From Cercozoa sp. M6MM (taxonomy: Eukaryota; Protista; Endomyxa: Ascetosporea): a stretch of 64,000 nucleotides of DNA. Below, piece after piece: positions 1 to 64,000 of this stretch (positions within the stretch are counted from its first letter, which is position 1; each line of letters starts with the position of its first letter). Under the pieces are notes generated by a model. It was given only the letters and a program-made list of their open reading frames with translations, was not told where the DNA came from and made no database searches. The position numbers were made by a program, and so were the translations under genes. Location: assembly GCA_040357565.1 (NCBI GenBank), contig JBDODJ010000002.1. One strand, written 5' to 3'.

Positions 1-2091
1 CGGTGCGTGCGTTGCAAAGCTTGTTTTGCATTTTTTGCAATCTTTGCAGTGTTGAGTTTTGGTTGCACAGTGCGGCTTCGAAGCGACTAGGTGTGCGTTT
101 CCTGGCAGCTCATGGTCTTCGTGGCCAGCGCAAAGATGCGACGAACTTTGGCGACGACCGCGTGTCGTTCATGTTCACGCTGGAGCACGACCGGCCGGGC
201 GCTCTGCGTGAGGCTTTGGAGCTCTTCTTCCGGCACGACGTGCAGTTGACACACATCGAGAGCAAGCCCGTGCCTCTGGGTGAGAACCAGATCGAGTTCT
301 TTCTGGATGCTGCCGTTGACGGCGAGGAGGCATGTTCCCCTTGTTACTCCTTTCCCATATCTGCACTGCTATTTCCCCTTGTTGCACAGGCACGGGCCAA
401 CCTTGACAAGTGCCTCGAGCACATGAAGTCACGCTCTGAGGACTACTCGCAAGTTCTTGTCACGTAGCTTTAGCCTTCGCTTTTGTTCCTATGCTCTCTG
501 TCAAGCCCCATCTTCCCTCACAGAGGCAGCAAGGAGGTGCCGTGGTTCCCGCGCAACCTGGAGGAGCTCGACAGTCTCGCCAACAATGTCCTCGAGGCTG
601 GTGCTGATCTGGAATCGTAACACAATCTCTTCTTCATTTCCTATTTCCTGTGTATCTCATGTTTAATTCTTTGCCCTTCTTAGCGACCACCCTGGTTTTA
701 ACGACCCGGAGTACCGCTCGCGCCGCAAGGAGATTGCGCAGTTCGCTGCCGACTTTAAGCTTGGGTAGTCCCTCCTCTTACTCCCTTCCCCACACCTTTG
801 TTGACCTGTCTCTTCAGACGCCCCATCGACTACATTGAGTACACCGAGGCTGAGAACGCGACGTGGCAGGCCGTGTGGAACCAGCTTGTGCCGCAGTTCC
901 GCAAACATGGCTGCAAGTATACTCTCTTCCTGTACACCCCCCCCCCCCGTTACCCATCACTCCCCTGTGCTTAGAGAGTTCCTGGAGTCGTTCGACCTGC
1001 TACGCGAGCGCGGTGCCTATAAGGAGGATCAGGTGCCGCAGCTGCGCGATGTCAGTGCCGTCCTCGCCCAGGTAAAGGGAGCATGGGGGGGTAAAGGTAG
1101 ACAGTGATGTTGCGTTGCTTGTGTCAACAGGAATCTGGCTTCATGCTGCGACCCGTAGCCGGTCTGCTGAGTGCGCGTGACTTCCTCTACGGTCTTGCCT
1201 TCCGAGTCTTCTACTGCACGCAGTGAGTTCTATACCTCCCTTCCCCTTGTTGCTCTCAATCCGCCACGTTTCTTGCTAGGTACATTCGTCATTCGAGTCG
1301 GCCGCTGTACACGCCCGAGCCGGACGTGGTGCACGAGCTCATGGGCCACGCGCCTCTTTTCGCCAACCGCGATTTTGCCGACTTCTCGCAGTGCATTGGT
1401 CTGGCTGGTAAGTGCACTCTGACCGAGTACAGGAAGGCACAAGGGACACATAGGATACATTAGCGCACATGGGGGATAAATGTAGCCATCGGTGCCACGG
1501 ACGAGCAGATCCTGCAACTGGCGCGCTGTTACTGGTTCACGGTTGAATTCGGCTTGTGCCGACAGGACAATGATCTCAAGGTTTACGGTGCCGGCATTTT
1601 GTCCTCGCCGGGTGAGCTCGAGTACGCCATGACGAGGTACCTTTGCCACACACTCTTTTGTCATCTTTTAACTCCCTCCCCCTAGTGACGAACCAGAGCG
1701 CGTGCCGTGGGATCCGTTCGTGGCCGCGCACACGGACTACCCGATCACAACGTACCAACCCAAGTACTTTGTAGCCGACTCATTCGCCGATGCCACGTAC
1801 TGCACTTATTCCACGGGATGTACTGGGCGGGCTATAATGGGTTTGTGTGTGCAGTGATCGCATGCGTGAATTTGCCGATTCATTCGAACGGCCGTTCGGT
1901 GTGTCGTTCAACCCGGCCACCAAAACCATTATCGTCGACCGCAACGTCAAGCTGCTCTCCAGGTAAGGGCTGTCGTAGTCGTCGTGCTATGCAGTACCAA
2001 AGAGTTTTTTCTGCTGTCTGACAGAGAGGAGACGCTGCAGCAGCAAGCTGATGCCGCCAAGAAGCAGCTTGACTCGCAAAAGGTCGAGTAG
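1..2091 (+). CDS. PAH: Phenylalanine 4-hydroxylase (ACT domain + biopterin-dependent aromatic amino acid hydroxylase), ~11 introns, 5' end outside window
   Basis: ACT domain ([11 protein letters not shown]...LTHIESKP). Spliced exons give [62 protein letters not shown] (Fe-binding His pair), [21 protein letters not shown] and [12 protein letters not shown]. Stop TAG at 2089-2091. Confidence 0.95.
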
Positions 2092-2452
2092 GTGATGTGA
2101 TGAACCGAACTGACTGCGATCGGCCTAGGTCGCGTCGATCGGAATTCAAACAGTCGCGTCGATTGTCGCCGGTGGGTCGCGTCGGGAGTACACTTCGCTT
2201 TGCCGTGCGTGTTCGCGATGGCTCTTCAATCGAGGACCCCACCGGTCATAATGATAAATTCAAGTTACTATACGTAACTTAGTTCAGATACTACGCTAGT
2301 CGTCATGTGCAGATGAAAGTGCACGGCCACCAAAGTGACTTTTAACCGTTATGCGGGCACCCCGCAGGGGAACTGACTCTGCACAGACTCAACTATCTAA
2401 CAACAGTAAAATTTAGTCGGTATTTTACATATTTAAATAATTCCAAGTCGCG

Positions 2453-3784
2453 TCAACCGTCTAATTCTTTGAAAGTCGGAGACTTAGATGGCAACAACAG
2501 TTGCGGCAACGTGCGCATAGACTGCGACGTAGCGCTTTTGGCCAGGCTTTCAGTGCTGCTGGACAAAGGCACTGCTGTTTGCGGGGCCGTTCGCTCGCCA
2601 TACAGATCTGCAAAACAAACGATTACTACCGATAGTAAAAGTTAAATAGATTGGAAAAGGCAGAGGCCAACTGACATCGACGCATGTCATGAATCGCTTT
2701 TTGAATCGACGCAGGATTGGAATTCGGCATGTCTCGAATAAGTTTGGCCCACACACGGCAACGAATGTTGCTAAACCAGGTCGTCACTTGTTCGAAACTG
2801 AGATTTGCTTGTGCAGCAAGTAGCATCTTTTGTTCCTGTGTGAGCAGATGTTTAAAACCGAAACCCAGAGCTGGGCTAGTTTCAAAGCAGTAACTCTAAG
2901 TTTAAGTACTTGTGTTGGGTACGGGTGCATCAAATGTGCAAGCAGCCACTCGCGAAGAACGTCGACGTTGACGCTCCGGAAATTTCCTGCCTGCTCTCCA
3001 AGATCACGGATAATAATTTACACGCATATATTTTTGTAGTCGTGATTCAAGCATCAGTGCTGCACCCTTGGGATGTTTTCGTGTGAGTTTGATGTTGACG
3101 GAGGAGCTGTTTCCACACTCGCAGGTGCAATGTCTCGTGTGTTCCGGGTGTTTTGGATGAGTTGTTCAACAGAGATCTCATCTGTTGGTTTCTGAGTCTT
3201 CATTTTACGACGTGCGAGCTCTGTGACACGGTAAGCTTTGCAGATATACAGCACGTGCAACTGCCTTTCCGACGACGAAAATCGCTCTCGCGCTGTTTTA
3301 ATGAACAACTCCTCTTCTTCTGTTGACACGCTTCCTTTCTCTCTGAAGGTCGGAGCGGAGATACATCATTGTTAACTTTTGTTCATGTCAGTCAAAGACT
3401 ATGCACTTACTTAAGTTCGCCAACTTGCTGCAGCGCTTTTCTCTGCATTGCTGCTATGCGCTCGCGTTTTGCGTGAAAATGGTGCGCGAGGGCAGGATAT
3501 CCATTCAGAACACCATCAAACTCGTTTGAGTCAGACAAATCCTGAGACCGTGCAGTTCCGAGTGTGGCCTTTGTGATTTTCACATTCGGCACAATCGATA
3601 TCACAGTGGCAGCAACCGGACAAACATCCTCCTTCTCTTTAGCCGAGCTTGGTTCGGCCTTTCTGCTGTCGTGTTGCAGTTGACCGGCACAGTTTCCAAA
3701 CTCCCTTAAGCCTTTTTCTTTTTCTTCTTCTTCTTTGGCGTCGCATTTGCGCTTTGTTGATGGGAGCAATTGTTTCGACGACAT
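2453..3784 (-). CDS. TALE-class homeodomain transcription factor (multi-exon)
   Basis: Spliced homeodomain GNFRSVNVDVLREWLLAHLMHPYPTQ|EQKMLLAAQANLSFEQVTTWFSNIRCRVW, with the PYP loop and WFxN recognition helix. Start and last exon approximate. Confidence 0.85.
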
Positions 3785-4365
3785 TTCGACTCGGTTCTGC
3801 GCAGTACTGTAAATTTCAACTCGAGCATTTCCGAGAGCAGACAAACAAACCATCAGCAATAGGAGTTGCACCCCCCAAAGAGGCACTAAGTCGAGAACAC
3901 AATGACCGGCGGGTCACTCAAGAGTGCCGGTTGCAGGCCTCAAGTTGTAAGGTCAGATCAGACAAGCCTCCAGATTTTCATCCGAGCGGACGGATTCAGC
4001 ATAGTTGAGAAACGCTGGCTCTGTCCGAAAACTGCCATGAAAATACAGCGAATGCCTGTCTGCAACAATTTTCTCCTACTGCATGCAGTGCTTCTTAATT
4101 AGCACGCGTGTTTGAAGTTAAAATTATTTGCTCGCCGGACGCATTGCGTAAATTTAACTTGCGTTGGGAATTTAACCCCGCCACACGACAGTACGTACGC
4201 GTACATACGATTGACAGCCGTACGCTACGCTAGCTAATTGAACGGAACGCAACTAAACCGAACTGAACGCGTAAGTTAACGCGACGACGGCTATATGATA
4301 TACAGTATACTTGTACTACGCGTACGACACGCCGAAGATCCACCGACACGAACCGGACGTCGACG

Positions 4366-7300
4366 TCAGAAAAGGTTGGGTGGAGGGAGACCACCCAGGG
4401 GTGTGCGCGCGGAAGGTAAACCGCCGGGGACGTGACTCTGTTCGAATTGTTGTTGTTGCTGTTGGGGTTGTTGTTGTTGATGTTGCTGCTGCTGCTGGAG
4501 TTGCTGAAGTTGTAGCAGTTGCTGTCGTCGCTGCTGCTGCAACTGGACGTAACTCGCGTGCTGCTGCTGCAACTGCATCACGTGGTGATACTGTTGTGAC
4601 ATCATTCGCTACGTACACAAGGTATATACGGAGGCGGGGACCAAGGCTATTGGAAGAGGCCTACCTGTCGCTGCAAGAGCTGCTGCTTCTGTCGCTCCTG
4701 CTGCGTCTTGTGAAACATAAAAACTGCTTGCGGATTCATCTCCTTCATGCCGGTGGCGAAAGAGACGCCTCGCTCGCGGTAGACCGTGTGCACCCTCAGT
4801 TTGCTGCGGAAGCGTTCCACGCGCTGCGACAGCAGTTGGTGCTCAACCGCGCCGAGGTGCCGCTTGCATGACAGCGCCGTTGTCGCTACACATATTGGGG
4901 AACCAGAGTAAGGGGTAAGAGGGTAGAGGGCTGGCTGACAAGGGGAAGCAGTACCTACTCGCAGACAGCGCTGCATCCGAGCGAGCGCGAGTCGCATGTC
5001 GCCATGTCGGTGCAGTGCCCAGTAGAAGTGTACAGGACAGATGGCCGCACTCAATATTTGGTTCTAGGGAGGGTAGGGTAAGAGGGGTAGAGTAAGAGGA
5101 TAGACAAAAATGACAGGGCACCACGCAGGCGTAGACCTCGACAATCGGCATCTTTGGTGACATGAAGGCACACACAATGTCACTCTCACACGTGGCAACC
5201 TCAGTCGTCTGCGATGGTGTGCCAGTCGAGGACGGTGTCGCAGGTGATCGCGACTGATCATGTGACGGTGCCGCGATCAGTTTCAGCGTATCCTCAATCA
5301 CGCGCTCCAACAAACCGATGAGCGCCTGCAGGGGGAGTAAACTTTAAAGGTCATCGAGGGTGAAAAGACAAATACCTGCATGTCGGCTTCCTTCTGCGCG
5401 AACAACGGCAGCGCCCATAGTAGCGTCTCCTGTACACATCGGGATGAAGGGTGTAAAAGGGTTTAAAGCTGAAGGACCATCGCAATGGCGTGCATATCTG
5501 TCTTCTGGCACGTGCTTACAAGATCTACAGGAATAGTACAGGGTGTAAAACAGAAACAGGGAAGGGGTAAGAGGGGGGCAAGAAGTCAACACCGATAAGT
5601 CTCGCAGCCGTGCCGGTGGGCCGAAGAATACTGGCCAGCTCAAAAGCCGTACGCATCATTTCGGCCGCCTGAACACGCATGCGTTTGAGGCGTGTGGCAG
5701 CGTTATTATCAGTGGCCGTCGCAGTGAGAGCAGCAGCGTCTGTGGCGGTGGTGTCAATGACACCAGTGGCACCAGTGGAACTGTCAGAGACAGCTTCATC
5801 GGAGCGATCACAGCCCAAGAGGAAGTGCCGCTGTGCTGCGTACATGCGCACCGAAAGCACCACGGCCTGTCGTGCAAACTCGTCAGCGTCTCGCCACTAC
5901 AGACACGCCACGTGGTAACTCAGAAGTCAGTGACTCATAGCCGCCACTTGAAAGGGTCACATATTCAGGTAGCAGTACCCGCTGCAGACACATGGCCAGA
6001 GCGACGGCGTCGCGCACGGCGCGCAGCACGAGCGGCGTGACTACACCCTGCACGGCACACGGCAGGTAGCGCCGCACGTGCAAGTACGCTTCCTGCATAA
6101 GTGCTGACGGCGGCTCTTTCTGTGCCAGGGGTATCAAGGAGGCAAAATGGTAACACATGGAGAGTAGTACAGTATGCAAGCTGCAGAAGTAGGCGTAATC
6201 AAGTGCCAGTGACAGTCGCAGTGCGTGCACAGTAGCGCCCATGGCTGCGTGTGACGGCATCGGCTGCCGCAGTCGAGGCAAGAAATGTCGCTGCAGCTTC
6301 TGCACCAACTCGGCACTCGGACTCCACTGCCGGCCAGTTCGCCGACTCTCGCTGCACACACAGACAACATACCAAGGTATCTTTACGCCTATACCTCTGT
6401 TCGCACTTGAAGCATGAAGCTACGCTGCCATCGTCGCCGCCGTCAGCAGCAACAGACTCTCCAGCGTCATGGTTTCGCCGTGAAACGCCGTTCGCTCGTG
6501 CTCGCAGATCTTGTCAAAGTCTTGTGCTGCCAAAGCGCAGCAAGACCAAAGTGAACAAGGCAAAAAATCGTCGAAACTTTGACATGAACATCGAGTGAAA
6601 TTGCAAAAGCCGGTCGTACTTTGTTCGGCACGCCATGCGATTAGCAACGCTGGTCGCAAGTACCTCATTGCTTTTTTCTGTTGAAAAACAAAAGCAAAGC
6701 AATTCAAAACGTCAGTTCAAACAACTGAAGCGAATGAGAGAGAGAGCAAAAGCGTACGAGTCCGTCGACAACGTCGTGCACAACGCGAAGTTTGAAATCA
6801 TGAATCTGTTTTTTGCGCTCGACGCCGTTTTGCTGCAGCTGGAGCTGCTCGGTCTTGCAGCGTGAAATCTCTTCTTTGAGCAGCGTCGCCTGTTGCTGCC
6901 GCTCCTGCAGCGACGTTGCCACTGCCTGTTGTTGCTGTTGCTGTTGCTGCAGTGTCTTCAGTGCCTCTGACGCTCGCATTCCCTGCGAAAAGTGGTTAGT
7001 CAGACTAAAGCAGCAGACAAAACACAACAACTCAGAGCTTACTCGAGCGTTAACGGCGCTCAGTTTTTGCTGTACGTCGCGCAGCTCGAGTTGCATCTCT
7101 CGCAATCTGCACACATTTTGGTTGGCTTCGAAATCAAGCAAAGGCGAAAGGAAAAAAGCGCACGGTTCGCCACGCAAGATACGCAACCGATCGACTCGCT
7201 TGAGCGCAAAGGAAGCGAGTGCGCCAGAGCACACGACGAGCATCGTGACACAACGAAGCGAATCGAGCTGCACCAGTCGCTCGCGCATCAAGCGCTCAGT

Positions 7301-8020
7301 CGACGCGAGGCGCGCGCTCAGCTCATCGCTCAACTCATCGCTTAACTCGCACTCGTGCAGCGGCAGCACTGCCTCGGTGATCTCGCTCAGTAGTGCATCC
7401 TCTCGCTGCGGGTCCTTGCGTGCCTCGAGTCGGTCCGTTAGTTTATAGGGAAGCTCGCTGCTACTCAGCCTCACCTGCAAGAAGGAAAGAAACTCACAGC
7501 TCAAGTCATCTCATTTCTCACCTCACCTCACCTCAACTTAACTCAAATCAACTCAACTCAGCCCAAATCAACTCAGCTCAACTAAACTCAACTCACTCAA
7601 CAACCCAACTCAACTCACTCCCAGCTCAACTCAACTCAACCAATCAACTCAACTCGGCACCAAAGCTTCTTAGCACAACTTCGGTCCCACGAGCAAAAAG
7701 CCGATACCCGCCCACTGTCACTTGAGGAGGAGGAAGCGCTTGTGGGACGAAAGGTGGCTCGACCATCCGATGCCGCGACCGGCCGCCACATCGCGTGTTT
7801 GCTCACGCAGCAATCAACTCCGCACGCTCCGAGCTGATAAACACAACACTCAACTTCTGCAGGGGACTTTTTTGGCGACAAAACCAAGTACCTCAGCAGA
7901 CAAATGTGGTTTGCTCCACACCGTTGAGCAGACTTTAAGCAGTCCAGACGTGCCTTGCCTAACGTCACTTGCCAGTGACCCGTCTGTCTGCACGTCTAAT
8001 GTCGTTTTTGAGGGCTCCCC
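4366..8020 (-). CDS. Hypothetical multi-exon protein with coiled-coil segments and C-terminal poly-Gln (may be two genes)
   Basis: Series of GT-AG-bounded coding-like segments (e.g. LEARKDPQREDALLSEI..., LKTLQQQQQQQQAVATSLQERQQ...). Last exon is Q-rich and stops at 4366. No family motif recognised. Confidence 0.5.
4447..4575 (-). repeat. CAG/CAA coding repeat (poly-Gln)
   Basis: tgttgttgttgctgttg...gctgctgctgc on the + strand; translates to Q-rich tract on the - strand. Confidence 0.85.
7517..7655. repeat. Degenerate (AACTC)n pentanucleotide microsatellite, intronic in the minus-strand gene
   Basis: Tandem aactc/aatc/cacctc units seen directly. Confidence 0.9.
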
Positions 8021-8082
8021 TATAACGAGATGAGCGCCGAGACAAATAAAGAAATTATGGAAACCTCTGGCAGAGACGCCTG

Positions 8083-10153
8083 ATGGCGCGAGAGCGTGCT
8101 AATTTATAGTGTGTTGTCGTAGTGCGTGCTGCTGTATGCTCTGAGTGGATGAGTGCTTGGCACCATATCGCGCAGATTGACATCCATGATCTGTCCTGCG
8201 TGGATCGGAAGCCAGTGCTGTTTAAGGTACTTTGTGCCTGTACTCATTGCGTAGTTTGTTGTGCGGAGGTCTATGTCTGCGTCTTTGTATTTGGTAGGCA
8301 CCGCTGAGCGACAGGGATCGACTAAGCGATGTGGTGCGAATGATCCGCACCTACCTGCGTGACAGTTCGTCCAGCGGCGACCGTATCTCCGCCGTGGTGG
8401 CGCTGTGGTGCGGCGATTGGCAGCTCACTCTGCCAGGCGCTGTGTCGGACGCACTTGACGACGAATGTCGCCGTCTGCAGCGTGAGATTAGTGGTACTCC
8501 GTCGCTCCGTCGCTGTCAATGCTGATGGGTATGAAACTGTGCTGTGGATATTGCAGACATGACACTGGGCGTTTGCATGCCAATGGTGACCTCAAAGACC
8601 GAGACACTCCAACTTCGAGCCGACATTGTCGTGTGCGATGAGAAAGCTGTTGGGCGCACGAGAACACGCGACATTGTCGTGCAATACTTTGCGCGACACG
8701 AGGCGCAGGTCATCCGTCTTCTGCTGCGTCGCACCAAGCACGTGTCGCTCCGACTCAACCCGTCACAGGACAGCGAGCCCGAAGAGATCGACAAGGACTG
8801 CGTCGACTTTGTCGCACGCTGCGTCGTGGCCCAACTCGCACTCCGTGTTGCGGCTGGCGACTGGCGGATACGTCGCCGCCCCGCGAAGCGATCCGACTCG
8901 AAAGCCGAGTCATTCGACTCATCGTTGAAGCACAAACAACCGAAAGCTTCTTTCGCGAATCAAGATGAAGCAAAGGCGAAAGTACTTTTGGAAGAGCGAA
9001 AGCAAGCGAAACAACACGAAATCTCGTTAGTGCGATGCGCGATGCGCGACTGTATCGAAGAAGTGCTGCGACGCGGCTGCAACGATCTGGGACTCCCGTT
9101 TGCAGACGAGTTCGCGCACGACGACGTTGATGCGGCGCAGCTGATTGAGAGCGGTGTGCTTTGCAAGAAGGACGTGTCTTGTCGCTCACTCGCCAATGCC
9201 ATATCCGACGTCATTCTGGAGATTTCCGTACACGAGTGAGTTTTTCTTCATGCTTTTTTGTGAGGAGTTGCGATGCGTGGAGTTGCGTTGAGTTGAGTTG
9301 AGTTGAGTTGAGTTGCGATGAGTTGAGTTGAGTTGNNNNNNNNNNTGAGTTGAGTTGAGTTGAGTTGAGTTGCGATGAGTTGAGTTGAGTTGAATTGCGA
9401 TGAGTTGGGTTGAGTTGCGATAAGTAGACCAGGCGAAAAAATCGACGAGAGTCGCTCGCTGATCGCACGACGCGTGGCTGGCCTCTGGCGTCGCTTTCTG
9501 CTGCTCGAGCCGAGTGCTTTGCCGAGCGAAGGTGTCTCAATGTTGTGCGGCTTGTTTCCGCTGCTCGCACGCAGTCGCAGCACCGCTTCCGTTTCGCACA
9601 ACGCCGAAATGCTGCAGCGCCTGATGCATGCGATGCACACGTGGCGTTCCGAAGCTTCACCGGATGGTGAGTTGAGTTGCTTTAAGTTGAGTTGCTTTGA
9701 GTTGAGTTGAGTTGAGTTGAGCTGCTTTGCGCAGATCACTTCACTTTCTCGCAAGTGGCGCGCGTGCTTTGGCTCGCCGTGCCGCGCAGCGAGGCACGTC
9801 AACTCTCGGATCTTGAACACATGTCCTTCGTGCGCCGACGAGGCGGCTTGCATGCTGTGCTGCGTGCAATCGGTTTCTGTCCGACCGATGGCAGCAAGGA
9901 CAGCATGTGGCGTCTCATGACCCTTGAAGAGCTCGGTTCCTACACCAGCAACCACGCCGGGCAGACTTTGCCGCTGCTTCGTTCCGCCGAACGCTACGTC
10001 AACCGGCAAATGCAACTCGCGCGCGAGCATGCACTCTCTCGTGCGCGTGCGCTGCTGGACCTGGTGCCTGTCACGCCCGCCCCGAATCTGCCCAAGCGTT
10101 CCCGCAAGCGTTCTCGCCGTCGATCGCGTCGGACGCCCGTTGATATCGATTGA
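8083..10153 (+). CDS. Hypothetical multi-exon protein with basic C-terminal NLS-like tail
   Basis: Long coding exons (8559-9235, 9428-9666, 9735-10153) bounded by GT/AG; ends PKRSRKRSRRRSRRTPVDID*. Confidence 0.55.
9265..9420. repeat. (GAGTT)n microsatellite with assembly gap, intronic; second copy at 9667-9722
   Basis: Tandem gagtt units with N run at 9336-9345. Confidence 0.9.
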
Positions 10154-10306
10154 CGAATCGACGCGAGTTCGATTCGGTTTAGATCAGATGTACCTGTATA
10201 GACTGACTGAACAAACATAATCAAATTCGTTTTTGCAATTGACAACGAGTTGCGTGCACGCGGGTGAGAGGAGGGACTGGCCACTCACGCACTCACTGCA
10301 CGTCGC

Positions 10307-11897
10307 TTACAGTGTCTTGGTTTTCTCCGCCTTTGACTTGCCGGAGATCATACCAAACAGGCTGGAGAAAATAATGCCGCCCCACTTGATGTTCAGCACG
10401 TGCAGCACGAGGTTGGAAAGCTGCATGCCGAGAGACACGACAAAATAGTGGACCGCTGCAGAAACAACAATGTTAAAAGACGCATCGGCTCCAAAGGTTC
10501 AGCGAAGTCGATTGGCACCATCGGTAGTCGACATGGCGGTTGCACCAGTAGCGACAGCGTATTGGATGGTGAGAGTGTCGCGCCAGTACCACAGCGACGA
10601 GATGTAGCCAAAGACGTACCTGATGCCCTGCGCGACTCGAAGCACCAAATAAAGAGAAAAGAAGACTTCCGCGCGGACACACAGTAACGTACCACAAAGG
10701 ACACAACGAAGGCGAGCTCAACAAAAAGCACGATCCGTTGGAAGAGTTGGCCACGCTTTTCACCGCCGTAACTGCAAGTTGAGTGCACTTGAATAGAGAA
10801 ATGACAACAACAATTGCTGGACAGAGAAAATCACAGGCGCAAACAATAACGGATGTTCAGCGGGATCGTCGACAACTCCCAGGCCAGGAAGATCGAGGCG
10901 TAATACGTCGCACACGGCATCACTGCGCTTGGTTTCATGTAAGGCACATTTTCAGCCCACGGGAATTCATAAATGTCGTACAACAGTTGCCGTAGATAAA
11001 GAGACTGCAGAGAGCAAACAGGAGTGTGAGCGAAGTGCAGGAACTCAAGGAAGACAAGTACCAAAGCGCGTGGTGCACGACGTACTGCCAGTCGAGAGGA
11101 CTGCCGGTCCAGTTACACACGAGCCAGGCGAGGTCCCACTTCGAAGATACAACATTCTTCAATCCAAAGTCACGGAAAAAAATAAAAAGGGCCAGAGGGA
11201 ATACCAAGAAGTAACCTAGCGACATCGAGGTCTGCATGAAACCGACTTCGTTAGACAAAAAAGTGCGCGCTGAAATGGTTGTTTCATCATCCGATAACGT
11301 CGGCAGCGGGTATCGCAACTTTTCAAAGGAAGAATATGGAGGCAAAAGCTGAACATCAAACGTTGGGTTTACCACAAGCATGACCGTCAAAGCAACACAC
11401 ACAACGGCATGCGCGGACGAAACGAAGCGGTTCGTAATATCGCGAATGTGCGCTTGTTGCGCCAGCTTGAGGTCACTCTCGCTCACCGTGCACTGCTCGA
11501 TCGGAGCAGTCGTCCTCTTTACTGGCGCTCCAGCCTCAGTCGTTTGTGACGTCTTGTTCTCTTTCTGAAACAAAAAGTAAAACAACTGAAACAGGCATGC
11601 CGCAAACAGCACGAGGCACCTCAAGTTTGGCTTGTCGCCGCAAAGCGCGACGCTCAATTTTCGCCTGCTTGTGCTTCCTCAAAGCTTCAATGTTTTGTAA
11701 GAAAGCCGGCCAGGGCAGCACATGCGCAAACGCGCGCTTCGCCACCTCGTACAGAACGGTGAAGCACACGAAACTGCAGCACCGCACGTACAGTACCCCT
11801 CGGTACAGGCGTCGGTTAAGAGAGGCTTATACCTGAGAGCAATCGGCTGGAGATCAAATTCGCGCCATTGCAGTGCCTCGAAACCGTGTATTTGCAT
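10307..11897 (-). CDS. TLC (TRAM/LAG1/CLN8) domain membrane protein, TLCD4/TMEM56-like
   Basis: NRFVSSAHAVVC, SLGYF, DWQYVVHHAL, FLAWELSTIPLNIR, and a terminal helix VLHVLNIKWGGII followed by a Lys-rich tail. Stop TAA at 10307-10309. Confidence 0.85.
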
Positions 11898-12126
11898 TTT
11901 CCACGTTCTTGCTGCCCCTTCAGCCGGCGCGTGTCAATAACAGATAACACACTGCTAAGATGTTTAAGTCAAATTGCGTCCACACTCGAACGCACACACT
12001 AACAACCCGATACAGTACAGTACAGCTGGGATGCAATCGAGTCAGGAATGCGGCTCAACAGAGCCGATCGCGTTTTGAATAAACAGCTTCGCACGACGCT
12101 CTCAGTGGCGCTAAAGGACGCCCGTG

Positions 12127-15100
12127 ATGTCCTCCTGGGCAGATGTGTTGCGCAGACGCGAGGAAGGCTCTAATTCTGGTTTCAAACAACAATACTGGGT
12201 CTGAATTGTTTTTATCTCGCTTTTCCGAATGGCTTTTTCGGAGCAGCGAGGAGTCTTCAGTTGCGACACGAGGTTCGACACCAGGTTCGACACCTCGATT
12301 GGAAGCGTGTCGCGCGTGATGGAAAGTTTCCGCTCGCTTTAGAAAACGAGTATGAGGGTACCCTACGCTTCTTTCAGTGTCAGTCGGTGTGGAGAAATGT
12401 TTGCGTTATCCGCATTAGAGGAATACGAGGAGTTCTGCGAAGCACTCGGCATGCTCGTGTGTTGTTGGTTCTTCGGCATCTGCTTGTGTGTTTGATTTTT
12501 TTTTTTATTTTGTATAGTCCGCTGGACTGCGCGATCTCAAGTCGATTGCTCTTGTCGTTTCTCGGTATCTGGTGTTCCGAAAGACTGTTCTTGTCGCTTG
12601 AAGTTTGTTTTTGTGTGCTGCAGGTTAAGTCGGTTTATCTCACTCGAACGTGAGCGAGATCAAGTGGATCCAAGGGAGATGCAAGTTCACGCTCCCGAGG
12701 TGCGCTTTGGAGTTTTATGTGCGTGTATGACTTAAGTACGTCTGTAACCTGTGCGCACAGGCGCCTCAGACGATCTTTACCTTGTGTGCACGTGCGAATC
12801 TTGTTCCTATCACTATGGATTTAATAAAACGTTTCGCTGTTGAGCGCGTCTCGTACTTCCTGTTTACTGCTCCATGTCGCCTCTGCTCTTTAACATCCAT
12901 TGCCATTTTTTTTGTAGTTTCGCGAGGACCCTGGACATGACACAGCGAAACTTTGGCAATGAGATGTACTCTAGATTGAACTGCATTGTTTTCTTTAAAG
13001 ATTTTGCACCACCTGTCTTTTTCAGTTTGGGAGACGAAGCTGATCAGCACGAGATTTCGCGACTTTTCGGCGAATTTGTCCCTTTTTGCTTCGAAGAATT
13101 TTCGATCGATTGTTTTTACATGTATGTCTGCAGGTTGGTCTCGTTTCGTTTGTCGTGGCTCGGACGACTGAAATGGTACACACATACACCCACTTTAGTT
13201 TAAATGTTTCGCACAACGAAGAGCACTGCTGTTTGCAGGGCGGAGCATTTGGACCCGTCGATGATGCTCTCAAACACGCAATTCTTGAGTATCTACTTTA
13301 TCTCGTTTTTTGGAAACGATGATGTGATACAAACACAGATGCACGGTGGGTGGAGGACGCATCAGTTCGGTGCCGCTCGCTGTGTCGGTGTGGATGAAAC
13401 TGGCTACGTTTTTCCCGTATTATTGCTCAGTGTCATACCTTTGGTGTTGATAAAATGTCTTGCTTTTCAGTCAAATATCGGTCGCTGCCGGTCCGTCTGC
13501 TTTGCTCGGAAGGTGCTCTCAGACGATTGACCAGAGTTAATCATGGTTTAATGATTGGTGTGCTTTTTTAGAGTACACGGTGCGCGACTGGACGAGGATA
13601 CTTTCGTGCCGTGTCGTAACGTGCCACTTCGCATGCCGCACGAGCTTGTACAAGAGTCGGCGCACACTGCGTCTCGTGTTGCCAATCGTACAGTCGTTCT
13701 TTTTGTTTTTCGCTTGCCATTCACCCGCGGTTTACACGGACACACACAAACACAGAGTTCGATGCGGCGCTGTCTTTCATTCGAATGCTGCGTGCCGGAA
13801 TGCAAGGCGCCCACCTTGAACAAATGGTGACTCGCAACTCTTATCGAATCTGTGTCATGTGTACTTACGGACTGTTCGTATTCTTTTAACAGATGATGCA
13901 GCTCCGTGATCATGTGCTGTCGCCACTGGAGACACAGGCTATTCTGGAGGTCGGTCTCAACGTGCTTACTCAACCGCCACAAGAAGCTTTTGCTGCTCTG
14001 GTATGTTTCGGAAGTTTGACTGTATGGCTGAGAAATCAAGCTTGACATTCAACTTGACATTGCAAAACACACAGATTCGCCCGCGCACACCGTCGCTGGC
14101 ACGTGCCATGACGGTTGCGGCGCGTGCACATGGCTTCACTGACCTGGAAGAGCTGGACGCAGCCAACGAGGACGCTGTCGCCGAAGAGTCGCTGCTGGAG
14201 GCCATGGACAACACAGACGCAGTGTTTCACTTGCCACATGTGCCTAGTGATCGTGAGTGGTTCCTGCGACTGCGGCGGTTGGCGCGTTTCCTGCCACGTG
14301 GTGCTGAACATTTCGCCACTCAGGTAAACTCCCAGTTGTCTGGCTGACTCTAGGTTATCTGGATATTCGTGCAGGCACTCCGCAACCTGCCAGAGCCACA
14401 GAACTGGGCCGAGTGTGACCGCAACCTTGTGGATTTGCTCATTCGTGGGTACCTCGGTTTCACTTTGCTTAGTGTATTTACCGTGTGCGTAGCGCATTGA
14501 CAGAATACACGCCCGGCATGCCGCTGTCACGCGTTCTGTCGTACAACCCCCATTATGCAACCAACACATCCTTTTGTATTGTGCTGTGGTACGTCTAGTG
14601 CCGTCTCGTTGACTCGTCTGTCGGAAGCGCTGCGACTGCGAGCGCCTGACATTTCTGTTTTTGCGCCACGCAATGCTCGGGTAAGCGGATCTGATTTTAG
14701 TTTTTGCGTCGCTCTTTTATTGCGAATGTTTCCCAGCAACTGGCCCAAGCGATCGCTGTCGACAGAGCGCATGTGTTTGAACATGGTATGGGTTTCTTCT
14801 TGAAGGTTCTTTCAGTTTCTGATAGTTGCTTAGTGATGGACGAATTCGCATTTTTCAATCGGTAATACCTTCTCCCAGTTGTGTCAAAGCTACGTTTTAG
14901 AAATATATGTGACCTGTATCGCTACCTTAGTCAAATTGAGGCGCTGAATTTGATCTCGCGTGTGGCCGGTATCAGATTCAGCTGTTTTGGCATCATGTCG
15001 AAAGCGTGACTGTGTGCGAGCAGAAGATGAAGCACGAGACGTCAATACTTGGCTGAAAATTCTCTGCGGCACTTTGGATCCGTACACTCGTTTTTAAAGA

Positions 15101-18100
15101 AAACTAAAACAGGGGAGGGGGGCATTCTGTTTGGCTGTAGTGACGACACACGCGTGCAGTTTGCACTGCGTGTGTTCCTGCTGCCGGACTGCATTGTGAC
15201 TCGCGACAACAAAACTATCGCACTCTCTGTTGGCCGACGACTTTTGGTAAAATCGATTTCTGCTTCATGCAGGTTTGCTTGGTATTTTGCCGAATTTTGC
15301 TGAGTGTAGGATCAACTGGATGTGCCAGCAATGGTTTCCATACTTGTGCGCAAAGTCGTCTGGGCAGGCGAGCCGCGGCACCGGTCGCTTTGCCGGCGTG
15401 AAGATGGTGCTTCGTTTCTAGCTTTCTCCCAGTCATATTTGTAATTTTTCGTTCCTAACTTAGGCAACGTCCGCGCGGACGCACCAATCAATTTGGGTTC
15501 TGACGATTTCATCAGGACAGTTGGTCTGCGGCGGCATTTTGACGACACAGATCGTGCCAGAGGTGTGCAGCCGTGCCTTTTTTCTCTTTCTTTGTTGTGG
15601 ACACGATTGTACTTTGAGCAGACCTGCTGGGCGCATTGCGAGTGCAGATTTTGCGCACCATGGTTTCGTTGCTGGACCGGTAATGTTATGCGCTTTTGTT
15701 CGCTTGTTGGTTTTGAGAGACACCTTCTGCACACAGTTGCGCGACGAGCGACAAGTTGCCGCGAGAACTGCTGTGTTCGGATCGGTTTGCTGACTCTGGT
15801 TTGTTCAGCTGTTTGTTTTGATGCGCGTGTGTGTGTGTGTCCTTTGATCCTGCACGTTTCTTTGTTGAGCAGCGCTGGGTTCGCTGTTGCTGATGCTCGT
15901 GACTGAGTCACGACACAACGCGGTATCCTTTGTTTCAGAGTGTTTGTTGTAACGTTGTCAATATACGTCTTGTTTTTCAGGTGATCGAAGGACCTTGGAG
16001 CATGTACCGATCGCTCGATCGTGAACGAATGTACTTCAAACACGTTTTCGCGTTGCGTTGGTTATGCCCGATAACCCTTACAGGACTGTTGAGGAGGAAC
16101 ATTATGCTGAACTTCCAACAGCGGTGTCTTTTGCTTTAAAGCCTTAAATTCTTGCTTTGTATGCATGCACTGTAGTTCCCGTCTGTGGCACTTGCCGGAG
16201 CCTGTCGCTTCTGGATTGTCGCCTCACTGGTTTTTTGGGCTTTCCTGGTTGTCGATTTAGGTTTTTCAGGATTTTTGGACTTAACCACAGGACGTGGCGC
16301 TGCGTAGACGAGTCGATGGTGCCGCAGACGCCGAGTTGTTTCAAGTCCTTGCCGAAAACGGGGTTTGACTTGCGTTGAGTGCAGTTTGTGTGCTGTTGTA
16401 TTTTTGTGGGTTTGGCAGGTTTCGGACCTGCTGCGCCGCGAGTTGTTGTGGGAGTTCTGGCGACTTGAGAGGTCAGTTGGATTATATTGCTGCGTATAGT
16501 ATTGTTGAGTTGCTATCACGCGTGCGCTAAGCAGGAGGTGTCGTGTGGTGTGGCATCACAACCTCGTTGTTGAAGCGAGCGGCGGGAAGAAGTGCAGCGA
16601 CTATGCTGGTACACACATGCATCAGGGAAGTGAAATGCATTGGAACCAACCTCGTAGGCGAGTCCACATGGGCGCGCTGGCTGCGCACGCCGGTGTGGCC
16701 ACTGTCGGACGAGTGGCAGAAATCCCCGGCTGATGTGCGAGCGCGAGTGTTGCGTTTCCATCCGGAGTTTGATACTGTGGTATCCATCGCTTTTGCATTC
16801 GCGTGGACACTCGTTCTTTTATTATTTATATCTTTATAGAGAAACGGTGAGCGCGTGGACCCACTCGCACACTTTGACAGGTATCCCCCCCCCCCGCGCG
16901 CGCTATCGATCTTCATCCCTCTGCGTTGTCTCAGCGACCAGGTGGCGCGACTCAACGCCGACGAAAACAACAACAACGATGAAAATAACAGCGGAAGCAG
17001 CGAGAATCGCGTGGAGGACGAATTCGCACCATACGACGAGCTCTTCGATGTGCACGAGCGTCCAGTCACACCAGCGTATCGTCGCGCTTTTCTTCGTTTT
17101 TTGTTTTTTTTTTGTTACTTGTGTTGTGTTTTTTGTGTGACCAGTCAGTGTGTGTTTGTGGTAGTCCGCAAGAGGATCGCCGCGAACTGCGTGCGGCCGA
17201 AGAGGTCTCCATTCCTATTTGTTGGTCTTTGTTTTAAACTTTTAACGCCCTCTGATGACTCGCAGATGTGCGTGCTAATGCACGGCCACATTCGTAGTGG
17301 TGTGGAAGAGCACGGCATCTACGAACGCGAGATGAGTCGGTACAGCCTTTTTGATTTGTACACATGGGTAGTTGTTTCAAGGACATGTGGGCAGACCCTA
17401 CTTGCAACGTTTGTTCGACGTGGTTGCTCAATGTACTTCCTGTTACACCTTTGTGTTTGTTACTTTCAATCCTACCCCTACTGCAGTGCTGCGACACACT
17501 CCGCAACTCGAGTTCGCCGAATCCTTCCTGCATGACGTGTTTGCCGACATGCATCACAGTGTAAATTTATTACCCATCACCCATGCAATTCATGTTACCC
17601 CCTTCCAGGTGCGTCTGCCACCGCACTCGCGTCGTTTGCGTCGCCTGTGCCGCCGTGTGTGTCGTACGTTGAACACATACTGTCGCAAACACACACGCGC
17701 GCGCGCGCCACACACACGCTTGGTATTAAACGTGTTTATTTGGACAGATGGCATCGCGCAGGAGGCCGACGATCTCGACCGCAACTTGCGCAATCCGGTC
17801 GGCCGGCGCTTGGTACTTTGTTTACTCTCTACTCCAAAATGCGTCCATAATACCTAACACCAACATAGGGCGAGGACGTGCGCGCCTTGATTCGCGGTAG
17901 TCCGCGCGGACCGCTGCCTTCCGCGTGGACGGACGAATACGCCCGGCGACATGAGACTGAAGAAAGCGGCACCGAAATCCCGCTCGATTTCGACGATGAC
18001 GAGTTCGCCGAGTTCGATGCGCTCGACCCCGAGGTTCACGAGGAATGGCGCGAGGCGCTTGACGAGCGTAGTTTTCTTGGTTTTTGTTGTAAAGGGAAGT

Positions 18101-19043
18101 ATGAGGTTTGCGTGCGTGTGTGCGTGTGTGTGTGCAGTTGGCTACGACGGTGCCGCGCTTTTCCTGTACCGGTGTGCCGACGGAACGGTAGCTTGCTTTA
18201 CCGATTTGGTACTTTGAATGTTGACACCACCTTTTGTGGTTAGGTCGACACGGCCGTCTTCCTGCAGTCGGCGTACGTTGGATTAATTTAGAACCCGGGT
18301 AGTAAATGCATTGTGTGTGTGTCTGTCTGTGTGTGTGTGTGTGCCTTCCAGATTCGAATTGTGCGCCGAGCGGCCGCTGCTGTGCATTGAGAGGTACCTC
18401 TCTGGTGCTGCACCATGACGGTATGTGTATTATAGTGTTGTGTGCTCAGCCAGGAGTTCCGACAGCAAGCAATGCAGCGACGCGAACGAAGCGGCGTATT
18501 GTTCGCTTTGACGAGTGCCACGATACGGCATGCCTTTTTCCAGGTACCTTGGTCTGAATAGAAGAGTAAGAAGCAAGGGATTGACTGACTTGTGTGCAGG
18601 CCTCGGTGCGCGACCTGCGACCCAGCACACTTGGCAACGACAACCTGTGCGTTCTGTCGTCGCTGCTGGTATGTCCTTCCACCCGAATCGTGTTCTTTTT
18701 TCACACGTACAACTCTCAGGTCATGCTGTACTGCTTCCCGTCCACGAGTGCCGACGAGTACGTGCGTCGCTGGCTTGTAGACGACTGGGCGCGTGCGTGT
18801 GACGAGGAAACGCGAGGCGCGCTGCCATGCCGCCTGGCGACGCCCGACTTCCGTCCGCGGCAAGAGGCGGCACGTCACATGCTCGCCGTGCTTACCTTCT
18901 GGGCGGCGCATTTCGCCACGACGCCGCGCGAGGAACGCTCGCGTCGGCGTCGCTGCGGCAACGTTCCGCTCGACTGCATGTTGCAGGTGCTCGACGATCT
19001 GCAGCGCGCCTTCCGCGTGCATGCACTTGGCATGTCCGGCTAG
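12127..19043 (+). CDS. TRPC4AP/TRUSS-like protein (putative CRL4/DDB1 substrate receptor), heavily intron-split
   Basis: Three segments resemble TRPC4AP blocks recalled from memory: ALRVQILRTMVSLLD (cf. LKIQFLRLLQSFSD), PSTLGNDNLCVLSSLL|VMLY (cf. QTLTQENVSCLNTSLVILM) and C-terminal LAVLTFWAAHF...VPLDCMLQVLDDL (cf. LLRFWQQHY...ISFSYWKETVSIL). Confidence 0.6.
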
Positions 19044-19538
19044 CTTCTGTCCGCTGCGTGGTGTGTGTAGTAGACAGTATCTCGTTCAATGCGTATTGTA
19101 GTGTTAGTTCGCTTAGCGTAAGTAGACCACTGTTGGCCGCGTGCACAAACTACCACCTTCGAAAGTGAGCAATCGAATCAGAAAAACAAAACTCTTGGCT
19201 GCCACAAGTCAGTTGTTATCTCTAAGGTGACCTGCAAAAGTACCAGAAACACCAGAGAGCGCCTATAATAACGAACGGTAGATCTACTGTGCGACCGTAC
19301 CGTACGGCGATTGAACCAAACATTACTACAGTGCCGACACGACCGCGCGCTTCACTCAACGCAACGAATATTCGCAGCGCAAGCTCGGGTTTAATTTTAA
19401 CATACGCATACGATACATTGGTCCGGTATGGTAACTCGAGTAACTCGAACTCGAACGCAATATGTTCCCACCGCGTCATAGAACGCTTTCGCACGCCGCA
19501 TTGCGTCGCATCACGTCAAAACATACATATGTGCACTG

Positions 19539-22036
19539 TCACGTGCAGCACTTGGAGTTTTTGGACGACGAGCAACTCACACAGCTGTCGTCCGCACAGT
19601 TGCCGAGTACCTACAGCGATATCAAACCTCGAAATATAGCAACATTTAAGTCGAGCAAGAATGCAATACCGTTGTCAATTGTTTTCGCAATGCTCGCACC
19701 TCATTTTGCACCTATCAAAAGCAATAACAGCCGTAACATGATACTTATCATCACACTGGAGAACTAAAAAAAAAGAAGGAGACTTGAAGTTGAAGTTTAC
19801 CAACGGCGAAGCAACTGACTCCGAATGTCGCAACGCTCGAGAGACATGCGATCCACCTTCGAAACACATACAGGTACACCGTTTTCTCTCTTGAAATTGG
19901 TGTAAAGCAAAATTACACGCAGCCGAAAGTCGTTCCAGAGGCGAAGCCAGCAGCAGCAGAGTTAGCGTTTCCCTCCCTGTACACCAGTGCTAGCAAGAAC
20001 ACAACTTACCGCTACGTTGAGCGGTACCAAAACGTCGTGCCGAAATAGAGCGCCAGAAGGACGCGTCCTCACTGTCGTTTTCTTCGGTGGCGAGATGAGA
20101 AACAACACGATCCACATGCGCGTAGAACGGCAGCTCACGCACGCCAGCAGTCAACTCTACAACAACGTCAGTATTACTATAAGTTCTAAAAAGACAACCA
20201 CAGGTACCTTCGACCAGTGACCTGAAGCGCGGTTTCAGCACTTCCATTTCTTCTGCATACGCGCAGACACGATTCTTGACCCCCACAAAAGCATTTTAAT
20301 GATACTTAAACCGCAATACCATCGGTCGTGCAAAACTCGGCCACACAGGTTTCCATCGCACGCAAGAATTCTTTTGGCACCTGCAGCAAGTTTCCAAACT
20401 GGTGCAACAAGAGTGCCTTTATTAAAACTTGAATAACTCACCTGTCGGGCAAAACAATCAACAAAGTAGCCAACGTCTTGATTCTAAACACAATGCGTGC
20501 ATTTTAGTTCAAGAAAACAGCAAGAAAAGCACCGAAGCTTACATCAGAGCATTCGCAGCTGTTGCAAGATCCACAAATTTCTGGTGGCTCAATCTGTTGC
20601 TGGACTGTCCAAACGAAAAACTGAATCGTCTCGACAAAGCTCAAGTTCAAAAACGGAAAAGTACAGAAACGGCGCGTTTTTCTCAGCGCAGATGTGTCGA
20701 AGCCTAAAGAAGCAATGCGATCATTTCCTCTGAAGGAGAGTCAAGATTATCAGGACTACCTTTTCGAAGCGAGAACACAAAGAGCACAGAAGTCTGTACA
20801 CGCGAAAACATGCGTTTAGAAATACACAGCATATAGTAGATGGTACTGCTTCACGCTCCTCACTGCCCGGTGATTCACATGCCGCCTTGCGCAGTGTCAT
20901 CCATCCGCGCGGTTTGTTGGTGGCCGGGTCATGTCGAATCATTGCACTGCATCGAATAAAACTCAAGAGCACTCGCATACATTAAAGCACAAACAAAACA
21001 AAACAAAAATGAAAAGATGAGTACCGGTACAATTCCGGCAGTGGAATCCAGTGCGGAGGCAGCTTAAAACGTGCCGTGTCCAAGATGAGAACGCGATCCG
21101 AGTCGCTGTGATAACCAGCCACAGGCGAAAAGTGACCGTCACCGGACTGATTGAGAGCTTGACGACTGTAGGACACCACGAGGAACTGCTCCTGCTGGCG
21201 GCACAATCGTCGCACCAGTTCGCGGAATTGCGAGCTACAATAAACTTGGGGTTGGAGCTTTGCAGTTTGGGTGCCTTATTTTAAATCCATTTTACATGGC
21301 GGGATGGTCGTCAGGAATGTCAACAACGTCGGCGGCGTGGCTGCCGTGGACGTCGACGCCGTTGCATCTGGCCAAACCTTGGAAAAGCAAAGTACCAACG
21401 AATTCACACTATGGTCTGAGAGTGCTTTAGTAAAAACAAAGGTACAGGCAAGTTTGTCGAACGTAATACCGCGTTTTTTAATCACTTCGAGCGGCTCGCA
21501 GCTGCAAAAACACCAAAAATGAAAGAAATGCACCAAAGGTACTCTAACAGAAAAACAGACTGACCAGTCAAGCATGTCCTCAGAAAAATGTCTCCATCCA
21601 CCCTTCCAAATACGACCCGGGTCAATCTTTAGTGCATTTAGCACTGTCACCTGTGTTGGCACACACACCAAAATGCAACCCTCTTTTCCAATCGATCTAA
21701 ATTTAGACTGCGGGGGAAATACCAAAGTCGACAGGCCACAGAAAGCGGGTTCGTCCTGCGTCCGGAACTGTTCCGCCAGTGGAAAATATACTTGCATTTC
21801 GCCTTGTTGAAGTGCCTCTCGGAACAGCTTGATTCCGGCCTCACTGGAGACTAATATGACATAGAAATCATGGCGGTCGCTCTCGGCAAGCGAAGGACTA
21901 CATACACGCAACAGCAGGCTCCGGCAAGATACGGCGGTGGAAACTGCGCAAAGGCCATTCCGACGCATGGACCTGCGGCATTCAATTCCATTGGCTTTGC
22001 GACGACACAAAGAAAAAGGTACTGCACCTCGGACAT
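19539..22036 (-). CDS. PCS: Phytochelatin synthase (glutathione gamma-glutamylcysteinyltransferase), full-length eukaryotic type; possible upstream start at 22108
   Basis: [25 protein letters not shown] (catalytic Cys), [26 protein letters not shown]|[17 protein letters not shown] (His), [14 protein letters not shown] (Asp), [10 protein letters not shown]-terminal domain blocks [10 protein letters not shown] and [12 protein letters not shown], plus a Cys-rich tail. Confidence 0.95.
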
Positions 22037-22453
22037 GATGGCTTGAGAAAATCTTCGAACCGCACCTGAAATGCCAAGATTGCGAGCTCTAAGCACTATA
22101 GTGTGCATATACACCCCTAAACACAGTGTAGAATGCGTGTTATTTGGCGGAAATGGCTTTTTCTGGAGCATCATGTAAAGATGATATCAGATGATGATAA
22201 GGGAAGATTCTATTGTTCCCGTAAAAATCGCGTATTCCTTCTATACACGTGCTTTAGTACACTAAAACACAGCAAGTATAACATTTTATTGATTTTAAAA
22301 TAACAAAAAGCTCTCCAGAGCCTTACGGCATCCTGACTGATTTTTCCCCCAACACTACACTGCACTCTGCCAATTGACGTCACGGATACCGTCAAACACG
22401 AGTAGCAGTGTGCTTGTGCTTTTTCTTTTGTATCTTGGGCGTCTAATCTCACA

Positions 22454-23094
22454 ATGGCGGCGGTAAAGTTTGCATTTTGCATTTTGGCTGAGCATGATTC
22501 GAGTGGCGTGGTTCCGCAGACTCTTTGGACGCTGGAGGCGTACGTCCTTATCCCTGTGGCGGTGGTGCTACTGCTCGTGTTGCAGCTGTGCCCGCTGTCG
22601 CTGCAGCGGTACCTGCTAAAGGGTATTCGCGGTAAAGACTGGTCATAATCGTTGCTACAGAATAGTTCATGGCAAACGAAGGTGGAATGTTGTTGTAGGT
22701 CTCCTTTGGAGTCGTCTCGGCTTCCTTCCGATGCCATTGCTGCACTGTCTGTTCTCCGTTTTGACGCTTGTGCTCGGTGTCTCGTCGTTCGAGTCCTACA
22801 GAATTACTAGCAAGCCCGTTTCCGATGTACTTGAAGGTAAAGGCGTTGTTTTTCTCTCGGATGCTTCTCGTGTGCTCCTTTGTATCCGTGCGGACGGTAG
22901 GCATCACGGAACGTCACCGTGCCAAGGTTTGGCGCGCGCAGCGCAACCTGTACCTGACGGCGCTCACCTTCGTGCTGTGGTGGATGGTGTTCTCCGTGTA
23001 CCGGTACGACATGCAGCTCCAGCTGCTGCGTGACCGACTCGACGTCGCGCAGGCTGACTCGCGCAAGACGCCCATCGACAAGAAGAACGATTAA
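22454..23094 (+). CDS. BCAP31: BAP31/BAP29 family ER membrane protein
   Basis: Three TM helices, RAQRNLYLTALTFVLWWMV signature, short coiled coil, C-terminal KKND ER-retrieval motif. Confidence 0.9.
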
Positions 23095-23439
23095 GTTAAC
23101 TCGACTCATATGCAAGAGGTAATTAAATCCCAACGACTTGCATGTGCAATGGCGTGATACGAGATCCCTTTTGGCACAGACATGCGATGCACGTACGCGT
23201 GTACACCGCAGCGCACTCGCAGGCGAGGCCGGCCAGTCGAGTTCGCGTCCGGTCGATTAAATTTAAGCACGCGAATCGAGTTAAACTAACGTAACTGAGC
23301 GTACGTGTTGCTGGCGCGGCATTTCGTTTTGCCGTGCCACAGAATCAATATGCGATGACTAGAGCTGAAGTATGACTGCTGTCTTGCGTTGGCACGTTTG
23401 TCACCAGACACTGGAAATACAGGCAGTACAGTGCCAGGC

Positions 23440-24390
23440 TGGACAGGATTCAGATAGAGTCGACATTGACGCGCACGTTTATGCAGTGCAGCAGACTCTC
23501 TTCGGGAGCGTCGAGGCTCGCGTCGTCGCGGAAGGTGAGCTTTGGTGTCTGTGTCTGTGGCAAACACATACATGGATGACGATACGATAGGAGGTACATA
23601 AAAACACTACAGGTATATTTACCTGAGCTACGACGCGTCGATTGGCATCCTCGGGATCAAGGCTAACGGTTTCGATCATCTGCGTGCAGGCTGCACCAGC
23701 ACAGGCCTCGAGCTCCTCGCCGGCAACGGATGTACGTGTGTTCACGGTGCCTTGCTCTAGATCGCACGCGCTTTCTGAGTGAAGTGTTTTGTAAACGTGC
23801 AAGCTATAGCCACATTAGCAATGATGGAAATCACCTTGCTGCGCACTCTCAAGTGAGCTTCGATGCAGCTCTGCTTCGGCGAGGTTCGTCGAGTCATCCG
23901 ACAACTAAAATAACGGAAGAAAACATGAAGTTTGGTTTCGACACTGGAGGAAGCGAGCTGGACAGACCTTGTTCGTTAATCGACGCTGTTTCTTTTGCTG
24001 CATCACGCGACGTCGTACGCGGTTGTTTTCGTGGTCAACGCTGGGAAGTGAAGGGGACAACCATATCGACGCCAGCGTCGTGATGACGAACAGACCGCCA
24101 ATGACGGCTCTACAAACTTAAGCACTCCGAACTGCTTGCCAAAATATGGTTCGGGTAAGTTACGCTGCGAGAATGGCGCGTCCAACAAGGCTACCAGTAC
24201 CACAATCATCATAAACGTGAAAAAGAGACGACTGCTTCTTGATACCCTAGTGTCGACATGGACGTCACTGCAGGCACACCCGGGGACACAACGTTCTGTC
24301 AACTCCTTCGAAGCGTTGGCACGTGCGATCCGGCACGTCATGGTGACGTGCGCTTTTTCCTGACAGTCGTTCGGACTTGACGCGTCTTAC
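23440..24390 (-). CDS. Hypothetical protein with two predicted TM helices
   Basis: Spliceable segments LFFTFMMIVVLVALL and AVIGGLFVITTLASIWL; boundaries uncertain. Confidence 0.35.
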
Positions 24391-24460
24391 ATCATTGTCG
24401 CACAATAGTTAGACTCCCTCCTGGGAGCTGGTAAATAATTAGACGGTGTTTGATCGAAAA

Positions 24461-25293
24461 ATGAGAGTGCTATTCAATTTGACGATTGCACTTATCGTGT
24501 GCACTTCGGAAGCCGCCCAAACTGGTAAACTGATCAATCGACCACTCACTGAACTGAACTGATGGAACCTTTGAAAGCAATTTTTGATCTAACTGGGAAA
24601 TGTGAAGCAGAGTTTCAAACAGTGACTCTAGATCTAACGACGACACCAACTGCAACTGTCGCCGACCAACATGACAGCACTAACACCAAAGTACTGGACA
24701 CCGTGCTTTCTGCTTTGACGCGACAGGACGATGCCACACGCAAGCAAGAGGATATCGACTTTCAAGTGGATGCCTTGGAGTCTGGTGCACTTCAACTTTG
24801 GTTTCCGCCTACTTTTTCGTATCCGACGGGAAGTTTTGGTAGCTTCGTCGACATGTCTGTATGCAGGCATCGAACACGTGCTGCAAGTGAATCCAATGGC
24901 TGAGTTGCACCATGGCACTCTGCGACGACGCCGACACACACCATGTAAGATGTGGCTGCATGATCGGGTCTGTTTTCTCGATCACTGAGCTTGCACGTAA
25001 ATTAAATTTACTGTAGCCGAGATGGTAACGACAGCAGTGAAGACTGAAATACGAGCGGCAAAACAGGAAGTCCAGCGCGAGTACAACCGACGACCGGTCG
25101 CATGTGTTTCAGTTGCAACTCTCACCCTCTTTACGGTAATCAATTTTATAAATTTACAATTTACTTCTGCCCTCGATGTTTCTTTCCATATCAGCACCGG
25201 ACCTTCTCTCATTTTGTGCAGTACGCAGCGATGACTTACTGGTCGGTTCTACTCGGCACCTGGCTGGGTTCTTCATTGCGGCGGCCGTACTGA
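24461..25293 (+). CDS. Hypothetical protein with short coiled coil and C-terminal hydrophobic anchor
   Basis: Exons MEPLKAIFDL...VDALESG, TEIRAAKQEVQREYNRR...TLTLFT and YAAMTYWSVLLGTWLG...*. Confidence 0.35.
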
Positions 25294-26113
25294 TTGCAAA
25301 TCAACGAATGTCCATACGCATAATACGATGGAACTAGTTAGTTGAGTCTTCTAGGAAACCAACTATGTAGTTCCCCTGCACCAGTCTGGGGTGGGTCGCA
25401 AGAGCATGGCCGCGTCTACCGCCCGCTTAGGGTAGGACCATACAACTCCCCTTTTGACGTTCCCCAGACACCGAAGTCGACTTCATGGTTGGTGCAATAC
25501 GATGGAACTACTGCCCAATTTCAGGTGAACTGATAACCGAATACTGTCCCGCACTCGTAGTTTAGATAGTTCAAACTTGGCGTTGCATTCTTCGCATTGC
25601 GGTAGAATTCTTGCGCTGGTCTGTGCATACGACAAACTTCGGTTCAATTACGTTAAGTTAGTTGAAGTACTTGACGAGCCGAGTCTGTTGCACGCGGACG
25701 CTGGCGTGAAGTTGCGTCCCCTACCCTGGAGGTTGACGACAGACCACCGCCGATTCGTCTTGTGCAACACCGACTGCACGAGCGACCATCTGACGCCGTA
25801 ATTCTCCGACCTGGACTGCCGCCAGCACGATCAGACGTAAATTTACTTGTACGCCTCACGACGAGACGAACGACAGATAAATAGAAATGTGGCTGTCAAC
25901 CAAACAACCTACTCGGCTGACTACTTGCTCCGCGTGGAAGCAACTATCAGTCATGCCAAATAAGAATTGAAGTGTTTTGCTAAGGTTGAGAGCTGGTAAC
26001 CTAACAATTGAGTGCTGCCTAGCTTGGGGTAACCTTCTCTCTTCTGATATCTTTCGGTTTATTGAGATGTCGCACGAACACTAAATTAAACGACCTTACA
26101 TTCTTACTTTTCT

Positions 26114-29100
26114 TTAGTCGTTGTCTTCACTAAAATTGACAATCTCCCTCACAATCAACAGAAAACTAACTAACTGTGAAGTTGCGTTCGGTTGCGCGTC
26201 ATGCCGACCAGCAACGTGATGCTGTGCAGTCGAGTGATCAACTACGAACAAAATCAAGCTCGTTGCAGTCATCGTCAAGTACAAACGCGCACAGTGAGCT
26301 AATGCGCGCACACAGACGACTGCGCAGGCGCGCCGTGTCGCTCTCATCGCGAGCAGAGAAACGCGCCAGTTCGCGAAGCGTGACGCCGTCCTCCTCGCCC
26401 ACTCGCTGTGCAAAAGCGAAATGCTGGAACACTAAAGGCATGCAAGAAGGAAGCGAAAGCAAACCACGAGCGATGCATCGTACACACGGTCAAAACAGCG
26501 CAGGATAGCGGTCTGCACTTGCGATCGAAAGCGAATCGGCACGGTGAGACGTGCGACTTGGAGACACACTCTGGCGCAGACATTGTGGTGCTCACTCAAC
26601 GTCACCATCGTTAGAGTGCCAGTGAGCGCATTGAGTGCCGAAACCGTTACTTTGCAGTTCGCGTCGTTTGCTGCTGCTTTCACAGCGCACCGCACAAGTG
26701 AATCAACGAGCGTCCCTTTGCAAGCCAAATGCCACTGCAGAAATGCGCCGATCGCGCACATTGCGTTTCGCCGAACTTTGTGCTTCGGCGACTCACTGCA
26801 TCGCAGCAAGAATGACGTCAGACTCAGCACATTTTCGGTAATTTCGATTGCTGCTTCCCTTGTTTCGCTCGATTTCGCACTTGCTTCGCTTGATTTCAAG
26901 CTTGTTTCGCTTGGCTTCGAATGTGTTACATTTGATTTCAAACTTGTTTCGTTCCGAACCGCAGTTTCAACCAACGAAGCAAGTAGAGTCGCGATGGCAT
27001 GCAGTCGCTGCGAGATCTCTGCTTCGTTGCTGTCGGTAGTGCAGTGAGTGTCACGTAATGAGTTGACGACACGCGAAACGAGCTGGATCGGCAACGTCTG
27101 GCACAGCACAGCCAAAGCACTGACGGCGTGAACTCGCTTCGCCACAGATTCGCTTGTTTCGAGTGCGTCCACAAGCACCACAACCGCTCGCGATCGATCC
27201 CTTTCGCTGCAGAGTTTTTCGAATATTTTGCAACAAGAAAATGAGAGCGGGTACCTTCGATAGGAAGCCACATGAGCGAGAGCGCGAAATCTCGTGTTGA
27301 CTTCGGCAGCGAGGAGAAAGTGAAACGCTTCATCGATGGAGTCGCTCTCGTCTTCGCGCAATGGAAGCGAGTTCAACACACTGCAAATCGCGCTTTCGAG
27401 TGCGCTTCGCAGGCGCGCGTTCGTTTGCGGCTGCAATCGCGGCAAATCGGTCAAACACAAGTGCTTCAATTCATCGCGATCGCGAAGGTGCGGCGCAAGT
27501 TGGCGCAGCAGGCGAAGCAGCTCAAGCGACTCAGCTCGGTCTCTATCGTTAGCGACGCCGGTCGCGAAATGTGCTTCAAACAGACGAAGCAAATTTTGAG
27601 ACTGCGACTGCAAGTTCGTGTCGTCGCATAAATCAAGTACAAGATCGACGTGCTTCGCCGCGATCTTGGTGAGAACGGAAACTGCGTCGGGAAATGGGTC
27701 CTCATTTCGACGACTCCAAGCGAGTTGAAGTAAGTGCTGACACAAACTCCGCGTAATCTCGCGATCGCACTCGCCCGCCGAATCGAAGAAAGCCGCCAAA
27801 GCAGAAAGGACAGCGTGCGACTCGCCAACAGAAACGCAGGTTTCGCGAAGCAACAGCGAAAGCACGCGCAACACTCGAGTAGTGTCCATTCTCACGTCCT
27901 GAGAATATCGCCAAAATCACACCGAAGCGAAACACAAAAACGAAAAGCGAAGCTACCGTAAGACTGAAGACAGCTTCGTGAGGCGTGCAGCGACAGAGCG
28001 AAACGAGCGCTCGCAGAAGCGAAATCCGGGTACTCACACAAGTTTCCGCTCGCAAAACGACGCAAAGCACTTCGTGAGTCTCCTGAAGTAAGTGCGCCAA
28101 CCGAGTCGCGACACTATCGCCCTTGTGCTTTCGTCTGACACAACATGCACACTCAGGAATACTCCAGCAAGCAAGAAAGAACACAAGCAAAACAAACGCA
28201 CGAAATAGAGATGCACGCAGTTCGAAAGAACGCCGCACACCGACTCGCTTCAATCACCTGACACAGAGTGCAAAAGTGTCCAACGATAAAAGCCACAAGA
28301 CGAAATGCAAACACACATGAGCGAGCAACGAAGCTGCCGCTGCACGAACTCTTGGAGTACACTCGGAACGCAGCAGCCTCTGCGCACAGTTTCAAATTAT
28401 TTTTTAGAATTAAAAACAAAACAAAAGCGACAAGTCAAAATCGAAAAACACACCAGCGGAAAGGGCCACCACGAAAACGGCGCCGTGTGCACAAGAGCAG
28501 GTTCGGAACGGGCGACACAGGTGAGACACGCCAGCGCAAGTGAGCGCGTTTTGGCGGCGAGCGCGGTGTCGGCGTCCTCATCAACCTCGCTGTCGCTGTG
28601 CAAAAAACCAGGCGGCGCAACAGCAAAAAGCGATAACTCGCGCAACAGGAGCACGAAAGGAGTGCTCTGCGATGCCGCTGTCGTTGCTCGCTTCTTTTGA
28701 TTCGCGATGCTTGCCAGGAGCAAGTTGCACAGCTTTAAAATCTGAACCTGCGCGCGAAGCCACTTGCTTTGCAGCACACTTTCACACAAAGAGCGAGCTG
28801 CCATGCGACGAAGCAAGTGCTCGGCACTGGCGCGCTCCCACTCAACGCGCGGCAACAGGTTGCTCACGTGCAGCAGCGCCGAAGCAAGCTGTCGCACGAC
28901 ATGCGGATTCTGCTCGACACGTAAAATGCTCCAAATACGCATTCGCACTTCGTCCAATCGCTCGATTTCGTTGCTTTCGGCCGTCTTTCGTAGCGTTTCG
29001 TTTTCGCGCGCGTCGCTTTTCGCACTCGAAAGCTGCGACGCGAGATGCGCGATCGCTCGCGCGGAGTGCGATTCGAGTCGCTTGTCGCTCGTGGATTCTC

Positions 29101-29581
29101 CCAATACAGCACGTTCCCTCCGATCCCAAGTGACGCAACACACCAGCATGCACGAAAGCAGGATTTCGCGGGAGAGCTCAAGTGCATCGCATCGCAGCAA
29201 ATCGCAAAAGTGCGCGAACGCCGGAGTGAGCTGGGCGAACAGCGGCGCGCACGCAAAGATCTCCTCGAAAGCAGGCAACAAACGTGAAATGATGCGAGAC
29301 GCGTGCGGCTGCAGCAAAGACACTGCGTGCTGCGAGCAGAAGTCGACAAAGAGGCGAAGCAACTCGCGCGACGACGCTGCCGTGCACAGCAGTGAGTCCA
29401 GTCGCGCCGCTTCAGTCTGCTGGCGCACGGAGTGCATGTCCGAACGCGACCGTTGTGACTGTCGTGACCGAGAACGCGACTGCGACTGCGAACGCGAGCT
29501 CGCGCGGCGTTCTCCATTGGCGCCGAATCGCCGAAACCGGCGACGAGGCAGATCGGCTGGGGGTCGCTCAAAACGCGACAT
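26114..29581 (-). CDS. HEAT-repeat protein, HEATR6-like
   Basis: Long helical Leu-rich ORFs (28397-29581, 26432-27895). KHKVRRNAMCAIG and ANCKVTVSALNAL resemble the HEATR6 C-terminal KVxWNAxxAxG and NFKVRIxAxxAL motifs. RS-rich N-terminus. Confidence 0.6.
26860..26955 (-). repeat. Coding ~21-nt tandem repeat (ETSLKSS-like heptapeptide)
   Basis: ETSLKSN...SETSLKSSEASAKSSET within the HEAT ORF. Confidence 0.6.
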
Positions 29582-29833
29582 TTCAGCAAAAACAAACCAC
29601 TAACGCAATATTTGCGGTAGCATCACACGCCCTCGCACGTCACTGAGAGCGTTGGAGCTGTCTTTTAATCAGTGCTGACAAAATCAGCGATCTTTCCCAG
29701 AAGATCTCAATTTCTCTCTCCTACGGTGGCTTGGCACTGTGCACCACGTGTCGATTGCTGCGTATTATTCCTGTAGTGGCGTGGGAGACGTATCTGTGCA
29801 CATTTGAGTCGTCATCCCATCAGTCGTCACTTG

Positions 29834-32800
29834 ATGCCAGAGGGTGGAGAGGCACTCGAGGACAAGAGCCTCGCGAAATGCCAGCGCGCTTTGAGCGAAC
29901 TGCTCGAAACAGAAACCGTGTTTGTCCGCCACATGCGTTCGCTCCATGATTTCTTTCTGGAGCCGCTTATGCGCGAGACGCGACTCAGAAACTCTGTCGC
30001 CGCGGCAGTGTTTGTAAGCGACACGCAGATCCTGATTGAGGTGACCCTTCTTTTGTTACGAACTGACCTTGGAGTTTGAGGTTCTATTTTTGTTACAGTT
30101 AAACGGTGCCTTTGAGCGAGAACTTAAGAAACTTGTGCGAGAGAAGACGAGCGATGCTTATGAGATGGTGGCAACGTCGTTTTCTCGATTCGCCAAGATG
30201 TTTGGTCCAGTGTGAGTTCCCTTTAATCACCCGGTGCTTTTATAACTTTTCTTGGTAACTTTGCGTGTGCTTTTCCAGGTACTCAATGTTCGCACAACAC
30301 AAGCACAGCTTCGAGCAGGCTGTGAAATCGCATAACTCGGCGCGAAAGCTCGTGAGTCGCATTGAGCAAGAAGAAGCCGAGACTTTGCAAAACCAATCCT
30401 TGGTAGTACCTGCAGTTTCGTCCACAAAGCAATCTTCTGTGAGTCATTATCACGTTTGTAGCTTTCGCTTCTTATAATGCCGATTCAACGAACACCGCGC
30501 TACATTCTGCTGTTGGATAATGTGCTGAACTCGCTTCGCAAGGCAGGTGGATCGCCTTCCGCCGAAAAGGCCCTGTCCGCGGCAATGCATGAAGCAAAAG
30601 CGACAGCCAGTCTCGTGTTCGTCTTTCTTTTTCTGAAACTCACTTACGAAGCCGGATCTACGTTTATTTGCAGCAACGAATGCATGAGAAGGGACGAGCA
30701 GCGCGAAAGAGTCGCCGCGTTGGCAGAGCGCTTCCGACGAGGTTCCCGGCGACCGCAAAACTCGTTTGTGTCCAAGTTTAGTGGCGGTAATCGTTTCTAT
30801 CTGTTTTACCTTAGTTTTGGTCTTGTTTTATTAGAGTATCTGTTCGCAGGCATCTTTCACGCAGACGCACCGCACCGAATTCTAGTCAAAGAAGGCTTGC
30901 TACGCAAGCGTTCACGTACGGGCAACACCAGGGAGTACACGTTTCACGTTAGTTTTTCTTTCTGCGGTTTGAAAGTTTGAAGACAGAAGTATCAAGATCG
31001 TGTGTCCTTGTAGTTGTTCAACGACGTCGTGACATACTCGCATGTCGGAGTGCAACCTGAACTGTGCCGTGTTTTCCCTCCTTTTCTATTACCTAATCTA
31101 TTTTCGCGTACGTTATGTAGGGAAGAAGGCAGCGCTCCTTTGCACTTGCATCGCGTGATGCCTCTAGCGTCGTTGCTCGTTACTGTTTCACAAGGTGCGT
31201 GTCTGTACCATCGATTGATTCGTGGATGAATTGAACTAAGATGCAACTTTGCGTCGCAGAGGATGATCAGCCGGTCCTCAAATTTCAAGCGCCGCAGAAA
31301 AGCTTCGTTGCGTGGGCGCCTTCCAATGTGTACTCCAAACTTAAAAAACGACAAATATAGATGCGCACTATGTTTGTTTAGTGATACACTTTCGTACTTG
31401 CAAGAATGGCAGAGCGAAATTCAGGTACGCCGTCGTCCAGTGCTTTTGGATTCGATTGGTTTTACTTGTTGTATTTGCATTTTAGAAAACGCAATCGCAA
31501 CTCAATCAAGATGTCGGTCGCGCTGCATCGGTATGTGTCACCTTTTAAATACCGAATGGTGCGGCTTTGGAATGACGTGTTTGCTGAACAGACTTACCAC
31601 GCACCGGTATGGACACCGGACAGCGCCGCTGATTCCTGCGATCTTTGTGATCGAAAGTGGCACCTCATGCGGTAGTCGATTAGCCCCCTCCCTCTGACTT
31701 GATTCATGCATAACATGGGCTGCATCACAGGAGACGTCACCACTGTCGTCGCTGTGGCCGGGTACTTTGCTTTGCTTAAGCATGAACCGTTTAACTATGC
31801 GCTATTTGTCAGGTGGTCTGCGGATCGTGCAGTTCGCACAGATTGCTCATTGCTCACGTCGATGTGGAGAAACAGGTGCGAGTCTGCGACCCGTGCTCGA
31901 CTGAAGTGATAGCGCAAGAGGCCCGCACGAACGTAGACCAACCGTCCCCAGCTGACGAACAAGCTCCGAAAAACCCCGAAGCTGACAGCTGCGAAACTAG
32001 CTCTGACTTTGATGATGATGAGGTAATTTTCTTTTTATCTGTATAAAGCAGTTTTCGTTTTCATACCTGGCTTTTTGTTCAGTTGGGATTCGAGTCGAGT
32101 GACGACGAGCCGGAATTCGTAAATGCCCCAAAAACTCTGGCCTTTGAATCTTACAAGCAATCTTTTTTCTGCAGGAAGAAAAGAAGGAAATTGACCTGAA
32201 CGAACTGTATGACTACGTTCTTGAAGCTCAGGAGAGAGGTACCAAGGCCACTTTGTTTTTCGACTGTATGCTGTGATGCCATGCGTCCACAGCTAGTCGA
32301 ATGCTGCGCGTTGGAGTCGAGTGTGTGCTGCGACCGCTATACCGAGAGGTGCCCTCGATTTTGTCTCAGGTTGATGCGAGACCCTTTTTACGTTGTTGTT
32401 CCCAGTTGCTAAAATCTGAGCAAAAGAAGCGTTTCACAATGTTCCAGAAGACAAAAAAAGACGCGGTAGGATTTTTTAATCCTATTAGTTGATACCAACC
32501 TCCTTGCTTCGAGCGCAGACAGAAGCGCTAGAAGGTGCAGTAGACCTGTCGCCACAATCGCTGCCTCCGCAGTTGGCGCGCTACTGCTGCGTAAGCGAGC
32601 GACTTGCTTTGCTGCTGCGTCGTTTATGCCGCGATCTGCAACGTTTGTCGGTAGCCACGGCATTTGCTTTTTGTTGTTCTTGCTTGTTCAGTTTTTTGGT
32701 TTGGACAGAAAGAAAACCAAGAAGATAGCATTTTGCGAAAGTTTGCGCAATTTGGCGAGATTCTAACGAATTATGCGGCTGCCACGGACTCGTATGTTGC

Positions 32801-34941
32801 TCGCTGTTTTTGTTCTCCCTGCCCTTTTATTTTTGGTGTCGCTTTAGGTGGCACATTCGTATGGCGCGTCTGTTTCCAGCTGCCCGGGTTGCCATGCGCC
32901 GAAAAGCGCTGTCTGACGTCGTAGCTTGCCCACTCGTTCTTGTGGTGATAGCGTCCCTTGTATGTGTGATATGTGCAGTTGGAACTGGGTGAAACGCACG
33001 AAGCTCTGCAAAAAACGCCTGCGACGTATGTGCTGCAAGCGCCCTTCCGCTTTGTACACCAGAGTTCTTTCACTTCCAGCAGCGTCAGGGTTAGCTGTTT
33101 TCACGTGCTTTTTCGCAGCTGGATCGAGTGTGCAAGGTGTTTGAAATTGCCAACAAATACGCACCAACGTCAGAGTTCGTATGCTGTTGTTGTGCGATGT
33201 GCGTATAAATATCGAACACCATTGTTTCCTCAGCCAGAGGTGTCTATCGCACTGAGTGCTCTCGAAAACTGTCGACATAAGTGCCGGCGTGCTGCTTCCT
33301 TTGTAGCATGCACTGTTTCAGCAAGCGTATTTTTTATAACGTGGTTTGCATCGTGTTCTGGGCAGGCGAACGAAGTGGAAAAGTTGCGAGAGTTGAAGCC
33401 GAGATTCCGCGGATTTGACGTGCTTTCGCCGACAGTGGTTCCCTTTTCTTTGTGCGCTGTTAATGTGTTTGATGCATTCACTTCCTCGCAGGGCGAGATG
33501 GCACCGCTTGTGACTGATGGGGTATTCTAACGCACCCTTCATTTGTCAGTCATTGTGCATCGAGGTGACTGTGTCCAATCAGGAGGACACACTACCACGT
33601 CGATTGATCTTGGAGGCACGTCTACAAAAGGTGCTGTGTGTTTTCAGGTGGGCCAAACTGCTGACTAAAAGCTGTGTTCTCAGGTGTGCCGAAGAGGACC
33701 GAAAACCTTTGGTTTCTACTTGTTCTCGGACACACTCATGTACCCTGCCCTTGTCTTGCTCCATCCGTATGTGAGAGTCAATGTTGGCTTGGCTTGGTAG
33801 ATACGTCGACGTCATTTCAACGTTGAGCGAGTCGATTTTGAACGTGCATCGTGTGCTGTATGCTCATCCTTGCATGTGGTGTATCAGACGGGACTACTAG
33901 CGGGCATGTAAATCTGGGATGTAGGCCACTGCGTGACATGCACGTCTCATTGGTCGGTGACATTGACAGCACCGATGGCAGCTCCGCTAACAACAGTACT
34001 GCCACCAAGTGGTCGGAAAACACGTCGGTCTTAATGACACAGACCAAGGCCTACCTACCGCAGTTCCAGGTATAGTCCCCGTTTATCTTTTGCCCTCCTC
34101 TTTTATCCTTTTATCTGCATGCAGATCCGAACGCCGCAAAAGTCCTTCTCGGTACTGTGCCCGAGCTTCAGCGTTCGCGATGTGTGGTATCTGAGCCACG
34201 GCATTGGGATGCCTTCTATGTATGTACACTCTGGTCTTTGTTTGCAATAAGGTACTCGGCACTACAAAAGGAGATTGGATCGGCGCGCAACGAGTACGAC
34301 GCCGCCGCCAATGCGCCGCTTTGGGTGCTCGACCAGGACGCTCCGGCGTGTCTGCTGTGTGACCTCACGTTCACCATGTTCCAGCGGCGACACCACTGTC
34401 GGCAATGTGGTACTACCCCACCCCTGTATCTCTGTAGCCACGCTCTCTAATCTGCCTCCTCCTGATAGGTGCGTGCGTGTGCAACGCCTGCAGTCGCCAG
34501 CGACGCTTGCTGCCAGCGATTCACGCGCGCAAGCCGCAGCGCGTGTGTGACAACTGCAGTGGCAGCAACGACGGCCTCTTGACTTGCGCGCAGCCACCGT
34601 CGTTACAGTCTAACACTGCCACTCAAACTCAAGACACGGACACACAGGTCACTGGCACGCAGGATACCAAAGCTAATCCGACTCCGACCGACACTGAGGG
34701 CACTCCAACAGGCACAGAGGACACCCCCACTGGCACTGAGGAGACTCCTGCTGGCACTGAGGACACTGGCGTTGAGGGCATGGGCTTTGAGGACACTGAC
34801 ACTGAGAGTAGCAGCAGTGTTAATGCCGGTGCCGCCACAGCCCTTTCTGGTATTGACGAAGCTGCCGCCACTCACAGCGACGAACGGAGCGATTCCGGGC
34901 CGAACTCGAGACCAGATCGAGCGCGAGATGAGATGATGTGA
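29834..34941 (+). CDS. FGD-like RhoGEF, DH-PH-FYVE-(DH-like)-PH-FYVE
   Basis: DH (RALSELLETETVFV; LIMPIQRTPRYILLL), PH (RILVKEGLLRK...YTFH|LFND), FYVE1 (APVWTPD..CDLC..RRHHCRRCG|VVCGSCS..RVCDPC), PH2 (RRLILEARLQK|VCRRGPK.FGFYLFSD; QIRTPQKSF), FYVE2 (APLWVLD..CLLC..RRHHCRQCG..CNAC..RVCDNC). Confidence 0.88.
34675..34805 (+). repeat. Coding 21-nt repeat (TPTGTE[D/E]) in the acidic low-complexity tail
   Basis: PTDTEGTPTGTEDTPTGTEETPAGTEDT. Confidence 0.75.
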
Positions 34942-35556
34942 CATGCCCCGATCAACTCGGCGTGCGTGCGTACGCACGACTCGACCCGGACCGGCCGGGA
35001 CGTCGTCTCGCGTCCGCGCACGCGACCGGACTCACGTCGCGTCGTGACACACGATACATCGTATACGCGTACGATGACAATTGAATAATGAACGGAATTT
35101 ACGTTACGTTAGTTTGACGGCTTCGTGCTGAGTGTCGCCAGGCTTCAACTGAATGTATACGTACGGTAACCAGCACTCGGCTGGAACCGCCAGTGCTAGT
35201 CACTAGCGCGACTAGCGGAGCCTAGTCGAGGAGGCACTGTAGTTACGACCCACCCTGAAATAGATTTTTGAACGCTGTCGATATAAATTTACATATACAC
35301 ATATTGACTTGTATCCACCGTTTCCGCGCGGACCTCCCAGGATGAACTCCCTGGTCCGTTTCAAGCTGGAGCGTTGCAACAAGCTTCAGTTGCTAAAGTT
35401 GCGACTCTTGGACGCTTTGGTATCTAACTGAGTTAATTCCTGCCCTAGTCATTCTCTGGGACGGCTCAGTTGTGCCTAAACTTATTTACCGTATTTCGAA
35501 GTTTTTTCTACCAAACTGAATATTGTATACTGTATATATGCGCAGCATAAACTTGA

Positions 35557-35786
35557 ATGCTGTTCGCGTTCGTAACGTTGCTGGCAACGAGTTCAGCTTA
35601 TGCAAAAATGTGCTGTTGGAAAGGTAGTTTAACAGAAAACGATTAAACTGCGACCGGTCAAGCCAGTATTTGTTGAACTTGTTTGAATCCAAATATCAGA
35701 CCATTGCACCAATGTGGGCAACTACTTGCGCCGCTCAAATGGCATGGATTGTTATTGGTAACTGCTTTGATGATACAGTCAATCCT

Positions 35787-35834
<48 letters not shown>

Positions 35835-35934
35835 NNNNNNNNNNNNNNNNNNNNNNNNNNNNNNNNNNNNNNNNNNNNNNNNNNNNNNNNNNNNNNNNNN
35901 NNNNNNNNNNNNNNNNNNNNNNNNNNNNNNNNNN

Positions 35935-35986
<52 letters not shown>

Positions 35987-37595
35987 GTGTATGTGTGCGT
36001 GACGGATTTGTCACTGGCAGTGATCACGGAGGAGTGTGGACTGACTGCCATGGTATGACGCTTCTCTGACGAGATAAAACAGCAACTACAGAAGAATGCC
36101 CCAGGCGGCCCGGAATGTTGCTGGGGTGATCGATGCGTGCAACCTGGTGAATGGTTGACCACTACTGATGGAAAACGGATGTAATTTGTTTTATCTCGAC
36201 CAACAGAATTAAAACACCTTTTACCCAAAAACAAAGGTGCGAATGCTCCGATCTCGGGGAGTGGCAGAACTGTCGCGAACAGTGTTGCTGGGGTACGCTT
36301 TCGGAATAAGTACCACCGCAACGTTTACTCTGCCCTCACCAGGAGAGGACTGCGTCTGGGAGGGCGAACACCTCACGACGAAGGATGGCAAGCGAACATG
36401 CATGTGTCGCGACGGAGAGTTTGTAGACTGCGAGGATACCCCTCAAGTACACTCTTTTGTTTTATTCACGAGGTTAACCGGTGGTGCTTGTACTTTAAGT
36501 GTGTTCAGTTGTTGAAATCACTTTTTACTTTTTTAGTGTTGGTGAGCCTTCTAAATGAGAACGATATCCTCTTGTATTCACAGGTCATGGTATCCAATGG
36601 CATGTAGAAGGAGAAAAATACTGTAGTTGGGGCGATCGATGTGTCTGGGAAGGCGAACATCTTACTACCTCGGACGGTCGCCGCACTTGCATGTACATTT
36701 TCAGTTGTCTTAATCCACCCTTCTGACTCATTCCAGGCAACTTTTTGGCACTCTGTGAGGAAGCAAAACAATTACCAGGCTACTACTTAAATGAACTGAT
36801 AAAATTAGGTGCGATCATGATGGCAACTTCATCGATTGTCACGAAAACGTGCAGTGTTGTTGGGGAGATCGGTAAAATATTAGTATGTACTTCCAAACCT
36901 TAAACTGAAAGTACGAACTTAAAGGTGTGCTTGGGCCGGCCAAATGCTCACGACAACGGATGGAAAGCGAACGTGCCTGTGTAGCGATCAAAGCGAATGG
37001 CACGAATGTCGTGAGGTCAGTTTCAGCCAGTACAATTTTCTTTTTACGTGCTGTTTGAAATTGAATTTCAGAATATGGAATGTTGCTTCGATGAACACCC
37101 CGATGAGTGCACTTGGACTGGAGAGTGGTATAGTATCAGCACTCCGCTTATAAATCGCATTTCAGTCTGATACCCCTGCGCAGGCTTGCCTCGAGCGATG
37201 GAAGCAAGATGTGCGAGTATCTTGGGCCATCTTGTTTATACTGTCGAGATACTTTCAAGCTCCATATTTGATGATACTGTTCAGGTGCTCGATGAACGGT
37301 GAGTGGCAGAACTGCGTAGCACCGAACGAAGACGGTACGTGGCCCGGGCACGGTGACAATGGAGAGTCGAATGGCGGAGAGGACGGCGAGTGCTGTGTCG
37401 AAGGAGGTAAATTTCTTGTTGACATCTCATTATCCACACGTTCTATTGGATATAAATAACGCGGTGAAAACGCGGAAATTTTCATGTGCAGTGTGCACCC
37501 CAAACAACGAAAAAGGCCAATGGAAGCGCGATAACGTTTTGGTGACTTGCTGGTGCTATTTAGGTGCCTGGGAGGACTGCAAGCCGGTCGAGTAG
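35557..37595 (+). CDS. Secreted protein of ~7 tandem six-Cys repeats (CCWGDRCx3Gx2LTTxDGKRTCxCx3-4GxWxxC)
   Basis: Signal peptide MLFAFVTLLATSSAYA; the spliced exons reconstruct seven related Cys/Trp-rich units. Stop TAG at 37593-37595. Confidence 0.8.
35788..35998. repeat. (TG)n microsatellite with 100-N gap, intronic
   Basis: Seen directly. Confidence 0.95.
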
Positions 37596-37724
37596 TACGC
37601 AAACGAAGCGCTGGTTTCCGCGACCACACAATATCATCCATTCGGTGCCATGAACCGAACTGAAACCGATTCGAAGCAACTGCACAGTATCCACAAGCAT
37701 TAGCGCATCAATTGAAGTCGAGGA

Positions 37725-38096
37725 ATGAAGTCGCGAGTTCACTTCAGTTCTGTTCATTCGGGTCATTTAATGCTTGGTTATTTAATGTATTTCCTCGGTA
37801 AATTGATCGACTTCCTGCCACCCTGCTGCCGCACGCCCCAGCAGGGTGGCCATGCCTTCGGAGTTTAACGGGGAGATAGTATTTCGGGGGGAGGACAATA
37901 TTTCTGGCGTTTTTCCCGACAGGCTACACGGGTTACTGTATCGACATGTCCAAGTGCACGGGCGCCACCTTCAACGGTCTGTGCTCGGGCAGTTCCAACA
38001 TCAAGTGCTGTGTCACTGACGTGAAACCAAGGCGACGAACCGTACTTTTCTTTCTCAGCTTGCACTGCACCTGCAATTATGTGTGTGTGTGTGTGT

Positions 38097-38148
<52 letters not shown>

Positions 38149-38158
38149 NNNNNNNNNN

Positions 38159-38207
<49 letters not shown>

Positions 38208-38221
38208 AGCCAAGCGATTAG
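37725..38221 (+). CDS. Small or truncated protein with a six-Cys defensin-like module
   Basis: (GWPCLRS)YTGYCIDMSKCTGATFNGLCSGSSNIKCCVTDVKP; 3' part interrupted by (TG)n and an N gap; 5' exon inferred. Confidence 0.5.
38080..38205. repeat. (TG)n microsatellite with N gap
   Basis: Seen directly. Confidence 0.95.
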
Positions 38222-38363
38222 ACTCCCGAGTCCGTAAACCCATTCCGCATGCAGAGCGATCACCGAGAAACATCACGTGACCACCGTGACTGGAGTGTGG
38301 ACCGATGACATTTTGAATCAAGTGACCACCGTGACTGGAGATCAATTTGTGTCAAAAACCAAA

Positions 38364-41182
38364 CTAAGCACAATCAAGTCGATTATCTTCTTGTGTCGCT
38401 GACTCGCTATCGGACATCGTCGTGTGCCAAGCACCTGTCACCTGTTCAAACGCATTGCACTCCAAGAAACACAGAACGGACGCTCTCGCTTGGCGCAAGG
38501 CCTGCCAAAAGCAATCACAACTCATCAAGCCTGTCGATCAGAGAAACGCCCGCATCGATCGAGAATACAACGGCGCCGGTACCAACAGCAGTTCCTTCGA
38601 GTCAACGCGTGCCACAAAGTGCGAGTGCGGAAACTGACGCTTCTCGAACAGCAGGTCGATCACGCGCTTTCGCACCGGCGACTGGACAACACCCACATCA
38701 CCCCCCCCCCCCCCAGCACGCAAAAAACACACCCACAGCGTGTTGCTCAATTTAGAGCTCAAAGCAATGCGACAAAAGTCAACTTAAAGCAAGCGACCCA
38801 GCCCAAAAACTAGTGCATGTAAAAGAAAGCAGTACATCAACAGAAGATAGCGGCCACACGGAGCCGTTGGCGACAAAGTCGCGATACAGCAGCTTCGCCT
38901 CGTGCAGTAGCACTTCGTCTCTTTCGCTGCTTTCGCTCTTTCTTTCGCTTTCGTCTTCACCGTTTTCGATTTGGCTTCTTTCGCTTCGGTCATATTTTGG
39001 CTTATCGTCATCGTTGCTGTCGAACCGGTCGAGCACGTCATTGACGCGGCACACGAACTCCACCGCCGGTCTGAGAAGACACGAGGGTAGGGTAGCGTGG
39101 CCGAGAATGCACATGAGGGGGAATGAGAATGCACCTCATGCTGCGACTGCAGAGTGCCTGTACTCGTTTCGGCCACTTTCGAATGCACATGCGCAGATTC
39201 GGCACGTGATCCGCTCTCTCGCGCGCACTGTTGAGAGAGTAAATGAGAAATGACTCGAGAAACAACAAGAAGAGGTACTGCGCCAAGTCGTCCACCACGT
39301 GGGCGCGCAGCTGACGCGTCTCAGGCAGCAGCGGCCGTGAATACCGCTCGAAAAGTTTCACCACGCGCAGCAGCGAATTCGCGCGCCTTGCCAGTGCCCT
39401 GAGGGAACACGACTTCACTATATGCATGTACGAGGCAACAGGTGGACTGCTTTACCGACCTGGACCGACATCTTTTGCCTTGAGTTCTCTCTACCAAAGG
39501 AACCAATTGGGTAACAACGGGGGTGGGGGGGGGGGGGTGGAAGAGTGTCGACCAGCAAATTGCTCGCCGCAGCAGCTGCGAGCGTCTCCTTAAACAGAGC
39601 ATGAAACTCCAGTGTGTCTGGCTCTGTAAAAAGCCAACATTTTAAATTAAACCGAACGTAGCCATACTATGAAATACACATGGTACCATCAGTCAGGCCT
39701 TCGTACAGAATGAACATGTGTCGGTACAACGAGTCCTGCTCGATTTCGCTATCCGCTACGGGGGTGGGGGTAAGGGGGTAAGGGGGTAAAGGGGAAAGAC
39801 CAAGGAAGGACAACGAGGCAAAGAGCAGGGAACAAACACATGCCAAAATACCGTTAAGCGCAGAAAATAAGGCGTTTTTCAGGGTCTCGCCCAGGTCAAC
39901 ATTGCGCGCCTTCCGCGCGGCTCTCGACTGTGCTGTTGTCGTAGATTTCGCTTCCGCGCGGACACGTGAGACGCGAAACGGTCGGTGCGCGCGCGCTTCA
40001 ACGCGCCACTCGTCCTGCTCGTCGTCGAACTCGCCGTAGCCACCGCGCAGGAAACTCACAGGTCTGGGCATATCCGTGTGGACATACACAGACAACAACA
40101 ACAACAAAACAACAACAAAACAACAATATAGGAAAACCATAACCGAGGCAAGAGGGAGGGAGGGGGTAAAGTACAGGCGGAAGAGCGCAAGGAAGAAGAG
40201 CACGTTCCACAGCAGCGGCGGCCGCGTGCGCAGGTCGGTCAGCACGGCGCGTTCACTGCGATTTACCGAAAGACCACCACTGCGGCACTGTGCGATGAGT
40301 GCGCGCACGCGCTGCAGCAGCACGTCCGGCGACAGGAGTGGCACCTCCGTGTCACCCCCTTCACACGCACATCGAGTAACAGGGTAACATGTGAAAGACA
40401 AAGGGTACACGCGAAAGAAACACGCAGCGAGGGTCGAATCAAGTCGCCGCAGAAAGCGCACTGCGATGTGCCCGATCTGCACGGGCGGGGGGGGGGGGGG
40501 GCCAACGCCACGGGGCCAAAAGGGGAGAACTACCCGAGTGCACGTGTCAGCGAGAAGGCTGACAAGATCTCGGCGCCACTGCTCAGTTGGTAAGGTAAAG
40601 GGGGAGGGATAAGGGGCAAATGGGTGACAAAGGTAATCGGAACCTCAGCGACACGAAGCAGCGTCGGCAGTTAGCACTGGTGGCGAGTGACACCGGCCAG
40701 CAGTCGCACCCGCCCGTGTCACGCTCGGCGTTGTCCGCGCGGACACACCGGTCACACGCCACGTCCTCGTAAGCACGCGGCGACTCGTTCCTGCCAGGGT
40801 AGAACAGTAGTAAACGGGTGCAAAGGAGGCAAAGAGAGACGAGAAACGCACCGTCGCAGCCGCTGCAGTTCGCGTCGGCAGTCGCGCTGCAGAGCGCCAT
40901 CCTGGTTCCTGTCACTGCAAAAGAAACGCCGCGTTTTCTTTCGATCCGTGAACAACGACAACAACAACAAAGCCTGTGTACCTGAGTGCAGGTGGTGCTT
41001 TCACACTGAGGTGCTCTGTTGGGAGGGGGGCGGTAACATGGGATAACATTGACTGAAGAGGGGAGGTACCAGTCTCCAAGGCGTACTCATGCGCGCACAA
41101 CGACCTGTTCACGGGGGGCACACGGTTTAAGGTAAAAGGGCGATGCTAGCAGATGCGTTTGTGTGTGTGTGTGCGTGTGCGT

Positions 41183-41253
<71 letters not shown>

Positions 41254-44200
41254 TGTGTGTGTGTGTGTGTGTGTGAGTGTGTGTGTGTGAACTTTACCTC
41301 GTGAGTGATCGTCGCAGAAAAGCGCCCAGCACGCGACTGATCGATCAGACAAACCCGCACACCGTCAGTGCAATAGATAAATACTTTTTTTGAAGCCGCG
41401 CACCTGCCTGGAGCCACGCCGAGTCGCAGACACGTGTCGTCCACCAGCGATACCAGAGCATCCAACTGATCGCACATGCGTGGCCACCCAGTCAGTCAAT
41501 AAGGCCACGAAATCACCCAGTTACTCACCCCACGCGGATATGTACCGTAAGACAGAAAGTACCTCGTCCTGCTCGGCGTCTACCACGTCCAGGTGCCTGA
41601 AAGAAAAAGGGACACAAGAAATAAATTGGGTGGGCAGAGAGGATACGGTGAGGGAGGGTAAATTGTATTAGGTGAGGGAACAGGTGAGGGAACAAATAAG
41701 GGTAAAAGCGTACAGCAGCGCCAACGAGCGCGACAGCGCACTTCGCAGACTCGGCAGCGCCATGCGCAACTGGTGCGTCTACAAAACGCACCCCACAAGG
41801 AAGGCCGTTCAACACATCGATCAGATCTTGAATCGTGGTAACTACAGAGGTATACCGAGGAAGCGGCACGCGCGACATGTGCAGTCTACCCAAGAAGGGG
41901 GGGGGGTAAGAAATACCCAAGAAAGGAGGATCAAGCATAGCTACCATCTCCAAGAGACAAGCCACGTCTAGAGCACTCTGCAGTGCCGAAGCACGTGTCC
42001 TGAGAACCAAAATGATAAGACACGATAAACAAGGTACAGGTACAACAGAGAGAGGCGAAACTACCGTCGCTGACGCGCACTCACTGAATACAACTCGAAA
42101 CACAAGGTGCACACGCGCAGCGCCGTTCGCCACCCGTCGCCTGACGCGCCCTGTCGCACGCCTGTCCAAGAGGGGTGGTAGGGGGCAAGAGGGTAAAGAA
42201 GAAAGGATAGAGAAACGCACCCGAAGCGAGTGCAGCCGCAATTTTGACGAAACGCGCGCGATTTTGGCCGAACTGAGTGTACACATGCTCGGCACTGCCG
42301 TCGTACTCTGCGGAGTGATACTCAATCGTGATCGATCAAGGACCGATCAAGGACCACCCACTGTCGATCAGTGTGAGATCATCATCATTTGGTACCGACA
42401 GGCAGTGCCGTAGCCAAAGCCGGTCGCGTGGTCGGAATCGCTTCGCGCAGACGGCGCGCAAGAGCGTCGGCCACGTCGGCCACGTACTGCGCGCGTCCAC
42501 GCGGACACACCGACGGCGCCATCCCCCTCTGTGCAGGTCACATCGTCCCTGTTACCCCAGTCCTCTACCTTACCCCCCCCCAGAGAAAGAGCGGCACCAC
42601 TTCGCGCAGGAAGCGATCGGCACTGAGCAGCGGAAACGAGTCGGCACTCGTGCCACGTGGGTCAGTGCGCTTGCGAGCAGAATGGTCACCCACGTGGTCA
42701 CTTGTCGAGTGACCAGTGAAGGCGACGGTGGCGCGATTAATGTGAAAGTGCGCCGTCAATGAGGCAGCGCGCGACACGAGCGACTCGAGCGGCGACGTCC
42801 ACGACAGCGACGCCTGTCACACAAGCACTCTTACTCCCTTTACCCTCATGTCGTGGCAATACCGAATGCAGCGGCGCCAGCAGTTCACCCAACGCATCGC
42901 GATCCAGCGCCTGCACGAAGCGCCACAACGCGAATTCGCGGACTGCTCAATCACACACGCGCACGCGCGCACATGCACAGTAAGGATAATAAGGAGAGGG
43001 TTTCGGTAACAGAAATACCGAAGCGTGGATCAGTGCGTCGCGAGGCAAAGTGCGAGAAGGCTTGCGAGTGCATGACGGTGCGTCGCCAGGCAAGCCACGT
43101 GCAGCACGGTTCCGTTGCACCACTGGCGGCGGTTGATCCCGATCGTTCACTGTGACCACTGTAACTGTGACTCTGACTACGACGGTCCGAGAAACCATCC
43201 GTGCTGTGAGCGTTGGTGCCGTCGGTACAGGAACCGTCAGTGCCGTCGGCACGGCCAATGGCACCGTCAGTGCCCTCTGAATCCACACCGCCCTCGCTCG
43301 CGTATAATCGCAGCAGCAGCTCTCGGTCCAGACCCGTCGCCGGGTGCAGTGCCAAGTCAGCGTGCCGTAGCAACTCCAGCAACACCTGCTCAAGGAAAGC
43401 GACAAAGCTAACGGGTGAAGAGAAACATGCTGGTAAGCACGCACCTGCAGGAATACGGTGCGCCGCCGACTGCCCAGTGCCGCCGTGCTGCCTGCGCATA
43501 ACAAGTGTCGCTCCAGTTTCACATCAGTCAGTCACATTCCAGACAGTGACAGACAGTCACGGCGGACAACAACAGCACACCATCAGTCAGACCCAGGCCC
43601 GGAGTCGGACCCGAACCCAGTGGACACGTGCGTGTGGTACCGACACTGGGCGCGCACAGCTCCTCGTCCATCCAGTGCACCAGGTCGGGTGGTACGTGTC
43701 TGCTCATTCAGTCAACCGTGCAATGGGTCAACGCATCCCACCCGCAGTCAGTCTACGACAGTACCGAAATAGCCATTCGTCGAACTCGGTGTTGCAGATC
43801 AGACCACTGCGCACCGTCGTCTGGTCTGCACCGGGGGGGGGGGTAACAAAGGAGGGAATGGGAAAACAAAAAATGACACCAGACGCAGCCGACTCCCAAA
43901 CGCGCAGCACGAAAACTTCGTCGCTCAGCTGAATCTCGTCAGCCAGCGTCGCATGTGCGCCCACCTGTCAACACACACAAAAATACAAAAAGACAAGAGG
44001 TAATGGAGGAGGGGGTAAACTACCAAGAACGGCACAGGCGATTGTGTGACACAGTGGGCAAATTCGGGCAGCAGCGGAATGAAAGTGTGCGCCCAACGCA
44101 GCGGCCACAACAAGCCCGCCAAACCTGTCAGCAGCGGCGTCAGTCGACGTACGTCCTGAATAAATGGGTGATAGAGGAAGGTGGGGTAAGGAAAACATGG

Positions 44201-46232
44201 CTACCTGCGCTAACACGAGCACACGCTGCTCCAGCAGCAGCAACAAAAACATGCGACACAAGTCCGCCTACAGAGGCACAGTAAACAAATAAGCGGGCAG
44301 CAGGGGAATGACAGAGGTAACCCAATGTACCGTAGACAGAACGGCTAACACGTCTTCGTATTCCTGTGCGTCGTCGTCCACTAAACCCACACGTAATACC
44401 AAATGGCAAGAAGTAAAGACACAAGTCAAAGAGCCCCGGTACCGCAGTCGACGTCGCAGTGGCGGCGTAGCAGCGGTGGCAGCAGCAGTCCGAAACTGGC
44501 TCCAACATCCGCCGGGATGTCGAATCGCTATAAGTGGGTGGTCACCCAGATGATCAATCAGTCAGTTAGAAAACCCCTGGTCAGTGATAACAGCAAGAGG
44601 TACCTCGGACAGCGACACGGAAGCGAAGGTGAGTGGTAAATTGCGCGAGCGACGCGAGGCTACCGCCGCCGCCTGTCGACGGGGGGGGGGGGGTGGTGGA
44701 GTGAACAGGAAAGAGGCGGGACAGTCAGGTACCGCAAAGAGACGTTCAAGCGGAAAGAGTCGATTTGGCGACAACTGTAGATGCAAGGTAGCAGCGATAA
44801 GATAAGGCAATCGTGGTAGCACGAAGGTAAAAACCAGGTAGGGTTGTAGGTAAGAGGTACCACCAGCCGGTATGCGTGGCACAACAGTGCCTCATAGTCC
44901 ACGCGAAGCGGGTGGTCCCACCGCAGTAAACACACGGCCTGCGGCACAAACTGTACCCGGTCGCCATGCATTCGCCAGATCTGAAGGCCACATGTAGGGC
45001 AGTAGCAGGGTAACAAGAGGCACAGGTAAGTACCACAAAGGCGTGTCCGAACAGGTGCCGGCCACTTTCACTCGTGAGGGTGAACGTCACATACTCGGGC
45101 AGTCGCATCTGCGTCGACGACTGCGCGCCGCTCGGAAAGCAAAACAACGGCACCTGTCGCACGAATTCCGGCACTGCTCTTAGACCGTTTCTGGTTGATG
45201 CACTCGTCATTGTTTTCGCCTTGGTCGTCTCTCTCTTGTTTTCGTTGGCATTGTCACTCGAGGAAGCTTCTTTCGCCGCGCACTCCAACAGCGCCGAGGC
45301 GTCCAAGAACGACAGTAGCGACGGCGTGAAGCTGCGCTGCTGCGTCAGAGGCGTCTGCGCCGCGCGGCGAAAGCTTACTGACACAGAAACACAGAACTTG
45401 CAACAACCACAAAGCTACTTCGCTCGAGCATTGTTTGCGAAAGCTACGAAACACAGGTCGACCACCCGGCGAACCCGCCGTAAGTGATTTCTTCACCGTG
45501 ACAAAGTCGAAGGCACTGTCATCATCGGTGCTGGAATTCACGATCGCCACGTCGACCTGTTAGAGCAAAAGAAATGCGAAAAGATACAAACACACCGCAT
45601 AGGAACTGAACTACGACGGGCGAAACTGCGTGCGACGCAGCCTGACGCGCTAAACAAATACGAATGGTGCGACCGATTGTGCCTTTGTTGCAGTTGCCAT
45701 CTGCTAACTCGTATCCGCGCGGACACGTTTCTCCACGGTCAGTGTAGATGATTTTTATGTCAGTGACAGCGCGAGCTGGCAGAGGACTGCGCTGCACGCC
45801 GAGGAACAAGTCACCGCCGGTCCAACAGCCCAAGTTCAGTGACGCACTATGCGCAAGGGAGCATTGACTGGATTTGGAACGGAATGGATTTGCATCCTTG
45901 CTGAAGTAACTGTACCTCGTTCCCAGAGGAGTGCGGGTGATCGGTTCAAAGCCATGGGAGAATGCGTCTTCAGCGCTTTCAAAAACGGCCTGTTTTGCGT
46001 CCAGCACGTACAGAATCAAGGGGAAGGGTGATGTGGTGTGTGCTGTACCAGGTTGCACACGGCGCCGAGAATCAGAGAGGAGTCGCGTCGGGGTCGCTGC
46101 CAGCGCACAGGCTGCGTATCAGGACTCACGCCGCATTGCACGATCTGCGAAGAAACACAGTCTCGGTGAGGAGGTCACGAGAAACGAATCCCAGCGATGA
46201 GGGCGACTCACATAGTCGAAGAGTTGCGGCAT
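38364..46232 (-). CDS. DENND4-like Rab GEF (MABP-uDENN-cDENN-dDENN, DENND4-type C-terminal region) with RGS-like C-terminal domain
   Basis: MPQLFDY|IVQCG. MABP (GFEPITRTPLG..ASLNLG..AVTDIKIIY..GETCPRGY..GNCNKG). uDENN (VPLFCFPSG..VTFTLTSESGRHLFG). cDENN (LLEQRVLV..LLWPLRWAHTFIPLLP..SPVPFLV). DENND4-type EVPLLSPDVLLQRVRALI..PPLLWN. Confidence 0.85.
41159..41289. repeat. (TG)n microsatellite, intronic
   Basis: Seen directly. Confidence 0.95.
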
Positions 46233-46527
46233 CAAGCAACAGCGAGATGAAGATCGGCAATTGTTGGTTACGCTCTCTGGAACATGTCAATGGTGCCCAA
46301 TCACAAGACTGCAACACGTACGGTCAGCAAGCACACCAAGGTCCTCTACTGTACTGTGAAATGATGATCTTGGTGTCCTTTTAAGGGGGGTGAGTGTTGA
46401 GCGAAAAAGATTACTGTTTTTCGTATCGATAGAGGGTGTGTTCAGAGAGATACTGTAGTATTGAGAACCGGGAACGCGGAGGCGAACTGGCGCCAGCGGT
46501 TGGGTGACCTGTTTGCCGTTTTACATC

Positions 46528-48663
46528 ATGCGATCACGGAGAAGATGTGAAATGAAAGCGTTGCTGCGATCTGTGCTGTTATTGTCGCTTCTCGTGGTTG
46601 GTACTACTTCGCTTGATTTCTGATCCTCATCCTGTATGTGCTTGAAACAAGCACTGTTTGCGGTACAGCTCTGCGGCTTGTGTACCCTCGCGCGAAGACC
46701 GAAAATCCACAAACGGGTGAGTCACATCACACTCCCCCTGTTACCATTTCTCATGTTGTGGCATGTCTTCGCCATTGACTTGCCGTCTTTGTTGCTATAG
46801 CGGGTGGCGAAACGTTGCAGCAGCTACCGTTCGTGGATTTCGACGAGACAAAGTTGTCGGAGCAGATGCCGCGCGACGAGTCCTTGTCGCTCTATGCGAG
46901 TATCGACAGTTCAGACATGTAAAAAACGCTTTGGTAGTAGCTTGCAATTTTCGTATGCATCCGTGTGACAATGGCCGTGCAGTTCTTGGGATGGTATTAT
47001 GCCGCTCGTATCATACGTTGACCGGTACGTCGTCCGATCGGTGCTCAAGTCGACACGTACCACGCCTTGGGCTCTGCCTCAGCTCGGTCTTCTGGTACAG
47101 TACAATACAAGTGTTTCGGCACCATAAACCACTCAATAGCGACAAATTGTTCGTGTAGCCACCGGACAGGATACACGACATGCCATCAACATGGCAGATT
47201 GGCAGTCGTCTACCCCTTGCGACCATCCAGGGTATTGGTGATTCAAAAGGTGTATGGGTGCCGGGTTCGTTGTAAATCGTGAGGTGGTACAGAAGGGACA
47301 GGTCCCTTGGACCGACGGCTACTGCGTGCATTTCTGACACATGCACTGGTGATCCGTACCTTTGTGCAACTGACGACACCTAAACTGCGCGCGCTGTTTA
47401 AAGGAGAGTTCTTGCACGCCGAAACACCGTGTGTTATCCGATCGGGTGGTCAGACTGGTAGCGTGGCGCATGCCATGCACTGGGCCGCCTTCACGCCGCG
47501 TGCCAGTGATTACCGACTGAGTCGTGGTGCGCACTGGCACGACGCGCAGATCGTGTGCGTCTTTCAGCGCGATGAGTCACTCCGACGCGCTCTCACGGAT
47601 AGTCGTCCCAGTACCCGATCCTATCTAATCTACACCTACTTACCTTATTCTGTCCTATTCTATCGATACCTGGCCATGTCTGTCTTGTGCTCAACTAACT
47701 CCACCCGATCCTATACTAGCGACACCGCCCCCGACACTGCAGCTGCGTACCAGCGAAGACGGTGTGGCTAGTGTGCCACTGCAGCACGTGCACTTTCTTT
47801 TCGACTCATCGCCGCTCGTCACGCTGCCTTTTCCTCGTGGTAGACACTCCGTGCTGAGCACAAGTTGGATCCTTGTCCTTTCACTGTCTGACCAGACCCG
47901 GTCCGTCCCACGGTGGCTTCAGTGGTCGGCAAAATCTACGCCATGCCCTCCAACTTAGCCTACTGGGTGCGACATCAGGTAACCACTCATACTACTCGTG
48001 TCCGTTACACGAAATGCGCACACACAAACAGTTCGACGTGCTTGCTGTCGACTACATTGTGTTCTATGTCGTCACCACGCGTCTCTCGTTGGACAGCTTT
48101 GAGCGACTGATGCGCGAACAACTCGTTCAACTGACCTCTAGTCCGGTACAGTCTAGACGCTTGCTACACCGACACGTTTATATTTTTGTTGGGGGTGACA
48201 GGAAGTGGTGGACAAGTGGCTCAAACGCATTTTCCTCATGAGTTGGCACGTCAACTCGAACAAAAACACGCACTACACTTTGTGCTTTATCTCTATTGTA
48301 CTTGTAGTGCAGACAACTTTCTTTTGTCAGCATATTTTGATCTTTTGCCCAGTGGCGACGAGACTTCCGTTTGGGACATGATCCATCGATTCCGGGGTGT
48401 GTTCGACGTGGTAAATTTCTTCTTTCTAAATTTTACCGGCGGTGACCTTTTAAGGGGTGTGGCTCAGGTGCAGTGCATTGACCCGGATGAGTTCGTGTGG
48501 GCGCCGGGATCGTTTGACGCACATAGCGTGGCCACAGTGCATCAGGCGTTGCAAGGTTTGCTGCCACGAAAGCAGCACGCTGTCCAAATTGCGCGTTTTG
48601 CCGTTGTTTGTGTATTTTTATTTCATATATTTCATGTTGTTGCACTCCTAAAACACTCATGCT

Positions 48664-48702
<39 letters not shown>

Positions 48703-49230
48703 GTGTGTAGGACGACGCTTCTTACGCAGATTGCACACGGTTCTTTTCGCAAGAGCGGAATGTGAAACCGCTATTTCGACCAGAAAACAGGGAGCGCGTG
48801 CTGCGTGAATTTACGCGGTGTCGCCACGCGTTCGGCAAGTCATACTTCCGACCGACGTTAGAAATGCACCCATATGTGCACTTCTCGATGCAAGACCTCA
48901 ACATGCACAAGTTGCAGTTGCATTACTCCAAGGATGGCGCGGTATTACCCCCCCCCCCCCCCTGATTCGTATGATTGTATTAACTTATGTGCGAGCAGGA
49001 GTCGCACAGAAGGGCCTTTCAAGGTAGACCTGACTCGTCCTCGCCGTCGGATGCGGCTGTCATTCTGCACGTTCGCCAGAGCGTCCCGGTGTGCATTTCT
49101 ACGATAACGGACTTTATTATCCGCAGTGATTGGATTTGACCTGATCATTTCTTTTCGCTTGCGCGCAGGACAAAAGTGACCTCGACTTTGATCCCAGTTG
49201 CACGTCTACGCGCTGGAGAACCGTCATAAA
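46528..49230 (+). CDS. Type II membrane glycosyltransferase, GT92/DUF23-like
   Basis: Basic N-terminus then TM segment (LLRSVLLLSLLVV). LAYWVRHQ|FDVLAVDYIVFY, DxDE motif (CIDPDEF), FGKSYFRP..YVH, LQLHY. Confidence 0.65.
48665..48708. repeat. (TG)n microsatellite, intronic
   Basis: Seen directly. Confidence 0.9.
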
Positions 49231-49493
49231 GCAACTAAAACAAACGAAACATGCACTGGCGCCCGAGCGCAAGCAGCGAAGCAACTGAAGTAAAAAATTG
49301 AATGATGGAACTACCGGGGAGGGATTCTCCGCTACTGACTTGACGTACGGTAGTCGAGTAAGCTGAAGTGACGCCTCGCCTAGCCAGGGAAATTACGTTA
49401 GGATTCGCTTGGTACCCGGTTACTGCGCTGCTGAGAGCAGTCGAGTCAAGGTTGAACGGAATCGCAACGAAGAAACAGAACCCGAACGGAACA

Positions 49494-50835
49494 TCAGAAG
49501 TGCCGGTGGTGCTGTCGTCTCCGTAGCAGCGTGATCGGGAAGTTCTCCGTGATGACGTAGTCGTCGGCGAGCATGACGACAAGGTTCACCTCGAACTGCA
49601 CCGAGAAACGCTTGCCGGCCAGCGAGCGGCACGTAAAATCACGCGGGAATACCCTAAAGGTAAGGGATAAAAGATGCGAGGCGGATACACAGGCTAAGAA
49701 AGAGTATACATGTGAATCGGCACCCGCAGGCCAAGCGGAACGTTGCCATCCACGATTTGGAGGTTCTGCACTTCGGTAGCCTCCTTGAACTGCCGACCAG
49801 AGGCGACGCGAACCGTCTCAACGCGCACGAGCTGAAGTTCCACGGCGCGAATTTCGCGATCAACGTCGACGACAGTGACGTGTCCGGCGAAGGGTGCTCC
49901 CACGTCGCACAAACTGTCCTCACCGTCTTCCGAAGAAAGACACTTGAAAGCACCCGTAACGCGGAAACGCGGCACTTGACGCACGCCGCGCGTGTTCTTC
50001 ACCGTTTCAGGCGTCAGTTCAAACGGCACCTCGTGCCTGCGAGCCAAATTCTTATCCACAGCATTTCTGTGCACCCTCCTTTATCCCAAGAATCCCGAGG
50101 GAAGGACAGAACCGACCAAGTGTCTTCAGCGTCGGGCTGAGGCACTGCAATGAAGACCTTGCAGCGTGTGCCACAAGCGTTGCCGCCAAAGATACCACCG
50201 CTCTTGACGTCGACTTCGATGCAGTAGTCCACAAGCACGCACACACCTAGACACACAGACAAAGGAATTCATAGGAGCGGGACCTTACTCCGCGAGAAAG
50301 TTGGTACCCCGGTAGGACTCGACCAGCACGGCATCGCCATCAGCCGCAACGTCAAATGTGAACGGAAAACGCGCCTCTTTGGCCATCTTGGCGCCTTTGC
50401 TTGCCTCGCACACGCGATTCACTATCGTACTATGCACCCGCATACAGCACCCTTTGAATGCCCTACATCCGCGAAAGGAAACGTCCGGGCTACCTCACAT
50501 CAGCAGACGCGTGCGGCGAGTCGAACAAGCCGCTGCCGCCACCGCGCGTTCGAGGTGGCGCCTGCAGTGCCACCTGGCCGACAAATCGCACCGTCACGGC
50601 TTTGTGCGAACACACAGACACAGTACACCATACAAAGATAGGCCGTCTCTGCATACCTCCGTGCGTCTCACTTTTCGACTGGCAACGAAGAACAACGTGG
50701 CCGCTGATTTTCTCCTGCGCAGGCCCGAAAGATTTGTTTGCTTGCATTCCCGAGCCACCAACAAAAAAAAACAACTACGCCTGGCGAGAATCGTTTCGAT
50801 GGCCGGTCGAGCTCCACGTGCACTGAAAGAGACAT
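49494..50835 (-). CDS. VPS26C: Retriever subunit VPS26C (DSCR3)
   Basis: VELDRPSKRFSPG|EKISGHVV, LVESYRG, IRAVELQLVRVET, EATEVQNLQIVDG, VFPRDFTC, VQFEVNLVVML.DDYVITENFPITL. Confidence 0.92.
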
Positions 50836-51013
50836 TGTGCACTGAACACACGCGTGCACACCACCGTAAGTCTAGTACTGTACTGTACAATATTATTTTT
50901 GCCTGTATCGACTTTCAAACCTGCGAACTTACTGTAGAGTTAACAACGAGCCGAATGGTGGACGTTAAGCTAAAAAAGCTAAAACGGCGAGTTTTTCTTG
51001 CAAAAAGCCTCAG

Positions 51014-52644
51014 CTAAGCTAGCCCTGCTTTTTGTATCGCCTCCTGCATAACAATGCGTTGCACATCCCTGAGCACGTGATGCATGTTTCGAGTATCGAT
51101 CGCAGTCACCACGTGACAGAAAAGGTGGCGTCTTCGACTCGGGTTCCACTGTGACTTGTACAGATGCCGAATGCTACAGTACAGCCAAGATCCACAGTCT
51201 CGGCACATATATATGAAATTATAGAGCCATATTACAATCGAAGCACGTCCTCAGGATTTCTTGGATTCCCGTATCCCTCAAAATCTGGGAAAAACCGCGT
51301 TATGGGAGGTCCCTTTTCCACGGTGGTCGCGAACAAATCGGCTTTATTCAGAAACTGTCGCATGGCAAAAGTATACTTAATAAAACGTGCGCATTCAGAC
51401 GAACTTTACCAAAATGAAGTTGGTTTTGCGCAAGAATTTGTTTCGAACCGTATGGTAAAAGAGAGAAAGAGAGTCTTCCAACCTAATAAATAAAGTAACA
51501 ATTGTTTTCCAAGTAATTAAGGAACGATGCTGTAAACTTATCTACACTAGTTCGTGCCCACTCAAAAACATGTACACCATACAGTAAGCTTACCTGTTGA
51601 CATTGTCTTCAAACATAAGCTGACAGTAGTCAGTTAACGCAGCCACGAAAAGGATTGCGTCCATCGATTCAAAGCAGTGGATCCACTTTTTCCGCTACAG
51701 AAACAATGTCTGTCATGGCACGACAGGGGGTTTTATGCAAGTGCTCGTTTGTTTGTACCTCCGTTCTTTGTCCTCCCACATCGACCAATTTGAATTTTAC
51801 AGCATCTATCACAAACTCAACTTCGTTGATTCCTGTTGTTCTGGCACCTGAAGAAGTTTAAGTTCAACCAAAGTGAGAACTTTATGAGATACAGTAAACG
51901 TACGCATGTGCAAAAGATCTTCAAAGGAAGGGCAGTAGTCTTCTTGTGAAATTCGATCGATATGTTCCACGAAGTACTACGTCGAACATAAATGGAAGCA
52001 TAGTTCCCAAATCACGCATACCTGATTGAATTTGGGGAGTTGGTTATGCAGTACCTCTAAAACTGCCAGTGGCTCTTCCAATAAATGGTATTGCGCCCAA
52101 GTGGCCTGAACCTTTGGATCCTTCCACCCCTTTTTTATGGTTTGGACGTCTTGTTTGAGCATCGGCGGCAATGAGTATCGTTCCAAACCTCGCAGAACAT
52201 CCAAATCCACTTCTTTCTTCTCGGCGAGTTCGATCATCTTTTTGAACCCATCGTATATGTTCTAAAGCACAAAAAGCAAGTGCCAGTGGCCGGGGGGGGG
52301 GTAGGGAGTTTAAGTACAGAATATATGATTCCTGTGTATCTCGCTCGATCCTCGACCGAGTAGCCGGCTCCGTACAGCTCTATGCATTGCCTGACTAGAG
52401 TTGACTTTCCTGGTGAGCGGACAAACGCACCATCCTTACCTGTTACAATTAATTAAATACCAAAAGAAGTTGTACCTGAGGCACCTGCACCCAACACCAA
52501 CAATTTCTTCACCAGTGTCTCTTTGGCACAATCCTTGTTGATTTTCTGCCCATCTCAATAAGAACCAGTTTTTTGTCGTGAAACTTTTTTTACAATTTGA
52601 ATTCGGTAGCTTCTTTTGGACTCCTTGGAGGCAAACAGACCCAT
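51014..52644 (-). CDS. Heterotrimeric G-protein alpha subunit
   Basis: MGLFAS myristoylation motif; KLLVLGAGASG|KST (G1), R|ARTTG (G2), DVGGQRTE|RKKWIHCF (G3), FIL|FLNKADL (G4), VTAIDT (G5). Confidence 0.95.
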
Positions 52645-53172
52645 TCTTGTGCCTTTAAACACAAACAATCACACCCCATACCAGTCCGCTAAAGTAAAGG
52701 AAACCTAGTCAGCCACGACAACAGTCAGTTTTTCGTAACCACGCGGAAAAACGGCAGCTTTAAACTTAGTGCTTGCCTGACCCGACTTGGCTTTTTCCGC
52801 TTGCAGTTTTTATTCGCGACGCGTCTTCAACTCTTCGCAGTTTCGTCACTCTCCGAGCTTCGCACATTCGTTTGACTTTCATTGCACAGTCAACCAAAAG
52901 GAGCGTTCATTGATGAGGTTTCAGGTACAGTAAATCAACGCATTCGCCAGGAGCTTGCATACGCTCTGGTTTTCCCTAGTTCTTTGATTCTAAGCGCTGT
53001 TTTGGATGGATGGTTTATCGATAACCTGGGAGAACTCCGGGTTACTTGAACACATTCCGGCTCTGTAGTTTTCATAAGCGATTTCGTCAGAGTCTATCGC
53101 GATACGTGCGGTCAAGTCAGTTCTAGCGGCAGCAGTCAATTAGTCTCAAAGCCGTTTCAGTTACCCGAAAAG

Positions 53173-54991
53173 ATGCAGAACGGCAAGAGCGCGTTCCTTT
53201 CAGTGACTGGTGCCTCGCACGAGCACTCTTCTTCGCATGAAGATCCCTCGGCAATGTCGCATACGCGTAGTTTTCTTGTTTTCTGGCATCATGCAGATAT
53301 GTGGATACAATGATATCCCCGATTCAGACGGTTCTCACACTGAGAGTCGCCCTTCGCTGTACCGACAGAAAAGGTACCCATCCTTTACTCTGTAATCTAC
53401 GGTGACTTTCTAATAAACTTACATGTGCGGTGTTCCATCCACAGGCAAGAAAAACGCCGTCGCAGGCAGCAGCAGCAGGAACACAACCGCGTGTTGTTGA
53501 ATCATGCACTACTCGAACTGAACAAGACTCTGCGCGAACTGCGCGATATCAGCTTCGTGCCCGATGATGTCATCATTGAAGCTGCGGTGTGTTCTGCATT
53601 TGGAACATCTGTGATCGCGAATGTGCTCTTGTATTTCGGGTCTTCCAGCTTGCGGGTGGAGAAAATGTAACGGAGCAAACGCTAGGTTCGAGCAGTTCGC
53701 CTCGCTTACCGACGGGTAAATTTATCTTTACCACAACGTATCTCACTGTCCAGGTACCAGAATGTAAACCTGTCGCAGGCGCAGACGGTGCAGTTCGTAT
53801 CGCAACGCGTCTGCTTCGTCGACACCCTCCTCGCATGACAACCCTTCTTCGCGATCGTGCGGAACTCGTTTCCACGGTGAGCGCTCACAATATCGTTGCC
53901 AGTTGGGATCTAGCGGATACTGGAAATGTAGACCTGGGGTCTCGTGCACTGCACGCAACAGCTCCAGAACCAATTGAAAAGGGTAGCAGTCCGGGGCAAC
54001 CCAGAACTGGCTTGTACGTTGGGAAAAGTGCTCGGTGACCTCCACGGCAACAAGACCGCTGCCATGACAAGCGAGCACGCTAAGACAAACCTAGCCATGG
54101 TGTCGACAGCTACGCTACTGCTTAACTCAGAGAAGGTAATCAATGACGTGAGCAACACACTGATCCGAGTTGAACAGACGGCAAGCATCGGGTGCATGCC
54201 ATCGCCGCGAGGTGTCCTGCAGCGTATCGGACTCGAGCCACCCTCGATGGGTCTCCACTCGCCTCGCATCTCGGCACGTTGGGCCGCTTCCGCTGCTGCT
54301 CAGAGGTTCCACCGTGATGTGTATTTTTACATGTACCAGTGTACTCAAATGCCTTGTTTGTGCGCGACACCAGACAACGCCAGTTGCAAATGCAGCGCGT
54401 GCACAGCCCAGTGGCTTCGACTATGCCTTCCAACAATCGTGAGCTCCTTGATGAAACGAACAGCGGTGGTGTGATGAATGAAGCCGACGGAATTAAAAGC
54501 AAAGTTTCAACCTCAAGCTCGCAGAACTGCACTACCCTGCCTCAGCTGCCTCAGAATGCAATTTCCAGCTCCAACAACATCCCTGGCATGATTCCGATGC
54601 CGTTATCGATGCAGATGCCGAACGCGCCAACGATGGGCGCGCCGATATCGATGCCAGTGATGACAGCTCAGGGCACGCAACTGTCCCTGCCCTTCCACAT
54701 GCCCATGCCTCCGAGTATGACGACGGCGAGTATGTCATTGCCGACACCAGCCACCGAGGCACCGCCACTGTCGCTGATGGATTCCATACAAGACGCTCCG
54801 AGCACTTTCGTATGCTTGTCTAGATCTCCGCTGTCGTCCCCCAGGTCAACTGCTGTGAACAAAAAGTGTTTGAGCAGGAAGCTTCAAAGAACAATGACGA
54901 CTCGACGGTTCTGCAGGCGGGTCTCATGAGTCCGCCTCTTGGGGCGCCCATCGAACACGATCCCTACTTCATGGAAGACGGTGAGTGGTGA
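53173..54991 (+). CDS. Hypothetical multi-exon protein with Met/Pro-rich low-complexity C-terminal region
   Basis: GT-AG-bounded exons (e.g. NHALLELNKTLRELRD; IPGMIPMPLSMQMPNAPTMGAP), ending PYFMEDGEW*; start uncertain. Confidence 0.45.
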
Positions 54992-55339
54992 CCGTACGAG
55001 ATTTTACCGGAGCTGGAGTAAAATTACACTGGCACGTACATGTATTTACACGGTGACACGCGTATGGCCGGTGGCATCCAGTGTAATTTAATTAAATAAT
55101 TTAACTGTCCTGCGCGGAAAACGACATTGTAACAAGGTGACATTGGCCGTTTTTATCGTGCAAACAAAAAGAATTGTTGCTATGCTCTCCTACGGTATCA
55201 TCATCTCTAAGCGTGCGTACCCGCGTGTGAAGTGATTCTCCGACAGTGCTGAATGGAGGCTTGGCATTGGTACTCGCCCAGTTTGGTTGTTTTGTTGACA
55301 AATTTCTCTGTGGACCCGTAGACAGCGTCATCACGAAAT

Positions 55340-56760
55340 ATGGAGACCCGGGTGCTGCTGGCACCGGCCACTCTAGCGGTTGCCTTCGTTGGCTCAATCT
55401 ACTGTGCATTGCCTCCTTGCTTCAAGTACACCGAGTGGCGTGCACTATTTGTTTCCACTTGCTGCAGTAACCAAACTGGGCCGCTCGGTCAACCGTGACC
55501 ACCCAGCCGTTATCAGGCGTCGCTTGCTTGGCTGCACATGTGTCGCACTGCTTTCACCTATCGTCTTGTTCCTCGTTGCTGGAGGTATGGCCACGCGGGG
55601 GGCGGTTGGTCAAAGGTGCAGAGAAAAGTATCTTGTGAACACCGAAGTAGAGTACGACCCGCTGCGAGCGTTCGGTCTCACCAAGGACACTTGGCAGCAA
55701 CAACCGTTGTGGCTTCCCACTTGTCTCGTATTCGCTCTGTTTCTGGGTAACTTTAAACACATCCGTTGGCGTGCTTACGACTGCGTTGGCGTTTTGTTGG
55801 TGTGCAGGACCTCTGACAGAGTTTCTACTGTCGCTGACTGTGCCAACAACGCCGATGACTCTGTCCGCTGCCTCTTTGTCTGGCAAGCTGAGGCATGAGG
55901 TGAAAACTTGCGAAGTCGTTGCACTAGGCACTTCGTTTGTTTTCGATCGTGCACTGTTTTTTTTTTTGACAGGTAGATTTCTGGGATCTTCTGCGCTGGA
56001 AATTTCGTCAACAGGTGCTCCTGAACTGTTCCTGATTGACCGCACACTTGCATTTCGTCCCGTTAATCAGGCACATGACCTGCGCCAAACACCGTGGATC
56101 ACTGCTCGAAATTACTTGCTGGGACCGCTTTTGGAAGAAGTAGTGTTTCGACCACCCGCCGCGCTCATCCTGGCACACACCGGATCGCTCGCGACTGCCT
56201 TGCTTGGTATTTTCGTGCCTTCGCTGCGCTTGAACTGATTCTCTTGATGTGCTGTAGTGCCACCCTTCTTGTTCGGTCTTGCGCACACGCATCATGCGTT
56301 GATGCTGCTGCGGCATGGTTACTCCGTGCTGCAAGTGATGGTTGCTGCCCTAATGCAGGTACTATCACTCTCCGTGTCTTTGACCTGTATGAATGAATCA
56401 CCGGCCGTCTGAAATCACTTTGAAACTCTTTTCCAGGTGGCCTACACAACAGCATTTGGCGTGTTCGCGTCCTACGTCTACCTGTGCACGGGTTCGCTAG
56501 CTGGCGCTGTTCTGGCCCATGGAGGTATCCTGCACTCAGAGTATGGATACTCTGATAGCACATTTTAATGTGCAGTCTGCAACTACTTTGGCGTGCCTGC
56601 CATGTCCTTCTTGCAAACTACGTCGCCGTTGCGACATCTGCGGCGCCACATCTGGACTGCCTTTGGCGCAGGCATCGCTTTGTTTGCGCTCGGAGTGGCA
56701 CTGCTACTTCGCCCCGCACGTTTCCAGCGCACCTCCCTCATTTCGCAGCCGCTTGTTTAG
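55340..56760 (+). CDS. RCE1: CAAX prenyl protease 2 (RCE1)
   Basis: FVGSIY, NRDHPAVIRRRL, RNYLLGPLLEEVVFR (EExxxR), LFGLAHTHH (FxxxH), YTTAFG...TGSL..AVLAH|CNYFGVP (HxxxN). Confidence 0.92.
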
Positions 56761-57140
56761 TTCCTGATTTGAGTAAACCAAACGATCAGCACAGCTTTAC
56801 AATGCATGGGCATAACACAGAACAACTTCTTCTGTCATCATCATTTCTTCGTAAGCTCTGGCTCACGTTGAGCCGCAATCTTGGAAAAAATAACAATGAC
56901 CAGCAGCCAGCCAGAAGTGCTCGAATTTTACAAGCTGTGACATTGTTAGACAGAGCGTCGGATTCTACAGGGTACTTTCACATATCGACACTGCCTTTGA
57001 AATCTCAGTGATCGCGGTGAGAATTTTTTTCCAAATTGCAAGCCGCGTTCCTCGGCGTTTCTTACAGTTGTTGCGGTTTTCCCACCGTTTTGCTTGTGTT
57101 TGCGAATTGATATGCTTGGTCTGTGTAGGCAGAGGAGCCA

Positions 57141-60100
57141 ATGCGTGTCGTGGCACTTTGTCAGGTGCGGCAGTCAGTTGAGCTGTGCTTTTCTCATTTC
57201 TTGGCACGGATTTGCAATTGGACAGGACACGCGCGGTGGCCCGGCACAGCGAGTGCCGCTTGAGGTGCCTCCAGAGTGCACAGTGTCGTTTCTGAAGCGA
57301 TGTGCGTCGTTCCTGTGCCCATCCGCGCGGTACCTTTATCTGTGTGACCGAGTGTTTTAGCCAACCGGCTTACCTTCCTTTACCTTTCTTTACCTTTCTT
57401 TACTTCCTTCAACGCCTCCTCTCCCTCCCTCAACTCCCTTTCTCTTGCTCTTAGACAAGACGAAGAGCACTTGAAATTCAAGCCGCGTTTCGCTTTGTTC
57501 GGCGGGCGCTCGTTGCGCGACGAAGCTACGCTCGGCTCACTCGGACTCTCCAAGAACTGTGCTGTGGTAGTTTTTCAGGCGTTTGTCCCCCTCCGCTTTC
57601 CCTTCCCTTTCCCTATTCGCTTCCCTTCTCTTTACTTCCTTTTTCTTGTTTCTCTGTGCAGTCAATGCCCGGCACTTTTGTCGAAAGCAACGACGATTTC
57701 AGCGACATTGCGCATGCACGCAACATTGGCTTCTGTCACGTGTGTCCGCGCGGACAGGTAGAAAAATTTGATAGTCGAGAATATGAAGAGCGAAACGCCC
57801 AAACCAATAAACACACGTCTCGCAGGTGAATGAGCCGATCGACGCGGTCCTGGTTGAACCGGAACATACACCGCAGGACGAGGTGCTTTTGGTGCGGCTC
57901 GAGTCGGCGCAGCAGCTGCTCGACGGCGCCGTTGATGCCTACGTTACCTTCCGTGTCGAAGACACTTCCATCGTAGTGTTCCTTAAGCCTTAAAATTCAT
58001 ATTCCCTCCGTTGCACTTTCTCCCCGGCTGCAGCATTGGAAATCGCCGACGGCGCGGCGGGCGCAGTCGAGTGCCACGTGGAGCGACACGGTTTTCCTGG
58101 CGCACGTGATGTCGGAGCAGGGTAGCCTCCCGTTACGTTTTGCCTCCCTGTCATCCATCGACCTTTACTCCGATTTTCTGCTGTATAAGCAGAGGTGACA
58201 CTGCGTGTGGAGTGTTTCGACTCGCGCATGCTGCAATCGGACCGTCCACTGGGACACGCACGTGTCACACTTTCCAGTAACAGTGTGACTCGGGACGGCC
58301 GACGACTGCATTTCTCCCTGCCTCTGAACGACGCGCGCTGCAGTGACGCGCGCGTTATCTTCACTGTACCGCCCCTGTTGTACCTCTGTTACTCTGTTAC
58401 CCCCCGTTTGGTAGGTGCAACGCGCGCCAGTGCTCAACAAGGGCGTACGTGACGTGCTGGTGGCGCTGTCTTCCCGAACGGGTACTGTTGTCACCATGTT
58501 ACCTCATCCTGTTACCTCTCGCCCCGTAGGCCCGTTGAAGAAGGACACACTAAAACGGCGCGGGGTGACGCTCGGCGACTTTTGCAACGAGGCACGCGAT
58601 TTTAACTCGACGCAGACGGCGCTGTCGCTGCTGCAGTTGGACCGACTGTACCCCTAAACTTTTGCGCTAATTTGGGATCGTATTTCACTTGCGGTTAGCT
58701 GTGCATTGATTTTGTGCACGTGCGCAGGGAACCAGCTTCTCACGAGTGCGTGTCGCGCGTGCTGCGGGCGCAGGGTGTGCTGCACAACACGGCACCCTTG
58801 AGTCGCACGCTGCTGCTGGACAGTGCGATCGATGAGGATATGCTGCAGCACAACCTAGTGACGGTGCAAACACGTGATCAATCCGTCTCGTTAGTCACAT
58901 GTCTCACCGTATTGGATGCCGTGAAGCTGACGGTGCGACTCGCTCCGTCACTCGCCTTTGCGTTGCCCTATGATTGCGACACCCATGCCGATCTGCTGTA
59001 TGCCCCCATTTACTCCGTTTCATCTTCCTTATGCTGGCCCGCCCTATCTTGTGTCATCCTCTCTTTGTAACAGAGAGGTCGACGAGAGCACGTGCGTGAC
59101 ACCCAAGGTCGCTGGGCGACTGCGCGCACTTGTCGCGCGTTTCGTATTCTGCTCTCAATTTCTCTTAGATCGGTATTTGACATCCATACGGACAGAACGA
59201 AAGCGAGGAAACGACGACGCGAGCCTGCGCAAGTTGTCGGAGAACCCCGCGATTGTCAGATTTTGTGCTCACGTATGTGTTTCACCACCTTCAGCGTGTT
59301 TTCCCCTGTATCGTTGTTCCTTACACAGGAACAACTGCTGCCGAGAGTGCTACACGCAACAGGCATTCGCGAATCCGCAGGGCGTCCGCTCGGAGGTGGC
59401 CCTCGCGGTGCTGCACCCTCGCGAACGGGTGACGTTCTGCGAGGCGGCGGCGTCCGCGCAGGCGGAGACGCAGTGCGTGCGGTGTCCGCAGTGCCAATGT
59501 GCCTATTTTGCCGACCATGACGCTGCTGAGGTACTCGCTGACTTCCCCGCTTTAGCCGTGTAGGTTTCCAATTATCCTCCTTGTTGCAGATGCAGTGCGT
59601 GGCCGTCGATTGTGAGGCGACTTTTTGCGCGCAGTGTCTGGCGATGCCTTTCCACACTGGTACTCCTTTGCCCCACTATGCTTGTTTGACCTATTTTACC
59701 CCGCACCCTCCATGCAGGTGACACGTGCGAGCGTGCGACGGAACTGCGCAATGCGCGCAAGTAGTTTCTCCCTCTGTATCTACCTCAGTTCTACTTTACA
59801 CCCCCTCCCCGGTGTGACAGGTGCCGTTTCTGCAACGAGCCAGTGCTGCGTGAAAATGCATCGTCAGTGGGTGGTACATTTAGACAATATGGTGTCTGTG
59901 TTTGAACGATCTGATGAGTGACACGTGCGCAGACGTGTGCGCCGAGTGCGAGGACATCCTGCCTTTTGTGAGTGAGGTCGCGTGTCCTTCCTGCGGACAC
60001 CAGGGCCACTGCGCGCAGAGGGTTTGTCCCCTCACACCTTTTCCTACCCTCAATCCTCGATACCGCCATTGTTCCGTCCCAGGTGGTGACGAAAGAAGAC

Positions 60101-61314
60101 GCGCTGCACAAGGAGTGTAGACACCTGCCGGGTGACATTCTGCGCGACGACTCGGTTCCATGCCTCTCGTGCGAGGGTACCCTTTTTATTCTTTTCCCCC
60201 ATGTTGCCAACCCATGTCGCATGTAGATATGGGCGACTGCGTTGTCTGTGGCGATGAGCTGCGACTGCAGCCGTGTGTGCGGCTTGTGTCGGTAGACTTT
60301 CTATCCCTTTATAGTCACTTCCTTTGTTATGTTGCGCTGCTTCCAGGACGAGGGTAACTGCGGCCACATTGTGCACATTCGCTGCATTCGTCAGCGGCTC
60401 ACCAACGGATGGCCAGGTACCTCTCTTACCACTTTATCTCCCTGTTGCCCGTTACTTCTTTCCCCGTGCAGGTGCCCGTGTGACGTTCGGATTCGCGTCG
60501 TGTCCGCACTGTCGTTTGCCTCTGTCGCTTCAGTGTACGCACACTTGGCCAAACTGAACCCAACTGTACACACGCACACAGCATCCTTAACGATAAAATC
60601 TGTAGCCGGCAACGGAACCTTGTCGGATTTGCTGCGACCGATCTTTGACTTGAAGAACTCTGTCACCGAACGGTTTCGTTTTTTCTTGTTTGTTTGTTTA
60701 ACTTTCTCTGTGTTTCCGACTTTCTTGCTGTTTCCTTGTTTTCTTAAACGTGATTTTGTTGTTTAGTTTGTTGTTTGGTTATGTTGTACTTGTTGATGTT
60801 TTGCTGTGTTGGTATTCGCTGCTAACTGTGTGCTGTGTGCAGGAGCATCGCGCGTTGGCACGAAGACAACAAGGACAAAAAGAAGGCAGAGCGCGTTCGC
60901 GCGGACGAGGACAACAGCGACGGCGCCGACAGCAACGACGACCGTGGCGACGATGATGACAAAAGACCTCTGTCGGACCGCGAAATCAAAGAACTCGCAC
61001 TCGCCTCCTACGCATATTTCCAGTACGATGATTCTTGTTGTTTTGTTTTTTCTACCAAAAAATACGGAGTTTAAGTGCGTGAAATTCGAAAAAATAAACC
61101 TGTCTATGTGTGTGGCAGGTGCTACGAGTGCCATGAAGCGTATTTCGCCGGTGATGTGGAATGCGGACCTGCCGAGGAGGAGGGTACACTGTGCTTTAAA
61201 CTGAATCCTACCCTGATTAAACCTGCTTTTTGTTTGTTTTCGTTGTGGTGCATCTTGCTGCGTGTGTGTTGTATTGGGTGCTTTCGCGTTTGTTTTTAGT
61301 TTAGTCTGCTGTTG

Positions 61315-61389
<75 letters not shown>

Positions 61390-64000
61390 TGTATGCTTTG
61401 GAGGAACTTCTGTATGTCTGGCAGAGGTGGACCGCACGCTTTTGCTGTGCAAGCGATGCAAGAAAGTGGTACCTAGCTCCCTCTTCTTTTGACGTCTGCC
61501 TTATCGTGTTATAGGAGTCGATGGAGACGTGCGAGACGCATGGACCGGAATACGTGCAGTTCAAATGTCGCTACTGCTGCTCACTTAGTCGTACGCTCGT
61601 CTTTTCTCGTTTGCTGTTGTTGTTGTTCCGTTGCTGGATGACGCTGTATCGCATGATGTTGTATTGCATGATGTGTATCATGGTCGTATTGATTTGGTTT
61701 GTATGATGTTGATGTTTTATTGTGTGATGTTGTGTATCTTGCTGTCCCACTTTGTAGTGTCTGATGTTATGTTGTCTGGGTGTTATGTTGTATGATTTTG
61801 TATTGTCTGATGTTGGATTGTAATTGTATGATATTGTGTGATGGTGCATTGTATCGTGTTGTGCATGGTGTTGTATATGTTGCATTGTATGATATTGTGT
61901 TGTATGATGTTGCATTTTAATTGTATGATATTGTGCTGTGTGATGTTGTATTGTATCATGTTGCGTTGTATGATGTTTTATTGTGTGATGTATGTTGATG
62001 TTGTATTGTGTGTCGTTTTATTGTATGATGTTACATTGTATGATGTTACATTGTATGATGTTACATTGTATGATGATACATTGCATGATGTTACATTGCA
62101 TGATGTTACATTGCATGATGTTACATTGCATGATGTTACATTGCATGATGTTGCATTGCATGATGTTGCATTGCATGATGTTGCATTGCATGATGTTACA
62201 TTATGATGTTGCATTGCATGATGTTACATTGTATGATGTTGCATTGCATGATGTTACATTGTATGATGTTACATTGTATGATGTTACATTGTATGATGTT
62301 ACATNNNNNNNNNNATTGTATGATGTTACATTGTATGATGTTACATTGTATGATGTTACATGATGTTGCATTGCTTGATGTTGCATGATGTTGTATGATG
62401 TTGCATTTTATATATTGCCGTATTGCATGATGTTGCGTTGCATGATTGCATGATGTTGCATTTATATGATTTTACATTGTTTGATGTTTGATCGACGTGT
62501 GATTTTGTTTTGTCTTGTGTTCTGTGTGGCTTGTTGTTTTTGTTTGTTATGTTGGATTTGCTGAAGTCTTTTGATGCACCACAGGTTTTCATTGCTGGGG
62601 CTGCTGCCATTTCTGCAAGGAGTGGTACCTTCTGTTCTTGTTTTCGTCAGGTTGATAGGATGTTCCACGTGGCCAACTTCCATCAGAGTACGTGTGTGTG
62701 TGATGATAGCCACAAAACGAGTGTCTGGGAGACACTGAGTACGTACTCGACGGTACGCCTCATTGTTTGTTGTTTTGTTGTTGTTCTTTGTTCATTGTCG
62801 TACTGATGTTCCTTATTTTCATGTAGTTGTTGTATATCTTGTGTCCTCTTCTAATCGTGTTGTTTGATAGCAATTTTGTTGTTGCATATTGCTCTTGTTT
62901 TTTGTGTTGTTGTTGTAAATTTAATGTTATGTATTTATTGCATGCATTGTTTGTTGTTGGTTGTGTGTTGCATTTTATGTTATGTATATGTAGTGTTTCT
63001 TGTTGTTGTATCTTGTATGTTATGTATTCTATATGTATTGTTGTTGTGTTGTATTGTCTGTTATTATTGTTGTGTTGTATTGTCTGTTATTATTGTTGTG
63101 TTGTCTGTTTTTTAAATGCTGTTGTCTTGTATTGTATCGGATTGTACGATGTGTATTGTACGATATTGTACGATGTCTATTGTATTGTACGATGTATATT
63201 GTATTGTATGATGTATATTGTATTGTACGATGTATATTTTATTGTAGCGTACGGTGTATGTCTTATGTTGTTGTCTTGATAATTCTGGTGTTTCTTATGT
63301 ATAGGGCAAGAACAAGCGATGCATCGAAGAGTACTTTTTTAAAAATATACTTCTTTGACACATATTTCTTTTTCTGTTACTATCGACTGCCCCTGTTTAG
63401 ATATGAGCAGTGTGAGTCGCTGCGCGAGCAGATTCATGAAGTCGTGCGCCGTTTTTGCGAGCGACACGAGCTTCCCCGTGGAGTGGGTCTGAACCACGAA
63501 CTGCGCCCACAGCTCGATGAAGGTAGCACCATGTTCAATTCTCTTGCCTCTGTCATAACTTCCTCCTTGCTCTTTTGCTTTACCTATTCCCCTTTTCTAC
63601 TGGTAGAACTAAAGGTGCTGCGTTGTGACCCAAGTCGGTGCAAGCTTGGCATCCGCCATGCCCCGAACGGTTTCGAGTTCGGCATCGGCTGCGTGCTATG
63701 CAACGACGCCAAGGTGTGTTTTACCATCCTTTTTACCGCGTTGGGGCTTTGATCATTTTTCATCCGTTTACTCCTTTCTCATTTAGGAAAGTGATCGCAA
63801 CGAGGCTGCGCGCGCACAGGCTAAACTGCAGATTCTGTATTATTTCTGCTTCTTTGTTTTTTTAAAATGATGCTGACTTGCCCTTCCGGTGCAGCCGACG
63901 AATCGGGCAGGTTCGCAGTGCGATTGCGCGCGTTGAAAGTGATCCCTGGAATATCACGTTGGAGCAGTGTGTATGTTGCTCTTCACGAGACCGTTCTCAT
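57141..64000 (+). CDS. MYCBP2/PHR-type RING-Cys-relay (RCR) E3 ligase with N-terminal ubiquitin-like, C2 and IBR domains; continues beyond window
   Basis: Ubl (RVPLEVPPECTVSFLKR..LFGGRSLRDEATLGSLGL); C2 (VRLESAQQL.DGAVDAYV..LRVECFD..SDRPLGHA); IBR (RCPQC..QC..CEATFCAQC..PFHTGDTC); CRFC; RING (CVVC..CGHIVHIRCIRQRLTNGWPG|ARVTFGFASCPHC); tandem-Cys domain (YAYFQ|CYECHEAYFAGDVEC; CETHGPEYVQFKCRYCC; FHCWG..HFCKECH; CKLGIRHAPNGFEFGIGCVLC). Confidence 0.9.
61316..61386. repeat. (TG)n microsatellite, intronic
   Basis: Seen directly. Confidence 0.95.
62021..62400. repeat. 15-bp minisatellite (TTRCATTGYATGATG)n inside a ~1 kb intron, with degenerate flanks from ~61650 and an N gap
   Basis: About 20 tandem units; gives spurious YDVTL/CMMLH/NVTSC ORFs. 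Confidence 0.92.

What the first reader, a model, noticed from the sequence alone, without database searches (positions are those of the whole stretch)
57141..64000. Ubl-C2-IBR-RING-tandem-cysteine protein: an RBR/RCR hybrid E3 ligase with a membrane-binding module
Seen: spliced exons give the whole MYCBP2-type C-terminal machine (CRFC zinc region, RING with W.G.RVTFGF..CP.C, tandem-cysteine domain). Both relay cysteines are kept: GDVEC (equivalent of human C4520) and FHCWG (C4572), as is the downstream His in CKECH. Established: MYCBP2/PHR1 is the RCR ligase that esterifies ubiquitin onto hydroxyl (Thr) acceptors, and in animals it carries RCC1-like/PHR domains and ends just after the TC domain. 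Here the N-terminus is instead a Parkin-like Ubl, an Asp-containing C2 domain and a single IBR, and coding continues past the TC domain. Inference: a possibly Ca2+/membrane-recruited, Ubl-regulated non-lysine ubiquitination system with an architecture I do not recognise from characterised proteins.
Basis: partly seen in the sequence, partly recalled or inferred. Interest (0 to 1): 0.82.

Follow-up and report, generated by a model that had tools for sequence, protein, structure and literature searches.

The report
Divergent protist MYCBP2-type relay ubiquitin ligase
This is a real, roughly 33-exon gene of the marine amoeba Lemnamoeba sinaloensis that joins ubiquitin-like, C2 and IBR-type domains to the two-cysteine "relay" ubiquitin-ligase engine studied so far only in animal MYCBP2; it is an unusually divergent second copy of a protist family that sits in databases but that I found described in no paper.

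Summary
On the + strand from ATG 57141, 33 GT-AG exons in continuous phase encode a Ubl, a C2, an RRM-like region, a degenerate RING1 plus an IBR, a CRFC/CGH zinc region, a MYCBP2-type RING (W.GARVTFGF..CPHC) and a complete tandem-cysteine domain.

- **Gap:** 62305-62314 lies inside a 15-nt minisatellite in a 994-nt intron. No coding sequence is missing.
- **Catalytic residues:** both relay cysteines, the catalytic His and every invariant zinc ligand of RING and TC are kept. The triad Glu (human E4534) is Leu, and the invariant Thr (T4576) is Cys.
- **Insertion:** about 50-60 residues follow the catalytic His.
- **C-terminus:** coding very probably continues past the window into four discoidin-like domains.
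- **Novelty of the layout:** it is not unique. Ubl-C2-...-RING-TC proteins occur in Plasmodiophora, in metagenomes, and in a conserved paralogue on another contig of this genome (C49). That paralogue is probably what this scan reported earlier as s1-805946.
- **Spread:** RCR modules occur across eukaryotes (ciliates, Naegleria, Dictyostelium, Selaginella).

I found no paper on non-animal RCR ligases. Verdict: new variant of a known kind.

The parts
57141..57584 (+). Ubiquitin-like domain: exons E1 57141-57164, E2 57226-57329, E3 57455-57584
   Evidence: The ATG is the first in its ORF, just after an in-frame stop. Pfam ubiquitin gives E 0.012 on E3. tblastn with P0045 residues 45-76 gives E 1.5e-4 and covers 'CAVVVFQAF'. 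Orthologues also start directly with the Ubl.
57662..57757 (+). Linker exon E4, carrying one copy of the genome-wide palindrome TCCGCGCGGA (57745-57754)
   Evidence: Phase-0 exon between canonical splice sites. Palindrome located.
57826..58365 (+). C2 domain: exons E5 57826-57972, E6 58034-58121, E7 58193-58365
   Evidence: Pfam C2 gives E 0.01 on E7. E5, E6 and E7 each align in order to the C2 domains of P0038 and P0045, which themselves score Pfam C2 at 1e-23. Four of the five Ca-site Asp are kept; one is Arg (FDSRMLQSDRPLG).
58415..59143 (+). Helical linker and RRM-like region: exons E8 58415-58481, E9 58530-58647, E10 58728-58997, E11 59074-59143. There is no PH domain.
   Evidence: A profile of four orthologues gives a weak hit, 58729-58887 to positions 298-349 (E 0.36). 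That position lies just before the orthologues' RRM_1-like stretch (Pfam E 0.007-0.012). Only about 45 residues separate this region from the RING1-like CxxC, so there is no room for the PH domain that P0058 and P0077 carry. E10 alone has no detectable homologue among 1.84 billion proteins.
59196..59760 (+). Degenerate RING1-like finger (CASC...CCREC) and IBR: exons E12 59196-59272, E13 59329-59530, E14 59590-59659, E15 59718-59760
   Evidence: Segments 59144-59195 and 59273-59328 score as introns at -0.85 and -0.95 bits per codon (intron mean -0.88), which fixes the frame of E12. E14 hits the family profiles at E 9e-5 and 2e-4, at the position where Pfam finds an IBR in P0058, P0036, P0052 and P0060.
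59821..60176 (+). CRFC / CGH..C / PCLSC zinc region upstream of the RING: exons E16 59821-59873, E17 59933-60021, E18 60083-60176
   Evidence: E16 aligns to module positions 4-16 and E18 to 42-61. The same region is shared by animal MYCBP2 (BLASTP P0047 against P0038 starts at CRYC/CRFC). The alignment of E17 and E18 is ambiguous: either there is an insertion of about 20 residues, or two ligands are lost.
60227..60534 (+). MYCBP2-type RING: exons E19 60227-60291, E20 60347-60416, E21 60472-60534
   Evidence: Exon-wise hits to the family module: E20 at 5e-7, E21 at 1e-4, E19 collinear. All eight RING ligands are kept, as is the W.G.R.TFGF motif. E21 hits 5O6C residues 52-65. Genome-wide profile hit at E 3.4e-4.
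60606..61022 (+). Linker helix and helix-turn-helix with an acidic low-complexity insertion: exons E22 60606-60672, E23 60843-61022
   Evidence: Collinear weak alignments to module positions 136-152 and 177-192.
61119..61590 (+). First half of the tandem-cysteine domain: exons E24 61119-61183 (upstream relay Cys codon 61162-61164), E25 61425-61468 (Leu 61439-61441 in place of the triad Glu), E26 61515-61590
   Evidence: Module hits: E24 at 1.5e-5 and E26 at 1e-10. PDB hits. Column conservation. Codon coordinates.
61591..62584 (+). Intron of 994 nt holding a 15-nt minisatellite (61871-62361) and the assembly gap 62305-62314
   Evidence: TRF finds period 15, 33 copies. The same repeat flanks both sides of the gap. 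The E26/E27 junction leaves no family position unfilled.
62585..62752 (+). Esterification-site exons: E27 62585-62624 (catalytic Cys 62593-62595; Cys-Cys 62602-62607 in place of Thr-Thr) and E28 62710-62752 (catalytic His 62711-62713)
   Evidence: E27 aligns to module positions 257-268. C4572, H4577, F4578, C4579, C4582 and H4583 are kept, while T4576, which is 58/58 Thr in the family, is Cys.
63305..63522 (+). Lineage-specific insertion in the TC domain: exons E29 63305-63330 and E30 63401-63522
   Evidence: Leave-one-out codon statistics favour the model frames: E29 +5.2 against -3.4 and -5.3, E30 +24.9 against -45 and -1. Neither exon aligns to the family module. The phases are needed to link E28 to E31.
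63607..63713 (+). Last zinc knuckles of the TC domain: exon E31 (RC-DPSRC-KLGIRH-APNGFEFGIGCVLC)
   Evidence: Module hit at 1.7e-9. 5O6C residues 233-260. Genome-wide profile hit at E 2.1e-6.
63787..64000 (+). Start of a C-terminal extension: exons E32 63787-63836 and E33 63895-63970. It continues outside the window through four discoidin-like repeats to a stop near window-equivalent 69006-69008 (loci L003 and L035).
   Evidence: Segments 63714-63786 and 63837-63894 score as introns, about -1 bit per codon. The frames that are in phase with E31 are the best-scoring frames for E32, E33 and E34. E32 has a stop immediately upstream and no ATG. A dynamic-programming parse runs on into the repeats. 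One repeat exon hits a CBM32/F5-8-type-C module of 7NSN at E 7.5e-4, and the ESM Atlas gives the same lead.

Best explanation
**What it is.** A single intron-rich gene of Lemnamoeba sinaloensis (Cercozoa sp. M6MM). It encodes a fast-evolving paralogue of a protist family of RING-Cys-relay (RCR, MYCBP2-type) E3 ubiquitin ligases.

**Likely mechanism (inferred from MYCBP2, not shown here):**
1. The RING (exons E19-E21) binds an E2~ubiquitin.
2. Ubiquitin is passed as a thioester to the cysteine of GDVEC in a flexible loop.
3. It is relayed to the cysteine of FHCWG, next to the His of CKEC-H.
4. It is then discharged onto a substrate nucleophile.

**Other parts.** The N-terminal Ubl, the C2 (probably Ca2+-independent or weakly Ca2+-dependent), the RRM-like region and the degenerate RING1 plus IBR are regulatory or targeting modules shared with orthologous groups in other Rhizaria. 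The C-terminal extension with four discoidin-like domains most likely recruits substrates.

**Acceptor chemistry.** The triad Glu is Leu, the invariant Thr pair is Cys-Cys, and 50-60 residues are inserted after the catalytic His. The acceptor chemistry may therefore differ from the Thr esterification of MYCBP2.
For: **Gene model**
- 33 in-phase GT-AG exons.
- Intron sizes match the published genome statistics: mean 82 bp, 13 introns per gene, 99.5% GT/AG (PMC13746701).
- Codon statistics separate exons from introns.

**RCR membership**
- Four exons match 5O6C/6T7F in chain order.
- Exons align one by one, in order, to a 58-member module profile, with E down to 1e-10.
- An independent profile is significant genome-wide.
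- All invariant Cys and His of the RING and TC domains are retained, including C4520, C4572 and H4583.

**One gene from Ubl to TC**
- Single proteins with Ubl + C2 + RING + TC exist in Plasmodiophora, in Logan, ENA and JGI assemblies, and in this genome's C49 paralogue.

**Extension past the TC domain:**

**Mechanism:** as described for MYCBP2 in PMC9120709 and PMC9527308.
Against:
- E4534 is Leu, whereas 53 of 58 family members have an acidic residue there. T4576 is Cys, whereas 58 of 58 have Thr. The enzyme could be impaired.
- The middle region (E8-E11) has no significant homologue.
- The frame of E12 is fixed by splice logic, not by codon statistics.
- In about 50 relatives the TC domain ends the protein, with a tail of 3-26 residues. 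That makes the long extension unusual, although P0083 has a tail of about 160 residues.
Confidence: 0.78

Rival explanations
1. Two genes. The ligase ends 12 codons into the unspliced segment after exon E31 (stop at 63750-63752), as in almost all relatives. The four discoidin-like repeats then belong to a separate downstream gene.
For: In about 50 family members the TC domain is C-terminal, with a tail of 3-26 residues. The median intergenic distance in this genome is only 162 bp (PMC13746701). A dynamic-programming parse will always find some exon chain.
Against: - The segment 63714-63786 scores as an intron and has canonical sites in phase with E31.
- E32, E33 and E34 score best in exactly the in-phase frames: +5.6, +2.5 and +7.1 bits against the off-frames.
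- None of the three has a usable ATG before 'PLMGIG'.
- The alternative ATG frame at 63867 (63867-63869) scores -5.2.
- The paralogue P0083 tolerates about 160 residues after the TC domain.
Confidence: 0.2
2. A relay-competent but chemically altered, or catalytically weakened, RCR. Loss of the triad Glu and the Thr-to-Cys changes would abolish hydroxyl esterification. The protein would then act on another nucleophile, or mainly as a scaffold.
For: Leu stands in place of E4534, and Cys-Cys in place of T4575/T4576, the second of which is invariant in 58 relatives. An insertion of 50-60 residues follows the catalytic His. The Cys-His-Glu triad is stated in PMC9527308.
Against: All zinc ligands, both cysteines, His, F4578 and W/F4573 are conserved, which argues for selection on catalysis. 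Five relatives also lack an acidic residue at 4534.
Confidence: 0.3
3. A decaying pseudogene copy of the conserved C49 paralogue.
For: The sequence is very divergent. P0038 does not find it at E <= 0.01. It is equidistant from all family members. The PH domain is missing.
Against: There are no stops or frame breaks in 33 exons. Splice sites are intact. All invariant Cys and His of the RING and TC domains are retained. The exons show coding-type codon usage.
Confidence: 0.05
4. The Ubl/C2 part and the RING-TC part are separate neighbouring genes.
For: None beyond the lack of transcript data.
Against: The phase is continuous across introns of 46-125 nt, which leaves no room for a promoter. The same domain order occurs in single proteins of other species, including transcript-derived ones from EukProt and MMETSP.
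Confidence: 0.03

Closest known systems
MYCBP2 / PHR1 / Highwire / RPM-1 (animal RCR ligase; PDB 5O6C, 6T7F)
   Same: The CR[FY]C zinc region, the RING with W.GPRITFGF..CP.C, the linker and the tandem-cysteine domain are shared. Both relay cysteines, the catalytic His and all zinc ligands are kept. Animal and protist modules are about 42% identical over 331 residues.
   Different: - It has no RCC1-like, PHR, DOC or FBXO45-binding regions. It has Ubl, C2, an RRM-like region, RING1-like and IBR instead.
- The triad Glu is Leu and T4576 is Cys.
- There is a 50-60 residue insertion after the His.
- The TC domain is not C-terminal.
Rhizarian Ubl-C2-(RRM-like)-(PH)-IBR-RING-TC proteins: Plasmodiophora brassicae PBRA_005101 (P0045), Cercozoa sp. 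M6MM MHM6MM_002381 (P0083, the C49 paralogue), P0038, P0074, P0077, P0084
   Same: The domain order is the same, from an N-terminal Ubl that starts at Met1 through to the TC domain. RING1 is degenerate in both (CxxC...CxxC without C-x-H).
   Different: - This gene is far more divergent. Only the Ubl, IBR, RING and TC exons are detectable by sequence.
- It lacks the PH domain.
- It has changes in the acceptor pocket.
- It carries four discoidin-like domains after the TC domain.
RBR ligases with an N-terminal Ubl (Parkin, HOIL-1)
   Same: An N-terminal Ubl followed by RING1-like and IBR zinc fingers, and a thioester-forming catalytic module. HOIL-1 also makes ester bonds (PMC9527308).
   Different: There is no recognisable RING2/Rcat catalytic cysteine. 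Catalysis is assigned to a RING plus TC relay. RING1 lacks its second zinc site.

Membership tests
RCR (RING-Cys-relay) E3 ligases | RING domain with eight zinc ligands and the W.GPRITFGF..CP.C motif | tested here: met
   C4390, C4393, C4408, H4410, H4413, C4416, C4437 and C4440 are all kept, and the motif reads WPGARVTFGFASCPHC.
RCR (RING-Cys-relay) E3 ligases | Tandem-cysteine domain with its invariant zinc-binding Cys and His | tested here: met
   Every Cys or His column of the TC region that is conserved in at least 93% of 58 members is retained (C4582 and H4583). PDB hits are collinear.
RCR (RING-Cys-relay) E3 ligases | Upstream relay cysteine (human C4520) | tested here: met
   GDVEC, codon 61162-61164. 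It aligns to 5O6C index 143, which is residue 4520.
RCR (RING-Cys-relay) E3 ligases | Downstream catalytic cysteine (C4572) and His (H4583) | tested here: met
   FHCWG (62593-62595) and CKEC-H (62711-62713). The spacing to KCRYCC is identical to MYCBP2.
RCR (RING-Cys-relay) E3 ligases | Acidic residue of the Cys-His-Glu triad (E4534) | tested here: not met
   Leu (VDRTLLLC, codon 61439-61441). In the family the column is E 42, D 11, other 5 of 58.
RCR (RING-Cys-relay) E3 ligases | Invariant Thr next to the catalytic site (T4576, GTTHFC) | tested here: not met
   The motif reads WGCCHFC. T4576 is Thr in 58 of 58 relatives and Cys here.
RCR (RING-Cys-relay) E3 ligases | E2-to-Cys-to-Cys transthiolation and esterification activity | not testable with these tools
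   This needs biochemistry.
RBR ligases | Complete RING1 (C3HC4, two zinc sites) | tested here: not met
   Only CASC...CCREC is present, with no C-x-H pair. The same holds in P0038 and P0045. Some relatives, such as P0036, have a full RING1.
RBR ligases | IBR domain | tested here: met
   E13-E15 have the pattern C..C...C.4.C.4.C..C...H.4.C. E14 hits the family profile at 9e-5, at the position where Pfam finds an IBR in P0058, P0036, P0052 and P0060. On the exon alone Pfam gives only a weak RING hit.
RBR ligases | RING2/Rcat with a catalytic cysteine | tested here: not met
   The loop between the two Cys pairs of CRFC-x15-CAEC holds no cysteine. Pfam finds only one IBR-type stretch in relatives.
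C2 domain (Ca2+-dependent type) | C2 fold signature | tested here: met
   Pfam C2 gives E 0.01 on E7. E5-E7 align in order to orthologue C2 domains, which score Pfam at 1e-23.
C2 domain (Ca2+-dependent type) | Five Asp of the Ca2+ site | tested here: inconclusive
   Four of the five are kept. The second Asp of loop 3 is Arg, and loop 1 is five residues shorter.
Ubiquitin-like domain | Beta-grasp sequence signature at the N-terminus | tested here: met
   Pfam ubiquitin gives E 0.012, profile positions 42-67 of 72. tblastn from the P0045 Ubl gives E 1.5e-4.

The most novel reading that the evidence does not exclude
This could be an RCR ligase with a rewired acceptor site: Glu to Leu, Thr-Thr to Cys-Cys, and an extra cysteine-rich subdomain of 50-60 residues beside the catalytic His. 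Because the tandem-cysteine domain appears to be followed by four F5/8-type-C (carbohydrate- or lipid-binding type) domains, it might ubiquitinate a non-protein or otherwise non-canonical acceptor, such as a glycan or a lipid head group, rather than protein threonine.
Probability: 0.1. Interest if true: 0.85.

Novelty: new variant of a known kind. Interest (0 to 1): 0.55.

Why it matters
The RING-Cys-relay mechanism is treated in the literature as a peculiarity of one giant animal protein, MYCBP2.

- **Spread.** This locus and the relatives found with it show that the RCR engine is widespread in eukaryotes. It turns up in ciliates, Rhizaria, Naegleria, Dictyostelium, Anaeramoeba and Selaginella.
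- **Small versions.** It comes in small, tractable proteins of 600-1000 residues, often preceded by the RING1-IBR half of an RBR ligase.
- **A natural experiment.** This particular copy changes the acceptor pocket while keeping both relay cysteines. That makes it useful for asking what sets hydroxyl versus amine selectivity.
- **Position of the TC domain.** It would also test whether the TC domain must sit at the C-terminus.

Tried and rejected
- **Read-through ORF.** I first read 59075-59530 as one 152-aa ORF and searched with it. Nothing was found. Later analysis showed it holds two introns and a frame change.
- **Big search with E10.** The one large HMMER search, using exon E10 (89 aa), returned only a spurious repetitive protein. 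The middle region is lineage-specific or too divergent.
- **Pfam on single exons.** This gives only sub-threshold hits and nothing for the discoidin-like exons.
- **Paralogue of the N-terminal exons.** Own-genome searches found none. The C49 paralogue was found only through its orthologue P0038.
- **Closest relative.** Summed exon-wise scores show no nearest family member.
- **Alternative donors.** I rejected 57567 for E3, because it cuts the last Ubl strand. I rejected 61588 for E26, because it would delete one conserved position.
- **Alternative acceptor.** I rejected 62653 for E28, because it loses the invariant Cys-His.
- **RNA genes.** No RNA genes or tRNAs lie on either strand of 56500-64000. 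Minus-strand ORFs there are repeat-derived.
- **Joined protein.** No whole-protein Pfam scan, structure prediction or tree was made for this gene.

Full report
**Scope and method**

The gene is split into very short exons. I never joined exons into one protein, so no whole-protein domain scan, fold or tree exists for this gene. Human residue numbers come from my own knowledge of MYCBP2. They agree with the chain indices of 5O6C (263 residues, index = residue minus 4377). They also agree with an animal MYCBP2 fragment, P0047, whose last 121 residues run from the relay Cys to the C-terminus, as in human.

**Organism**

The window is G000:C2:186001-250000. A hit named 'MAG: hypothetical protein MHM6MM_002381 [Cercozoa sp. 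M6MM]' sits on a contig of 71,060 bases. That is exactly the length of contig C49 of this assembly.

M6MM has been described as Lemnamoeba sinaloensis (Apofilosa, Rhizaria). Its published genome has:
- 13 introns per gene on average;
- a mean intron length of 82 bp;
- 99.5% GT/AG introns;
- a median intergenic distance of 162 bp;
- many simple repeats (PMC13746701).

The paper does not mention ubiquitin ligases.

**Gene model**

From ATG 57141, which is the first ATG after an in-frame stop, I built 33 exons with continuous phase using only GT-AG introns.

Two places needed care.
- **E3 donor.** tblastn with the Plasmodiophora orthologue's Ubl covers 'LFGGRSLRDEATLGSLGLSKNCAVVVFQAF' (E 1.5e-4). 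E3 therefore ends at 57584, not 57566.
- **59074-59530.** This reads as one ORF, but the segments 59144-59195 and 59273-59328 score like introns. They give -0.85 and -0.95 bits per codon, against an intron mean of -0.88 and an exon mean of +0.89. They have GTA donors and good acceptors. Removing them (52 + 56 nt) keeps E11 and E13 in frame and forces E12 to read NESEETTTRACASCRRTPRLSDFVL. That puts a CxxC where the orthologues have one. Codon statistics alone do not choose this frame for E12, so this exon is the weakest part of the model.

Leave-one-out codon statistics support the frames of E13, E17, E18, E29 and E30.

No RNA genes lie on either strand. Minus-strand ORFs are repeat-derived.

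**The gap**

62305-62314 lies inside a 15-nt minisatellite of about 33 copies (61871-62361). The same unit is present on both sides of the gap. This array sits in the 994-nt intron between E26 (ends 61590) and E27 (starts 62585).

E26 aligns to family-model positions 233-255 and E27 to 257-268. The split codon (C|GT, Arg) supplies position 256. No coding sequence is missing, and only the intron length is uncertain.

**Is it a MYCBP2-type module?**

Yes.
- Four exons hit the solved RCR module in chain order.
- A metagenome scan seeded with the KCR[YF]CC exon gave ten RING-TC loci. Two of them carry intronless ORFs: L015:2947-4884 (646 aa) and L021:81-2141.
- With the L015 ORF I found 72 relatives. 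With Plasmodiophora P0045 I found 81.
- A profile of 58 modules aligns our exons E16 to E31 one by one, in order. The E-values (E20, E21, E24, E26, E31) are listed under parts.
- A separate profile, built from five metagenomic ORFs only, hits three of our exons genome-wide at 7e-7, 2e-6 and 3e-4.
- Animal MYCBP2 (P0047) and protist P0038 share 42% identity over 331 residues.

**Residues**

Every RING and TC column that is Cys or His in at least 93% of the 58 members is retained. This includes C4520 (GDVEC), C4572 (FHCWG), H4577, F4578, C4582 and H4583.

Three departures stand out.
- **E4534.** This is the Glu of the Cys-His-Glu triad (PMC9527308). It is acidic in 53 of 58 relatives and is Leu here.
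- **T4576.** It is Thr in 58 of 58 relatives and Cys here. T4575 is also Cys, giving WGCCHFC.
- **Insertion.** Exons E29-E30 add about 50-60 residues, with three Cys and two His, between the catalytic His and the last zinc knuckles.

The zinc region upstream of the RING aligns ambiguously. Either it has an insertion of about 20 residues, or it has lost two ligands.

**N-terminal half**

Ubl and C2 are supported by weak exon-level Pfam hits. They are also supported by collinear alignments to orthologues whose own Pfam scores are strong: ubiquitin 9e-18 and C2 1e-23.
- **C2.** It keeps four of the five Ca-site Asp. One is Arg.
- **E9-E10.** These resemble the orthologues' linker and RRM-like stretch only weakly.
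- **PH domain.** The PH domain of relatives (P0058, P0077) has no room here.
- **RING1.** It is degenerate here and in the Ubl-C2 subgroup. It is complete in the C2-RING1-IBR subgroup, for example P0036.
- **RING2.** I see no catalytic cysteine of the RING2 type.

**Paralogue and earlier scan findings**

P0038 finds its true orthologue on C49 (about 56.3-63.7 kb, minus strand). The pieces are 44-59% identical and cover Ubl, C2, linker, IBR, zinc region, RING and TC. NCBI annotates this gene as the 1550-aa P0083. This is most likely the gene that the scan already reported as s1-805946.

The gene studied here is a second, much more divergent copy.
- It is not found by P0038 at E <= 0.01.
- It is equidistant from all family members.

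The genome also has further RING-TC loci on C21 and C2050.

**Beyond the TC domain**

In about 50 relatives the protein ends 3-26 residues after GCxxC.

Here several observations point to continued coding.
- The 73 nt after E31 look like an intron.
- E32 starts right after an in-frame stop and has no ATG.
- E32, E33 and E34 score best in exactly the frames that continue E31.
- The alternative ATG frame scores like non-coding sequence.
- A simple dynamic-programming parse continues through four repeats.

The repeats have the form G.LY.LGT..W.NPA ... HY.LRHY.SWD.EALR.W.LEGS.DG ... FR.R.TG.NSN.H.L.LSG.E.FG. They run to a stop near window-equivalent 69006. One repeat exon matches a CBM32/F5-8-type-C module (7NSN, E 7.5e-4). 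The ESM Atlas gives the same lead.

P0083 shows that about 160 residues after the TC domain are tolerated. I put a single gene at about 0.8. An intron-retaining short isoform is possible.

**Novelty**

Three full-text searches found no paper on RCR ligases outside animals. Reviews describe MYCBP2 as conserved from C. elegans to mammals, and as the first example of the class.

The databases, however, already hold many such proteins. Some are auto-named 'RCR-type E3 ubiquitin transferase' or 'MYCBP2'. They come from Stentor, Stylonychia, Plasmodiophora, Spongospora, Naegleria, Dictyostelium, Balamuthia, Anaeramoeba, Selaginella and Closterium.

The family and the Ubl-C2 layout are therefore undescribed but not undiscovered. 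What is particular to this locus is:
- the altered acceptor site;
- the insertion;
- the missing PH domain;
- the probable discoidin-like tail.

Noticed in passing
window 57745-57754, and seven other sites (10668, 15470, 17901, 35323, 39953, 40734, 45714): The exact palindrome TCCGCGCGGA occurs 8 times in the window against 0.06 expected. One copy lies inside coding exon E4. This matches the genome-wide iterated palindrome already reported by this scan.
   Followed up: partly
window 61316-61386, 61871-62361 and 62905-63260: A (TG)35 microsatellite and related T/G-rich minisatellites of 15-45 nt inflate three introns around the catalytic-cysteine mini-exons to 241, 994 and 552 nt. The other 29 introns of the model are 46-170 nt.
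   Followed up: partly
G000:C49:56348-63700 (minus strand; L036): This is a conserved paralogue: Ubl-C2-RRM-like-PH-IBR-RING-TC. It is the orthologue of Plasmodiophora PBRA_005101 and is annotated in NCBI as MHM6MM_002381 (P0083, 1550 aa). It has an acidic tail of about 160 residues after the TC domain.
   Followed up: partly
G000:C21:120835-121281 (minus strand) and G000:C2050:501-605: The RING-TC profile finds further RING-linker matches here, which suggests at least one or two more RCR-type genes in this genome.
   Followed up: no
L015:2947-4884 and L021:81-2141 (metagenome contigs): These are intronless ORFs of 646 and 686 aa with the layout RING1-IBR-CRYC-CGHPC-RING-TC. In L015 the loop after CRYC holds a cysteine nine residues after the second Cys. 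From memory, that is the same spacing as the catalytic Cys of Parkin RING2. It hints that the RCR module may descend from an RBR ligase.
   Followed up: no
proteins P0085, P0094, P0098, P0117, P0113, P0120, P0129: RCR modules occur in Naegleria fowleri, three Dictyostelium species (with a C2 domain), Balamuthia, Anaeramoeba and the lycophyte Selaginella. The family therefore spans most eukaryotic supergroups.
   Followed up: no
window about 55770-56750, + strand: The upstream neighbour's exon translations (e.g. AFGVFASYVYLCTGSLAGAVLAHG) look like a CPBP/CAAX-type membrane protease. It ends about 400 nt before the ligase's ATG.
   Followed up: no
L003:7900-8020 (window-equivalent 64900-65020): An acidic and Ser/Asp-rich tandem expansion (DRSNDQTDRPDDQSDRSDDR...) sits inside the first discoidin-like repeat.
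   Followed up: no
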